This document shows positions 1 to 64,000 of a DNA stretch of 64,000 nucleotides, one piece after another (the stretch's first letter is position 1; every line of letters starts with the position of its first letter). Origin of the DNA: an uncultured delta proteobacterium (GTDB lineage Bacteria; Myxococcota; Myxococcia; Myxococcales; Myxococcaceae); assembly GCA_963771175.1 (NCBI GenBank), contig CAVYSY010000058.1, positions 32,001 to 96,000 of the forward strand. Direction: 5' to 3'. A program made the translations under genes and the position numbers. The notes below the pieces were generated by a model that saw only the letters and a program-made list of their open reading frames with translations, was not told where the DNA came from and ran no database searches.

Positions 1-188
1 CTGGTCACGGAGGTCTCACCGGCGAGCGCGTCGGCCGAGGCGCCGAACAGGCGGCGGATGTTGTTGCCGAACAGGGTGATGACGCCGATCGCCGCGATGG
101 CGATCAGGGCCACGATGATGATGTACTCGGTCATACCCTGACCACGGCGCTGCTTGCGGAGCTGCTTCTTCAGGTTCTTGGCGGTCAT
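1..188 (-). CDS. flp: Flp/Tad type IVb pilin (3' end beyond window)
   Basis: Manual translation MTAKNLKKQLRKQRRGQGMTEYIIIVALIAIAAIGVITLFGNNIRRLF: basic leader, G|QxxxEY Flp motif, hydrophobic helix; CAGGAG RBS 6 nt before ATG 188. Not in ORF track. Confidence 0.85.
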   Translation of the reverse strand, partial: MTAKNLKKQLRKQRRGQGMTEYIIIVALIAIAAIGVITLFGNNIRRLFGASADALAGETSVT

Positions 189-491
189 GGACATCTCCTG
201 GGTGAGCGGGTGGAGGGGGTGCCCACCACCGACGATGTGCAAACTACCTGTCTCCCCGCCCGCCCTCCATCCGTCATCGGGAGGATGATCGTACTTCCCT
301 CGAATTTCGAGGACTTGCGCGCTGGCGGGCTTCCAAACCCGGAAAACCCGACTGTTACCTGGCGGACAGACGGGCGTCAGCCAGGGCCGCGATCAGGGGG
401 GAAGGGCGCCAAGTGTCGGATTCTCCAGGGGAACCACCTCGCATGTCGGGGGACAGGCGGGGTGCTGTCTCGTTATGTTTCGCACCTGCCC

Positions 492-1471
492 ATGAACCTC
501 CACCTGCTCCAAGCCGTCCAGATTTCATGGTCTCCCAGCCTGCGAGTGACTCGGGTGGAGGGAGACTGTGAGACCGTGCTGCACCGTCCGGCGTCGGAGT
601 TGAAGGACCGGCCCCTCCATGTGGTGCTGGGGACCAGTGCCGAGCGCGCGCGCGAGCTGGACGCCCTGGCCCGGAGCGAGGGCCAGAAGAAGGTGGAGTT
701 CTTCTATGGAGCGATCGGCTCGGGGGACCCGGTGCCGCTGCGGCTGGCGCTCGGCCTGGACGAGGGCGAGGCCACCGCCGCGGTGGTGGACCTGCGCACC
801 CTCCTGGAGGGGGCGCCGCCGGTGCAGCTCTCCGGACTCGCCTCGCAGCTCAGCCACGAGCTGCGCAACCCGCTCAGCTCCGTGAAGATGGCGGTGCAGA
901 CGCTGGCCCGGAACACGGGCCTGTCCGAGCGGGATCAGCGCCGGCTGACCATCGCCAACCGGGAGATCCGCACCCTGGAGCGGATGCTCTGGCTGCTGTC
1001 CGAGTACGGCCGGGGCACCTCGCCCGTGCTGGAGCAGCACCCGCCGCGCACGCTGGTGCAGGAGGCCATGGCCATGGTGGCGCCGGAGCTGGCCGAGCGC
1101 CGCGTGGAGGTGCGCGTGGACGAGGCGCCGGACGTGCCCCGGGTGAAGGTGGACGCGGGGCGGCTGCGGCCGGTGCTCGCCCAGCTGCTGCTCAACGTGG
1201 CCATGGGGCTGACCGAGGGCGGCAACGTGGAGGTGTCCATCCGCGCGGATCCCGCAGGGCCGGGTGCAGCTCGTGCTGAAGGATCCGTCCGGTCGAGCTG
1301 ACCGAGGAGGAGCGTGCCACGCTCTTCGAACCCTTCGAGTGCCGCCTGGCACGCGGGGCGGGGCTGTCCCTGGCGGCCCTGCGCCGCGTGCTGCTCCACC
1401 AGGGCGGAGACGTCTCCATCGAGTCCGGACCCGAGACCGGAATGGTGTTCACGCTCACGTTTGCCGCCTGA
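492..1471 (+). CDS. mrpA: Histidine kinase MrpA (frameshifts near 1260 and 1340)
   Basis: H-box LSHELRNPL, N-box QLLLN; the C-terminus ...TLTFAA* continues in other frames; lies upstream of mrpB-mrpC. Confidence 0.8.
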
Positions 1472-1480
1472 CGACGACCC

Positions 1481-2914
<1,434 letters not shown>

Positions 2915-2939
2915 CCAGCGAAGGACGCATTCCGGACAG

Positions 2940-2954
2940 TGTCCTGCTTCCGAC
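2940..2954 (+). promoter_or_regulatory. Candidate MrpC binding site (TGTY-N8-RAC)
   Basis: TGTC-CTGCTTCC-GAC upstream of mrpC matches the MrpC consensus. Confidence 0.5.
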
Positions 2955-2969
2955 AACTCCCCGCACGAA

Positions 2970-2986
2970 TTGAACGAATCGTTCAA
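2970..2986. promoter_or_regulatory. Palindrome, candidate enhancer for the mrpC promoter
   Basis: TTGAACGA-A-TCGTTCAA about 125-140 bp upstream of the -24 element. Confidence 0.5.
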
Positions 2987-3110
2987 CTTGATCAGACTGT
3001 TTGAACGTTCTGTTTCAGGTTTCGGACATTCGGAAGGAGAGAAAGGGAGCCTGTAGCGCCAAGTAGCCGTCATTCCAGGGTTTTTCGCGTCTTGGGAAAA
3101 GCGTTCGGGT

Positions 3111-3125
3111 TGGCACAAAGCTTGG
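3111..3125 (+). promoter_or_regulatory. Sigma-54 -24/-12 promoter of mrpC
   Basis: TGGCAC-AAAGC-TTGG, 62 bp before the mrpC ATG and downstream of an EBP gene. Confidence 0.7.
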
Positions 3126-3187
3126 AAAGGGACTGTTCGTCCGCAGCCCAGGAAGTCACCTTTCAACCGCCTGCAGGAGTGCCCGCC

Positions 3188-3934
3188 ATGCACGGTTTCA
3201 ATCGTCCCCTCGGTCCCATCGGCTCCAACGTCGTTGCCCCCATCCAGACCACGTCCTCCGGAATGCTGGTCACGGCGAACAAGCTGGTCCCCGGCCAGGA
3301 AGCGATCGACTTCAAGGGCTACTTCAAGGTCGAGTCCTTCCCGCACAACTCGGTCATCTACCGCCCGGGCGACACGACGGACCGCGTGTACCTGCTCAAG
3401 ACGGGCCGCGTGCGCCTGATGCGGCTGGGCAAGAACAGCTCGCGCTCGGTGGTGAGCATCCTCCGCCCGGGCGACCTCTTCGGTGAGCTCTTCCGCCCCG
3501 AGGGCACGCCCGTCGAGGAGATGGCCATCGCCTCCGGTGAGGCCGAGGTGTGGAGCATCGAGGGCCGCGACTTCCGCGCGCAGCTCGAGGCCCGTCCGGC
3601 CCTGGCGGTGGACGTGGTCCGCGCCTACGCCGAGCGCGTGCGCGCCCTGCGCAAGCGCGTGCTGGGCCTGACCTTCAAGGAAGTGCCGGCCCGTCTGGCC
3701 GACACCCTCCTCACCCTGGCCGAGGCCCACGGCGAGCGCTGCCCGCACGGCGGCGAGACCGACCTGCGCGGGATCACGCAGCAGGACCTGGCGGACCTGG
3801 TGGGCGCCTCCCGCTCGTTCGTGTCCACGCTCATCAACGAGATGAAGCGCGACGGCGTGCTGGGCAACGTGGGCCGCATCCTCTGCATCCGCGACCAGAA
3901 GGCCCTGCGCAAGCTCGCCTCGAAGGAGAAGTGA
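3188..3934 (+). CDS. mrpC: CRP/FNR-family developmental regulator MrpC
   Basis: MHGFNRPLGPIGSNVVAP... cNMP-like domain plus HTH ITQQDLADLVGASRSFVS; recognisably MrpC. Confidence 0.97.
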   Translation: MHGFNRPLGPIGSNVVAPIQTTSSGMLVTANKLVPGQEAIDFKGYFKVESFPHNSVIYRPGDTTDRVYLLKTGRVRLMRLGKNSSRSVVSILRPGDLFGELFRPEGTPVEEMAIASGEAEVWSIEGRDFRAQLEARPALAVDVVRAYAERVRALRKRVLGLTFKEVPARLADTLLTLAEAHGERCPHGGETDLRGITQQDLADLVGASRSFVSTLINEMKRDGVLGNVGRILCIRDQKALRKLASKEK

Positions 3935-4099
3935 GCGCCTCCACGCCGTGACGCCAGGCAGTCCCCGGCCTCTCCCCCCTGGGTGAAGAGGCCTCGAGAG
4001 CCCCGGTTGCCGCCCCTCCCCTGGGACTGGCGCCGGGGTTCAGCATTTCGAGCAGCGCGTGCGTCTCCGGGCTTGCCCTGTCCGCCCGGCCGACCCAGC

Positions 4100-5957
4100 A
4101 TGCGCGCGCCAGTGACTACTCCGCGCCCCGAGTCCTCCTCTCCGCACTCCACGTACACCGAGCGCCGCGCCGCCGCCGAGGCGGAGCTGAAGCGGCTGGA
4201 TTCCGTCAGTGCCCGCTACGCCAACCTGAGAGCCCTCGTGTTCATCGCGGGCGCCGGGGTGGCGGGCATGGTGCTGTTCAACCGGCTGCCGAAGACGTGG
4301 TGGTGGGCGGCCGGGGCGGCGCTGGGGGTGTACGGGGTGCTCGCGGTGCTGCACCACCAGGTGTTCCTGCGCGAGGCGCGGCAGCGGCTGTACGTCTCGC
4401 TCAACGAGCGGGGCCTGGCGCGGCTGACGCGGAGTTGGCACGACTTCGCCGAGCGGGGGGAGCGCTTCCTCACGGGCTCGCACCTGTACGCGGCGGACCT
4501 GGACGTCTTCGGACAGGGCAGCGTCTTCCAGCTCATGAACGAGACGGCGACGCGGGCAGGCGAGGAGCGGCTCGCGGCGTGGCTGTCCTGGCCGGCGCGG
4601 GCGGAGGAGGTGGCGGCGAGGCAAGGCGCGGCGCGCGAGCTGGCGCCCCGCGTGGGCTTCCGTCAGGACATGTGTGTGGAGGCGCGCACGGTGTCCAAGG
4701 AGAAGGCGGACCCGGGCCTCTTCATCCAGTGGGCGGAGAGCGGGCCCTCGCTCGCCGCCATCCGGTGGGCGCGGCCGGTGGCGGTGGTGCTGCCGCTGGT
4801 GACGCTGACGCTCTTCGTGCTGGGCAGCTTCGAGGTGGTGCCGCAGCGGCTGTGGTACGCGGGGCTGCTGGCGCAGCTCGCGGTGGTGTGGGCGACGCGG
4901 CTCCCGCTGCGGCAGATGGAGGAGCGGATGAGCGCGGGCGAGCGTGGCTTCGTGCGCTACGCGCCCGTCTTCGAGCGGGTGGAGGGGGAACGCTTCGAGC
5001 ACCCGGAGCTGCGGCGGCTCCAGTCGGGCCTGCAGCAAGAGGGCGAACCGCCAGTGTCGTCACACCTGAAGCGCTTCAGCCGGCTGTACTCGTTCGTGGA
5101 GTTCAAGCGGCATCAGTTCCACCCGGTGGTGCACCTGTTCACGCTGTGGGACATCCACGCGCTGTTCGCGCTGGAGCGGTGGCGGGAGAAGCATGGGGCG
5201 CGGGTGCGCGGCTGGTTCGAGGCGCTGGCGCGAGCTGGAGGCGCTCTCGTGCGTGGCGGGGCTGGCGTTCGACCGGCCGAGCTTCCTCTGGCCCACGGTG
5301 GAGGGGAGCGGGCCGAGGGTGAAGGCCGAGGGCGTGGGACACCCGCTGCTGGACGCGCCGGTGCTCAACGACGTGGAGCTGCCGGGGCCGGGCTGCGCGC
5401 TGCTGCTCACGGGCTCCAACATGTCGGGGAAGACGACGCTGCTGCGCGCGCTGGGGCTGAACGCGGTGCTGGCACTCGCGGGCGCGCCGGTGTGCGCGCG
5501 GGCCTTCTCGCTGACCCCGCTGCAGGTGCTGACGAGCATGCGGGTGAAGGACTCGCTGGAGCGGGGCGTCTCGTACTTCTACGCGGAGGTGCAGCGCATC
5601 AAGGCCGTGCTGGACGCGGCGGCGGCGGCGAAGGGCCAGGCGATGTTCCTGCTGGACGAAATCCTCCTCGGGACGAACACGCGGGAGCGGCAGATCGCCT
5701 CGCGCGAGGTGCTGCGGCTGCTGCTGACCACGGGGGCGATCGGCGGGGTGACGACGCACGACCTCTCCCTGGCGAACCTCGCGGACGAGTACGGCGGGAA
5801 GGTGGTGAACATGCACTTCCGCGATCACCTGGAGGACGGAAAGATGGTGTTCGACTACCGGCTGCGCCCGGGAGTGGTGGACACCACCAACGCGCTGCGG
5901 GTGCTGCGAATGGCGGGAGTCCCGGTGGAGGACTCGGAGAAGCCCCTCGCCCAATAA
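4100..5957 (+). CDS. Membrane-anchored MutS-family (domain V) ATPase (frameshift near 5231)
   Basis: N-terminal TM helices; Walker A TGSNMSGKTT, SYFYAE, Walker B FLLDE, TTHD. Confidence 0.85.
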
Positions 5958-5991
5958 CCCAGGGCGACCGCAGCCCCGCCCAGGAACACGA

Positions 5992-6021
5992 CGGCCCTCC
6001 CTGGAATGCCAGGAAGGGCCG
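5992..6021. terminator. Hairpin between convergent genes
   Basis: CGGCCCTCCCTGG-AATG-CCAGGAAGGGCCG. Confidence 0.45.
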
Positions 6022-6049
6022 CGTGAGGTGCGAAGCTGGGGGGCGGTGA

Positions 6050-7224
<1,175 letters not shown>

Positions 7225-7310
7225 CTGTCTGTCTCCTCGCCCGGGGAGCGACCCGGGCTTCAAAATCTCGAATCACTGGATGACTTGGGAACTCGCCTAA
7301 CGCCGTCGCC

Positions 7311-9706
7311 TCAGTTGCGCAGCGGCTTGCCCTTCTCGAGCATGAACATCATGCGGTCCTGGGTCTTCTCCTCGCCGATCAGGCACAGGAAGGCCTCCAG
7401 CTCCAGCTCCAGCAGCCGCTCCTCGGTGAGCAGCACGGAGGGGCTGGTGTCGCCGCCGGTGAGCACCCGCGCGAGCTTCTGGCCGATCTTCCGGTCGTGC
7501 GCGGAGACCTGCTCGTTGAGCTCCATGTCGTAGAGCATCATGTCGATGGTGGCGGAGCCGCTGGGCCCGGGCAGGCGGAAGCGCGTGGGGCGCGGAGGCC
7601 GGAAGCCCGCGCGGGCCATGCCCAGCACGCGCTCCTTGGCGTCCGAGAGCAGGAAGTCGCGGTTGGCGCTGATGCCGTCCTGCGCCGACAGGAAGCCCAG
7701 CTCGCGCGCCTCCTCGGCGCTGGTGGCCACCTTCGCGGTGCCGATGGTCAGGAACACCTTCTTGAGGAAGGGGAACGCGTCGAAGTCCTTGTCCGCCGCG
7801 TAGGCGCCGTACACGTTGCGCAGCAGCTGCATGGAGCCGCCGCCGCCGGGGATGAGGCCCACGCCCACCTCGACCAGGCCCATGTACAGCTCGGCCGAGG
7901 CCTGGATGGCGTTGCCGCCCATGGCCATCTCGGCGCCGCCGCCGAGGGTCAGGTTGAAGGGCGCCGTCACCACCGGCACCGGGCTGTAGCGCATGCGCTG
8001 GTTGGCCGCCTGGAAGGCCGACGCCATCTTGCGGATGGCCTCGAAGTCGCTCGCTCTTGGTCGCCATCAGCATGGCCATGATGTTGGCGCCGGCGGAGAA
8101 GTTCGACCCGTCGTTGCCGATGACGAGCGCCGTGGAAGTTCTTCTCCGTCTCGTCCAGCGCCGTGTTCATCATCGCGATGATGCCATCGTCGATGGAGTT
8201 CATCTTCGAGTGGAACTCGAGCAGCGTCGCGCCGTCGCCCATGTCCCACAGCGTGGCGCTGTCGTTGCCGGTGATCTTCTTGTTGCCGCGCTGCAGGTAC
8301 TCCACGCGCAGGGTGCGCGCGTTCTCCGGCACCACCTTCTCGGACTTGCTGGGGATGTCCCAGTAGGTGTCGCTGCCCGCCGGCCACGCCGTAGAAGGAC
8401 GTGCGGCCCGCGGCGAGCATCTGCTCCACCCAGGCGGCGGGCTTGAGGCCCAGCTCCTTCATGCGCTCCAGGCCCTTCTTCACGCCGTAGGCATCCCAGG
8501 TCTCGAAGGGGCCGAGGTCCCAGCCGAAGCCCCAGCGCATGGCGCGGTCGACGTTGACCACGTCGTCGGCGATCTCCGGAATGCGGCGGCTGGCGTAGGC
8601 GAGCACGTCGAGCGTAATCCGCTCGGCGAACTTCGCGGCCTTGTCCTGGCCGCTCATCACGCGTGGCCACGCGCTCGCGCACGTTCTCGACGTCCTTGGC
8701 GGCGCCCAGCGACTCGTAGCGCACCTTCTCCTGCGGCCGGTACTCGAGCGTCTTCAGGTCGAGCGCGAGGATGTCCTTGCCGCCGCTCGCTCCTGTCCTT
8801 CTTGTAGAAGCCGCCGCCGCTCTTGTCGCCGAGCATGCCCTTCTCGACCATCTTCTGAGGAAGTCGGGGGCGGCGAAGACCTCGCGCTCCTCGTCCTGGG
8901 TGAGCGTGTCGTAGCAGTTCTTCGCCACGTGGATGAAGGTGTCCAGGCCCACGATGTCCGCGGTGCGGAACACGGCGGACTTGGGGCGGCCCATGGCGGG
9001 GCCGAAGATCTTGTCCACCTCCTCGATGGACAGCTCGGCCTTCTGCATCTCCGCGATGGTCCGCATCATCCCGTAGATGCCGACGCGGTTGGCGATGAAG
9101 TTGGTGGTGTCCTTGCCGTAGACGATGCCCTTGCCGAGCACCTCCTCGCCGAAGCGGTGGACGCGCTTGCACCACCTCGGGGTCCGTCTCCGTGCCCGCC
9201 ACGAGCTCCAGCAGCTTCATGTAGCGCACGGGGTTGAAGAAGTGCGTGACGAGGAAGTTCTTGCGGAAGTCGGCGCCGCGGCCCTCGAGCATGCCCTCGA
9301 TGGACAGGCCCGAGGTGTTGGAGCTGATGATGGTGCCCGGCGCGCGGTGCTGCTCGACCTTGGCGAAGATGGCCTGCTTGACGGCCAGGTCCTCCTTCAC
9401 CACCTCGATGACCCAGTCGCACTCGGCGAGGCGGGCCAGGTCGTCCTCGAAGTTGCCGACCTCGATGAAGGGGAGCGCCTGCTCGGACACGATGGGGCTG
9501 GGCTTCTGCTTGCGCAGGTTGGCCAGCGCCCCGAGCGCGAACTTGTTGCGGAAGGACTTGGAGGCGGTGTCCTCACCGGGTGCCGCCTTGGGCGGCACGA
9601 TGTCCAGCAGGAGCGCGCGCACGCCGGCGTTGGCCAGGTGCGCGGCGATGCCGCTGCCCATCACGCCCGCGCCCAGCACTGCCACTTTGCGGATCCGCGT
9701 CGTCAT
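7311..9706 (-). CDS. 3-hydroxyacyl-CoA dehydrogenase/enoyl-CoA hydratase (FadN-type), frameshifted
   Basis: GAGVMGSG Rossmann fold, SNTSGL, HFFNP, C-terminal crotonase [14 protein letters not shown]; upstream of thiolase. Confidence 0.92.
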
Positions 9707-9822
9707 CGAAAGAGGCTCCCTACGTGAAAAGGATGGCGGGAGACATTGCGCCGGTTGATTCAAAAGTCAACCGGCTCTTGGGCCCCCCATGTCTCCCGGT
9801 GGAGGGTAAGGTGCGTGCCCCC

Positions 9823-11579
9823 ATGGCCCGACTCGATCCGCACTCGTACAACGACGACACCCAACCCGAGACCGAGAGCCTCACCTGGAAGGCGCGCGTG
9901 GACTTCCATACACGCCGCCTGCATGCCGAGGCCACCCTCACCCTCAAGGAGGCCTCCGCCGGACCTCTGGATCTGGACACTCGCGAGCTGGACATCCGCG
10001 CGGTGGTGGACGAACAGGGCAGGCCCCTGCCCTTCCTGGTGTCTCCGCCCGAGCCGATCCTCGGCAGCCGCCTGCGGGTGGAGCTGAGCCCGGGAACGAA
10101 GCAGCTCACCGTGCGCTACCGGACGTCCCCGCAGGCCAGCGCCCTGCAGTGGCTGACGCCGGCACAGACGGCGGGGGGCCAGTACCCCTACCTCTTCAGC
10201 CAGTGCCAGGCCATCCACGCACGCTCGGTGGTACCGCTCCAGGACACGCCGCGAATCCGCATCCGCTACCGCGCGGAGCTCACGGTGCCCAAGGCGCTCA
10301 AGGCCGTGATGGCGAGCGGGCTTCGCCGGCCGCGAGGAGCAGGGCGTGGAGGCGGTGGAGCGCTACGAGATGCCGCAGCCCATTCCCCCCTACCTGCTGG
10401 CCTTCGCGGTGGGGCGGCTGGCGGCGAAGGAGCTGGGGCCGCGCTCGCGCGTGTGGGCCGAGCCCGAGGTGCTGGAGGCCGCCGCCGAGGAGTTCGAGGA
10501 CGTGGACGCCATGCTGCGCGCGGCGGAGACGCTCTTCGGGCCCTATGACTGGGAGCGGTTCGATCTGCTCGACCATGCCCCCGTCCTTCCCGTATGGAGG
10601 CATGGAGAACCCGCGCCTCACCTTCCTCACGCCCAGCCTGCTGGCGGGGGACAAGAGCCTGGTGAGCGTGGTGGCGCACGAGCTGGCGCACTCGTGGACG
10701 GGCAACCTCGTCACCAACGCGTCGGCCGAGCACTTCTGGCTGAACGAGGGCTTCACCGTCTTCGCCGAGCGGCGCATCGTCGAGGCGCTCTACGGAGAGG
10801 AAGTGGCCCAGCTGCACGCGGCGCTGGGCCGGCGCGCGCTGGAGGAGGCCATCCACCACTTCCGCGAGCACCCGCAGCTCACCCGGCTGCGCACGAACCT
10901 GGCGGGGGTGGATCCGGACGAGGCCTTCTCCCAGGTGCCCTACGAGAAGGGCTACCTCTTCCTGCGCGCGATCGAGGATGCGGTGGGCCGGCCCGCCTTC
11001 GACGCCTTCCTGCGGCGCTACCTCGAGTCCCACCGCTTCCAGGCGCTCACCACCGAGACGTTCGTCGCCTTCGTGGACAAGCACCTGCCGGGAGCGATGG
11101 AGAAGGTGGACGCGGACGCGTACCTGAACAAGCCGGGCATCCCCGCGGGAGCGCCGGTGCCGCGCTCGGAGCGGCTGGAGCGGATTGCCCGGATGAAGGG
11201 CAAGGTGCCCACGGCGGAGGACGTGAAGGACTGGACCCCGACCGAGTGGCAGCTCTACATCGAGTGGCTGCCGCAGGGGACGTCGCGCGACGTCTTCCGG
11301 CAGCTCGACGAGCGCTTCCAGCTCACGAAGAGCCACAACTCGGAGGTGCTGGTGGCGTGGCTGGCGGCGGCGCTCAAGGCGGGCTGGGAGCCGGCGCAGG
11401 GCCGCACCGAGGCCTTCCTGGGTGAGGTGGGGCGCATGAAGTACCTCAAGCCGCTGTATGGGGCGCTGGCGGCCTCCGCACAGGGCAAGGTGCTCGCACG
11501 CAGCCTCTTCAAGCGCTACGCCGAGCGCTACCACCCCATCGCCCAGGCCGCCGTCGAGGCCATCCTCAACCGCGCGTAG
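9823..11579 (+). CDS. M1 family aminopeptidase (LTA4-hydrolase-like), frameshifted
   Basis: DPHSY, GGMEN, HELAH...NEG zinc motif, C-terminal GRMKY. Confidence 0.92.
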
Positions 11580-11607
11580 GCCCTACATGGTCAAGCGGCG
11601 CCGGGCC

Positions 11608-12366
11608 TCACGGGGCCGAGCGCCCGCCGATCTCCGGGAAGCGCTCATAAGCCCGCTTGAGTGCGTCGAGATGCGCGGGGTTGTCGAGATCAAGCGGCGC
11701 ATCCGTGAGCCGCACGACCCACCCACCCGTCTCAGTGCGCCGCGCCCGTGCGAGCAGCTCCGCGTCGCGGGCGGGGTCCGGGAACCCGATGGCCCGTGCG
11801 GCAGCAGCCGACCAGTAGTTCAGCCACCCGAGGCGACGCGGAATCTCAGGCGAGCGGATGTGCTCTGGGAACCTGAGCGCGGGCAGGCCCCGTGGCGGAA
11901 CTCCTGGCTTACGCACCGGATCGACCGTCTGCCGCGAAATTTCCACGGTCGCGTTGAATGGCGTGGCGTGACCCCAGTACGCGCATGCGCCTTCCCCAAT
12001 GGCCGTTAGCACATCCGCTGCCGCCGCCATACCATTTGCGTCGAGCGGCAGTTGCGCATGAGCTTCAAGATGCGGCGCGCCATCCGCGGCAAGACCGTTC
12101 GGGTTTTCCCACCCGGAAATCGTCACCAGGTGGTCATCGTCATCGTTGCAAAGGAATGGAAACCCTCCGTCTGTCCTGTTGGAGGCGACCCACTCATCGC
12201 GGTGAGATAGCGGTATGAGGTCTTCCTTCTCCGAAGTCGTCCACCCCAGGCGCAATCCAGGAAGCGCACGCTCCATTCCATGAACGATGGCGAGCGGGCG
12301 CCCATCGTCGCCCGTAAGCGCAGGGGCGTACACACTGATGGTAATCTCATTTCGACCAAACGCCAT
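11608..12366 (-). CDS. DUF5953-like protein, putative immunity protein
   Basis: LGWLNYWS...GGWVVRLTDAPLDLDNPAH signature; starts 1 nt after the upstream nuclease-like lipoprotein gene ends. Confidence 0.7.
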   Translation of the reverse strand: MAFGRNEITISVYAPALTGDDGRPLAIVHGMERALPGLRLGWTTSEKEDLIPLSHRDEWVASNRTDGGFPFLCNDDDDHLVTISGWENPNGLAADGAPHLEAHAQLPLDANGMAAAADVLTAIGEGACAYWGHATPFNATVEISRQTVDPVRKPGVPPRGLPALRFPEHIRSPEIPRRLGWLNYWSAAAARAIGFPDPARDAELLARARRTETGGWVVRLTDAPLDLDNPAHLDALKRAYERFPEIGGRSAP

Positions 12367-12367
12367 A

Positions 12368-13378
12368 TCAGCACCAATCCATGACGACGACGGTGAGAGT
12401 GTCATCCAAACTCTCTAGCACCGCCTTGTGCACGGCGCTTTTGACGCCAACGACAAAGCTATAGCCACACGCCTCTGCGAGCCTTTTCTCGCGCTGTATT
12501 TCCGGCAGCTTTGCCCTGGCAAGGAAGTTCTGAGAGCGGGGCGGTTGCTTCTCAAAGTCATCCGTCTTGACGTCCCACAGCGTGCGCGTGGCCAGTTGCA
12601 GCGCGTCGAAGTTCTTGCCATTGACGAACACATCCCAGCCGGGGAAGCTGTTGTACGGAATTCTGTCGGCGCACTCGTTGTGCGGGTCATTACCGCCACG
12701 GTGCGGCACTGGGATGGGCTTGCATTTCGGGTCGTCTTCCTCCGAGAGGGCGGATGCGGGCTGCTTCTGCGGCGAGAGCTCCCGGGCTGCGGCTTTCGCC
12801 GGACGAGGCTGGGCTTCAAGCTCCGCCATGAGCTGCCGCGAGGACTCCGAGACGTCCCGCAGCCGATCCTCGAACTCCAGTTGCTCGTCGAGCCAGGGCG
12901 GGCGTCTGTCAACCTCCGGTCCGACGGTGCTGGAGGGCCAGAGCATGACGAGGGCCACGAGCACCGGGCCCACCCTGGAGAGCGCTAAAGGGGCCTCGCT
13001 TGCGCGCCTAGCCTGGGCGAGGCCCTCGACTCCCCTCGCCACTTCAGCGGCATTCCCGCTCTTACTCACGGCGCGGGAGAAGCGCTCGAAGGCCCGTTCC
13101 GCCTCGGCGAGCTTGCGGTCCAACTGTTGCCATTGACGAGGCTCCAGGTTCTCGCGCGCCTGAGAGAGCAGTGCCCTGGCCTTGTCCAGGTCCGCCTTTC
13201 CAATCCGCGACTGTCCCGGCATCGACTCCATCGGCGCGGAAACGAGCCGGATGCGCGGGCCCGAAGTGGGAGCCGACGCGTAGCTGTGGGACCGTGGCAT
13301 CGACCGCGGGGCGGGCGCGCTGGCGCAGGCGGTGAGCAGCAACAGGAGAGCGCTCCCGGCTCGGAAGCACATCGTCAC
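12368..13378 (-). CDS. Lipoprotein with C-terminal PD-(D/E)xK-like (DUF6310-like) domain, putative toxin
   Basis: Lipobox LLLLTA|C; C-terminal HNECAD...FDAL...LWDVKT...C.. Confidence 0.7.
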   Translation of the reverse strand: MTMCFRAGSALLLLLTACASAPAPRSMPRSHSYASAPTSGPRIRLVSAPMESMPGQSRIGKADLDKARALLSQARENLEPRQWQQLDRKLAEAERAFERFSRAVSKSGNAAEVARGVEGLAQARRASEAPLALSRVGPVLVALVMLWPSSTVGPEVDRRPPWLDEQLEFEDRLRDVSESSRQLMAELEAQPRPAKAAARELSPQKQPASALSEEDDPKCKPIPVPHRGGNDPHNECADRIPYNSFPGWDVFVNGKNFDALQLATRTLWDVKTDDFEKQPPRSQNFLARAKLPEIQREKRLAEACGYSFVVGVKSAVHKAVLESLDDTLTVVVMDWC

Positions 13379-13535
13379 GTCCTTTCGTCAAGCGTGGGTG
13401 CCGCGGGGCTGGCCTGACCTCCGTTGGAGTGCCAGCACGCTCCGACAGCGATGATGCTCGGCGGCTGCGCACAACCGGCAAGCGCCAGGGGGCCCGCATC
13501 CAGGCTGGGAGCGTCAGCAGGCGAGAACGAGCGCG

Positions 13536-14036
13536 CTACCGGAAGGCATCGACGATGTAGGCCGCTGCAACGGAGCCGTCGAGAATGGCCATCCCTGGCT
13601 TTGACTCGGGCAGCTTCCGCATCTGGTCCCGGCTGAGCCGGGCCACCGCGCAGATGGGAACCTTGTCACTGTCCGGCGGGTGGGCCTCGTACCAGCGGAT
13701 GACAACCTGCGGCCCGCTTGTCCAGACCTGCCCGTACAAACGGGTCGTCGCCTCAAGCGTGCCGAGGTCGTCCTTGAGAATGCTCTCGATGGGCCCGTCG
13801 TAAAGCGAGATGCGCCTCGCGTCGATCTGGTTCGCATCGAGGTCCACCCAGGCGGCATCCCCAACGCGCAGCCTCAGATACCGCATGACTTCGAGCGCCT
13901 TCGCCGAGCATTCCTGCGGACCTGGAGTGCCGTCCGGGCGCAGTGCCACGCCTCCAGACGTGGTGCAGCCAGAAGACGTGGCAAGCAGGACGATGGAGCT
14001 GAGCCGCAGAGCCTTGGTCATGGACATGAACGGCAC
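13536..14036 (-). CDS. Small lipoprotein resembling the extracytoplasmic C-terminal domain of myxobacterial Ser/Thr kinases
   Basis: Signal with SSG|C; GPIES, LYGQVWT, VPICAV motifs. Confidence 0.55.
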   Translation of the reverse strand: MPFMSMTKALRLSSIVLLATSSGCTTSGGVALRPDGTPGPQECSAKALEVMRYLRLRVGDAAWVDLDANQIDARRISLYDGPIESILKDDLGTLEATTRLYGQVWTSGPQVVIRWYEAHPPDSDKVPICAVARLSRDQMRKLPESKPGMAILDGSVAAAYIVDAFR

Positions 14037-14038
14037 TT

Positions 14039-14970
14039 CTACTGCCGAATCAGTGTGCGATCCATCGCAACGGCCACCTGGAGGAGACCGTCCCCACGGA
14101 AGATCTGGAGGGCCAGGTCGGCGAGCTGCCCACCCTCCGTCTCGAAGGCGCTCTTGTCCACAACGACCGCGATCTTACCCGACTGGCCGGGAACTATCTC
14201 GGGTCGGTCCATACGAAGCGCGAAGGGTCGAGAGTGGAGCTGGTGAAGTCGCGGGTCAGGTAGGCACCATCGAGTTTCCAGGGCTCGCCGTAGTAGGTGT
14301 TCGTCAAGTGAATCACGACCGCAGCCTTCCCGGGACCCTCGAAGACCTCGACCCGCGTGTCCATATCCTCGTTTTTCGAGCGCCAGAACTTCGCGCGCCG
14401 AAACGGCGTCTTCTTCACCTGCCCGTTCGCGAGAAGCGTCGCGTAGGCGTGATCGACCGAGTTCTCTTCCTCCTTGAACCGCTCGTTCTCCCCGCGCAGA
14501 TGGCGCTCTCTGTTGAGCGAGTCGTAGAGGGACGAGAGCACCGCGTTGTAGCTATCGTGTTCCTTGAACACGTTGACCTGATAGTCGATCCATCCCCAGT
14601 CCTCGCGGCTCTTGGGCTTCACAAGGAACGTGAACTCCGTCCCGTCAACGAGCGTCACGAGCAGGGGCAGCGCCTCGCCGTTGTCGAGGTCACGCAGCGG
14701 CTCTAGAACCACCTTCTTACCGCCTACAAGCGGGGTCTCGAAACGCCCCTCCCACGCCAAGAACTTCGTCTTCGCCGGATCGACCTCTTTCTCGAAGCGG
14801 AGCGCCGTCACCACCTGCCAGGAAACGTAGATGGCCGGTGCCTCCTGGCCTGGATGGGCCGGCACCTTGAGGGTCCGAATCGTGAGCTTTTCTTCCTCGT
14901 CCCTGGCCAGAGCCGGGGAAGCCATCAGGACGAGAAGCAGGCCATACCTGAAAAGTGGGAGAGCGCGCAT
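14039..14970 (-). CDS. DUF2381 family protein (frameshift near 14225)
   Basis: Signal peptide, TALRFEKEVDP, LLVTLVDGT, short coiled coil, C-terminus ...IAVVVDKSAF...LQVAVAMDRTLIRQ*. Confidence 0.75.
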
Positions 14971-15207
14971 GATGGGGCCAACGTAACAGGAGGGGTCTGG
15001 AGCATCCATTGACACCTTCGCCGGAAGCCGGACGAAAGGCAGCCACGTTGGTGGGACCACCAGTAGAGGACGCATTCCCCACGCAGGAGTCCTTTGACAC
15101 CGTCCCCGCCGCCCACTGCGCGACAGAGACCCACGTCCGGGGTCGCATGGGGATGGGAGGGAGGAGGGAGCTAACTTCTGGGGTTTCCGATCGGAAGAGG
15201 AGCTCGC

Positions 15208-15759
15208 ATGTCCGATGTGACGCCCCAGGCGCCGCCCGCCTTCCACCTGCTGGCCAAGCCGACCGGAGCGGTGTGCAACCTCGACTGCAAGTACTGCTTC
15301 TTCCTGTCCAAGGACAGGCTCTACCCGGGCAGCGACTTCCGCATGAGCGACGAGGGGCTGGAGCGGTACATCCAGCAGCTCCTCGAGAGCCACCGCACGC
15401 CCGAGGTCACCGTCGCCTGGCAGGGTGGTGAGCCCACCCTGATGGGGCTGGACTGGACTTCTTCGAGCGCTCCATCGATTACGTGGAGAAGTACCGCAAG
15501 CCCGGCCAGCAGGTGACGTACACCCTGCAGACGAACGGCACGCGGCTGGACGACGCGTGGTGCGCGTTCTTCAAGAAGCACGGTTTCCTGGTGGTGAGCG
15601 CCCGCTGTACACCCAGGCGGGGAACACGGTCACGGACCGCTCCGTGAAGCCGGAGCAGTATGGGCGTTTCCTGATTTCGGAGAGGCGGGCCGCAACGACC
15701 CGTGCCCTTGTGGCAGTGGGAGCAAGTTCAAGCGCTGCCACGGCGCGAGGGGCACGTGA
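15208..15759 (+). pseudogene. Internally deleted anaerobic sulfatase maturase (radical SAM) ending in a SEC-C motif
   Basis: AKPTGAVCNLDCKYC, WQGGEP, LQTNG, then jumps to ...[13 protein letters not shown] and [19 protein letters not shown]; only about 550 bp. Confidence 0.8.
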
Positions 15760-15899
15760 ACCGGCGCTCCCGCCGCAAGGGACAGGCATGCTCGGTGCGC
15801 TCCTGGATGGGGCTCTCCTGGGAGCATTCTTCCCGGCGTGGAAGCTGAACGGGGTGCCCTGCCCCGGCTGGCCCCGGCCCATAGACCCTGCTCCTTGAA

Positions 15900-15916
15900 A
15901 TGCAATCGAGTTGCAT
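15900..15916. promoter_or_regulatory. Candidate Zur/Fur-family operator
   Basis: ATGCAA-TCGAG-TTGCAT inverted repeat 33 bp upstream of the Zn-free L33/COG0523 operon. Confidence 0.55.
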
Positions 15917-15949
15917 CAGCGCGGGCGCGGCGCTACAAGGAGTTCCACC

Positions 15950-16114
15950 ATGCCCAGAGGCAACCGAACCATCATCTTCCTGGTGTCCACCGAGGGCACC
16001 GGCCACTACTACACGACGACGAAGAACAAGCGCTCCACCCAGGAGAAGCTGGAGAAGAAGAAGTACGACCCTCGCGTGCGCAAGCATGTGCTGTATCGGG
16101 AGGGCAAGCCGTGA
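15950..16114 (+). CDS. rpmG: 50S ribosomal protein L33, zinc-independent (C-) paralogue
   Basis: [28 protein letters not shown]...[10 protein letters not shown]; no cysteines; AAGGAG RBS. Confidence 0.93.
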
Positions 16115-17347
16115 GGGAGGGACGCCTGCCCGTCACCGTGCTGTCGGGCTTCCTGGGCGCGGGGAAGACGACGCTCCTCAATCACGTGCTCAACAACCGG
16201 GAAGGCCGCCGGGTCGCCGTCATCGTCAATGACATGAGCGAGGTGAACATCGATGCCCGGCTGGTGAAGGGCGGGGCCTCGCTGTCGCGCGTGGACGAGA
16301 AGTTGGTGGAGATGAGCAACGGCTGCATCTGCTGCACGCTGCGCGAGGATCTACTGCTGGAGGTGGGCCGGCTGGCGCGCGAGGGCCGCTTCGATCTCCT
16401 GCTCATCGAGTCCACCGGTATCGCCGAGCCCATGCCGGTGGCGGAGACGTTCACCTTCGCGGACGAGCAGGGCCGCAGTCTGACTGACGTGGCCCGACTG
16501 GACACCCTGGTCACGGTGGTGGATGCCTTCAACTTCCTGAAGGACTGGGAGGACACCGAGGAGCTTCGGGCGCGGGGACTCGCCGCGGGCGAGGAGGACG
16601 AGCGAACGGTGGTGGACCTGCTGGTGGAGCAGGTGGAGTTCGCGGACGTGCTGGTGCTGAACAAGACGGACCTGGTGTCGCCCGAGCAGTTGGGGGAACT
16701 GGAGTCCATCCTCCGCCAACTCAATCCGGGCGCGCGGCTCGTGCGTGCCCAGCACGGCCGGGTTCCGCTATCCGAGGTGCTGGAGACCGGGACTCTTCGA
16801 CATGGAGAAGGCCCAGCGCGCCCCCGGCTGGCTGCGGACGCTGCGCGGCGAGGCCGTTCCCGAGACCGAGGAGTATGGAATCGAGAGCTTCGTCTTCCGC
16901 GCCCGCCGTCCCTTCCACCCCGGGCGCCTCTGGGAGTTCATCCACGGGAGCTGGAAGGGCGTGCTGCGCTCCAAGGGTTTCTTCTGGCTGGCCACGCGCA
17001 TGGAGGTGACGGGCGTGTGGGCCCAGGCGGGCGGGGCCTGCTCCTTCGAGCCCGCGGGGCTGTGGTGGGACGCCGTGCCCCGGGAGCAGTGGCCCGAGGA
17101 GCCCGAGGCCCGCGCCGAGCTCGAGCAGGACATGCAGGCGCCCTGGGGAGACAGGCGCCAGGAGCTCGTCTTCATCACCCGCCAGGTGGACCAGACGCTG
17201 CTGCGCGAGGCGCTCGAGGAGTGTCTGCTCACCGACGAGGAGCTCGCCCCGGGCCCACCGGGCTGGAGCCAGCTCGAGGACCCCCTCCCGCCCTGGGTGA
17301 TGGTGCGCGAGGGAGAGGATGAACCGTCCGCCGAGGAGGCGGCCTGA
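16111..17347 (+). CDS. COG0523 (CobW/YciC/ZigA) zinc metallochaperone GTPase (frameshift near 16790)
   Basis: [23 protein letters not shown], Cob[15 protein letters not shown] overlap with rpmG. Confidence 0.92.
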
Positions 17348-17502
17348 GCCGCTGATAGGAACCGTCATACCCGCGGCTTCGAGAAGCACGTCAACCTCTG
17401 CGTCTGGGAGCGACAGGAGGACGCGGAGCTGGCCTCCTGGCCGCGGGGGGTGTGTGCCACGCGGGACGTGCATCGTCGAGTTGACGCTCCTCGATGCGTC
17501 GC

Positions 17503-18345
17503 TCAGGCGCTGATCTTGATGGCCTTCCACGCGAGGAGCGCGCCATCGCTCTGCTTCTGCGTCGACATGACCACTTCACTCAGCGTCATCGAGGACTCGG
17601 TGACCACCTTGTCGGTGGCGTTCACCTGGTAGCCTTGGCCGCTCGTCGCTTTGTAGTTGGGTTGCGTGTTGTAGAGCTCGGTCTTGAGGCTCTCGTCGAA
17701 GAAGACCTGCGACGTGAGGTACGTTTTCGAACCGACCGTCACCTTGAAGTGAATGTGGGTGGCTCTGCTTGCGTACCAGCCGGGGAAGTTGGTGTCGAAG
17801 GTCACTCGACCATCCGATCCAGTCGTTTGGATGCCGCGGTACCACAGCGCTGCCGCGGCCTTCGCATCGCCGCCGGTGCACATCGCGTCATTGCTTCCGT
17901 CGATGTCGCCCGAATAGACACCAAACGTGTCGCAATGCCAGATCTCCAATGTGGCATTGGGAACCGGATTGCAGTTGCTGTCGACGATCAGGAACTCGAG
18001 TCGCGTCGGGAGACCCGCATAGCCCTCGCTGATGTCCTTGCGGACCAATTTGTCACTCGTGGCGTGGCAGGGCCCCCCGGTCGCCGACCTGTACACGATG
18101 CACGTCGAACCGACACCTGATGCGAATGGATTGCCGTAGTCCCTACCGTTGAGGACGGAGGTCCCCTCGGTCGCCCAGCTTCCGCTCGTCCCGCCGTCAG
18201 TGCCGCTCGTCCCGCCGTCAGTGCTTGTGGTTCCGTCGTCTGAGCCAGTGGAATTGTCGCCACAGTGGGCGAGCAACGCTGCAGCTCCCAATCCCCCCAC
18301 AATCTTGAGTACGTCACGTCGCGTTGTTTTCTTGCCGTTCGACAT
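17503..18345 (-). CDS. Tat-exported intradiol ring-cleavage dioxygenase-like lipoprotein
   Basis: TRRDVLK Tat motif, LAH|C; WHCDTFGVYS and FPGWYASRATHIH with Tyr/Tyr/His/His ligands. Confidence 0.8.
   Translation of the reverse strand: MSNGKKTTRRDVLKIVGGLGAAALLAHCGDNSTGSDDGTTSTDGGTSGTDGGTSGSWATEGTSVLNGRDYGNPFASGVGSTCIVYRSATGGPCHATSDKLVRKDISEGYAGLPTRLEFLIVDSNCNPVPNATLEIWHCDTFGVYSGDIDGSNDAMCTGGDAKAAAALWYRGIQTTGSDGRVTFDTNFPGWYASRATHIHFKVTVGSKTYLTSQVFFDESLKTELYNTQPNYKATSGQGYQVNATDKVVTESSMTLSEVVMSTQKQSDGALLAWKAIKISA
18182..18223. repeat. 21-bp tandem repeat x2 (TDGGTSG linker)
   Basis: CCGCTCGTCCCGCCGTCAGTG twice. Confidence 0.85.
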
Positions 18346-18460
18346 GTTCGGACATTCCTTGCCACTCGGGGCGTTCCGTGCCCGGGGTTCGAGGATCATC
18401 CTGAGGGAGGAATCTTACGAATTCCTTAAGAGCTCGTTTGCTCCAAGCGCCAAGCGAGTG

Positions 18461-18624
18461 TCAAAGATTTCGAGCGATGCGAGCCGGCACGACACGCGGC
18501 GGGAAGGAAAAGAGAGGGAAGCTCGCCGAGAAATCCCCCCGCCTCCACCGAGCTACCGCCTCTCGGAATGCCGCGACGAAGGCACGGTACTGCTCGCGTA
18601 ACTCCCGCAGCGCTTGTCGCGTGA
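18461..18624 (-). mobile_element. C-terminal remnant of a myxobacterial RAYT/IS200-like (HUH) transposase
   Basis: TRQALRELREQYRAFVAAFREAVARWRRGDFSASFPLFSFPP resembles the C-terminus of these transposases; no N-terminal part present. Confidence 0.5.
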
Positions 18625-19059
18625 AGGCCTGCCCATTCCCGGAAGGAGCAAGGGACGAGCCCCCGGACACTCGCTCCTGGTGTAGATGAGGCAGGCACTC
18701 TGCGGGTGTTGGAGCACTTGGGGCTGGCCTCGGCCCCTCCGTCGTGCAGAAGTTCCGTGAAGCAGCATGGAGGCCACATCACGGCCTGGAATCGCCGGTG
18801 CGGCCCTCCAAAGAAAGGACGGCGTGGGCCGTGCGAAGGGACCAGGTTCCTTGGAGTGGGGATGGATGGGGCGTCTATGCCCCCCGGCAGGAGGCCGAGC
18901 GATTCCTTGCCAGGCTGGCGAGACTCCGGGCCGCGCGGGTGCCGCTCACGCGAGGTCCTGGAAGTCGAGGTCCTGGTGGAGAAGTGCCTCCGGCATCGGG
19001 ATGACATGGTTGGCGCGATCCCCCCGGAAAGAGGTTGAAGTGGGTTCGGGGGGAATGCG

Positions 19060-20754
19060 ATGAAGCACCCTGTGATGCAGGTGGTATTGAGGTGGCAATA
19101 CTGGCTGCAAGTACTGGTGCTGGCGTTGATCTACGCGGCGGTGGCGTGGGCAGGGTTCAGGCTCGCACCAGCCTATGCGCACGTCACGTCGATCTGGTTT
19201 CCAGCGGGCATCGGGCTTGCCGCGCTGCTGATTTTTGGCATCAAGCTGTGGCCCGGCACCCTCCTGGGACCCATCCTGTTCACCCAGGCGCTCGGCGTAC
19301 CCTGGCTGCCATCGCTCATCGGTGGCGTGGGCGACATGCTCAGTTCCCTGGCGGGCGCGCTGGCCCTGAGGCACCTTTGTCATTTTGACGACCGGCTCGC
19401 CACCTTCCGGGACGCCATCGCACTGATCGTCTTTGGTGCGTTTCTGCCCACGCTATTCGGCGGAACGATTGGCGCCATCTCGCTGTACCTCGGTGGCAGC
19501 ATACCGCTGTCGATATTTGGCGAGGTGCTCGGGGTGTGGTGGCTGGCCGACATGGCTGGCGCGCTGACGCTGGCGCCCTTCCTGTTGTCCTTTGTCAACC
19601 GTCCGAAGCCCAGGATGTCTCGGCTACACTGGCTCGAGGGCGCAGCACTCCTGGGCCTGCTTCTGCTGACTTGCTGGATGGTGTTCGGGCGCGGTCTTCA
19701 GGTGTTTCTCGGCAATCTGCTGCCATCCTATGTCGTATTGCCATTCGTTGTCTGGGCAGCGCTGCGTTTCGACATTCGCATGACCTCATCCGTGGTGATG
19801 TTGTCCAGCATCGCGGCGATCGGGGGGACCGTCGGTCCTCTGGTTACGGCGAATGTGACGCGCAGCATCCAGATTCTGTACCTCCAGATCTTCATGAGCT
19901 CGATGTCCGCCATCGGCCTCCTGCTTTCCGCGGCGACCCAGCAACAGAGGGACATTGCTCAAGCCCTTCGCGACGATGTGGAGCGGCGCAAACGCCTCGA
20001 GGAGCAACTGAGTCTTTCCCTCATCAAGGAAAGGGAAGCCCGTATCGAGGCCGAGAAGTCCATCCAGGTGAGAGATGACTTCCTGGCCGTTGCCTCGCAT
20101 GAGCTCAGAACTCCCATTACTCCCATCAAGATATATCTTCAGCTCTTGAGGCGACACATACAAGAGCTACCTCCGGACGTTCTCCCGAAGGCCAGGATCC
20201 TATCGAGTGGCTTCAAGAGTGCAGACAGGCAACTCGATCGCCTCTCCAGACTCATCGACGACCTTCTCGATGTTTCGAGGATCACCGCGGGCCGGCTGAT
20301 TCTCAATCGTGAGGAATTCGATCTCTCCGAATTAATGGGTGAAATCGTGGAGCGGTTCAGACCAGAGAGCCTGATTGCGAAATGCGATTTGGGTTTGAGC
20401 GCCCAGCCCCGGGTGAAGGGGTTCTGGGATCGCTCTCGAATCGAGCAGGTTGCCGCGAATCTTCTCACCAACGCCATGAAGTATGGTGCCGGAAATCCGA
20501 TTGAAATCACTGTTGCGTCGGAGGGGAATGTGGCCAGACTCGTGGTCCGCGATCACGGAATTGGCATTGCGGAAGAAGAGCAGGAGAAGATTTTCGAGCG
20601 CTTCGAGAGGGCGGCTCCAGTCAGACATTATGGGGGCCTGGGGCTCGGCCTCTATATTACGCGCGAGATTGTTTCGGCACATGGCGGGACGATACGTGTG
20701 GAGAGCTGCCTCGGGCAGGGCTCTCGCTTCACCGTCGAGCTCCCTCTGACGTGA
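19060..20754 (+). CDS. MASE1-domain sensor histidine kinase
   Basis: Multi-TM N-terminus (IWFPAGIGLAALL, WWLADMAG), ASHELRTP, NAMKY, DHGIGI, GLGLGL. Confidence 0.92.
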   Translation: MKHPVMQVVLRWQYWLQVLVLALIYAAVAWAGFRLAPAYAHVTSIWFPAGIGLAALLIFGIKLWPGTLLGPILFTQALGVPWLPSLIGGVGDMLSSLAGALALRHLCHFDDRLATFRDAIALIVFGAFLPTLFGGTIGAISLYLGGSIPLSIFGEVLGVWWLADMAGALTLAPFLLSFVNRPKPRMSRLHWLEGAALLGLLLLTCWMVFGRGLQVFLGNLLPSYVVLPFVVWAALRFDIRMTSSVVMLSSIAAIGGTVGPLVTANVTRSIQILYLQIFMSSMSAIGLLLSAATQQQRDIAQALRDDVERRKRLEEQLSLSLIKEREARIEAEKSIQVRDDFLAVASHELRTPITPIKIYLQLLRRHIQELPPDVLPKARILSSGFKSADRQLDRLSRLIDDLLDVSRITAGRLILNREEFDLSELMGEIVERFRPESLIAKCDLGLSAQPRVKGFWDRSRIEQVAANLLTNAMKYGAGNPIEITVASEGNVARLVVRDHGIGIAEEEQEKIFERFERAAPVRHYGGLGLGLYITREIVSAHGGTIRVESCLGQGSRFTVELPLT

Positions 20755-20864
20755 GTGTCCACAATGTCCCCACCACACCTCCAGATGGAGCGCAGCGGCG
20801 AGTGGCTCGCCCCGCCCCAGTTCCACCACAAGGCTCCGCACGACGCAGAACAGTTTCACCAGGT

Positions 20865-22571
20865 TCACGAACGGTACGAGCCAGCTCTACACCGGCCCGG
20901 CGCACAGCCCGGGTGGCACTCGTCAGCGAGCGGCGGGGGGCGCCGACGGTGGAGCCGGCTCGGCGGGTGGCGGCGGCGCGGGCGTTGGTGGCGGCGCGGG
21001 CTCGGCGGGGCGGCGGCGCGGCGTTGGTGGCGGCGCGGGCGTTGGTGGCGGCGCGGGCTCGGCGGGTGGCGGCGGCGCGGGCGTTGGTGGCGGCGCGGGT
21101 CGGCGGGTGGCGACGCGGGCTCGGCGGGTGGTGGCGACGCGGGCGTTGGAGTCGGCCCGGGCTCGGCGGGTGGCGGCGGCGCGGGCGTTGGTGGCGGCGC
21201 AGGCTCGGCGGGTGGGGGCGACGCAGGCGTTGGAGTCGGCGCGGGCGTGGGAGTCGGCGCGGGCTCGGCGGGTGGCGGTCGGGGGGCTGGCGTCGGAGCG
21301 GGCTCGGAAGGAGGAGGCAGCGCGGGAGTTGGAGGCGGCGCGGGCTCTGAAGTGGGATGGGGCGTCGACGGCAGGGCGGGCTCTGAAGCCGGCGGAGGCG
21401 CGGCTTCAGGGCGCGGCGGCGTCATGAGCGAAGGCGAAGGAGTGGGCTCGGAAGGTGGAGGCGGCGCAATGGGCGCAGGAGGCGGCGCCGATGGAACCGA
21501 CGGAGGCTCCGTCCCCATGGGCGGAGGCTCGGTCGGCAGCGGCGGCGGCGCTGAGGGTTGAGGAGACGACGCTGTCGACGGGGGCGGCGGCTCCGGGAAC
21601 TCGGGAAACGGCTCCGTCCCCGTGGACGGAGGTGCCGGAGACTCGGAAGGAGGCGCCGTTGGCTGGGGAGGCGGCTCCGTCGGTATCGGCGACGGTTCGG
21701 GGGGCTGCTGGGACGCATCGGAGGGCCGAGGCGGCGGCTCCGTTACTCCAGGCGGTGGCTCCGAAGGCTCTGGAGCCGGGGCCCCTGGCTCTGGGGATGG
21801 CGCTGGCGACTTGGGCTCTGGCACCGGCGGCACCGCCTGGGGCTGGATGTCGGCCCGAACCACCCGCCCTGGTGGCGGCGGCTGGACCTTCGCTTCCGGC
21901 ACCGGTTGCCCCGCGTCCTGCGCGACCTGCTTGGGGTCTGGTCCGGTGACGAACTGCTGCCCCTCCTTTACAACGGGCCGATCCACGGGCCGCGTCTCTC
22001 TCTGCAGGTGCTCGACCTCGGCCCCCTTTGCCCGATGCCTCTCGTAGCGGCCATGGGGGAAGCGCCGGACCGGCACGAAGCACCATCGGTGGGGGGACCT
22101 CCCCACTGGCCACCCTCCGTAGCTGGACGGCGGCAGGGGCGCCCAACCGATGAAGCCCCCTCCGTACCGCCACTCCACCCAGCCCGGCCCCCACGTCGTC
22201 CCGGGCGTCCACAGCCACCCCCAGTTCGGGTGAAGGAACCAGCGCCCGTAATGGAACGGCGCCCACCCCCACGGGAAGGAGCTGACGAACACCCAGCCGT
22301 AGCCGCTGCTCGCCCAGTAGCCGTCACTCACGTACGGCATGAAACCCGGCCCCACCACCGCCACCGCGGGCCTCCACACCCGCCCGTAGGGCGACACGTC
22401 CACCCAGTCCCCGTACGGCGATAGCGTCCGCTCGAAGTCCGCGTACACGCCCATCGACACCGGGCTCGTCAGCGGCACCGGTTGGACCGCCACGCACCCG
22501 CCCGAGCCGCTCAGCGCGACAACTCCGCTCCATGCCAGCACGAGCAACCGTCTGAGGCCCAGCCTCGCCAT
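20865..22571 (-). CDS. DUF6600-like secreted/lipoprotein with long Pro-rich tail (3' frame uncertain)
   Basis: Signal with GG|C, LSPYGDW...PWGWAPFHYGRW...IGWAPLPP domain, then PAEPAPPPTP repeats. Confidence 0.75.
   Translation of the reverse strand: MARLGLRRLLVLAWSGVVALSGSGGCVAVQPVPLTSPVSMGVYADFERTLSPYGDWVDVSPYGRVWRPAVAVVGPGFMPYVSDGYWASSGYGWVFVSSFPWGWAPFHYGRWFLHPNWGWLWTPGTTWGPGWVEWRYGGGFIGWAPLPPSSYGGWPVGRSPHRWCFVPVRRFPHGRYERHRAKGAEVEHLQRETRPVDRPVVKEGQQFVTGPDPKQVAQDAGQPVPEAKVQPPPPGRVVRADIQPQAVPPVPEPKSPAPSPEPGAPAPEPSEPPPGVTEPPPRPSDASQQPPEPSPIPTEPPPQPTAPPSESPAPPSTGTEPFPEFPEPPPPSTASSPQPSAPPPLPTEPPPMGTEPPSVPSAPPPAPIAPPPPSEPTPSPSLMTPPRPEAAPPPASEPALPSTPHPTSEPAPPPTPALPPPSEPAPTPAPRPPPAEPAPTPTPAPTPTPASPPPAEPAPPPTPAPPPPAEPGPTPTPASPPPAEPASPPADPRRHQRPRRRHPPSPRRHQRPRRHQRRAAAPPSPRRHQRPRRRHPPSRLHRRRPPPLADECHPGCAPGRCRAGSYRS
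20950..21350. repeat. Imperfect GC-rich tandem repeats encoding PAEPAPPPTPAPP
   Basis: Recurrent GGCGCGGGCTCGGCGGGTGGC / GGCGCGGGCGTTGGTGGC units. Confidence 0.85.
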
Positions 22572-22743
22572 CCCCGTCTCCCGAGACGCGCGCGCTCCCC
22601 TCCCGGATGCCGCTATCCATCTGCCTCCAACCTGGGCAGCGGCGCACAAGATGGCCGCACCGCCTCGCCCCCCTGGTCGCCCTCCAGTGGAGCCTCATCA
22701 CACGACCTTCGCGGCCTTCTGGCCCGCCTTCGCGCCCTGGCGC

Positions 22744-23208
22744 TCACGCGCTCACGCGCTTGATTACCTCCAAGGCCTCGGTGATGTGCCGTTTGGCGTT
22801 CAGCTGGGAGTTGAACACGTGCTGGACGATCCCGTTCGCGTCAATCACATAGGTGACCCGGCCCGGCATCAGTCCGAACAGCGAGCGCGGTACTCCATAG
22901 CTCTCGCGCAGTGAACCGTTCTCGTCGCTCACCAGGGTGAACGGCAGCCGGTGATGCGAGGCGAAGGACTCATGGGACGCGGCCGAGTCCGCGCTCACGC
23001 CGATCACCTCGGCACCCGCCTGGGTGAAGGATTCGTAGCTGTCGCGGAAGGAGCAGGCCTGGGCCGTGCACCCCGGCGTCTCGTCCTTTGGATAGAAGTA
23101 GAGGACAACCGCCTTCTTCTTCCGCAGCAGTTCCTGGAGGCTGGTCTGCGTGCCGTCCTTCTGGGGAAAATCGAAATTCGGGGCTGTGTCACCGACCTGG
23201 ATGGCCAT
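22744..23208 (-). CDS. bcp: Peroxiredoxin (BCP/PrxQ)
   Basis: LYFYPKDETPGCTAQAC motif. Confidence 0.9.
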   Translation of the reverse strand: MAIQVGDTAPNFDFPQKDGTQTSLQELLRKKKAVVLYFYPKDETPGCTAQACSFRDSYESFTQAGAEVIGVSADSAASHESFASHHRLPFTLVSDENGSLRESYGVPRSLFGLMPGRVTYVIDANGIVQHVFNSQLNAKRHITEALEVIKRVSA

Positions 23209-23302
23209 GGGGCTCCTGGGGACGCGGGAAATCGCGCCTCCAGATAACGGCCGGCGTCAGCGCATTCAATCCTCATCTGGAGATGAGGGCCCTTGAACCC
23301 GC

Positions 23303-23328
23303 CGCCGTGGGGCCGGAACCCCACGGCG
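23303..23328 (-). terminator. Hairpin downstream of argS
   Basis: CGCCGTGGGG-CCGGAA-CCCCACGGCG. Confidence 0.5.
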
Positions 23329-23348
23329 CGTCTTCACGCGGGAGCTGG

Positions 23349-25128
23349 CTACTCCTCCTCGGGTGGGGCCTCCATGTACTCGGGGGCGTTGATGCCCAGC
23401 AGCGCGAAGGCACTCCGCAGCGTCTGCTTCAGCGCCGCCACCATCGCGAGCCGGCCCTGCGTCTTCTCCGCGTCGCCGCTGATGATCGGGTCCGTCTTGT
23501 ACTTCGTGTAGTAGCTGTGGAAGTCCGTGATCAGCTCCTGGCAGAAGTACAGCACGTGGTGCGGCTCGAGCCGCTCGGCCGCGCTGGCCACCACGTCCGG
23601 GAGCTGGCTCATCTTCTTCAGCATCGCCAGCTCCTCGGGCAGCGTGAGCCGGGCCAGGTGTGCCGGGGTGAGCCCCTCCACCCCCACGAACGGCTGCCCC
23701 TTCTCCACCGCCTTCTTCAGGATGCTCGCGCACCGCGCGTGGCCATACTGGAAGTAGAAGACCGGGTTGTCCTTCGACTGCTTCTGCACCAGGTCCAGGT
23801 CGAAGTCGAAGCGCGCGTTCGCCGTCTTCATCAGGAAGAGGAACCGGCACACGTCCGGACCCACCTCCTGGATGAGATCCTCCAGCTCGAAGACCGTGCC
23901 CTTGCGCTTGCTGACCTTCACCTCCTCGCCGCCGCGAGTGATCCGCACGATCTGCACCAGCAGGAACTCGAGCCGCTTCGGATCCAACCCGAGCAGGATG
24001 GTCCCCGCCCTGATGCGCGGCGTGTGCCCGGCATGGTCCGCGCCCAGCACGTCGATGATGCGGTCGAAGCCCCGGTCGTACTTCTCCTTGTGGTACGCCG
24101 AGATCCGCCGTCAGGTACACCGGCGTCCCGTCCTGCCGGAGAATCACACGGTCCTCGTCGTCCCCGTGCTGGCTCGTCATCAGGAACGTGCCGCCCCGCT
24201 GCCGATCCGTGTACTGGGCCGCCTTGCTGTCCTCGCTCCGGACCTTCTCCGTCTCGCGCCGAGCCTCCGCGGCCTCGTACGTCGCGCCGCGCTTCTTGTA
24301 CTCCTCGGCGACCGCCGCCACCTTGCCCGCCGCGTGCAGCGAAGCCTCGCTGAAGAACACGTCGTGCCGGATGTTCGCCTGCTCCAGCGACGCCTTGATG
24401 GCCTTCAGGTTCTCGCGGACTCCCACCGCGATCGCCGCGGGCAGCCACTCGGACTCCGGCGCCGTCAAGTACCCCTCGCCCACCTCCTCCTTCCACGTCT
24501 TGGCGATGTCGATGACGTACTCGGCCGGGTACTCCCCCTCGCCGAGTTGGATCTGCTCGCCGAAGAGCTGCCGGTAGCGCTTGTAGACCGTCCGGCCCAG
24601 CGTCTCCACCTGCTTGCCGTAGTCGTTGATGTAGAACTCGCGCGTCACGTCGTGCCCGGCTGCCTCCAGCAGCCGCGACACCGCGTCTCCCATGAAGGCC
24701 CCGCGCGCGTGGCCGATGTGCACCGGGCCCGTCGGGTTCGCCGAGACGAACTCCACCATGACGCGCTTGCCCGTCGACTTCGGCGCCTGCCGCCCGAACG
24801 TCTCCCCGGCCCGCAGCACCTCGGCCGCCACCTGCTGGATGACCTGCTGCTTCAGCGTGAAGTTGAGGAAGCCCGGGCCCGCCACCTCCACCTTTTCGAT
24901 GATGCCCGCCGTGTCCACCAGCCCCTTCACGATGGCGTTCGCGATGTCCCGGGGCGGCTTGCCCTCGGGCTTCGTGAGCAGCATCGCCACGTTGACCGCC
25001 CAGTCACCGTGGGCCACGTTCTTCGGAGGCTCCACCGTGTAGCCCGGAACCTGCTCCAGCTTGAGCGTGCCCGCGGCCTTCAGCGCCGCGAGCGTTTCAT
25101 TGATGAGAGCGAAAACCTTCTGCCGCAT
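23349..25128 (-). CDS. argS: Arginine--tRNA ligase (frameshift near 24100)
   Basis: EFVSANPTGPVHIGHAR (HIGH), GADH, VSKRKG, YFQYGHAR, anticodon domain. Confidence 0.96.
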
Positions 25129-25194
25129 GGTGACGTCTTTTCTCCGAGTAACGGGCTTTGGGGCCGCGCAATATAGGCAGAACCGCCGAGGGTT

Positions 25195-26775
25195 TCACTG
25201 CTCGCGCAGGACGAGCAACCCGCGCAGGGTGTCCACCGCGTAGATGAACCCATCACCGGGGACGCGGATGCCGATGGCTCCAGAGAAGTAGTAGCCCGGC
25301 TCACCGGCGCTCTCCCTCCAGGTGTTGTAGTAGGCCACCTGCGTGGGCTGGGTGGGGTTGGAGACGTCCAGCACGCGCACGCCCTCCTGGTACCAGGCGA
25401 TGTAGAGCTTCTTGCCCACCAGCACCAGGTTGTGAATGGAGATTTCGGGGCGGAGCTGGAACTCGCCGATCTTCACGATCTTCGCCGGGTCCGTGACATC
25501 GAGCACGCGCAGGTGCTCTCCCGAGCCCTCGCCACCCTCGAAGGCGATGGTGCGGCCGCCGAAGGTGCCCACGGCGTTGTGGTGGGCGTACTGCAGGGGA
25601 TAAGTGAAGCTGCCGAGCGTGCGGATGGCGTTCGGGTCGCTCACGTCGGCCACCACGAGGCCATCGAAGCTGGAGCTGATGTAGAGCCGGTCGCCCGTGG
25701 CGAACATGTCGTGAGGGAACCCCCCGATGCGGTTGAGCTCGACGGGCTGAGTGGGCGTGGTGACGTCGAAGAGGATGACCCCCATGACGTCCGCGGCGTA
25801 GAGGCGGTTGCCCTCGACGAAGACGGTGTGGACGTTGCTGTTGCCGCCGGGCAGGGCGCTCAGCAGTAGCGGCTCGGCCGGATTGCTGATGTCGAAGACG
25901 AGCACGCCCCTGTTGGCACTGGCGACATAGAGCGCGTCCCCCTTGGCCCACACGCCGTTCCAGTAGGTGTCGTTCTCCATCTGGATCGTCTTCACCTTCA
26001 CGGGCGCGTCCTTGTTGCTCACATCGAAGACGGTGAGGCCGCCCTTCTTCTCCAGCCTGTTGATGGACACCACATAGGCATGGCCCTTGGTGACGTAGAC
26101 GTCCACCGGGGTGCCGAGCTCCACGGCGTTCTCGGAGACGAGCGCCAGGCCCGAGGCCTCGGACTCACCGTCGCGCCACTTCATCCGCTCGGCCTTGAAG
26201 GTCTGCTGCGAGGACACCTTCCCGTTGCGGCAGATGGCCATGCAGCCGGTGAACCCGGGAGCCTGGGGCGCCTCGCAGGTGGCGAGCATCGTGAGGACGC
26301 TACTGCCACTCACGGTGGTGAAGACGGTGGAATAGAAGCGGGCGTTTCCATCGCTCGCCAGCCCGGTGATGGGCCGGCTACTGAGGTACTGGGTGCCGCC
26401 GTCACTGCGGAGGTCGAGGGTGGCGGCACTGAAGGAGGGGGTGCTCCGGTTGGTGCGGGTGGTCAGCAGGTGCGAGCCCTCGGTGCCCGCGTTCGCGAGC
26501 GACGCGCGGTCGCAGGCCGAGAGGTCGAAGATGCTGAAGTCGGTGCAGGGGGCTCCGGCGGTGGCGGTGAAGGTGCAGGAGGAGAAGGGGCCCGTGTCCG
26601 TCCATGTGTTGCCCTTCTCCTCGAGCACAACGTAGCCACCATCCCACTCGTAGCCGGTGCTGGCATCGGGGGTGGAGGCATCCGGGGAGTCCGTGGGCTC
26701 CGCTGGCGGAGGGCAGCCGAGGAAGGAGAGAGCGCAGGCGAACAACGTGGTCCAGGAGAGGCGAGTCCAGGTCAT
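25195..26775 (-). CDS. LVIVD-repeat beta-propeller lipoprotein
   Basis: Lipobox FLG|C; repeated LTVFDVSN, VLVFDISNP, LRVLDVTDP, VRVLDVSNP. Confidence 0.85.
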   Translation of the reverse strand: MTWTRLSWTTLFACALSFLGCPPPAEPTDSPDASTPDASTGYEWDGGYVVLEEKGNTWTDTGPFSSCTFTATAGAPCTDFSIFDLSACDRASLANAGTEGSHLLTTRTNRSTPSFSAATLDLRSDGGTQYLSSRPITGLASDGNARFYSTVFTTVSGSSVLTMLATCEAPQAPGFTGCMAICRNGKVSSQQTFKAERMKWRDGESEASGLALVSENAVELGTPVDVYVTKGHAYVVSINRLEKKGGLTVFDVSNKDAPVKVKTIQMENDTYWNGVWAKGDALYVASANRGVLVFDISNPAEPLLLSALPGGNSNVHTVFVEGNRLYAADVMGVILFDVTTPTQPVELNRIGGFPHDMFATGDRLYISSSFDGLVVADVSDPNAIRTLGSFTYPLQYAHHNAVGTFGGRTIAFEGGEGSGEHLRVLDVTDPAKIVKIGEFQLRPEISIHNLVLVGKKLYIAWYQEGVRVLDVSNPTQPTQVAYYNTWRESAGEPGYYFSGAIGIRVPGDGFIYAVDTLRGLLVLREQ

Positions 26776-26880
26776 GAGAGGCGTTTCCCGTGAAAGAAGG
26801 GGCACGCATCGTTCCTGAGGGAGCGCTGCCGGTACAAAGCAGGGCTCCAATCGGCAAGTGTCAACCCGGGCGTTTTGAAT

Positions 26881-28494
26881 TCAGTCGAGGATGCGCAGCT
26901 CGAGCTCGGAGAGCGACCTCGACACCGGTGGGCCCCAGAGTTCCTCGGACAGCTCGAGCCCATCACGCGCGAACACCAGCATGTTCGTGCCATTGAAGAG
27001 CGGAATGGAGGAGCGCAGCGTGTATCCACCCCGCTCCCGGATTGAGCTCAACGCCCCCGCCTCGGCGGACTGGATGTGGAGGACGTGGGTGCGGGGGTCG
27101 CGCACGTCGTCGAGCGAGCTGGCGATGACGAGCGCGGGGGCACGCTGCCGGAAGTAGCGCTCGTCCCACTCCTTGCGCAGGTGGACGCCTCGCTGCCGGG
27201 CGATGTGTGCGTCGGTGAGGCCGACGAGGTCCAGCACGGAGCCCCTGAAGTGCCAACCAAAGCGGCCGATGTCCATCAGCGCCACCGTCTCGACGCCCGC
27301 TGTCTCATTGGCGACCTGACCGAGCTCCGCCCAGGCCAGCGTGGGGTACTGCGCGGCATCGTTGCGCTCCAACCGCGCGGCCACGTGGGCCCCGAGCACG
27401 CCCGCGACACCGACCCCCGCCAACCACCTCCAGCGTCCCTTCGCCAGGGCGAAGCCCGTCCCGGCCAGCACCGCGAAGGCCACCATCGTGAGGCTGAAGC
27501 GGCGATAGCCCGGCATCCAGTCCCCTCCGCTCCAGACGGTGGCGATGCCCAGCAGGAGCCCCAGGAGCAGGAGGATTCGAGTGGCCGCGACCGAACGGCG
27601 CAGGGCGGGGACGATGGCCAGAGGGCCCACCACGCCCAGCCCGAAGCCGAAGAAGTAGGACAGATAGCGAAGCCCCTTGGCCGCGTCCGGGGGCTTCGCC
27701 TGGTAGGTGTTGGGAACGAGCGCGCCGTAGTAGCTCCAGCGGAAGGCCTCGGTCGCGGCCAGGATGAGGGCAAACGGCACCAACATCCGGAGCGCCTGCT
27801 GGCGCGTGGAGCGCTGGAGCAGCAGCAGCCCACACAGCAGCAGCCCGGCGAGCACTCCCTCGGGACGGGTCATGCCGAGGAGCCCCAGGAGGATACCGCC
27901 CAGGACGGCCGTCCCGCGGCGCCCCTCCTCGAGCCGAGCGGCTTGCGAGAGGCTCCACACGAAGAGCAGCGTGAAGAGCGGCGTCTCGAGGCCGGAGAGC
28001 GCGTGGAAGGCCATGGAGCCCGAGAGCGCGAGAGCCGCTCCGGTGACGGCGGCGGCCACCCGCCCATCCCCACCGGCAGCGCTCGCGAGGCTCCCGGCGA
28101 GGCGGGCCCCGAGGGCGATCGTCGCCAGGTGGCAGACCGCACCCAGGACGCGTGCGCCAAAGATGGGATCCAACCCGGGGAGCAGCGCGATCCACGACGC
28201 CGAGAGCAGCGTCCACAGCAGGTTGGTCATGCCCTCGACCGGCGGCTGCGTGACATCGAAGGTGAGCGCCCCGTGCTCGAGCCAGTTCCGGGCGATCCGG
28301 AACGAGATCCACGCGTCGTCGATCGCGAAGTGTGGCGATGCGTAATCCACCATGCGCACGACGCCGAGGAGGAGCACCCCGAGGACCACGGTCCTCAGCC
28401 CAGGGGAGTCGGCCTCGGGCGCCGGGGACCCCCGAGGAGCCGCTGGTGGATCACCCGGGCTGAGCTGTGCGCTTCGAGTCATGGAGCCGAGCAC
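26881..28494 (-). CDS. GT-C superfamily integral membrane glycosyltransferase (ArnT/PMT/AftB-like)
   Basis: DDAWISFRIARN, VEGMTN, SGLETPL, TRPEG, PNTY, GDWM..RF, DLVGLTD; many TM helices. Confidence 0.75.
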   Translation of the reverse strand: MLGSMTRSAQLSPGDPPAAPRGSPAPEADSPGLRTVVLGVLLLGVVRMVDYASPHFAIDDAWISFRIARNWLEHGALTFDVTQPPVEGMTNLLWTLLSASWIALLPGLDPIFGARVLGAVCHLATIALGARLAGSLASAAGGDGRVAAAVTGAALALSGSMAFHALSGLETPLFTLLFVWSLSQAARLEEGRRGTAVLGGILLGLLGMTRPEGVLAGLLLCGLLLLQRSTRQQALRMLVPFALILAATEAFRWSYYGALVPNTYQAKPPDAAKGLRYLSYFFGFGLGVVGPLAIVPALRRSVAATRILLLLGLLLGIATVWSGGDWMPGYRRFSLTMVAFAVLAGTGFALAKGRWRWLAGVGVAGVLGAHVAARLERNDAAQYPTLAWAELGQVANETAGVETVALMDIGRFGWHFRGSVLDLVGLTDAHIARQRGVHLRKEWDERYFRQRAPALVIASSLDDVRDPRTHVLHIQSAEAGALSSIRERGGYTLRSSIPLFNGTNMLVFARDGLELSEELWGPPVSRSLSELELRILD

Positions 28495-28601
28495 GATGAC
28501 ACGTCGTCAAACCGGCGCTCAATGAACAACCCAATGGCACCGGTCGGACGGGCAACGGAGCCAGGGGCCGCACGCGACTCATGCGCCGCCTCGCGGCCGG
28601 C

Positions 28602-30422
28602 TCATTTGGCGCGCGGGGGCATCCCCTGAGCCGAGACCTGGACTTCCTGCCAGTCATAGCCTCTCACGAAGTCCGACACCTTGTCGGAGACGCTGCTCAC
28701 GAGCGACAGCGCATCCTCGGAGGCCCTGAGCCGCCGCAGCGTCTGATCCATCGCCTGGGACACTTCATTGATGGACTTGAAGATTTCCTCGATGCCCGTG
28801 TTCTGCTGGGACACTGCGGAAGAGATCTGCCGCACGGAGGAGCCACTCTCTCGCACCATGCTGGAGAGCTGGCGCACGCTGTTGCCGAACTCGCGCACCT
28901 GCGCGAGCCCCTCGTTGACGCGCTCGCCGCCGCGCTCGGAGATGATGACCGTCTCATTGATGGCGGTGCCGATATCCTCGAGGATGTTGCGGACATTGTC
29001 GGTCGCACGAATGGACTGGTTAGCCAGCGTGCGGATTTCGCGCGCGACCACGCCGAAGCCCTTGCCCTGCTCGCCGGAGCGCACGGCCTCGATGGCGGCA
29101 TTGAGGGCGAGCATGTTGGACTGGTCCGCCAGCCCCTTCACCGTGTCGGTGATGCCAGCGATCTGCCGGGCCTTGTCCCGGAGCTCCTGGATGTGATGGG
29201 CCATCTGCTGCACGTGCTCGCGGATGTCCTGGAGGCTGTTCACGCTGCGCTCGATGGCGTCCTCCGCGATGCGGCTGATGGCATCGGCCTGTTCCGTCTG
29301 GCGCATGACGGACTCCGCCTTTTGCGAGGCCAGCATCGAGGTCTGCTTGATTTCCTGCGCGGTGACCTGCGTCTCCTGGATGGCCGCGGCCTGACGGACG
29401 AGCACCTCGTTCTGCTCGAGCGTGGACGTCCCCAGCGCCTGGGCCGAGCCCGCCAGCGAACGGGCCGATTCACCCAGCGAGACGGAGAACCTCTTGAGGT
29501 GAATGAAGACCCTGGCCGTCGCCATCGCCAGGTCCCCCACCTCGTCCGTGCCCACCCAGTCCGGCAGCCGCGGGGAGCCAGAGGCCAGCGCCGCGACGGC
29601 CTGCTGCACGGAGAGCGCCCCCTCCGACTGGTAGCTCGCCAACCTCCAGGCGGACGCTCCCGCCGTCACCACCAGGAAGAGCCCGAGCAGCGCCAGCGGG
29701 GTCTCCACCCGATCCCACATGTTGCCCGCCAGCGTCCGCAGCGCCGGCTCGTACTGGGCGGGCGAGAGCTGGCCCGCGGTCGCCATCAGCTCGGAGATGG
29801 CGCTGTCGGCGCCCCTCACGAAGATGGTCGCCAGGATGGCACCGGTACAGACGACATACATCCCGATGAGGTAGGGCAGGTACCACTTCTGGCGGGGCCA
29901 GAAGAATCCACTCCCCTCGAGCTCGAAGCGCTGGAGCTGGTGGAACTGGGCCACCACGTAGGGACGCAGCGTCTTCTCCATGGTCAGCCGGATGTCCACC
30001 CACATGATCTGCGTCAGAAGGATGACCAGCAGGGCAGCCCAAGGACCCGTCCAGATGCTCTTCCCGTAATAGAGGCTGGGCAGCGTTGTGTAGAGGAGCG
30101 AGGCGAACGCGCCAGCCACCACGAGATTCAGCTCGATGGCCCGCGGTGCCCTCAACAGGTAGTACAATCGCCGCTCCGCCCCGTGCGCGGTCTCGTTGAA
30201 GGCGGGACGCAGCGCGGAGCGGATGCTCAGGTAGGGCACCAACAGGCCCACGGGGATGAACAGCAGGGGGAGCAGGTACGCGAGCGTGGTGCGCTGCTGC
30301 GCCTTCTCCAGGTCCATGACCAGCGCCACCATATAGGCCACGGCGGGCACGGCCGGCGTGTTGCGCACCTGGTACTGGAGGAAGAGTCTGTTGATCAGCC
30401 TGTTGAAGTCGGAAGCAGTCAT
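28602..30422 (-). CDS. Methyl-accepting chemotaxis protein (orphan)
   Basis: Multi-TM N-terminus, HAMP (DEVGDLA), [31 protein letters not shown]. Confidence 0.93.
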
Positions 30423-30510
30423 GAGCGTGTGGAGAGCGCGAAGCTTGGGTTCGGCACTGCCCTGGGCCCGCTTATCGAATCCAACATCACCGCCCCCAAG
30501 GCGCGTGAGC

Positions 30511-31411
30511 CTAGAGGAGAATCAGTGCACTTGCCAGCAGGGCGCAGTACCAGTACGTGAGCAGCAGGTAGGTGCGGTGATCCTGGGTGGACGAGTGCAG
30601 CCACACCACCCGGACGGCGATGAGCAGCGACAAGAGCGTCAGTCCCGCATCGCACATCCACACCAGCGGCCGAGCGCTGAGTGGCCGCATCAGGACGAAG
30701 TGGATGGCGACGGGCAGCACGCCGAAGAAGACGCCGAGGAACCGACGCGTGAATCGCTCGCCATATCTCTGAGGGAACGTGCACCGCCCGGCCAGGGCAT
30801 CTCCCCGCCATGTCCCGCAGATCCTGTAGGGACACCAGCGGCAGGATGACCACGGCCGGGAAGAGAATCCACCTCCACGCCTCCTCCGTCAGAGGCGTGA
30901 TGAGCTGCCAGGCGGCACCGAGCTGCACGATGATTCCCACCGACATGCAGGAATTCTTCACCACCCAGTGGCGGGACAGGTTGGCGAGGTTGTGCACCAC
31001 GATGACGAGCAGCCACAGGGCCGCGTACACGAGCACACCAAGTCCGGCACCTACCAGCAGGAACAGCGCCATCGTCACGTACAGCCGCAGGCGGGCCGCC
31101 TCGGGCGTCACCATCCCCGTCACCAGCGGGCGGTGCGGCTTGTTCGTCCTGTCCTCCTCTATCCCCGCCAGCTGGTTGGCCAGGCAGAAGGTATAGATGT
31201 AGAGCCAGAAGTAGAGCAGGCTCCTCGCCAGCACCGCGGGCAGGTGCCCCCAGACGGCGCCGTCCACCTTCCACGCCACCAGCGAGAACAGCAGGGGTGG
31301 GACCACAGCGGAGGAGAGGTCTCCCGCGATGAAGGCCCAGCTCAACCTCAGCTCGTACACCAGGGGATTCGCCGGGAACCCACGCGAATTCATGGCGGCA
31401 TGTGCGTCCAT
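30511..31411 (-). CDS. UbiA-superfamily protein with terpene-cyclase-type motifs (extra G near 30805)
   Basis: [17 protein letters not shown] and QDLRDMAGD (after removing one G from a G-run); multiple TM helices. Confidence 0.8.
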
Positions 31412-31558
31412 GATTGTTCAGCTTACCACGAAGGCCCGGAATAATGGCTTCGGGAGCAAGCCCTGACAGCCCGGCCCGAAGAGGCATCCGGGCGGGCATC
31501 GCCCCCCACCCCCTCCGGCTGGAATAATTCGAAGGTGGCGAGCCGTTGCGCCTGCCGC

Positions 31559-32848
31559 ATGCGCCCTGCACGCTCCCGCCTTCCGTTGCTGCTCGCCCTC
31601 CTGCTCCCCCTGGGAGCGAGCGCATTCTCGGTCCCCGATCACGAGACGATGACCCGGGCGTCCGTCGCTGCCGCGCTCAGGTCGGGCGTCCTGCCCCAGC
31701 TCGCGGCGCACCAGTCGACCGTGGTGGAGGGGAGCCGGGCGGAGGACCTGAACCTCCCCGTCAAGTGGACCGGCTATCACCACTTCTTCCACCCGGGCAC
31801 GTCGCTCGACTCCACCTTCCGCAAGGACTCCGGGGCCCGCGTCCGCGCGCTGTGGGCAGAGGCCGAGGAGGCCGCGAGCAACGGCGACCTCGCGCGGGCC
31901 TTCGACCGCGTCGGCCACCTGGTGCACCACATCCAGGACATGGCGGTGCCCATGCACGTGGTGCCGGTGATGCATGGGCTCTCGGACCGCTTCGAGCAGC
32001 ACACGGCGAGGCAGGCGCTGCTCTCCGTCGGACGGGAGCTCACGCCGCTCTCCGGTGAGGAAGCCCAGCTCGCGCTGGCCCGGGAGACACTGGAGGTGGT
32101 GCGCACGGGCTCGCTGCCGGTGGAAGGGGGAGCCATCCCCTGGAGCGCCTTCTGGGCCGAGCCCACCTCCCGCGGGCCGGGCACGTTCGGCGGCTATGGC
32201 GTGGTGGGCAACGCCTTCGATTCGACGGAGGTGCGCTGGCAGGGGCGATCGTGGACGGCGGACCCCTCGGCGTATGAGGAGTTCGTGGACGCGCGCGTCG
32301 AGTCGGCCGTGGCCTACTCCCGCGCATTCCTCCTCTGGGCGACGCGGCGTCTCACCACCCTGGCGGAGGCCCGCGAGTACGCCGCGGCCCCGCGGTGGAA
32401 GCCCTCTCCCCTGCTCGGCCTCGAGCTGTTGGGAGGAGCCGCCACCTCGCTCCGCGGCGCCATACCGGTGGCGGGCGCGCGAGCCCTGTTTCCCCTCCCC
32501 TGGGCCATGGGGCTCGCGGCCGGCTACGCACGGGCCCTGGGCCATCCACTCTCGGGAGCGGGGGCGGGGGCCTGGTCACTCTCGCTGCTCTCCCCTCCCC
32601 TGCTGACTGCGCGGCTCGGCTACTCGCGGGGGCTCGACCTGCGCGCCACGGTGGGCGCGGGCCTGTCCTCCCTGGGCGGGATGCTCCACCCGGAGCTGCC
32701 GCTCGGCCTGCGTCTCCACACCCTGCTCGGTCGAAGGGTCTCCCTCAGCGCGGAGGCGCAGTACCGGGCCTTCGCGCCCCAAACGGCCCCCTGGTCGCAA
32801 GGCGTCACCCTCACCGTGGGCACCGGCTTCACTTGGGGTGACAACTAG
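31559..32848 (+). CDS. Secreted Zn-dependent phospholipase C/S1-P1-like domain plus C-terminal beta-rich domain
   Basis: Signal ASA|FSVPDH, ED...HHF, GHLVHHIQDMAVPMH, DRFE; amphipathic beta C-terminus ending TGFTW. Confidence 0.6.
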   Translation: MRPARSRLPLLLALLLPLGASAFSVPDHETMTRASVAAALRSGVLPQLAAHQSTVVEGSRAEDLNLPVKWTGYHHFFHPGTSLDSTFRKDSGARVRALWAEAEEAASNGDLARAFDRVGHLVHHIQDMAVPMHVVPVMHGLSDRFEQHTARQALLSVGRELTPLSGEEAQLALARETLEVVRTGSLPVEGGAIPWSAFWAEPTSRGPGTFGGYGVVGNAFDSTEVRWQGRSWTADPSAYEEFVDARVESAVAYSRAFLLWATRRLTTLAEAREYAAAPRWKPSPLLGLELLGGAATSLRGAIPVAGARALFPLPWAMGLAAGYARALGHPLSGAGAGAWSLSLLSPPLLTARLGYSRGLDLRATVGAGLSSLGGMLHPELPLGLRLHTLLGRRVSLSAEAQYRAFAPQTAPWSQGVTLTVGTGFTWGDN

Positions 32849-32921
32849 GGCCGGCGGCGCTCCGCGGGTTCATGAAACGCGCTGGCACACTGCCTCGTGT
32901 GCGGGCACCCTCCCCCTCCCC

Positions 32922-33587
32922 ATGTCCTCTCGACCCGAGAAAGAACCCATCACCCCGCAGCGCCTCATGGAGGAGGAGTACTTCGAGAACGAGACGTTCG
33001 CGCACCTGGACCTCCAGGGAGCCAACCTCGGCGGGAAGGAATTCTATCGCTGCACCTTCCAGAGCGCCCACCTCCAGGAGAGCCGCTGGACCGGGAGCAA
33101 GCTGGAGGCGTGCGTCTTCCGTGGCTGCGACCTCACCCGCGCGCAGCTCACGCACACGGCGCTGCGGGACGTGCGCTTCGAGGGTTCGAAGCTGATGGGC
33201 ATCGACTGGTCGGCCATCTCGCCCAACCCCGAGCTGGCTTTCGACGAGTGCAACCTGCGCTACTGCTCGTTCGTCGGCCTCAGCCTGCGCAAGACCGTCT
33301 TCGCGCGCTGTACCGCCCTCGAAGTGAACTTCCTCGACGTGGACCTGAGCGACACGGACTTCACCGGAACGGACCTCTCCGGCAGCAACTTCCGGGGATG
33401 TACGCTCACGCGCGCGGACCTCCGAGGGACGCGGGGGGTGTTCATCGATCCCGCCGCCCACAACCGCCTCAAGGCCACCCGGGTCCCCGTCGAGACGGCG
33501 GTCCTCATCGCCCAGACGCTCGGGATGCTCGTGGCCGGCTACGGCGATGAGACGGCCGCGCGCGGAGAGCGGAAGAAGGGCCGATAG
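32922..33587 (+). CDS. Pentapeptide repeat protein
   Basis: Tandem (A/C/T)(D/N)(L/F)xx repeats, e.g. TDFTGTDLSGSNFRGCTLTRADL. Confidence 0.9.
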   Translation: MSSRPEKEPITPQRLMEEEYFENETFAHLDLQGANLGGKEFYRCTFQSAHLQESRWTGSKLEACVFRGCDLTRAQLTHTALRDVRFEGSKLMGIDWSAISPNPELAFDECNLRYCSFVGLSLRKTVFARCTALEVNFLDVDLSDTDFTGTDLSGSNFRGCTLTRADLRGTRGVFIDPAAHNRLKATRVPVETAVLIAQTLGMLVAGYGDETAARGERKKGR

Positions 33588-33710
33588 AGAGGAGCTCGCT
33601 CCACGGCGTGGCATTGCGCTCGGAGCGGGACGCACCCAATGGGTCCGCCTCGCGATTGCCAACATCGCACGCCCTGGAGGCCTCACTTCACCCTGTCTAC
33701 GGTGAAGACC

Positions 33711-34787
33711 ATGAGAAGAGACGACTGGTTCGAGAAGTTCACCCTCGCGCACGAGCTGTCCACGAACTGGGTGGACGAGGGCGCCCGGAAGCAGTTCCTC
33801 GAGGCGCTCTCCGCTCTGGAGAAGGTTCTGGACGGAGCAGACTCCGCACGGGCCTTCGACATACCGGGGCTGTACGGTTTCCACAGCCGGGTCGCACGCC
33901 TGAAACCCGAGGAGAGCAAGTGGGCCGAGCGGCTCGGCGAGCGCCTCTGGAAGGCGAAAGGCTCGGGGCGGACGTTCGCCGAGGAGTCACTGCTGGGACA
34001 GGTGGCGGTCCAGGCCAACCCGGACTCCCTCCCCTTCTTCCGCGCCGCCGTGGAAACCAACCGGGCGCGAGATGCCTTCCAGGTCCAGCGCAGGCGGATC
34101 GCCGTGGCCGCCGTCGCCTTCACCGCCCTCCAGACGGGGGACGCGGCCGCGCACGCCCAGCTCGAGGCCTGGCTGGCGCACCCGGACATCCCGGTGCGCA
34201 CCGAGGCCACGGCCGTCTACGGGCGTCTGCACCTGTCGAAGAAGGGCCGGCTGGAGCCAGCGGCACGCGCGGCGCTCGAGCGCGTGGCGTATCAGGACCG
34301 GGCCTTCGCTCCGCGCTTCCTCGCTCGCGGCTGGCTGCACGCGACGGGCATCCCGGTTCGCGTCGAGCCGCCCGACGGCGTCTACGCCTTCAGGGCCTCG
34401 CTCGGTTACGCCTCGCGAACGCTGGAGCTGAAGGCATCCGATTCTCTCTCCGACCTCGCCTCCTTCATCCTGAGCGCCTTCGGGTGGGACCATGACCACC
34501 TGTACGAGTTCGCGCTCAGCGGCGACATTCGCGACCGACGCTTCACCATCCCGGAGTTCACCGAGGGAATGCCCGAGGAGGAGGCGGCAGGCGACTTGAG
34601 CCTTCCCCTGGGCGGGTTCGGCATCCCCAAGGGCCACACCTTCGTCTTCCGCTATGACTTCGGAGACGACAACCGCTTCCGGGTGACCGTCGTGGACATC
34701 CAGGAGCATGCACGTCCGGGCGAGAGGTACCCTCGGGTGGTGGCCAGCACGGGCCAGGCCCCCGAGCAGTATTCGTACGACCTGTGA
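33711..34787 (+). CDS. Helical-repeat protein with C-terminal pRiA4b ORF-3-like domain
   Basis: AFGWDHDHLYEF and FRYDFGDDNRF...YPRV motifs. Confidence 0.75.
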   Translation: MRRDDWFEKFTLAHELSTNWVDEGARKQFLEALSALEKVLDGADSARAFDIPGLYGFHSRVARLKPEESKWAERLGERLWKAKGSGRTFAEESLLGQVAVQANPDSLPFFRAAVETNRARDAFQVQRRRIAVAAVAFTALQTGDAAAHAQLEAWLAHPDIPVRTEATAVYGRLHLSKKGRLEPAARAALERVAYQDRAFAPRFLARGWLHATGIPVRVEPPDGVYAFRASLGYASRTLELKASDSLSDLASFILSAFGWDHDHLYEFALSGDIRDRRFTIPEFTEGMPEEEAAGDLSLPLGGFGIPKGHTFVFRYDFGDDNRFRVTVVDIQEHARPGERYPRVVASTGQAPEQYSYDL

Positions 34788-34859
34788 ACCCGCTCGGCTC
34801 GGCCTTTCCCCTGCTTTGTTGCGCCGGGCCCACGGTGGGGATAGGGAGACCGTCCTCGT

Positions 34860-37800
34860 ATGTCCGTGACCGCCGAGCTGCTCGAAACCATCCGGGAGGA
34901 AGCGCGCCCGGACACCTGGTCCGCCGGCATGGGCCTGGCCCGCGCGGGCGCCGTCTCGGTGCAGTCCGTCGGACAGGAAGAGGCCGTCCTGCGGGTACGT
35001 GCCGCCGGCCGGCCAGTGCCCGTGACCACCGTGCTCTACCCGGAGGACGACGTCTGGGAGTGTGACTGCCGCGGCCGGGTGGATCCCTGCGAGCACGTGG
35101 TGGCGGCGGCCCTCGTCCTCCACCACTCGATGACCCAGCGCCCCTCCGCCCAGCGCGCCCCCGGGCCCCAGGCCCCCGCGCGGCCCATGCCGACCCGGCC
35201 CCCCCAGGTCCCCGCGGCCCAGGCCGGCCCACGCCCAGGTGCCGCCCCGAAGCCGGAGCGCATGGTGTACCGCTTCAAGCGCGTGGACGGAGGGTTGCAA
35301 CTCGAGCGCCTGCTCGTGCGTCCGGACAACACCGCGCGGCTCCTGGCACGCAGCCTGTCGTCGCTGCTGACGAACCCCGTGGAGGCGGCCCGGCTCCAGG
35401 TGGAGCCCTGTGACCTGCTCGCGGACAAGCTGCTGGCGCGGCCCACGAGGGGCGCACTTCCGCCCGAGCGGCTCGACGCGCTCCTGCGCGTGCTGGAGCC
35501 CGCGCGCACCGTCATCTTCGATGGCGCGCTGGTGTCCGTCTCGAGCGAGCCCGTCCTTCCGCGCGTCACCGTGGAGGACCGCGGCGAGCAGACGGTGCTC
35601 AAGGTGGAGAAGGACCCGCGCATCACCGAGGTGGTGAGCCCCGGACTGGTGGTGTGCGCGGGCACGCTCTGCCGGCTCGGCGAGCAGTCCCTCACCGGCG
35701 CACGACTGGAAAACCTGCCGCAGGAGCGCGCCTTCTCGCCCGCGCAGATGGGGGAGCTCACCGGGAAGGTGCTGCCGGACTTCGCGCGACGCATGCCGGT
35801 GGACGTGAAGAGCCAGCGGCTGCCGCCCATCGACCGCACCCTCAAGCCGCGCATCTCCGTGGAGCTCAACCAGTTGGACTCCGGCCTCTCGGTGTTGCCC
35901 ACGCTGGTGTACGGCTCGCCGCCCTCGGTGCGCATCGACAACGGGCGCATGGTGTACCTGAAGGGCGCGGTGCCCGTGCGCGACGAGGCCGCCGAGCAGA
36001 AGCTCATCCACGAGCTGCGCGACGAGCTGAACATGGTGCCCGGCCGGCGAGTGACGGTGCAGGGCCAGGAGGCGGTGCAGCTCGCCAACAAGCTGCGGCG
36101 CTGGCGCGGAGGCCTCACCGGAGACGCGGCGCGCGTGGTGAGCCCCAACGTGCAGCTCCGCCCCACTCTCTCGGTGGACACGGGCGCCACGCAGGCCGGC
36201 GTGCCGCGGGTGGGCTTCACGTTCGAATTCCAGGTGGAGGGGGAGGGACCGGACGCGCCGCGCTCGGTGGACGCGAGCGCGGTGATGCGCGCGTGGGAGG
36301 AGGGGCTGGGTCTGGTGCCGCTGGAGGGCGGCGGGTGGGCGCCACTGCCCACCGCGTGGCTGAAGACGCACGGCCAGCGCGTGGCGGACCTGCTGGCCGC
36401 GCGCGGGACGGACGGGCGGCTCGCCAACCACGCCATCCCGCAGCTCACCGGACTGTGCGACGCGCTGGAGCACCCTCCCCCGCCCGGGCTCGAGCGGCTG
36501 GCGCCCCTGGTGCAGGGCTTCGAGAAGCTGCCGGACGTGCAGCTTCCGAAGGACCTCACCGCGACGCTGCGCCCGTACCAGCTCCAGGGCGTGAGCTGGC
36601 TCACCTTCCTGCGACAGGCGGGCCTCGGCGGCGTGCTCGCGGACGACATGGGCCTCGGCAAGACGCTGCAGACCATCTGCACGCTGGGGCCGGGCACGCT
36701 GGTGGTGGCCCCCACGAGCGTGCTCCCCAACTGGGAGGCGGAGGTGAAGCGCTTCCGTCCCTCGCTGAAGGTCTCCGTCTACCACGGCCCCGGCCGCACC
36801 CTGGACGAGACGGCCGACGTGACGCTCACCACCTACGCGCTGATGCGCCTGGACGCGGCGGTCCTCGGGGCCAGGGAGTGGGACACGGTGGTGCTGGACG
36901 AGGCCCAGGCCATCAAGAACCCGGACAGCCAGGTGGCGCGCGCGGCGTACGGGCTGCGGGCCGCCTTCCGGGTGGCCCTGAGCGGCACCCCCATCGAGAA
37001 CCGGCTCGAGGAGCTCTGGAGCCTGATGCACTTCACCAACCAGGGGCTGCTCGGGGGGCGCAAGGAGTTCGACGAGCGGTGGGCGCGGCCGGTATCGGAC
37101 AACCAGAAGGGAGCGGCCGAGCAACTGCGCGCGCGCATCCGCCCCTTCGTGCTGCGCAGGCTCAAGCGGGACGTGGCGCCCGAGCTCCCGCCGCGCACCG
37201 AGTCCGTGCGGCACGTCACCCTCAACGAGCGGGAGCGCGCCGTCTACGACGCGGTGTACGCCGCCACGCGCGAGGAGGTGGTGTCCCAGCTCGAGGAGGG
37301 CGGCAGCGTGTTGAAGGCGCTGGAGGCGCTGCTGCGGCTGCGTCAGGCGGCGTGCCACCCCGCGCTCGTGCCGGGCCAGCAGGCGAAGACGTCCTCCAAG
37401 GTGCAGGCGCTGATCGAAGCGCTCAGCACGGCGGTGGAGGACGGGCACAAGGCGCTCGTCTTCTCGCAGTGGACGTCCATGTTGGATCTCATCGAGCCGG
37501 AGCTGAAGGAGGCGGGCATCGGCTTCATCCGGCTGGACGGCAGCACGAGCAACCGCGGCGCCGTGGCCGAGTCGTTCCAGGACCCGAAGGGCCCACCGGT
37601 GATGCTGATTTCCCTCAAGGCGGGCGCCACGGGGCTCAACCTCACGGCGGCGGACCACGTCTTCCTGGTGGACCCGTGGTGGAACCCCTCCGTGGAGGCA
37701 CAGGCGGCGGACCGCGCGCACCGCATCGGCCAGCAGCGACCGGTGATGGTGTACCGACTGGTGTCGCAGGGCACGGTGGAGGAGAAGATCCTCACCCTGC

Positions 37801-37895
37801 AGGAGAAGAAGCGCGCGCTCTTCGAGTCCGCGCTCGGCGGCGCCTCCGGGGCCGCGGCCATCACTCGGGCCGACCTCATGCAACTCCTCGACTGA
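34860..37895 (+). CDS. SWIM zinc finger + SNF2-family helicase/ATPase
   Basis: CDC...[39 protein letters not shown]. Confidence 0.95.
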
Positions 37896-37947
37896 GAGGA
37901 GCCCGAGAGCCTGGACTCCGTGGCAAGGGCTCCGCGGCCCGCGTGCC

Positions 37948-38622
37948 CTACCTCATCGGCCCGGGCTCCGTGGAGGAGGCCTGCGCTTCCTGCCTCGTGG
38001 CCTCGAGGAGCCGCAGCACCTCTTCGTCGGAGACCTGGGCAAAGTCCTCGTACCATTCGCCGATCGCCCAGAGTTCGGGCGTGTCCAGCACGCACACCAC
38101 CTCGTCGACCTCGGGCCGTATCTCCTCCAGGCTCTGGGAAGCGGCCACCGGCACGGCGAGGATGATCTCCCTCGGGTGGTGCGCGCGCAGGGAGCGGGTG
38201 GCGGCCCGGACGGTTCCTCCAGTCGCGATGCCGTCGTCGACCACGATGACGGTCCGCCCGCGCAGCTCGGGAGGACGCCCATTGTGCCGAAACCGGAGGG
38301 CCCGCCTCGTCACCTCCCGGGCCTCCAGTTCAGCGGTGTCGGCGATGTCTTCCTTCTTCAGCCCGAGCTGCCTCATGAGGGAGCGGTTCAGGTACACGGC
38401 CCCGCCCTCCGCCACCGCCCCCACGCCCAGCTCCGGCTGACCCGGCGTTCCAATCTTCCGGGACACCCAGACATCGAGCGGTGCGCCAAGCGCCCGCGCG
38501 ACCTCATAGGCCACGGGCACCCCTCCGCGAGGGAGTCCCAGGACGATGGGGTTCCGCCCGGCGTAGCCCCCCAGAAGCGCCGCCAACTTTCTGCCTGCAT
38601 CCGTGCGATCGATGAATGTCAT
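37948..38622 (-). CDS. Phosphoribosyltransferase (type I, uncharacterised subfamily)
   Basis: FIDRTDAGRKLA, LPRGGVPV, VVDDGIATG, WYEDFAQVSDEEV. Confidence 0.9.
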   Translation of the reverse strand: MTFIDRTDAGRKLAALLGGYAGRNPIVLGLPRGGVPVAYEVARALGAPLDVWVSRKIGTPGQPELGVGAVAEGGAVYLNRSLMRQLGLKKEDIADTAELEAREVTRRALRFRHNGRPPELRGRTVIVVDDGIATGGTVRAATRSLRAHHPREIILAVPVAASQSLEEIRPEVDEVVCVLDTPELWAIGEWYEDFAQVSDEEVLRLLEATRQEAQASSTEPGPMR

Positions 38623-38668
38623 GTCCACCCTCTCGAAAGGATGCTGCTCACGCCCGCGGAGGTGGGCC

Positions 38669-39607
38669 ATGGACACGGCGCTGGTGATCGGAACCTCCCA
38701 ACCGGACCTGGGTCGAGCGATAGCCCGGGCGCTGGGCATCGAACCAGTGCCCTGCTCGATCCGTTCGTTCCCAGACGGAGAGCTCGACGTCACCCTGAAT
38801 CAGCCGGTGCGGGGGCTGAGCGTGCATGTGCTGCAGGCCACCGGCCCGCCCGTGGGGGAGCGCCTGCTCGAACTGGCCCTGGTGTGCGACGCCTGCTGGC
38901 GGGCGGGCGCGCGGGCCGTGACGGTCCTCCTTCCGTACTTCGGATTCGCCCGGCAGGACCGGCGCAAGCTCGAGGGGCAGCCCCTGGGAGCCCGGGTCGT
39001 CGCGGACCTGCTGAGCACCAGCCGGCCCACCCGTCTGGTGGCGGTGGAGCTGCACAGCCGGGCCCTCGAGGGGTGCTTCGAGGCGCCACTCGAACACCTG
39101 ACGGCGGTGCCCCTCCTGGCGGAGGCGGCCCGGGAATGGGTTCGGCCGGACTCGGTCCTCGTGGCTCCCGACCTGGGCGCCGTCAAGCTGGCGGAGGCCT
39201 ATGCCGCGCGCCTCGGCTCGCCGATCGCGGTGGTCCACAAGAGCCGGCTCAGTGGCTCGGAGGTCAAGGTCCACGGGGTGCTCGGCGACGTGCGCGGGCG
39301 CCGGCCCCTCGTGGTGGACGATATGATCTCCACGGGAGGCACGGTGGTCGCCGCGGTGCGCGCGCTTCGCGAGGCCGGCTGCGTGCCCGAGGTCACGGTC
39401 GTGGCCACGCACGGGCTGCTGGTGGGCCGTGCGCTGGAGCTGCTCGCCGGAGCGCCCGTGCAACAACTCGTCACCACGGACAGCGTGATTCCGCCAGCGA
39501 ACGTGCCATTCCCGCACCGGGTGGTGAGCCTCGCGCCCCTGCTGGCGGACGCCGTGCGGCGGTTGGAGGAGCGCCGGCCCCTCACCGGGCTGCTCGCGAG
39601 CCGTTGA
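38669..39607 (+). CDS. prs: Ribose-phosphate pyrophosphokinase paralogue
   Basis: FPDGE, PYFGFARQDR, APDLGA, VDDMISTGGT, ATHGL. Confidence 0.88.
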   Translation: MDTALVIGTSQPDLGRAIARALGIEPVPCSIRSFPDGELDVTLNQPVRGLSVHVLQATGPPVGERLLELALVCDACWRAGARAVTVLLPYFGFARQDRRKLEGQPLGARVVADLLSTSRPTRLVAVELHSRALEGCFEAPLEHLTAVPLLAEAAREWVRPDSVLVAPDLGAVKLAEAYAARLGSPIAVVHKSRLSGSEVKVHGVLGDVRGRRPLVVDDMISTGGTVVAAVRALREAGCVPEVTVVATHGLLVGRALELLAGAPVQQLVTTDSVIPPANVPFPHRVVSLAPLLADAVRRLEERRPLTGLLASR

Positions 39608-39609
39608 AC

Positions 39610-40729
39610 ATGAGCACCCTCACCGTCTTCCTGTGCGGCGACGTGATGACCGGGCGGGGCATCGATCAGGTCCTGTCGCCCGGGCGTGCCCTCCCCAGCT
39701 GTACGAGCCCTACGTCCAGGATGCCCGGGACTACGTCGAACTGGCCGAGCGGGCGAACGGTCCCATTCCCAGGCCCGTGCGGCTCGACTACGTCTGGGGT
39801 GATGCGCTGGCGGAGCTGGAGCGGCGTGCCCCGGACGTGCGGTCGATCAACCTGGAGACGAGCGTCACCACCAGCGAGGCGTGGTGGCCGGGCAAGGGCA
39901 TCAACTACCGGATGCACCCGGACAACGTCGCCTGCCTCACGGCCGCCGCGCATCGACTGCTGCGCGCTGGCGAACAACCATGTGCTCGACTGGGGCATCG
40001 CGGGGCTGCTGGAGACGCTGGCCGCCTGCAGGCGAGCGGGGATCGCCACCGCCGGGCGCGGGCGCCACCTGGAGGAGGCGCGCGGCTCCCGCCGTGCTGG
40101 ACGTGCCGGGCAAGGGCCGGGTCCTCGTGTTCTCGCTCGGCGACGGAGACGCAGCGGCATTCCACCCGAGTGGGCGGCGGGCACGGACAGGCCGGGCGTG
40201 AATCTGCTGCCGGACCTGTCTCGCCGCCACGGCCAGGCGCATCGGCGCGCGGGTGCGAGCCATGCCGGCGCACGGGCGACCTCGTCGTCGCCTCGATCCA
40301 CTGGGGCGGCAACTGGGGCTACGAGGTGCCGTGGGGGCAGCGGCGAGTTCGCCCGGGCCCTCGTCGATGAAGCGGGCGTCGACATCGTCCACGGCCACTC
40401 CTCGCACCACCCCCGCGGCATCGAGGTCTACCGGGAGCGACTCCATCCTCTACGGCTGCGGGGACTTCCTCAACGACTACGAGGGCATCCACGGCTACGA
40501 GGAATTCCGCGGCGATCTGACCCTGATGTACTTCGCGACCCTGGAGCCCGCGAGCGGCCGATTGCGCTCCCTCCGCATGACGCCGATGCGGGTGCGCCGC
40601 TTCCAGGAGAACCGAGCCTCCGCCAGCGAAGCGGAGTGGCTGCGGCAGGTCCTGTCGCGGGAGGGCGAGAGGTTCGGGACTCACGCGGTGCTGGAAGCGG
40701 ATGACACGCTCACGCTGCGGTGGGACTGA
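39610..40729 (+). CDS. CapA/PgsA-family metallophosphatase (many indels)
   Basis: GDVMTGRG, NLET, LANNH, SIHWG, HGHSSHH, YGCGDF across frames. Confidence 0.85.
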
Positions 40730-40784
40730 AGCCGTGCATGGGGCGTCCCGCATCCAGAACTGGACGGCAATCGCCTTCCGGTTG

Positions 40785-41255
40785 TCATGGGCCGCCCGGA
40801 AGCATCTCGCGCCGGGCGAAGGGGTCCACGTACGTAGCGACCGCGATTCGCTCCCAGGTGTCGTGGCGCCCGTCCAGGTAGCTCACGGGGACCCCGGAGA
40901 GGTCGACACCATCGAGGCAGTTCACGCTCACGGAGTAGAACTCCCCTCCGAGCTCCGGGATGTTGCCGTGTCCGAAGGAGCGGATGCCGCAGACCTTGCA
41001 GAAGAGGTGATGAACGGGCGCGCCCCCGCCCGGGTAGTCGCTGAGGCTCTCGGCCCCGGAGAGGAGCCGGAAGGCGCCCGGCTTCACGATGCTGCCCCAC
41101 CAGCCGGCCTTCGTGCAGAACGTGCAGTTGCACCGGGTCGTCCCGGTGCCGAGGTCCAGGTCGACCTCGTAACGCACGGCACCGCAGCGGCAACTGCCCG
41201 TGTACGTGCGCGGACCGGCGGGATTCGGCGTCTGCTTCGAGGCGGGGTTGCTCAT
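40785..41255 (-). CDS. GFA (CENP-V) family Zn protein
   Basis: GSCRCG, CNCTFC, FCKVCG. Confidence 0.9.
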   Translation of the reverse strand: MSNPASKQTPNPAGPRTYTGSCRCGAVRYEVDLDLGTGTTRCNCTFCTKAGWWGSIVKPGAFRLLSGAESLSDYPGGGAPVHHLFCKVCGIRSFGHGNIPELGGEFYSVSVNCLDGVDLSGVPVSYLDGRHDTWERIAVATYVDPFARREMLPGGP

Positions 41256-41330
41256 GGCAAGGCTCCAGGGAAGTGGACGGGACCCTCGTGGGGCCTCGTC
41301 CGGGTGACGAGAAACACGGTAGGAACCATT

Positions 41331-41349
41331 GCGGACAGTTTCGGTCCGC
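41331..41349. promoter_or_regulatory. Inverted repeat, candidate operator of the HTH-WYL regulator
   Basis: GCGGAC-AGTTTCG-GTCCGC between divergent GFA and WYL genes. Confidence 0.55.
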
Positions 41350-41370
41350 GATGAGAGGGAGCCTGGAGCC

Positions 41371-42324
41371 ATGCTCGACACGTCCGCCCGCCTGCTGAAG
41401 GTGCTCTCCCTGCTGCAGTCCCGGCGCTTCTGGGCGGGGAGCGACCTGGCGCGGGAGCTCGGCGTCACGGAGCGCTCCGTGCGGCGGGACGTGGACCGGC
41501 TGCGCAGCCTCGGCTACCCGGTGCACGCGGCGGCGGGCGTGGGGGGCGGCTACCAGCTCGGGGCGGGCAAGGAGCTGCCGCCGCTGCCCCTGGACGACGA
41601 CGAGGCGGTGGCCGTGGCGGTGGGCCTGCGCGCCGCGGCCACGGGGCCGGTGACGGGGCTCGAGGAGGCCTCGGTGCGCGCGCTGGCCAAGCTCGAGCAG
41701 GTGCTGCCCCGGCGCCTGCGCCGCCGCGTCGAGGCGCTGCAGACGGTCAGCGTCCAACTGCGCGACGCGGGGCCCACGGTGGACGCGGAGGTCCTGGCCG
41801 TCCTCGCGGGCGCCTGCCGCGATGGGGAGCTGCTGCGCTTCGACTACAACAGCCGCGACGGGGCGGGGAGCCGGCGCACCGTGGAGCCCTACCGGCTGGT
41901 GCACACCAGCCGGCGCTGGTACCTGCTGGCGTACGACACGGACCGCGATGACTGGCGCACCTTCCGGGTGGACCGCATCGCGCCGAAGCCACTGCCCGGC
42001 CCGCGCTTCACGCCCCGCCCCCTACCGAGCGACGACGTCGCCGCCTACGTGTCGCAGTCCCTCTCCACGGAGGTGTACCGCTACCGGGCGCGGGTGACGA
42101 TGCACGCCCCCGCGAAGGAGGTGGGCCAGCGCATCTCCGCCCTGGGCGGGCGACTCGAGGCGCTCGGAGCGGACCGCTGCATGCTTCACACGGGCGCGGA
42201 CTCCCTGGAGGGCCTCGCCTTCCACCTGGGCTACCTCGGCTTCGACTTCGAGGTGCACGAGCCCCCCGAGCTCGCCCAGCACCTGCGCCAGCTCTCCGGG
42301 CGCCTGGCACGCGCGGCACGCTAG
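41371..42324 (+). CDS. YafY-family HTH-WYL transcriptional regulator
   Basis: HTH ELGVTERSVRRDVDRLR; WYL RWYLLAY...WRTFRVDRI. Confidence 0.93.
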   Translation: MLDTSARLLKVLSLLQSRRFWAGSDLARELGVTERSVRRDVDRLRSLGYPVHAAAGVGGGYQLGAGKELPPLPLDDDEAVAVAVGLRAAATGPVTGLEEASVRALAKLEQVLPRRLRRRVEALQTVSVQLRDAGPTVDAEVLAVLAGACRDGELLRFDYNSRDGAGSRRTVEPYRLVHTSRRWYLLAYDTDRDDWRTFRVDRIAPKPLPGPRFTPRPLPSDDVAAYVSQSLSTEVYRYRARVTMHAPAKEVGQRISALGGRLEALGADRCMLHTGADSLEGLAFHLGYLGFDFEVHEPPELAQHLRQLSGRLARAAR

Positions 42325-42391
42325 CCCCTGCCGCGCGCTTGGAGGAGAGCGAGCGGCAATCTAACGTCACCCGGCGAAGGAGCGCGTGCGG

Positions 42392-43062
42392 ATGGCGAGG
42401 TTCACTCGGCGGTTGCTCAATGTGGATGCGGCTCGGTTGGCGGTGCTCGAACGAGCCCTCAGGGGCGGAGACGCCACGCTGAGTCCCCACGAAGCCGCGG
42501 CCATGCTCGCGCGTTACCGGGAAGGAATGCGGCTGCTGGTCCGGGTTGTCACTTCACCGGGAGCACCCGAGCTTCGCGAGGCCGCGGTGTACGGGTTCGT
42601 GTTCGCGAATATCGCTCCGCAGCACTTCGTGCTCCTGCGACGCGCGTTCGCGAATCCGGACGAGGCGCCCGGGGTCCGGGCGCAGGCCGCCGAAGCCCTG
42701 GGTTCTCAGCTTTCGGGTACAGGCATCGATGGCAGCGCCGTTACCGGCGCATCGTGGATTCGCTGATGCGCGGGCTCGATGACCCGGCGCCCGAAGTGCG
42801 GTTCCGGTGCATCTACGCGTTGGTCGGCAAGGATGATGAGAGGGTGCTGCCCAAGCTTCGGGTCATCGCGGCCACCGACACCGCCGAGTGCCGTGGCATG
42901 TGGGCGTCGAGGCTCGAGGCACTGTGGGCGATCCAGCTGGCGAGCACTCGGCCGCGACGGACGTTGAGGCAGGAGGCACTGTGGGCGTCGAGTGGATCGA
43001 GTCTGGCCGCGACTGCGACCCCCGGACGCTCTGAGCCCACGAACACGGCGCCACTACCATGA
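42392..43062 (+). CDS. HEAT-repeat protein, frameshifted with degenerate 3' end
   Basis: PELREAAVY, PGVRAQAAEALG, LDDPAPEVRF; GAGGCACTGTGGGCG duplicated near the end. Confidence 0.45.
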
Positions 43063-43136
43063 GTCGAACAATCGGCTTCGCGGATACCCCAACCCGGCCC
43101 GGGGCGGCGGGTTTGATTCCCGCCACCCCTCACAAC

Positions 43137-44289
43137 TCAGCCCTTGAGCACGGCGATGGGCGTGAGCCGCAGGATGGGCGTCACCAGCTCCGCCTCGTCC
43201 TCCAGCACCTCCGCGATGTCGCGGTAGGCCGCCGGGGCCTCTTCCACCAGGTCCTCCACCCGGCCCCGGTCGAACACCACCCGGCGCAGCGAGTGCTCCA
43301 GCGCCGCCGGGCGGATGCTCTTCCGGGCCTCCCCGCGGTGAGCACCCGCCCCGCCCCGTGTGAGCAGGAGCCGAAGGCCCGCGGCTCTCCCCGCCCCTCC
43401 ACCAGGTACGAGGCCGTCCCCATCGAGCCGGGGATGATGCCCGTCTGCTCCCGGCGCGCAGCCCCACCGCCCCCTTGCGGTGGACGAGCAGCACGCGGCC
43501 CAGGTGCGTCTCCTCCGCCACGTGGTTGTGGTGGACGTCCACTCCCGGCTCCGGCTCGCACCCGAGCGCCTCGGCCAGCACCTCCACCGCGCGCGCCGCG
43601 AGGCGTCGCGGTTGGCTCGGGCGAAGCGGCAGGCCCACTCGATGTCCGCGAGGCAGGCGGCGCCCTCGGGAGTGTCGGTGCGCAGGCCCGGCAACGAGCC
43701 CTCTCCCTTCGTGACCGCCACCCGCAGGTGGTGTGAGGCGATGGCTCCGCCGATGCCCCGCGAGCCCGAGTGGATGAGCAGCCACAGGTCACCCCCGGCG
43801 TCCCGGTCCAGCTCGAGGAAGTGGTTGCCGCCCCCGAGCGTGGCGAGGTGCCTCGGCGCGAGCCGCTCCCAGTCCTTCTGGAGCCGGTGGGTGGAGAGGC
43901 TCGCGGCCTGGAGCTCGGGCGGCAGCGGCAGGCCCGCCCCCCGGTGGATGGCATCCCCCACTGGCACCCGACGGGCCAGTGCCGCCAGCAGCCGCTTCGA
44001 GCTCCCCCGCCCGAGCGACGCGGCCGGGAAGGCGAAGCGGCGGGCGCTGACGCCGCACCCGAGATCGCCTCCCAGCGCGCCCGGAACCACGGTGCGCTCG
44101 GTGGCGAAGACGGTCCCCACGGCCACGCCCTGCGAGACGTGGACGTCCGGCATCGCCGCCACGTGCTCCACCACGTAGGGCTGGCTGGCGATGTGCTGGA
44201 GCTGCTTCACCGCGCCCGGTGGCACCTCGCGCGCCCAGGCGAGGATGGGAATGGCCCCCGGCGGGCTCTCGAGGCACCCGGGGCATCAT
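43137..44289 (-). CDS. rtcB: RtcB-family 3'-phosphate RNA ligase (several indels)
   Basis: MPDVH, GDLGCG, GGGNHFLE, HSGSRG, HHNH, HRKGA, PGSMG, SHGAGR, EEAPAAY, ...VLKG*. Confidence 0.92.
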
Positions 44290-44699
44290 GACTCACCCCC
44301 TTCCTCGTCCGGCACCATGCGGGGTGCCACGCCCACGCAGACGAAACGCAGGTTCGGGACGCGCTTGAGGTTCAGGCCCAGCGCGAGCTGCGAGCGGATG
44401 AAGCCACTCGCGCGCTCGAGGGCCGCCTCCACCGGAGCGGGCCCGGACTCCTGGCGCTCGGGAGGGAGGGTGAAGCCGATACGGGCATGGCGGCCGTCCG
44501 GGGACAGCTCGAGCGTCGTCACCACGACGCCTTCGAGCAGCGGGTCGGACAGCTCGCCTCGGAACAGGAGGGACACCTCCTCGAAGAGGGCGGACTGGAG
44601 GCGCAGGTGGCGCGCCGGAACGGAGGTTGCTTCGGACGAAAAGGAATCAGAGCCCGCGCGCCGGTGCGACGCGCGGGAGCGGCGATGCTTCGAGCTCAT
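44286..44699 (-). CDS. Ribosome-binding factor A paralogue
   Basis: RLQSALFEEVS...ELSDPLL..VVVTTLELSPDGRHARI...ASGFIRSQLA..LNLKRVPNLRF (RbfA KH-fold pattern); ATGA overlap with rtcB. Confidence 0.8.
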   Translation of the reverse strand: MSSKHRRSRASHRRAGSDSFSSEATSVPARHLRLQSALFEEVSLLFRGELSDPLLEGVVVTTLELSPDGRHARIGFTLPPERQESGPAPVEAALERASGFIRSQLALGLNLKRVPNLRFVCVGVAPRMVPDEEGGES

Positions 44700-44834
44700 G
44701 GAGCGAACGGTTCCCTGGACGCCGCGCCCGGATGGGGGCACGGCGCCTCGATTCAGGAGAAGACGAGGCTCCACGTCGGCGCGCGAGCGCCGGAGTCAGC
44801 GGGTCCGTTCGACGAGGAGACGGAACGCGCCCGG

Positions 44835-44888
44835 TCACACGGTCAGCGACGTGGAGAAACCCGAGATACCGTTTTGCACACGTCCCAT
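44835..44888 (-). CDS. Putative 17-aa leader peptide MGRVQNGISGFSTSLTV
   Basis: GGAGGTG Shine-Dalgarno just upstream of ATG 44888; stop TGA 44835-44837; followed by hairpins then rbfA-like gene. Confidence 0.45.
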   Translation of the reverse strand: MGRVQNGISGFSTSLTV

Positions 44889-44983
44889 GGCACACCTCCC
44901 GCCGCACCGTCCATGTGTCAACGCCCTGGCGACAACCCCTCGGAACGATTGAACCCGAGGGCGGCGGACAGCAGGATGACGGC

Positions 44984-45407
44984 ATGGTCGACAAACTGAT
45001 CCTCAGTGACGAGGAATGGCGGAAGCGTCTGACACCCGAGGAGTACCAGGTGCTGCGTCACCACGGCACGGAGCGTCCCCACACCGGCTGCTTCGTCGGC
45101 ACGAAGGACCCCGGGACGTACGTCTGCGCCGGCTGCGGCAACCCGCTCTTCAGGCGGGCACGAAGTTCGAGTCGGGCACCGGCTGGCCCTCGTTCACCCA
45201 GCCCCTCCAGGCCGGACGCGGTGACCGAGTACCGGGATGTCTCGTACGGGATGATGCCGCACCGAGGTGCGCTGCGGCCGGTGTGATGGCCACCTGGGAC
45301 ATGTCTTCCCCGATGGCCCGCCGCCCACCGGGCTGCGCTACTGCATGAACTCCGTGGCGATGAAGCACGTGCCGGAAGGTCAGCCCCTCCAGCTCGTCAC
45401 GAAGTGA
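44984..45407 (+). CDS. msrB: Peptide-methionine (R)-S-oxide reductase (frameshifted)
   Basis: [44 protein letters not shown]. Confidence 0.93.
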
Positions 45408-45408
45408 G

Positions 45409-46303
45409 TCAGCGGGCCGAGCGCGCGGCCTCGGCCAGCCGCTTCTGCGACAGGCTCAGGTAGTTCTCGTCCATGTCGATGCCCACGTAGCGGCGGCCCA
45501 GCTTCAGCGCCGCCACGCCCGTGGTGCCACGATGCCGTTGAACGGGTCCAGCACCAGCGCGTCCTCGGGGGTGCTCGCCTCGATGACGCGCTCCAGCAGC
45601 GCCACCGGCTTCTGCGTGGGGTGGCTGCCGTGCGCCTTCTCCTCGCTTGCGCGGCGCCGTCATGCGTCCACACGCGGCCGGACTCGTCGGCGGCCGAGCT
45701 CCTCGTCGCCGGTCTGCGGCAGCGCCCACACGTCGCGCATCTGCTTGCCGCCGTTCTCCGCCTTCATGCTTGCGCGTAGTTGAACGTGTGCTGCAGCTTC
45801 GCGGCCGGCTTCGGCGAGCGCCCAGATGAGGATCTCGCGTCGAGTGCGTGAAGTAGCGGCACGCCAGGTTGCGGGCTCGCGTTGGGCTTGTACCAGGTGA
45901 CGGTGTTGAGCAGCTTGTAGCCGAGCTTCTGCATCGCGAAGCCGACCGAGAAGATGACGTGCTGCGTGCCGCTCACCCAGATGGTGCCGGTGGGCTTGAG
46001 CACGCGCTGGCAGGCCTTGAGCCACGCGGTGGTGAACGCGTGGTCGTCCTCGACGCCGCGCGACACGTCCCAGCCGCCCTTGTTCACCGCGGCGCGCTTG
46101 CCGCTCTTGCAGGTGAAGCCACCGTTGGACAGGAAGTACGGCGGGTCGGCGAAGACCATGTCGAACGTTCCGGGCTCGAACTGCTCGAGCAGCGCCAGGC
46201 TATCGCCCTGGTAGAGCCGGTACGCGTCGCCACGGGCGAACTCGCTATCGCGCAGGGTACGCGGGACAAGCTTCAGGGCAGGAGCTGCGGCTTCCGAGGA
46301 CAT
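45409..46303 (-). CDS. Orphan N6-adenine/N4-cytosine DNA methyltransferase, beta class (frameshifted)
   Basis: FADPPY first, then HPTQKP and VLDPFNGxGTT; no adjacent endonuclease. Confidence 0.88.
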
Positions 46304-46434
46304 CTCGCCTCCGTCAGGGGTCGTCGTGACGGCGCGAATGTGCGGGCAACATTCTGCTACGTCCAATTTCTGGCCTGTAGCACCCTGAAATTTGACGAGG
46401 AACGCGAGCTCCAACGCGAGCCCCTGAAACGCCG

Positions 46435-46482
46435 CGAGCACGGTGGGAGGACCTCTCGTGGAGGCCTCCGACACCGTGCTCG
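46435..46482 (-). terminator. Long hairpin downstream of rpmE
   Basis: CGAGCACGGTG...CACCGTGCTCG with inner GGAGG/CCTCC stem. Confidence 0.55.
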
Positions 46483-46511
46483 GCGGGTACTACGAAGCTG
46501 TGCGGAAGAGA

Positions 46512-46808
46512 CTAGGCCTTGGCCTTCTTGGCGGTCTTCTTCGCGGGGGCAGTGCCCTCGGCCGGAGCAGCGGCGGCACCCTCGGCGGGAGCAGCAGCCT
46601 CGGCGGCCGGCTTGGCCGCGTACTTCTTGCGGAACTTCTCCACGCGACCCGCGGTGTCGAGCAGCTTGTACTTACCCGTGAAGAACGGGTGGCAGTTCGA
46701 GCACACTTCCACCGTGAACGAGCCACGGGTGGACTTCGTCTCGACGGTGTTGCCGCAAGCGCAGGTGATGCGAGAGGGCGGATAGACCGGATGCAGATCA
46801 GGCTTCAT
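46512..46808 (-). CDS. rpmE: 50S ribosomal protein L31 (Zn-binding) with Ala/Lys-rich tail
   Basis: [13 protein letters not shown]...[21 protein letters not shown]. Confidence 0.96.
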
Positions 46809-46932
46809 GTTCGACGACTCCCGCGCCTTGCCCCCACCCCCAAGGTGGGAGGTCTGGCGTTTTTGAGGTAGGCCGGCGCTTATAACGGCGCGCCGGCCCA
46901 GGCACAAGGCCCGCGACCGGGCCCCGCCTGGG

Positions 46933-48051
46933 CTAGTGGGATGCGGAACCGGGCGGTTCGATTCGCTCCACGCGCTTCTTCAGTTCAGGATCATCCCCCA
47001 CGTCGGACCCCAGTTGGAGATACGAGAGGCGGTGGGTGCGCTTGAGCCCCTCCGTGCTCCCTCCCGTCTGCAGCACCAGAATCTTCCGCCGGGACTCGAA
47101 GCTGGCCACGGCCTCCTCCAGCGCCTTGCGGGCCGACTCGTCCTTGAGGGTAGCCAGGCGAGCCTTCGCCTGCTGGATGTTGGTGTCGAGGATTTTCAGG
47201 TTCTCCCGGGCGCGCTCCGCCTCGGTGAGGTCCACCGAGGGGCCCTTGCCGTCCACGAAGAGCTCCAGGCGAGCGAGCTGACGGCCCCGCTCGCCCGGGG
47301 GGATGAGGGTGGCGTACTCGTTGCGCTGCGCCACGCCCGGGCCCCGGCCCTCGTGCGACTGCACGATGAAGTCCACGGCGTTGCCCGCCTGCTGGGAGAG
47401 CTTGACGGCCTCCATGTAGGGCACCGCGGCGAGCACCACCACCACGTCCACCTGCTCCTTCGCGCGCAGGCGACGGGCCTCGGCGAGGGCCGCGGGCAGC
47501 GGAGGCCGACCCACCACCCCCGTCTGTCCACCCACGGGCCCCTCGGGGGAGAGACCCACGAGGCCGAGCTTCAACCCGCCCTCCGTCACCACCGTGGAGG
47601 CCGGGAAGAGCGGCTTGCCCCCCGCGTCCACCAGGTTGGCCGACAGGAGCTTCAGCTTCTTCGCGCCCTTGGAGGCCTTGGCGAGGAAGTCCGTCCCGAG
47701 CGACAGGTCGCGTGCGCCCACGGCCATGGCCCGGGTGCCCACCGCGTCCATCTGCTCGAGCACGAATCGCGCGCGCTCCCCTGCCTTCGGGTCCCCATCC
47801 GGCAGGGGGGACTTGAAGAGCGCGTTGCCCGCATCCAGCACCAGCACCGGCACACCCTTCGCGGACTCCGTCGCGATGGCCGTCTTTCGTCTGGCCAGAC
47901 CGCCAGACGGGTTGTGGCGTCAACCACAGGGGGCGATCTCGCCCCCGTTGTCTCCGGTGAACAGGAGCACCAATTGCTTGGGCGCCGCGCCCGCCACCAG
48001 CGGCGTCAGCAGCAGCGCGAGCACGGCGAGCAGCGCCGGACGCAGTCTCAT
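46933..48051 (-). CDS. Exported UshA-like (calcineurin-fold) selenoprotein, Sec at codon 44
   Basis: Signal peptide then [29 protein letters not shown] in frame with the 46933-47853 ORF; SECIS hairpin follows. Confidence 0.85.
47888..47909 (-). promoter_or_regulatory. Bacterial SECIS element
   Basis: CGUCUGGC-GGUCUG-GCCAGACG, loop starting six codons after UGA 47920-47922. Confidence 0.8.
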
Positions 48052-48917
48052 CACTTGTTCCCCTTCTTCGGCGCCGGGGTCGCCTTCTTCGCCTTGTCCA
48101 GCTCGGCCAGCCGGCTCTTGGCCGTCTTCGCCGCGTCCGACTTCGGGTAGCCCTTCACGAGCTCCTCGAGCGCCAGCCGCGACTCCTCCTGCATCTTCAG
48201 CTTCTTGAAGCACTCCGACGAGCGCAGGTAGGCGGTCGGCGTGGAGTCGGACTTCGGGTGCTCCTGCAGCAGCTTGCCGTACTCGAAGAGGGCCTCGCGG
48301 CACTTGTCCTCGGAGTAGTAGGTCTCGCCCAGGCCGAAGTGGGCCTCGGCGGCCAGCGCGTCCTTCGGCCACTTCTTGAGGAACTCCGAGTAGAGCTGCC
48401 GGGCCAGCGCCACGTCCCCCGCCTTGGCCTTCTCCTGCGCCAGCGCGAGGAACTCCTTCTTGTCCGTGGGCCGCTTGAGCTCCTCGGCCTTCTTCCTGGC
48501 CTCGGCCGCCTTGAGGGCCTCGTCGCCCTTGAGCGCCAGCAGCCGCTTCTCGGTCTCCTCGTTCGTCTTGGCGAGCGCCGACTCCAGCTCGCCCATCTTG
48601 TAGAGGTACGTCTCCACCTGGCCGCGCAACTGGGCCAGGTCCTCCACCGTCTTCTGGAGCTGGATGCCGATGTCCGCTCCCGTGCGGCGCGAGGCGGAGT
48701 CCAGGCTCTTCAGGGCCTTGGACACCTCGGCGATCTTCTCGTCGATGCGCGGCAGCGTGGCATCGAGCTGCTCACGGGTCCGTTTCAGCTCCGCCTGGAG
48801 CTGCGCCTGGGTGGCATCGAGCTTCTCGATGCGGGCTTCCAGCGAGCGTCCGCGGTCAGCGGGGTAGAAGCACCCGGAGATCACGAGCGGGAGGGCGATC
48901 AGAGCAAGCCTTCGCAT
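48051..48917 (-). CDS. cpoB: CpoB/YbgF-like coiled-coil + TPR lipoprotein
   Basis: Lipobox ISG|C, coiled coil with LRGQVE, three TPRs (AEAHFGLGETYY, YPKSDAAKTAK). Confidence 0.7.
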   Translation of the reverse strand: MRRLALIALPLVISGCFYPADRGRSLEARIEKLDATQAQLQAELKRTREQLDATLPRIDEKIAEVSKALKSLDSASRRTGADIGIQLQKTVEDLAQLRGQVETYLYKMGELESALAKTNEETEKRLLALKGDEALKAAEARKKAEELKRPTDKKEFLALAQEKAKAGDVALARQLYSEFLKKWPKDALAAEAHFGLGETYYSEDKCREALFEYGKLLQEHPKSDSTPTAYLRSSECFKKLKMQEESRLALEELVKGYPKSDAAKTAKSRLAELDKAKKATPAPKKGNK

Positions 48918-48994
48918 AGGGGGGCGTATCTTAGGGGCAAACCCCTCATCCCGCTCGGGCTTCTTCGCTGTGCCGGAGTCCGCCTGCCCGCTCG

Positions 48995-50311
48995 TCAACG
49001 CGGCGTGGCGGGTCCCGCCGCCCGTTCCACGCGCTCGATGGCGCGCTCGCAGGCCACCAGGAGCCGGGCATTGTTGAGGTAGAAGGGCGTGGCGCGGGCC
49101 CTCCCCTCCTCCAGCGAGCGCAGGGCCCGCCGGTACTCCTCGGCGGCCTCGGCCAGGGCCCCCCGCTGCTCGAGCACCATCCCCAGCAGGTAGCGCGCAG
49201 CGGCCAGGTCCGGATCCAACGAGAGGCAGCGCCGCAGCGTCTCCGCCGTCTGGGGACTCGCCACCTCCCCCGCGGCCCACTCCAGTGCCTGGGCGAAGAG
49301 GGCATCCGCCTCCGTGTGCGGGCCAGACACCTCGGGCTGTCCCTTGCGAGAAGCCTCGCCCTTCGCGGGTGTCGCCGGAGGGGGGGCCGTGTCCTGCCGG
49401 CTCCCCACGGACGGCAGCCCACTGGAGCTCGGCGTCCTCACCAGGGGCTCCCGGAAACCCACCGACGGCAAGCCACTGGAGCTCGGCGTCCTCACGGCGC
49501 CCTCCTGCGCTCGGGCGTAGAAGAAGGCCTGCTCGCAACGCACGGTGCGCAGGCTCGGCGGGGCGCGCAGCAGCGGCTCGGTGGCGGAGAGCATCAACAT
49601 GCCCTCGGGCGCGAGCCTCCCGGCCAGCGACACCACCACCTGCTCGAAGGACTCGGGGGTGAAGTAGATGAGGACGTTGCGGCAGGCGATGACGTCGAAC
49701 CCCTGCCCCTCCGCCGCCGTCGGGTACGGCGTCTCCATCAGGTTGTGGCACTGGAAGCTCGCCCGCTCCTTCAGCGGCCCCACCAGGGTGAAGCGGCCCG
49801 CTCCGACGGGCACGAACCAGCGGTCCCGCACCATGGGGTGCACCCGCTGCATCTGCTCCGAGGTGAAGCACAGCTCCCGCGCCCGCGCGATGGCCGACTC
49901 CGAGATGTCCGTGCCCAGCACCGTGCTGCCCGGGTCCGCGCCCAGCTCCGCGAGCATCACCAGCAGCGTGGCCACCTCCTCGCCCGTGGCACAGCCGGCG
50001 CTCCACAGCCGCAGCGGCCGCCGCATCCTCGTCACCATCGGCTCCAGCACGTGCGTGCGCAGCGCCGCGAGCTGTGACTCATCCCGGAAGAGCTCCGTCT
50101 TCTGGACGGTGATGGCGTCGACGAGCTCGGCGAAATCCGCGGCGCCCGAGGGCGACTGCAGGTGCAGCAGGAACTGCACGCTCAACCCGCCCGGCCGCGC
50201 CGCCAGCTTCTCATCGAGCCGCCGACACTGCAGGTCGCTCAGGGCCATGCCCGTCCGCCGCGCCACCAGGGAGTGGACGGGGCCGTAGCCTGGCGGAAGT
50301 GTGGGCGCCAC
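48995..50311 (-). CDS. cheR3: Chemotaxis methyltransferase CheR with C-terminal TPR
   Basis: WSAGCATGEE, GTDIS, CRNVLIYF, TPR; Che3 context. Confidence 0.9.
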   Translation of the reverse strand: MAPTLPPGYGPVHSLVARRTGMALSDLQCRRLDEKLAARPGGLSVQFLLHLQSPSGAADFAELVDAITVQKTELFRDESQLAALRTHVLEPMVTRMRRPLRLWSAGCATGEEVATLLVMLAELGADPGSTVLGTDISESAIARARELCFTSEQMQRVHPMVRDRWFVPVGAGRFTLVGPLKERASFQCHNLMETPYPTAAEGQGFDVIACRNVLIYFTPESFEQVVVSLAGRLAPEGMLMLSATEPLLRAPPSLRTVRCEQAFFYARAQEGAVRTPSSSGLPSVGFREPLVRTPSSSGLPSVGSRQDTAPPPATPAKGEASRKGQPEVSGPHTEADALFAQALEWAAGEVASPQTAETLRRCLSLDPDLAAARYLLGMVLEQRGALAEAAEEYRRALRSLEEGRARATPFYLNNARLLVACERAIERVERAAGPATPR

Positions 50312-50317
50312 CGGGTC

Positions 50318-51379
50318 TCAGCGCCCAGCCGGGAGGGTCTCACCGCGAACCACCCGCACCAGCGCGCCCGCGATGTCATCGCCGTGGACGAGATGGTCCA
50401 CCGCCTTGCGCGCCACCGCCGTGCCCGGCATCCCGAACACCACGCATGACTCCTCGTTCTGCGCGAGCGTCAGGCCTCCGGCCTGCTTGATGGCCAGCAT
50501 GCCCTCCGCACCGTCCTCGCCCATGCCGGTGAGGATGAGCCCCATCGTGCGCCGCCCGTAGGCCTTGGCCGCGCTCTCCAGCAGCACCGTCCCCGAGGGC
50601 ATGTGCCCATCGCGCTCCACGCCCGAGCGCAGCGCCACCCGCCCGCGGAAGGGGATGTGCATGTGCAGCCCCGGCGGGGCGATCAGCACGTTGCCCGGCA
50701 GGAGCTGCTCGCCGTCCTGCGCCAGCCGCACCTTCAGCTTGGACGAGTTGGCCAGCCAGCCCGCCAGGGAGTCGGCGAAGGCCGCGTTGATGTGCTGCAC
50801 GATGACGATGGGCGTGGGGAAGTCCGCCGGCAGCTCGGACAGCATCCGGAAGAGGACCTGCGGGCCGCCCGTGGAGCTGGCCACCGCCAGCACTCCGTAC
50901 GGCATCCCCATGGGCGCGGGCGTCACCACACCGCCCGCTCCCGGCAGCGGCGGCCGGCGCTTGCCGTGGATGTGCCGGATGACGCGCACCGAGGACAGCA
51001 GCTTCACCTCGCGCGACAGGTTCCACGCCTCCAGCCCGGCGTCGATGGAGGGCTTGATTTGAAGCGCCAGCGCACCCAGCTCCAGCGCCCGACACGTCAG
51101 CTCCGGCGCCTGCTGCCGCGGATCCGCGGTGAGCATCAGGATGGGCGTCGGCACCTCGGCCATGATGTGCTCCACGGCCGTGAGCCCGTCCATCACCGGC
51201 ATCTCCACGTCCATGGTGATGACCTGTGGGCGCAACTCACGCGCGGCCTCGAGGGCCTCCTGACCGTTGTTGCAGGTCCCGACGACCTCCAGGTCCGGAT
51301 CCCGACTCAACGCTTCGCAGATGAGTTGTCGGCAGATGTGCGAGTCGTCAACGACCAGCACCGACACTTTCTTGCCCAT
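50318..51379 (-). CDS. cheB3: Chemotaxis methylesterase CheB
   Basis: Receiver domain; [20 protein letters not shown]. Confidence 0.93.
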
Positions 51380-51460
51380 GTGGCTTCCATACCCCGTGCG
51401 CGACCCCGCGGAGTATACCCGATGTGGCCGGGAGTCCTCGGGGTGTCCTTCACCAGCACG

Positions 51461-53917
51461 TCAGCCGAGGAGCCGGCCCACCACATCCACCAGATCCTGA
51501 CGCACCAGGTCACCCTTGGTGATGTAGCCATCCGCGCCGGCCGCCAACCCACGCTGCCGGTCCTCCTCTCCTCCACGCGTGGTGAGGATGACCACCGGGA
51601 GGACCTTGTGGGTGGGATGAGCCTTGAGCCGGCGGGTGAGCTCCAGCCCGTCCACCCGGGGCATCTCCAGGTCGCTGCAGACCAGGTCCACCTTGGTGTT
51701 GGCGAGCAGGTCCAGGGCCTCCATGCCATCGGCGGCCATGATGATGTCGTAACCCACGGCCTCCAGCAGCGAGCCGATGAGCTCCCGGGTGAGGGGGGAG
51801 TCATCCACCACCAGGATGCGGCGCCGGGGAGCGGGGGTGGGGGCGGGACGGGCGGTCGCCGCGCGCTGCGCCCGGAGGCCGGCCGCTCCCTGGGCACTGG
51901 CGATGAGATGGGCCGCGGACAGGACCATGGCCAGCCGGCCATCCGCCAGCGTGGTGGCTCCGGTGAGGTGCGGGAAGCGGGCCATCAACCCCTTCAGCGG
52001 GAGGATGGCCTGGACCCGCTCCTCGAGCACCCGGTCCACCGCCAGCGCGGCCACGGCGCCCTGGCTGCGCACCACCAGCACCAGCGCCCCCTCGTCCGCC
52101 GCCTGGTCCGGGCTCAGCCCGAGCAGCGCCCCCAGCGAGGCGAAGGGCATGGGTTGGTCGTCCACCTCCAGCACCGCCCGGCCGGCCACCTCCTTGAGCT
52201 GCGAGGCCTCGACCTTCAGCGCGCGCGAGACATGGACGGCGCTCAGGCAGAGCGTCTCCTCGGCCACCTTCACGAAGAGCAGCGGGGCCACCGTGAGGGA
52301 CACCGGTACCCGCAGCTCGAAGCGCGTGCCCCGGCCCGGCGTGGACTCCACCAGCACATCGCCACCGAGCGCCCGCAGGGAGCTGCGCACCGCGTCCAGC
52401 CCCACGCCGCGCCCGGAGATGTCCGTGGCCACCTCGCGCGAGGTGAAACCGGAGAGGAAGATGAGCTCGCGCGCGCTCTGGTCCGACAGCACCGCCGCCG
52501 AGGCCTCGTCCATGAAGCCCTTGCGCACCGCGGCCCGGCGCAGCACCGCGGGCTCCAGCCCCACCCCGTCGTCCTCCACCCGCAGCACCAGCCGGTTGCC
52601 GTCGCGCGCCGCACCCAGCGTCAGCTTGCCGCGCGGGTGCTTGCCCGAGGCCACCCGGTCCACCCGTGACTCCAGCCCGTGGTCCAGCGCGTTGCGCACC
52701 AGGTGCAACAGCGGATCCCTCAGCGCCTCCACCACCGCCCGGTCGGCGCGGGTGTCCTCGCCGTCCACCACCAGCTCCACTTCCTTGCCCAGCTCGCGCG
52801 CCAGGTCGCGCACCATGCGCGGGTAGGGCTCGAAGAGCACGGAGAGCGGCAGCATGCGCAGGCGCTGCACCTCCTCGGCCACGTAGCCCAGGTCGCGCAG
52901 CTCCTCGTTGGCCAGCAGCTTCGCCTCGCGGTGGAGGGTGGCGGCCAGCTCCTTCGCCTTGCCGAGCCGCTCGGCCAGCATGGCGGCCGCCGGACCCAGG
53001 TCCTCCGCGGCCCGCGCCAGCAGGCTCAGCTCGCGGGCCAGCTCCAGGCGCCGGAGGGTAGCCAGCTCGCGGCGGCGCGACACCTGGGTGAGGTTCGTCA
53101 CCGCGCTCGTCAGCAGATCCAGGCTCGCCACGCCGATGCGTACCGAGCCATCCGCGCGAGCGTCCGCCGAGCGCACCGCGGGCACGGTCGTCGTCCGGGG
53201 CGGCGGCTCGGGGCTCGCCGGCGGCATCTTCCCGATGGTGGCCGCGGCCGTCGCGGTGGCATGCGCGCGCGGGGGCTCCACCGCCACGGTCCGTCCCACC
53301 GGCGGCAGGTGGGGCGTGTCCATCATCCGGGGCGGCACCACCAACGAGGGCGCCGGAATCCCGAGCGGAGCCGAGCCCCACGCGGGGGTGACCTCCTCGC
53401 TGTCCCGGAGCTCCTTCTCCCGGGAGTCCTTGCCCTTGACGTCCTTGCGTGCCGAGGCAATGGACGGGTCCACCCGCAGCGCGACGGAGTGGGCCGGGCC
53501 CTGAGTGGACGCGACCGCCCCCGGGAGGCTGGACACCTCCGTGCGGGTGCACTCGCGCAACCAGCGCACCAGCTTGTCCACCTCGGGAGGCGTCTGCTCG
53601 GGCTGGGAAGACGTGCCCGCCAGCACCAGCACCGCGTCCGCGGCCTGGAGCAGCATGTCGATGGAGCGCTCGGACAGCGCGTGCTCGGCGCGCTCGGTGG
53701 AGCGCACCAGCTCCTCCATCTCGTGGACGACGGAGTTGATGTCGTCGAAGCCCATCATCCGGGCCTCGCCCTTGAGGCCATGCAGCTCGCGCAGCACGGT
53801 GCGCCCGGCCTCCAGGCTGGCCCCCGTCTCCAGCTCCATGATGCGGCGGTTGACGCGCTCCAGGCGCACCCCCACCAGCTCACGGAACTGCTTGAGCAGC
53901 TTCTCGCGCGCGCTCAC
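51461..53917 (-). CDS. cheA3: Hybrid CheA kinase with C-terminal receiver
   Basis: Hpt LHGLKG, HLVRNALDHG, SGRGVGLD, CheW domain, receiver VVDDS. Confidence 0.93.
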   Translation of the reverse strand: MSAREKLLKQFRELVGVRLERVNRRIMELETGASLEAGRTVLRELHGLKGEARMMGFDDINSVVHEMEELVRSTERAEHALSERSIDMLLQAADAVLVLAGTSSQPEQTPPEVDKLVRWLRECTRTEVSSLPGAVASTQGPAHSVALRVDPSIASARKDVKGKDSREKELRDSEEVTPAWGSAPLGIPAPSLVVPPRMMDTPHLPPVGRTVAVEPPRAHATATAAATIGKMPPASPEPPPRTTTVPAVRSADARADGSVRIGVASLDLLTSAVTNLTQVSRRRELATLRRLELARELSLLARAAEDLGPAAAMLAERLGKAKELAATLHREAKLLANEELRDLGYVAEEVQRLRMLPLSVLFEPYPRMVRDLARELGKEVELVVDGEDTRADRAVVEALRDPLLHLVRNALDHGLESRVDRVASGKHPRGKLTLGAARDGNRLVLRVEDDGVGLEPAVLRRAAVRKGFMDEASAAVLSDQSARELIFLSGFTSREVATDISGRGVGLDAVRSSLRALGGDVLVESTPGRGTRFELRVPVSLTVAPLLFVKVAEETLCLSAVHVSRALKVEASQLKEVAGRAVLEVDDQPMPFASLGALLGLSPDQAADEGALVLVVRSQGAVAALAVDRVLEERVQAILPLKGLMARFPHLTGATTLADGRLAMVLSAAHLIASAQGAAGLRAQRAATARPAPTPAPRRRILVVDDSPLTRELIGSLLEAVGYDIIMAADGMEALDLLANTKVDLVCSDLEMPRVDGLELTRRLKAHPTHKVLPVVILTTRGGEEDRQRGLAAGADGYITKGDLVRQDLVDVVGRLLG

Positions 53918-55743
53918 CCACCACCCCCGGGCGTACCCCCAGGCGTCGACGAGTCGATCTGGAAGCGCTCCACCACGCCCCGCAAGTCCCTCGCCAGCGA
54001 GGACAGGTCTCCATTGGCGCTGATGACCTGCTTGGTGGCGTTGTGGCTCTGCTGGGTGATGCGGAGGATGTCCGCCATCGCCTCGGCCAGCAGGTCCGTG
54101 CCGCCCTGCTGCTGCTGGGTGGCCAACGAGATGGCCCGCACCGCGTCCGAGGTGCGCCCGGCCAGCTCGACGATCTGCCGCAGCGACTCGGAGACCTGCT
54201 GCGCCAGCGTGGTGCCCGTCTCGGTGGCGCGCACGCCGCCCTCGGTCGCCATCACCGCCGCGCCCGAGGCGTCCTGCACCTCCTCGATGAGCCCTTCAAT
54301 CTCCTTGGTGGACTCGATGACGTTCTCCGCCAGCCGGCGCATCTCCGCCGCCACCAGTGAGAAGCCCTGCCCCACCTCGCCCGCCTTGGTGCCCTCCAGC
54401 TCGGCGTTGAGCGCCAACAGGTCCGACTTGTCGGCCACCCCGTTGATGAACTCGACGATTTTACCGATCTGCTGCACCCGCTTGTTCAACCGGGCCACCG
54501 CCGCGGCGATGGCCTGGTTGTCGTGGCGCATGCGGTTCATCGTCTCGAGGAAGGCCTCGGCGCTGGCCTGACCGCCCTTGGCCGCAGCGAGCGTCTGTGG
54601 GCGATCTCCGCCACCGAGCCCGCATTCTCGGCGATCTGCCGCGCCGAGCGCGCCAGCTCCTCGGTGGTGGCACTCGTCTCGTCCAGCGAGCTGGCCTGCT
54701 CGGCGGCGCCCGCCTCGTAGCGGGTGGAGGTGAAGAGAATCTCCTCGGTGGTGGAGCCGATGCGCGAGCCGGCGCGCTGCAACTGCGCCAGCACGTCCGC
54801 CAGGTGGGCCCGCATGGTGGAGAAGGCGGCGGAGACGGACCACACCTCATCCTCGGCGGGGATGATGCGCGGGCGGCTCATGTCGCCCTCGGCGATGCGG
54901 TGGGCCTCCTCGGCCGAGCTGGCGCATGGGACGGCCGAGAATCGTCCCCCCCAGGTAGGCGGCGGCCATGGCCACTCCGAAGATGAGCAGGCACAGCGCC
55001 CCACCGGACCTGAGGGCCTCGAAGCGCAGCATGTCCACCAGTTCCGCCTGCCGCTCCGGGCTGGTCTCCATCAGCCGCTCGAAGGCCCGGTCCGCCAGCG
55101 CCACGGAGACGTCCCAGATGAGCGCCGCCGGCGTCACCACGACGATGGCGGTGAAGATGACCAGCCGCGGGCGGATCTGCGAGCGCCGGGGCGCCGCGGC
55201 GATGGCCTGCACCGGCGTGAGCCCCAGGGAGCCCATGTCCAGCGCCACGGCTCGGGCCCTCATCGTGATGAGGCCGTACGTCAGCAGCGCGGAGAGCGGA
55301 CCGAAGAGCAGCCCCGGCCAGACCATCCGCAGCGCCAGGAGAAGACTCATGGAGGGGCTCGCCACCCACATCGCCACGTTGCCGAGGACGGAGGCGACAA
55401 TCCACAGCACGAGCGTGGAGTAGAAGGCGAAGTCCGCGAGGAGGTGGACCTCCATCACCGCCTGCCCGAGCCGCTCGGGCTCGACGGGCCCTGCCGCGGC
55501 CTCCAAGCCCCGCAGCACGCGCAGCCGGCGCAGGCAGAGGACGACCTCCACCGCCAAGGCCAGGAGGGAGAACACCCCCATGAGCAGGAGGAACAGCGGG
55601 AAGCTCTCGCCGAGCTGCTCGCCGAGGGTGAGCTGCCCGTAGCGCCCCGCCAGGAGGACGGTGGTCAGGTTGGCGTAGAGGAGCGGCAGCAACAAGCGGC
55701 GGCTGTAGGGACGCCGGGTCCGGAGGATGCGCAGGCTCGACAT
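53914..55743 (-). CDS. mcp3B: Methyl-accepting chemotaxis protein Mcp3B (frameshifted)
   Basis: Multi-TM N-terminus, HAMP EDEVW, KSDLLALNAELEG; overlaps flanking genes. Confidence 0.85.
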
Positions 55744-57544
55744 CAACCCTCCCTCTCCGCCACGCAGAAGCGCTGCACGGTGCCCTTCAGGTCCCTCGCC
55801 AGCGCGGCCAGGTCCGAGTTGGCGGCCACCATCTGCTGGGTGGCCTCGGCGTTCTCCTCGGTGACGCGCAGGATGTCGCCCATGGCCGCGGCGAGCTGAT
55901 CGGTGCCCGTCTGCTGCTGCTGGGTGGCCAGCGGAGATGGAGCGCACCGCGTGCGACGTCTGCCGCGCCAACTCGAGGATGAGGCCCAGGCTCTGGTCCA
56001 CCTGCTCGGCCAGCGAGGCCCCGCGCTCCGTCGTCTTCAGACCCGCCTCCGTCGCCATCACCGCCGCCTGGGTGGCGTCACGGATTTCGTCGATGAGCCG
56101 TTCAATCGCCAGCGTGGAGGACAGCACGTTCTCCGCCAGCCGCCGCATCTCCGCGGCCACCAGCGAGAAGCCCCGGCCCAGGCTCGCCCGCCTTGGTGCC
56201 CTCCAGCTCGGCGTTGAGGGCCAGCAGGTCCGACTTGTCGGCGATCTCGTTGATGAACTCCACCACCTTGCCGATCTGCTGCACCCGCTTGTTGAGCCGC
56301 ACCACCGCGTCGGCGATGGCCTGGTTGTCCTCGCTTCATGCGGTGCATGGCCGCGAGGAAGGCCGCCGCGCTGCTGCTGCCCACTCTGCGCCGCCGCCAA
56401 GGTCGTCTCCGCCATGGCCGACACGGACCTCGGCGTTCACGGCGATCTGCTGGGCCGAGCGCGCCAGCTCCTCGGTGGTGGCGCGCGTCTCGTTGAGCGA
56501 GATGGCCTGCTCCCCCGCCCCGCTCTCCTGGTCCGCCGAGGTGGCCACCAGTTGCTCGGTGGTGGAGGAGATTTGCAGCCCCGCGCGCTGCAACTGCACG
56601 AGCGCCTGGGCGAGCTGCGCCTGCATGCGGGTGAAGGCGGCGGAGACGGCCCACACCTCGTCCTCCGCGGGGATGAAGCGAGGGGTGCGCACCTCGCCCT
56701 GGGCGATGCGCGTGGCGTCCTCCGAGAGGGCGCGCAGGGGCTCGGCGAGCGCCGTGCCGGCCACGTACGCCGTGCCGAGCACCAGCAGCACCACCAGCCC
56801 GGCGAGCCCTCCCAGCGGCAACCCGGTGGCCCGGCGCGCCCGGTGCACCACCTCCCGCTGCACCTTCGGATCCTTCGTCTGGAGGATCTGATCGAACGTG
56901 CTCACGGTGCGGGTCACCGACACGTCGAGGATGAAGACGGACGGGCTGAGCACCGCCAGGGCGGTGAACAGCACCAGTCGCCGCCTCAGCCGCAGCTTCT
57001 CGGGAGGAATGGCGGCGATGACTTCCTGCGGGGACAGCCCCTGCGCGGCGATGCGCTCGGCGGTCCGGCGGCTGCGGCGCACCACCATCAGGTAGACGAG
57101 CATCGCGGACAGCGGCCCGAGCGACAGGCCCACCAGCCCGATGCGGAACCCCATGGTCCAGTGGGCGTCCGCCAGGGGGGTGAACGTCACCGCCAGCAGC
57201 AGCGTGCCGCCGAACCAGCCCTGGAGGGTGAACCAGAAGCAGCGTCCGGGAATGCGACGCACCTCCTGCAATGCCCGGCGCAGGTTGTCCGGCGTGGAGG
57301 GCAGCCGCCCGAACTCCAGCGCCCGCAGCACGCGCAGCGCGTGGCGCGCCTGGGCGCCGGACAGGGCGGCGTTCATCCCCAGCACCAGCACCATCAGCCC
57401 GAGAAAGAGCCAGCCACTGCCCGCGGGCTGCGCGTGGGTGAGCTGGCCATACAACACCGCCAGCACCAACCCCAACGCGCTCCCCAACCAGGACGGACGC
57501 GTGGTCCAGACCGACAAGCCCTTCAGCCCCTCCCGTGCGCTCAA
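55743..57544 (-). CDS. mcp3A: Methyl-accepting chemotaxis protein Mcp3A (frameshifted, TTG start)
   Basis: Same architecture as mcp3B; TTGA and TGATG overlaps with neighbours. Confidence 0.83.
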
Positions 57545-57918
57545 GCGGCCTCCTGGGACGAGGGCGCCAGGAAGCGCCCGAACTCGACCAACGACATCAG
57601 GGGCCACAACGCCCCTCGTGCCTGGACGAAGCCGCGCAGACTGCCGCCCGCGATGTGGCGCAGCAGCGCCGGCGCCGGCAGCAGGGTGAGCGACTCGGCG
57701 TCGATCTCCAGCGCGTCCACGCCCACCGCCTCACCGGTGGCGGCCACGAGGATGCGCTCGGCCCCGGAACTCTCGCCGAAGCCCGCGCGCGCCGAGCCGG
57801 CCGTTCCGCCGAAGGTGCTGGGGGACTCGATGGTGGCCACCTCGTGCGCGGCGAACGCCACGCGCTCGGCCCCCGCCTGGCAGAGGAGCATGCCCGCGAT
57901 ACGACTGCCCGTGAGCAT
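57541..57918 (-). CDS. crdC: Divergent CheW-like protein (CrdC-like)
   Basis: Degenerate CheW fold in Che3; which of the two small genes is crdC is from memory. Confidence 0.55.
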   Translation of the reverse strand: MLTGSRIAGMLLCQAGAERVAFAAHEVATIESPSTFGGTAGSARAGFGESSGAERILVAATGEAVGVDALEIDAESLTLLPAPALLRHIAGGSLRGFVQARGALWPLMSLVEFGRFLAPSSQEAA

Positions 57919-57921
57919 CTC

Positions 57922-58356
57922 TCAGCTTCCCTGGCTGAGGTGATCGAACAGGCCCTCGGGGTCGATGACCGCCACGTCGCGCTGGGCGCTACGGGCGGGC
58001 CCTCGCAGGTGGAGGTGGACTCCGCTCGCGCCCAGGGGCTCCAGGCGACCATCCACCTGAGAGACTCCGGCCACCCGGCTGGCCGTGAGGGCCAGGGTGC
58101 CGCGAGCCAGCCGCACCAGCACCGCCCGGCGGGTGGGCTCGCTCTCCCCGGATACGAGAATCCCCATGTCCACCACCGGGATGACTTCGCCCCGGTGGGC
58201 GAAGACTCCCAGCAGATGCCCGGGGGCACCGGGCACTCGCGTCAGCTCGGGAAAGCTGACGACTTCCGCCGCGCACTCAGCAGGCACGGCGTACCAGCTG
58301 CTACCGCAGGCGAACACGAGGTAGGACTGCCGCGTTTCGGTCTCTGTCGAGGCCAT
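57922..58356 (-). CDS. cheW3: CheW coupling protein
   Basis: ELTRVPGAPGHLLGVFAHRGEVIPVVDM. Confidence 0.8.
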   Translation of the reverse strand: MASTETETRQSYLVFACGSSWYAVPAECAAEVVSFPELTRVPGAPGHLLGVFAHRGEVIPVVDMGILVSGESEPTRRAVLVRLARGTLALTASRVAGVSQVDGRLEPLGASGVHLHLRGPARSAQRDVAVIDPEGLFDHLSQGS

Positions 58357-58384
58357 CAGGGTGCGCAGCCTACCTCAAGGAACG

Positions 58385-59134
58385 CTAGCGTACGAACTCG
58401 ACGCGACGGTTGGCTGCCCAGGCCTCTTCGCTGGAGAGGTTCTCGGTCGGCCGGTTCTCCCCGTAACCCACCGTCTTCATCCGGTTGGCCGGCACGCCCA
58501 GGTCCACCAGGTACTTCTTCACCGAGGCGGCGCGCTTCTGGGAGAGCTGGAGGTTGTACTCCTCGGTCCCCCGCTCGTCCGCATGCCCGGCGAGCTCGAC
58601 GGCGCCCGTGGCACCCGTCTTGAGGCACTCGGCCAGCTCGCCCAGGCGAGACTGGGCCTCGGGGGAGAGGGAGGCCTCGTTGAAGCCGAAGCGCAGCGGC
58701 TCCCAGTTGCACTCGGCCTTCTGGGCGGCCACGCACCGGTTGGCCTGGCACTCCTGGCCCTCGGCGCAGTCGGTGTTGGAGGCGCAGGCGCCCGGCGGCG
58801 TCACGCAGCGGCCCTTCTGGCACTCCTGGATGCCACCGCACTGCTCCTTGCCGGTGCACTGCGGCTCGGCGCACTTGCCGGCCTCGCAGATCTTCCCGGG
58901 GCACTGCTCATCACGCGAGCACTCGGGGCCCTTGGGCACGCACTTGCTCTCCTGGCACGCGAAGCCCTCCTTGCAGTTGGCGTCGGTGGCACACTCCTGA
59001 CACTGGCCGCTGACGCACACCTCGCCCTTCTCCTGGCAGGTCTCGTCGCTCTTGCAGTTGGGGTAGGTGGGCGGGCAGCCCGCCAGCACCGTCACGGCAA
59101 GGGCAAGCCCTGCGACCATCGAAATCCGACGCAT
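58385..59134 (-). CDS. crdB: Cys-rich repeat lipoprotein with Pal/OmpA peptidoglycan-binding domain (CrdB)
   Basis: LAG|C lipobox, Cys-rich repeats, GHADERGTEEYNLQLSQKRA, NRRVEF. Confidence 0.88.
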   Translation of the reverse strand: MRRISMVAGLALAVTVLAGCPPTYPNCKSDETCQEKGEVCVSGQCQECATDANCKEGFACQESKCVPKGPECSRDEQCPGKICEAGKCAEPQCTGKEQCGGIQECQKGRCVTPPGACASNTDCAEGQECQANRCVAAQKAECNWEPLRFGFNEASLSPEAQSRLGELAECLKTGATGAVELAGHADERGTEEYNLQLSQKRAASVKKYLVDLGVPANRMKTVGYGENRPTENLSSEEAWAANRRVEFVR

Positions 59135-59346
59135 TCTTCCTCCAAAAAGTGACGACCCACGGACGGGTCAACCCGCCCGCGTCTAGCCCGCTCTGGAACG
59201 TCGAGTCAAAGTCTTTTGTCCCTGTCGGAAGGTTGCACCCCAAGCCACTCGGGGCCCGAGAAACCCTTGATAGGACGAAGAATTTCCGAGACGCGGCGCC
59301 CGGGACAGGGCCTCCGCCAGGGCCCACCCGCGACGCGTCGGTGCCT

Positions 59347-59411
59347 CACTTCTGGACGTCCAGAAGTGGAATGTAGGACACCGACGCACCTTGCTTCTGG
59401 ACGTCCAGAAG
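59347..59411. repeat. Two copies of palindrome CTTCTGGACGTCCAGAAG
   Basis: Copies at 59349-59366 (extends to 22 bp, 59347-59368) and 59394-59411. Confidence 0.92.
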
Positions 59412-59457
59412 TGGAGGTCCCCCGACAGCCCTCATGCGGGGCTAAGGTGCGCCCAAC

Positions 59458-60961
<1,504 letters not shown>

Positions 60962-61133
60962 GGAATACCCTAGAGCATTTCCCCGAGCCCTCCGCACCTT
61001 CTGCGCCCGGCCGCACGCTCGCATGCAGGATTTGCGGGCGACTGGGAACGCCCGACATGGCACCCCCTCGCACGCTTGCTGCATCCCGACGGCGGCGTTC
61101 CCAGATCGACCGTAATCGCCGAGGGGTCCCCAC

Positions 61134-62099
61134 ATGCTTTCGGTTCGCCACTTCCGACCTGCCCGACTGGCGCGGTCCTCGGGGAATGCCCGCCGCCGCC
61201 TGGGCGAGCTGACACCCGGAGATCGGGTGCTGCTCGACACCTGGCTGGCGGAGGTGAGGCGCCATCCCCTGCTGTCCCGAGAGGAGGAGGGCGCGCTCGC
61301 CCGGCGCCTGCGCGAACGCGGCGACCCAAAGGCCCGCTCCCGGCTGGTGGCCTCGAACCTGCGGCTGGTCGTGAAGCTGGCATGCGAGCACCACCGCCCG
61401 CCCCTCCTCCTGATGGACCTCATCCAGGAGGGCAACCTCGGCCTCGTGCTCGCCGTGGAGCGCTTCGAGCCGGAGCGCGGCGTGCGGCTGTCCACCTATG
61501 CGGCATGGTGGATCCGCGCCTACCTGCTGCGCTTCATCCTGGAGAACTGGCGGCTGGTGAAGCTGGGGACCACGGACGTGCAGCGGAAGCTGTTCTTCCG
61601 GATGAGGCAGGAGGAGGGCCGCCTGCTCGCCTCGGGCCAGGAGGTGACACCGCGGCTGCTCGCCGCGAGCCTGGGCGTCCCCGAGGAGGAGGTCGTCGAG
61701 ATGGATCAGCGGCTGCGCCAGGACGAGGTCCGGCTCGATGCGCCCTCCGATGACGAGCAGGGCCGACCCGTCCCAACGCGCGCGGTTCCCTCGGGGACCC
61801 CCGCCGTGGACGAGGAGCTCGGCCGGCGGGAGCTCACGCACTGGTTCCAGGAGAAGCTCCACACGTTCGCCAGTGGGCTGCACGACGAGCGCGAGCGCTA
61901 CATCCTGGAGCACCGCCTGCTGGCCGAGGAGCCGGAGACGCTGCGGACCATCGGCGAGCACTTCCACGTCAGCCGCGAGCGAGCCCGCCAGGTGGAAGCG
62001 GGGCTGCTCGAGAACATCCGCGAGTACCTGCACGAGCGGATGCCGGACTTCGCGTGGATGCACCCTGCCCCCACGGCCGCGCTATCGGCTCCGAGCTGA
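61134..62099 (+). CDS. RpoH (sigma-32)-family sigma factor
   Basis: DLIQEGNLGL, TYAAWWIRA, RpoH box QRKLFF, SRERARQVE. Confidence 0.9.
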   Translation: MLSVRHFRPARLARSSGNARRRLGELTPGDRVLLDTWLAEVRRHPLLSREEEGALARRLRERGDPKARSRLVASNLRLVVKLACEHHRPPLLLMDLIQEGNLGLVLAVERFEPERGVRLSTYAAWWIRAYLLRFILENWRLVKLGTTDVQRKLFFRMRQEEGRLLASGQEVTPRLLAASLGVPEEEVVEMDQRLRQDEVRLDAPSDDEQGRPVPTRAVPSGTPAVDEELGRRELTHWFQEKLHTFASGLHDERERYILEHRLLAEEPETLRTIGEHFHVSRERARQVEAGLLENIREYLHERMPDFAWMHPAPTAALSAPS

Positions 62100-62189
62100 G
62101 CACGAGACACCCGACACGGCGCGGCAGGGCAATTGCAGAGGAACACCCGAGAACCCACGGGGGCGCAAGTCGTCCCGAGGAGAAGTCAG

Positions 62190-62609
62190 ATGCGGATCGG
62201 CGAGCTGATGACGAAGAGCCTGGAGACCATCGAGGCGGATGCGACGCTGCGCGTGGCGGCCGAGCGGATGCGCGCGTTCGGCATCGGGGCGCTGCCGGTG
62301 ATGGATGGAGACCAGCTCGTGGGAATGCTGACGGACCGGGACATCACCGTGCGCGCGACGGCGGCGGGCAAGGACCCGAACCAGACGCCGGTGCGCGAGG
62401 TGATGACCCATTCCGTCATCACCTGCGATGCGGGAGCCCCCATCACCGAGGCCGAGCACCTGATGGAAGAGAAGGCGGTGCGGCGTCTGGTGGTGCTCGA
62501 CGCGTACAAGAAGCCGGTGGGCATCATCAGCCTGGACGACCTGGCCACGGTGCCGGGTGAGGCGAAGCACACGGGCGAGGTGCTCCGCGAGCTCAACACC
62601 CCGCAGTAG
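62190..62609 (+). CDS. CBS-domain protein
   Basis: Two CBS repeats (GMLTDRDI, GIISLDDL); AGGAG RBS. Confidence 0.9.
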   Translation: MRIGELMTKSLETIEADATLRVAAERMRAFGIGALPVMDGDQLVGMLTDRDITVRATAAGKDPNQTPVREVMTHSVITCDAGAPITEAEHLMEEKAVRRLVVLDAYKKPVGIISLDDLATVPGEAKHTGEVLRELNTPQ

Positions 62610-63144
62610 GCGGGGCACCGTCGGACGAGAAGGGATGGGCGGCGAACCACTCGAAGAGCGAGAGGGTGGCGCCGCTCAGCCGTTCCAGGGTGTCCTCCAT
62701 GGAGTCCTGGTTGCCCCAGATGATGTCCCCATCTCCGTGCTGGTCGAGCAGCCCGCGAATGAAGTGGCACCAGTTGCCCGTGCCCTGGCTCAGGTAGAAG
62801 CCGTACGTCCGGCAGGCCATGGGCCGGTGCTCGTACACCCGGCAGCCGCCGGACTCGCGCTCGAGGAACGGGCAGGTGTAGGGCCGCTGCGTCCCCTGCA
62901 GCTCCGCCGCGCGCGCCCGGACCTCCGCCTGGGCCTCTGGAGGCAGGGCCAGGAAGCCCTCCCAGAGGTACGTCCACTCGAGCCGGGTGACGGTCAGCGG
63001 TGCCGCCAGATGGCGACAGCAGTGGTCGCAGCCCTTGCGGCAGGGCCACCACGTGTGACTCCCGGCGATGGACGACACCCGCTCATCGATGCGCTGGTAG
63101 AGGGCCTCCAGCGCCTTCCGTTGCTCCTCGGTGAGTGACTCCAT
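62593..63144 (-). CDS. YkgJ family CxxGCxxCC cysteine-cluster protein
   Basis: CRKGCDHCC, CPFL, CRVYEHRPMACRTYG. Confidence 0.88.
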   Translation of the reverse strand: MESLTEEQRKALEALYQRIDERVSSIAGSHTWWPCRKGCDHCCRHLAAPLTVTRLEWTYLWEGFLALPPEAQAEVRARAAELQGTQRPYTCPFLERESGGCRVYEHRPMACRTYGFYLSQGTGNWCHFIRGLLDQHGDGDIIWGNQDSMEDTLERLSGATLSLFEWFAAHPFSSDGAPPTAGC

Positions 63145-63194
63145 GGGAAAGGCATCTTGCCGCAGGAGGAGGTTCTGGTGGGCGCACCAATGAA

Positions 63195-63226
63195 GACGCC
63201 CGGGAACCATGGGGCTCCCGGGCGTC
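63195..63226 (-). terminator. Intrinsic terminator after the protease gene
   Basis: GACGCCCGGGA...TCCCGGGCGTC followed by TTCATT on the minus strand. Confidence 0.6.
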
Positions 63227-63262
63227 CGGACTTCAGGGCTTCAGCGCTGCTTCAGAGGAAGG

Positions 63263-64000
63263 CTAGTAGGTGCCCTTCATCGTCACGGCCGTGTACGCGC
63301 TGTAGCCGCGCGAGCAGGCGTACCAGGTACCGGCGCTCGGAGCGCTGATGGTGCAGCTCTCCGTGTTGCCGGAGAGGTACGGGCGGCAGTCGTAGGAGCT
63401 GGTGGTGGGCTGCGCGCCGAACTTCACGTACAGGTCCGCATCACCCGTGGTGCCCGTCTTGCCCGCCTGGTTGAAGACCACCGAGGTCGTCCCGGCCGGC
63501 ACGTTCAGCGTGTAGCAGGTCATCGAGGCCGAGGCGCCCGAGTACTGCGCCGTCTCCACGCCGTTGGTCAGCACGTTGCCGCCACCGCCACCGCCGGTGG
63601 AGTACGAGCCCTTCAGGCTCATGCCCGAAGCGGCCGAGTAGCCGTTGAGCTTCACGTAGTAGGTGCCGGCGCTCGGAGTGGCGAAGGTGCAGGTCTCCGT
63701 GTTGCCGGACGCGTACGGACGGCAGTCGTACGAGGAGCTGGTCGGCTCGGCGCCGAACTTCACGTACATGTCGGCGTCACCCGTGCCGCCGCTCAGGTTG
63801 AACGCCAGGCTGCTGGCGCCCGCGGGGACCGACAGGGTGTAGTTGCAGCTCCAGGCGCCCGCGTCCACGGCGATGCCGGACACCGTCACGCCGTTGGAGA
63901 GCGTCACCGGCGTGCAGGCCGGGGGCGGGGTGGTGCCACCGCCCATGAAGCCGGTGTAGAGCAGCTTGTTCACCGAGCCGGTGCCGGGGCTGGTCACCTT
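63263..64000 (-). CDS. C-terminus of an S8 (proteinase K-like) protease with two PPC domains (partial)
   Basis: ...GSVNKLLY end of catalytic domain, then two repeats GDAD(M/L)YVKFG..PT.SSYDCRPY..GNTE.C. Confidence 0.8.
   Translation of the reverse strand, partial: KVTSPGTGSVNKLLYTGFMGGGTTPPPACTPVTLSNGVTVSGIAVDAGAWSCNYTLSVPAGASSLAFNLSGGTGDADMYVKFGAEPTSSSYDCRPYASGNTETCTFATPSAGTYYVKLNGYSAASGMSLKGSYSTGGGGGGNVLTNGVETAQYSGASASMTCYTLNVPAGTTSVVFNQAGKTGTTGDADLYVKFGAQPTTSSYDCRPYLSGNTESCTISAPSAGTWYACSRGYSAYTAVTMKGTY

Follow-up and report, generated by a model that had tools for sequence, protein, structure and literature searches.

An RbfA-fold paralogue overlapping a distinct-clade rtcB gene points to a possible, undescribed ribosome-repair pair in myxobacteria

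A 64,000-nucleotide stretch of myxobacterial DNA, referred to here as the window, carries an rbfA-like paralogue whose stop codon overlaps the start of an rtcB gene, and this RbfA-like/RtcB arrangement points to an undescribed ribosome-repair pair. As read from gene order and sequence comparison, the paralogue and its distinct-clade RtcB are co-transcribed, coupled by the stop/start overlap, and kept and lost together; read in the same way, the pair sits in the chromosome and has been passed on vertically within Myxococcales. We give about an even chance to the pair being a myxobacterial operon of two genes dedicated to RNA repair that acts on a cut 16S 3′ region. Myxobacteria have about six RtcB paralogues. 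A co-translated, RbfA-derived partner gives one RtcB a concrete candidate target, the 16S 3′ end, where RbfA binds.

The rbfA-like paralogue occupies positions 44286–44699 of the minus strand (137 codons at 44289–44699, stop codon at 44286–44288), and its reading frame is free of breaks. It encodes a 137-residue protein with an Arg-rich, disordered N-terminal tail followed by an RbfA-type KH core; among the paralogues this Arg-rich tail comprises ~10–30 residues. The protein matches the Pfam RBFA family (PF02033) over profile positions 1–90 of 105, scoring 59.7 bits where the cut-off is 34.7, and the sequence-only reading was correct in placing this rbfA-like gene outside the infB–truB context. 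The rbfA equivalog cut-off of NCBIfam TIGR00082 (51.15) is not reached by the paralogue of the window (42.3 bits), nor by those of genome G006 (39.5) and Myxococcus xanthus locus L072 (41.5). Public annotation labels these proteins plainly as “ribosome-binding factor A”, a name that masks their distinction from housekeeping RbfA.

In the AF2 model of the paralogue, core residues 23–125 are predicted at a pLDDT of ~90 and adopt a type-II KH fold (alpha-beta-beta-alpha-beta) that is superposable on solved RbfA structures, with a TM(target) of 0.82–0.84 and an rmsd of 2.0–2.3 Å to 7afq, 1jos, and 2dyj. All 21 Foldseek matches of the model at E ≤ 0.001 are RbfA, mostly in small-subunit complexes. 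The AxG motif is visible throughout the alignment of 25 paralogues: positions A98 and G100 hardly vary, and an F or Y follows in 24 sequences, with locus L028 as the single exception, in which the Gly of AxG is absent at that position. The C-terminal extension of canonical RbfA is absent from the paralogue in the alignment. In Escherichia coli, this extension contributes to binding of RbfA to the 30S subunit. Since the paralogue lacks it and falls under the equivalog cut-off, its docking on the 30S subunit may differ from that of canonical RbfA. In RbfA, the AXG motif and Phe78 are described as holding G1530–A1536 of 16S rRNA in the exit channel (PMC8177701). Sequence and model together identify the paralogue as an RbfA-fold protein that has retained the AxG-aromatic surface and lost the canonical C-terminal extension, and the retained fold and motif are compatible with a predicted rRNA- or 30S-directed accessory.

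The paralogue is not the sole rbfA of the genome, a point that the sequence-only reading had marked for checking. A separate canonical rbfA is found on contig C32, with 112 bits to Pfam RBFA and 106.5 to TIGR00082 against the cut-off of 51.15. Its neighbours, identified by eye, encode the C terminus of IF2, TruB, and S15, and the infB-rbfA-truB neighbourhood belongs to this copy; the paralogue instead lies between a leader ORF and rtcB. A quick tree splits 37 paralogues from 12 canonical RbfA sequences by one long branch with an SH-aLRT support of 100, and the paralogues group within it by locus lineage. On this tree, the paralogue is an anciently diverged second RbfA copy that forms one clade apart from canonical RbfA.

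Linkage of the paralogue to rtcB, which the earlier reading had proposed to survey, is strongly conserved. In the genus of the window, 15 of 17 genomes contain the paralogue; an intact rtcB lies directly behind it in 12 of the 13 complete loci (L012–L024), and the rtcB of L024 is in two frames. In the genome_contigs set, rtcB is directly downstream of the paralogue in 28 of 30 loci, the two exceptions being one locus at a contig end and one with a deletion, and stop and start overlap by 4 nt in 28 of 28 loci (27 ATGA and one GTGA). Across a phylum sample of 301 genomes, rtcB adjoins the paralogue in the top 28 of 28 loci and in 14 of 20 lower-scoring places. The lower-scoring linked loci include two other families of the order (G254 and G235; G268 and G290), and the linkage spans three families. 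Overlaps in this sample are ATGA, GTGA, TTGA or, rarely, 11 nt, and the overlap is maintained down to paralogue identities of 33–47%.

The two genes are also absent together. In all eight genomes without a paralogue-type match (G012, G007, G021, G073, G205, G212, G222, and G127), the best RtcB is only 40–42% identical or there is none, and in G009 and G234 one deletion each takes out rtcB and the 3′ end of the paralogue. The pair is missing in four of the five sampled genomes of genus g25 (only G259 retains it), in 2 of 18 of g27, and in 2 of 17 of the genus of the window. A fusion search, which is weak evidence, returned no RbfA-RtcB fusion; one longer protein of 320 residues contains an RBFA domain only.

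A short leader ORF precedes the pair. It is located at 44835–44888 on the minus strand and comprises 17 codons, MGRVQNGISGFSTSLTV, and a stop codon; its Shine-Dalgarno sequence, GGAGGTG, is read at 44893–44899 (minus strand). GGAGGTG is invariant in an alignment of 22 close loci and is found in 14 distant loci too, except for L124 (GGAGGTC) and L125 (GAGGTG). Behind it, a short ORF is present in 22 of the 22 close loci (17 codons in 17 of them and 25 codons in five Myxococcus loci) and in 14 of 14 distant loci (16–19 codons, 24 in L136, with an ATG or GTG start), so that a leader ORF with its own Shine-Dalgarno sequence is seen in 36 of 36 loci examined. Synonymous changes occur within the ORF: Val4 is encoded by GTG, GTC, GTA, or GTT, and the codons of Gly2, Asn6, Gly7, and Ser9 vary as well. 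The leader has no Rfam match. Its motif is unique in the genome but for one chance-like match, on C38, which was considered as a second leader and rejected as an ordinary gene start. Neither the conserved upstream leader ORF nor the frame breaks in rtcB described below featured in the sequence-only reading.

The region between the leader ORF and the start of the rbfA-like gene (44700–44834, minus strand) forms a structured leader in MFE folds. Within it, GGGAACCGTTC (44705–44715) is complementary to leader-ORF codons 6–7 (AACGGT, 44868–44873). At the position of this helix 85% of alignment cells pair, versus 21–61% with the helix slid, and the complementary pairs differ between lineages, with several distinct sequence pairs in use. 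A cognate-versus-permuted duplex test with 11 lineage representatives gave p ~0.003. At least six contiguous Watson-Crick pairs are formed in 23 of 36 loci, versus a shuffled mean of 4.3; the 13 loci below six include all five Myxococcus and all four Corallococcus loci. Covariation in the helix columns is not above that of shuffles, and RNAalifold returns a weak consensus for the leader alignment (–15.5 kcal/mol, covariation term –0.47). Expression of the paralogue is probably set by the 16–19-codon leader ORF through translation attenuation of the cat/cmlA type.

Farther upstream, a –35-like hexamer, TTGACA, is conserved in the alignment at 44916–44921 (minus strand). The stretch in which other Archangium have their –10-like hexamer is absent here, leaving a gap of 45–47 nt (gaps of 10–12 plus 35 nt at 44905–44909 relative to G006 and G014), and near-identical metagenome contigs cross 44905–44909 without gaps. 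Strings resembling a sigma-54 promoter (TGGCAC...TTGC-like) upstream of the pair were rejected by eye because their GG-GC spacing is wrong.

The rtcB gene is located at 43137–44289 on the minus strand. At 44286–44289, an ATGA joins the stop codon of the paralogue to an ATG, as the sequence-only reading had described, and the catalytic motifs of RtcB are all encoded in the DNA of the window. The single intact RtcB ORF that it had assumed is not present: four breaks spread the gene over three frames, and the motifs are readable only across them. The ATG at 44289 starts a frame of 166 codons without a Pfam match, and RtcB profile positions 1–250, 253–303, 316–365, and 352–426 are distributed over three frames. 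Relative to five close relatives, the indels are +1 at ~44274, –1 at ~43603, +2 at ~43449–43458, and –1 at ~43338, in addition to a compensated pair at 43995/44005. Each orthologue is one continuous ORF of 377–386 residues. In 25 orthologous RtcB sequences (Pfam PF01139) aligned to Pyrococcus horikoshii RtcB (1uc2/4dwq), D75, C78, H156, H173, H255/H256, and H312 (HGAGR) are invariant, so that the metal-binding Asp/Cys/His residues and the guanylylated His are conserved in the partner RtcB. The partner RtcB does not reach the cut-off of TIGR03073, the PrfH-coupled RtcB type (148.2 versus 271.8).

Downstream of rtcB, 8 nt past its stop codon, lies a G+C-rich, terminator-like hairpin without a clear U tract (43101–43129, minus strand). 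A comparable hairpin is found 3′ of rtcB in L012 and L013, and synteny with relatives stops at this hairpin. A T-arm-like string at the synteny break was considered as a tRNA; ARAGORN finds none there, and the string is read as the terminator-like hairpin. The neighbours of the pair encode a HEAT-like protein, a WYL regulator, GFA, MsrB, a DNA methylase, and L31. In agreement with the sequence-only reading, no RtcA, RtcR, archease, or PrfH is encoded among the scanned neighbours, and no PrfH exceeds its cut-off genome-wide (best score of 96 versus 166.65). The genome holds other RtcB cassettes, RtcB-RtcA on C36 and archease-RtcB on C52, and its TIGR03073-type RtcB is found on C31, behind rsfS-rlmH.

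In the mechanism that we propose, the middle codons of the leader ORF would pair with the start region of the paralogue, and that start would become accessible while a ribosome lingers on the leader. The paralogue would dock on small subunits with a break in the 16S 3′ region, such as one left by an RNase of the colicin-E3 or MazF kind, and would keep the 16S 3′-terminal fragment in position. RtcB, a 3′-phosphate/5′-OH RNA ligase, would reseal the 2′,3′-cyclic-phosphate/5′-OH break, much as PrfH assists RtcB2 in enterobacteria. The pair may in this way have a role in 16S 3′-end repair, with the paralogue possibly acting, as first suggested in the sequence-only reading, as an adaptor that holds damaged 30S subunits and recruits RtcB. 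A full sense-and-repair circuit is a more doubtful, tentative proposal: leader-stalled ribosomes would unmask an RbfA-derived clamp, the KH surface would hold the severed 16S 3′ fragment in the mRNA exit channel, the Arg-rich tail would probe the vacant channel, and the co-translated RtcB would be given the break. Repair of both kinds of damage has precedents: colicin-E3-cut 16S rRNA is repaired by RtcB2-PrfH (PMC9304027, PMC13166195) and a MazF-cut 16S 3′ terminus is religated by RtcB (PMC5416887). The sequence-only reading did not recognise the arrangement as described, which is borne out within the reach of our literature search: in a full-text search judged on titles and abstract openings, and outside Burroughs & Aravind 2016 and Maughan & Shuman 2015, no paper linking RbfA and RtcB was found.

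The paralogue could instead hold single-stranded RNA ends for RtcB, or activate the ligase, in a general way, similar to archease or a KH chaperone, with broken tRNA or mRNA as its substrate in place of the ribosome. We regard this as unlikely, considering that the Foldseek matches at E ≤ 0.001 are without exception RbfA and mostly come with small subunits, that the exact residues gripping the 16S 3′ tail are retained, and that the Arg-rich tail is reminiscent of the tails with which ribosome rescue factors probe the channel (PMC6514570). What makes an end holder conceivable is that the conserved parts are just the KH core and the AxG-aromatic motif, which are generic single-stranded RNA binders, that the canonical C-terminal extension is missing and the equivalog cut-off not reached, and that other RtcB paralogues of the genome come with separate helpers, namely archease (C52) and RtcA (C36). 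We know of no ligation step in bacterial 16S maturation, which counts against another and, in our estimate, rather improbable explanation, namely that the pair serves normal or stress-time 30S biogenesis, with the paralogue as an alternative assembly factor and RtcB processing or joining rRNA precursors without any toxin repair. A biogenesis role would suit the chromosomal, vertical inheritance of the pair within the order, the position of another RtcB of the genome behind rsfS-rlmH, and the description of RbfA as an assembly factor (PMC8177701); it fits less well with a pair that is dispensable and has been lost repeatedly within genera, at the frequencies given above for g25, g27, and the genus of the window, and a stall-sensing leader would be a better match to a damage response.

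That paralogue and rtcB are neighbours by historical accident, without any functional link, is disfavoured and would be very surprising, given that the overlap is retained at paralogue identities of 33–47%, that both genes are absent in eight of eight genomes, and that they are jointly deleted in two. A slim chance is left for the rtcB of the window being a true, recently decayed pseudogene, so that the pair would be non-functional in this genome. Four uncompensated frame breaks fall within 1.15 kb, this species has lost the promoter-proximal stretch, and the paralogue itself is without a break, as might be seen in such a case. The same 3.3-kb patch, however, also disrupts msrB (three indels) and the DNA methylase gene (~10 indels), whereas 46.9–54.5 kb of the window is nearly free of indels; elsewhere in the genome, the essential rpoB is likewise in three frames, the RtcB loci on C52 and C36 are fragmented, and substitutions in the rtcB of the window are not raised. 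Contigs at least 90% alike from four public runs (two studies) lack the indels at the places listed; among them, the isolate contig of X3 is ~98.4% alike over 43120–46600. Because breaks in msrB and the methylase gene share the patch, rpoB is in three frames, and the public runs are indel-free, assembly errors, not gene decay, are the most likely source of the frame breaks in rtcB; the public runs are ~1.6% diverged and thus not from this strain, which leaves room for very recent real decay here. Indel errors in a draft assembly can give a live gene the appearance of a pseudogene, or a broken one that of an intact gene.

Pfam family, type-II KH fold, and the AxG motif with its aromatic residue are common to the paralogue and canonical RbfA. 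The paralogue differs in that it falls under the equivalog cut-off, is set apart in the tree by a long branch (100% support), begins with an Arg-rich tail, lacks the C-terminal extension, lies in another genomic context, and is dispensable. If the proposed role is true, an assembly factor would have been re-used as a repair adaptor. The leader is compared with the translation-attenuation leaders of the cat, cmlA, and ermC type, which have a short, well-translated leader ORF with codons able to pair with the downstream start. Here, the predicted pairing is long-range, 100–250 nt apart, and not a local hairpin, and in the Myxococcus and Corallococcus loci its helix is weak or contains interruptions. 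The leader ORF hints at a simple means by which cells could sense translation damage.

The rtcBA-rtcR and archease-RtcB cassettes also place RtcB in a single operon with a helper gene of its own. The helper of the pair described here, however, belongs neither to the end-healing enzymes nor to the nucleotide-cofactor activators. In E. coli, rtcBA is transcribed from a sigma-54 promoter; with the promoter read by eye, the RtcR/sigma-54 arrangement is not seen beside the pair. To our knowledge, RtcB2 with PrfH is the sole established bacterial system for in-place repair of cut rRNA. In the likeness closest to the present case, RtcB2-PrfH is described as a two-gene operon of an RtcB paralogue and a small ribosome-binding protein derived from a translation-factor family (PMC9304027, PMC13166195, PMC6514570). 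It reseals cut 16S rRNA in the small subunit, and the same role for the pair here is one that we infer from the genes. The differences are that the partner is an RbfA-fold KH protein and not a release-factor homologue, that its RtcB scores under the TIGR03073 cut-off (148 versus 271.8) in a genome without a PrfH above cut-off, that the pair is distributed vertically within Myxococcales and not sporadically, and that a leader ORF lies ahead of the operon. M. xanthus, a harmless soil bacterium, offers a tractable model for the pair. If the sense-and-repair circuit is true, it would be a second, independently evolved answer to the problem solved by RtcB2-PrfH.

The RbfA-like gene lies on the minus strand of the window (G+C content of 69%), directly upstream of rtcB (43137–44289). 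It comprises an ORF of 137 codons (44289–44699; stop codon, 44286–44288) that matches Pfam RBFA with 59.7 bits (cut-off of 34.7), bearing out the sequence-only reading, and its TGA overlaps the rtcB ATG in the letters ATGA (44286–44289), as that reading had claimed. The genome, a draft of 58 contigs with a marker completeness of 81.7%, contains two RBFA matches: the window copy and a stronger one (112 bits) on contig C32, whose neighbors, read by eye, are the C terminus of IF2, a small ORF, TruB, and S15. The C32 copy passes the NCBI rbfA equivalog model (106.5 versus a cut-off of 51.15), which the window paralog and its orthologs fail (42.3, 39.5, and 41.5); a separate canonical rbfA is present, and the window copy is not the sole rbfA of this genome. 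Public sources label the paralog plainly “ribosome-binding factor A”.

The paralog carries an Arg-rich N-terminal extension (MSSKHRRSRASHRR...), which is present in every lineage with differing wording, lacks the C-terminal extension of canonical RbfA, and retains the A-x-G motif with a Phe or Tyr after it. An AlphaFold2 model (25 orthologs) displays a confident α-β-β-α-β core, residues 23–125, with disordered tails. All 21 Foldseek matches to this model at E ≤ 0.001 are RbfA, either unbound or on small subunits; 7afq, 1jos, 2dyj, and 8bxa align with a TM score (target) of ~0.8 and an rmsd of 2.0–2.3 Å. As modeled, the paralog adopts an RbfA fold with an RNA-gripping motif. In a quick maximum-likelihood tree, arbitrarily rooted and with canonical sequences from the same order, one long branch (SH-aLRT of 100) parts 37 RtcB-linked paralogs from 12 canonical RbfA sequences.

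Linkage to rtcB is conserved beyond the window. Among 41 related genomes, the paralog is found in 15 of 17 from the same genus (76–94% identity) and in two other genera (41% identity). At 12 of the 13 complete loci (L012–L024), rtcB follows directly as a single ORF of 383–385 codons; the exception, G017, has rtcB in two frames. Outside these 13, G009 has lost rtcB to a deletion, and the G010 contig stops within the paralog. A further scan, limited to a single genome per species and partly repeating those 41, gave 30 paralog loci across Archangium, Vitiosangium, Hyalangium, Cystobacter, Corallococcus, Pyxidicoccus, and Myxococcus, including M. xanthus. Directly downstream in 28 of these is rtcB, with an ATGA overlap in 27 and GTGA in one; of the other two, one extends past its contig and the second is the G009 deletion. 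When 301 genomes of the phylum were searched with a profile, two score classes emerged; the tallies include the unpublished genome G224, on which no claim depends. The top-scoring new loci have rtcB adjacent without exception (28/28; one match has an internal gap and another is truncated by the contig edge), as do 14 of 20 lower-scoring places, which include loci from two more families of the order (G254 and G235; G268 and G290). There, identities are 33–47% for the paralog and 53–68% for RtcB, the junctions are ATGA, GTGA, TTGA, or an 11-nt overlap, and one paralog has a premature TAG. Five of the six places without rtcB score ~70 bits and may be canonical RbfA or a third class; in the sixth (G234), the paralog is truncated at its last strand and rtcB is gone. 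Since genomes of one family are related, these locus counts are not independent events.

The two genes are also lost together. Two independent remnants, L061 (G009; 2926–3400) and L132 (G234; 2464–2979), each reflect a single deletion that takes rtcB together with the final strand of the paralog, joining the paralog to unrelated sequence. In all eight genomes without a paralog-type match (completeness of 73–100%), the best match to the linked RtcB is absent or 40–42% identical, versus at least 53% for its orthologs; by identity, these matches are another RtcB paralog. A fusion search found no fused RbfA-RtcB protein. Three genomes from another family (G198, G097, and G178; L126–L128) have two RbfA-like matches each, the second of which scores ~70 bits against the paralog profile, has no adjacent rtcB, and may be a third RbfA class. 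Synteny of the window with G006, G014, and G016 ends exactly at the hairpin after rtcB (43100), and the left flank (HEAT-like ORFs, a WYL-domain regulator, and GFA) is elsewhere or absent in those genomes.

The sequence-only reading described an RtcB with all catalytic motifs; the motifs are present in the DNA when it is read across breaks, but not in one frame. The overlap ATG opens a 166-codon ORF without a family match, and RtcB profile positions 1–250, 253–303, 316–365, and 352–426 are spread over three frames. Relative to five close relatives, the breaks are +1 at ~44274, −1 at ~43603, +2 at ~43449–43458, and −1 at ~43338, with an additional compensated indel pair at 43995/44005. These breaks are very probably assembly errors: the indel:substitution ratio is ~1:3, the patch crosses three unrelated genes, and the essential rpoB (C25:96748–100856) is also frameshifted, its profile positions 3–950, 960–1080, and 1075–1238 falling in three frames. 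Relative to G006, G014, G016, and G011, ~24 indels of non-multiples of three are packed into 43.13–46.34 kb (rtcB carries seven, msrB three, and a DNA methylase ~ten), and 46.9–54.5 kb has only isolated frame-changing indels outside a repeat region. The SelR domain of MsrB and the methylase domain are each divided between two frames. On C52 and C36, RtcB is likewise in pieces, and uvrA is whole. Indel patches may partly account for the low marker completeness. Closely similar contigs in four public runs from two studies lack the extra or missing bases of the window at the places listed: 43449, 43995/44003, 44273 (where run X4 has no cover), 45256, 45531, 45768, 45773, 45819, 45837, and 45872. 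Contigs spanning 43293–43757 have four gaps, the expected number; the single-base deletions at ~43338 and ~43603 are not among the places listed. The isolate contig of run X3 differs from the window over 43120–46600 by 57 substitutions and 20 gaps (~98.4% identity); the runs represent other strains and therefore do not prove assembly error. A PGA_cap-type gene, recognized by eye at 39.6–40.7 kb, is in pieces in another patch of single-base indels.

Among relatives, the RtcB partner is catalytically complete: in an alignment with RtcB from P. horikoshii and T. thermophilus, 25 ortholog sequences have invariant GGDLGCG, GGGNHF, H(S/T)GSRG, VHHNH, PGSMG, and SHGAGR motifs. They pass no NCBIfam cut-off, that of the PrfH-coupled model included. 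The genome has six RtcB loci, each with different neighbors: on C52 (L079, 3333–8726), a phosphoribosyltransferase and an α/β hydrolase fused to archease precede RtcB and an RNase T-like exonuclease follows; on C36, RtcA; on C31 (L082, 3751–5966), the order rsfS-rlmH (SPOUT)-rtcB; on C28, a TPR protein; on C26, none noted; and on C58, the window contig, the RbfA-like gene. Two of the six (C31 and C58) thus lie beside ribosome factors. The C31 RtcB (383 aa) passes the NCBIfam “release factor H-coupled” model (459.7 versus 271.8). The sequence-only reading saw no prfH adjacent to the pair, and a genome-wide model search found no PrfH.

Upstream of the paralog lies a leader that the sequence-only reading had missed: all 36 loci examined contain a Shine–Dalgarno (SD) sequence and a short ORF ~120–290 nt from its start (44835–44899 in the window, minus strand). 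The SD is strong, GGAGGTG, with the exceptions of L124 (GGAGGTC) and L125 (GAGGTG). The window ORF has 17 codons (44835–44888; MGRVQNGISGFSTSLTV), a length shared by 17 of 22 close loci, the other five, from Myxococcus, having 25; in all 14 distant loci, it has 16–19 codons (24 in one) and an ATG or GTG start. Synonymous variation speaks for translation of the ORF: each of the four Val codons occurs at Val4, and the codons for Gly2, Asn6, Gly7, and Ser9 change silently as well. The central codons of the ORF show complementarity to the 11–20 nt directly before the paralog start (within 44700–44834): AACGGT/ACCGTT in the window and GACGGT/ACCGTC, ACAGGTTCC/GGAACCTGT, TCAGATCC/GGATCTGA, GACAGGT/ACCTGTC, AAGGTTG/CAACCTT, and others elsewhere. 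At least 6 contiguous Watson–Crick pairs occur in 23 of 36 loci, compared with a mean of 4.3 after shuffling; the loci that fall short are those of Myxococcus and Corallococcus plus four others. In a test on 11 lineage representatives, duplex stability is higher for cognate than for permuted pairings (−20.0 versus −17.2 ± 1.0 kcal/mol, p ~ 0.003), and on a MAFFT alignment, 85% of cells pair versus 21–61% when the helix is slid. Covariation on that alignment is not beyond shuffles, RNAalifold gives no clear consensus, and no Rfam family matches. We infer a candidate translation-attenuation leader. At 44905–44909, between a TTGACA −35-like hexamer and the SD, the window lacks 45–47 nt relative to other Archangium, removing a −10-like hexamer; the gap looks real, since near-identical metagenome contigs cross it without gaps. 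A strong hairpin (~40 nt) directly before the GGGAACCGTTC motif is absent from the leaders of two close relatives (L020/L053, G011; L022/L055, G002) and is therefore dispensable.

The paralog and rtcB form a conserved, co-translated, and co-inherited pair, preceded by a leader that, from its synonymous codon variation, appears to be translated. The paralog would dock on small subunits whose 16S rRNA has been cleaved close to its 3′ end, hold the 3′ fragment in place, and present the break to RtcB, and ribosome stalling would act through the leader to raise expression. A full-text literature search for RtcB and RbfA gave no link at the level of titles and abstracts, a mention elsewhere, especially in supplements, being possible; the portions available of the literature on RtcB paralogs and RNA-repair neighborhoods contained nothing on such a pair. 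In known systems, RtcB2 with PrfH reseals colicin-E3-cut 16S rRNA (PMC9304027, PMC13166195), and E. coli RtcB religates the MazF-cut 16S 3′ terminus (PMC5416887). Alongside these, the pair would represent an RtcB repair cassette with a partner derived from a ribosome factor.
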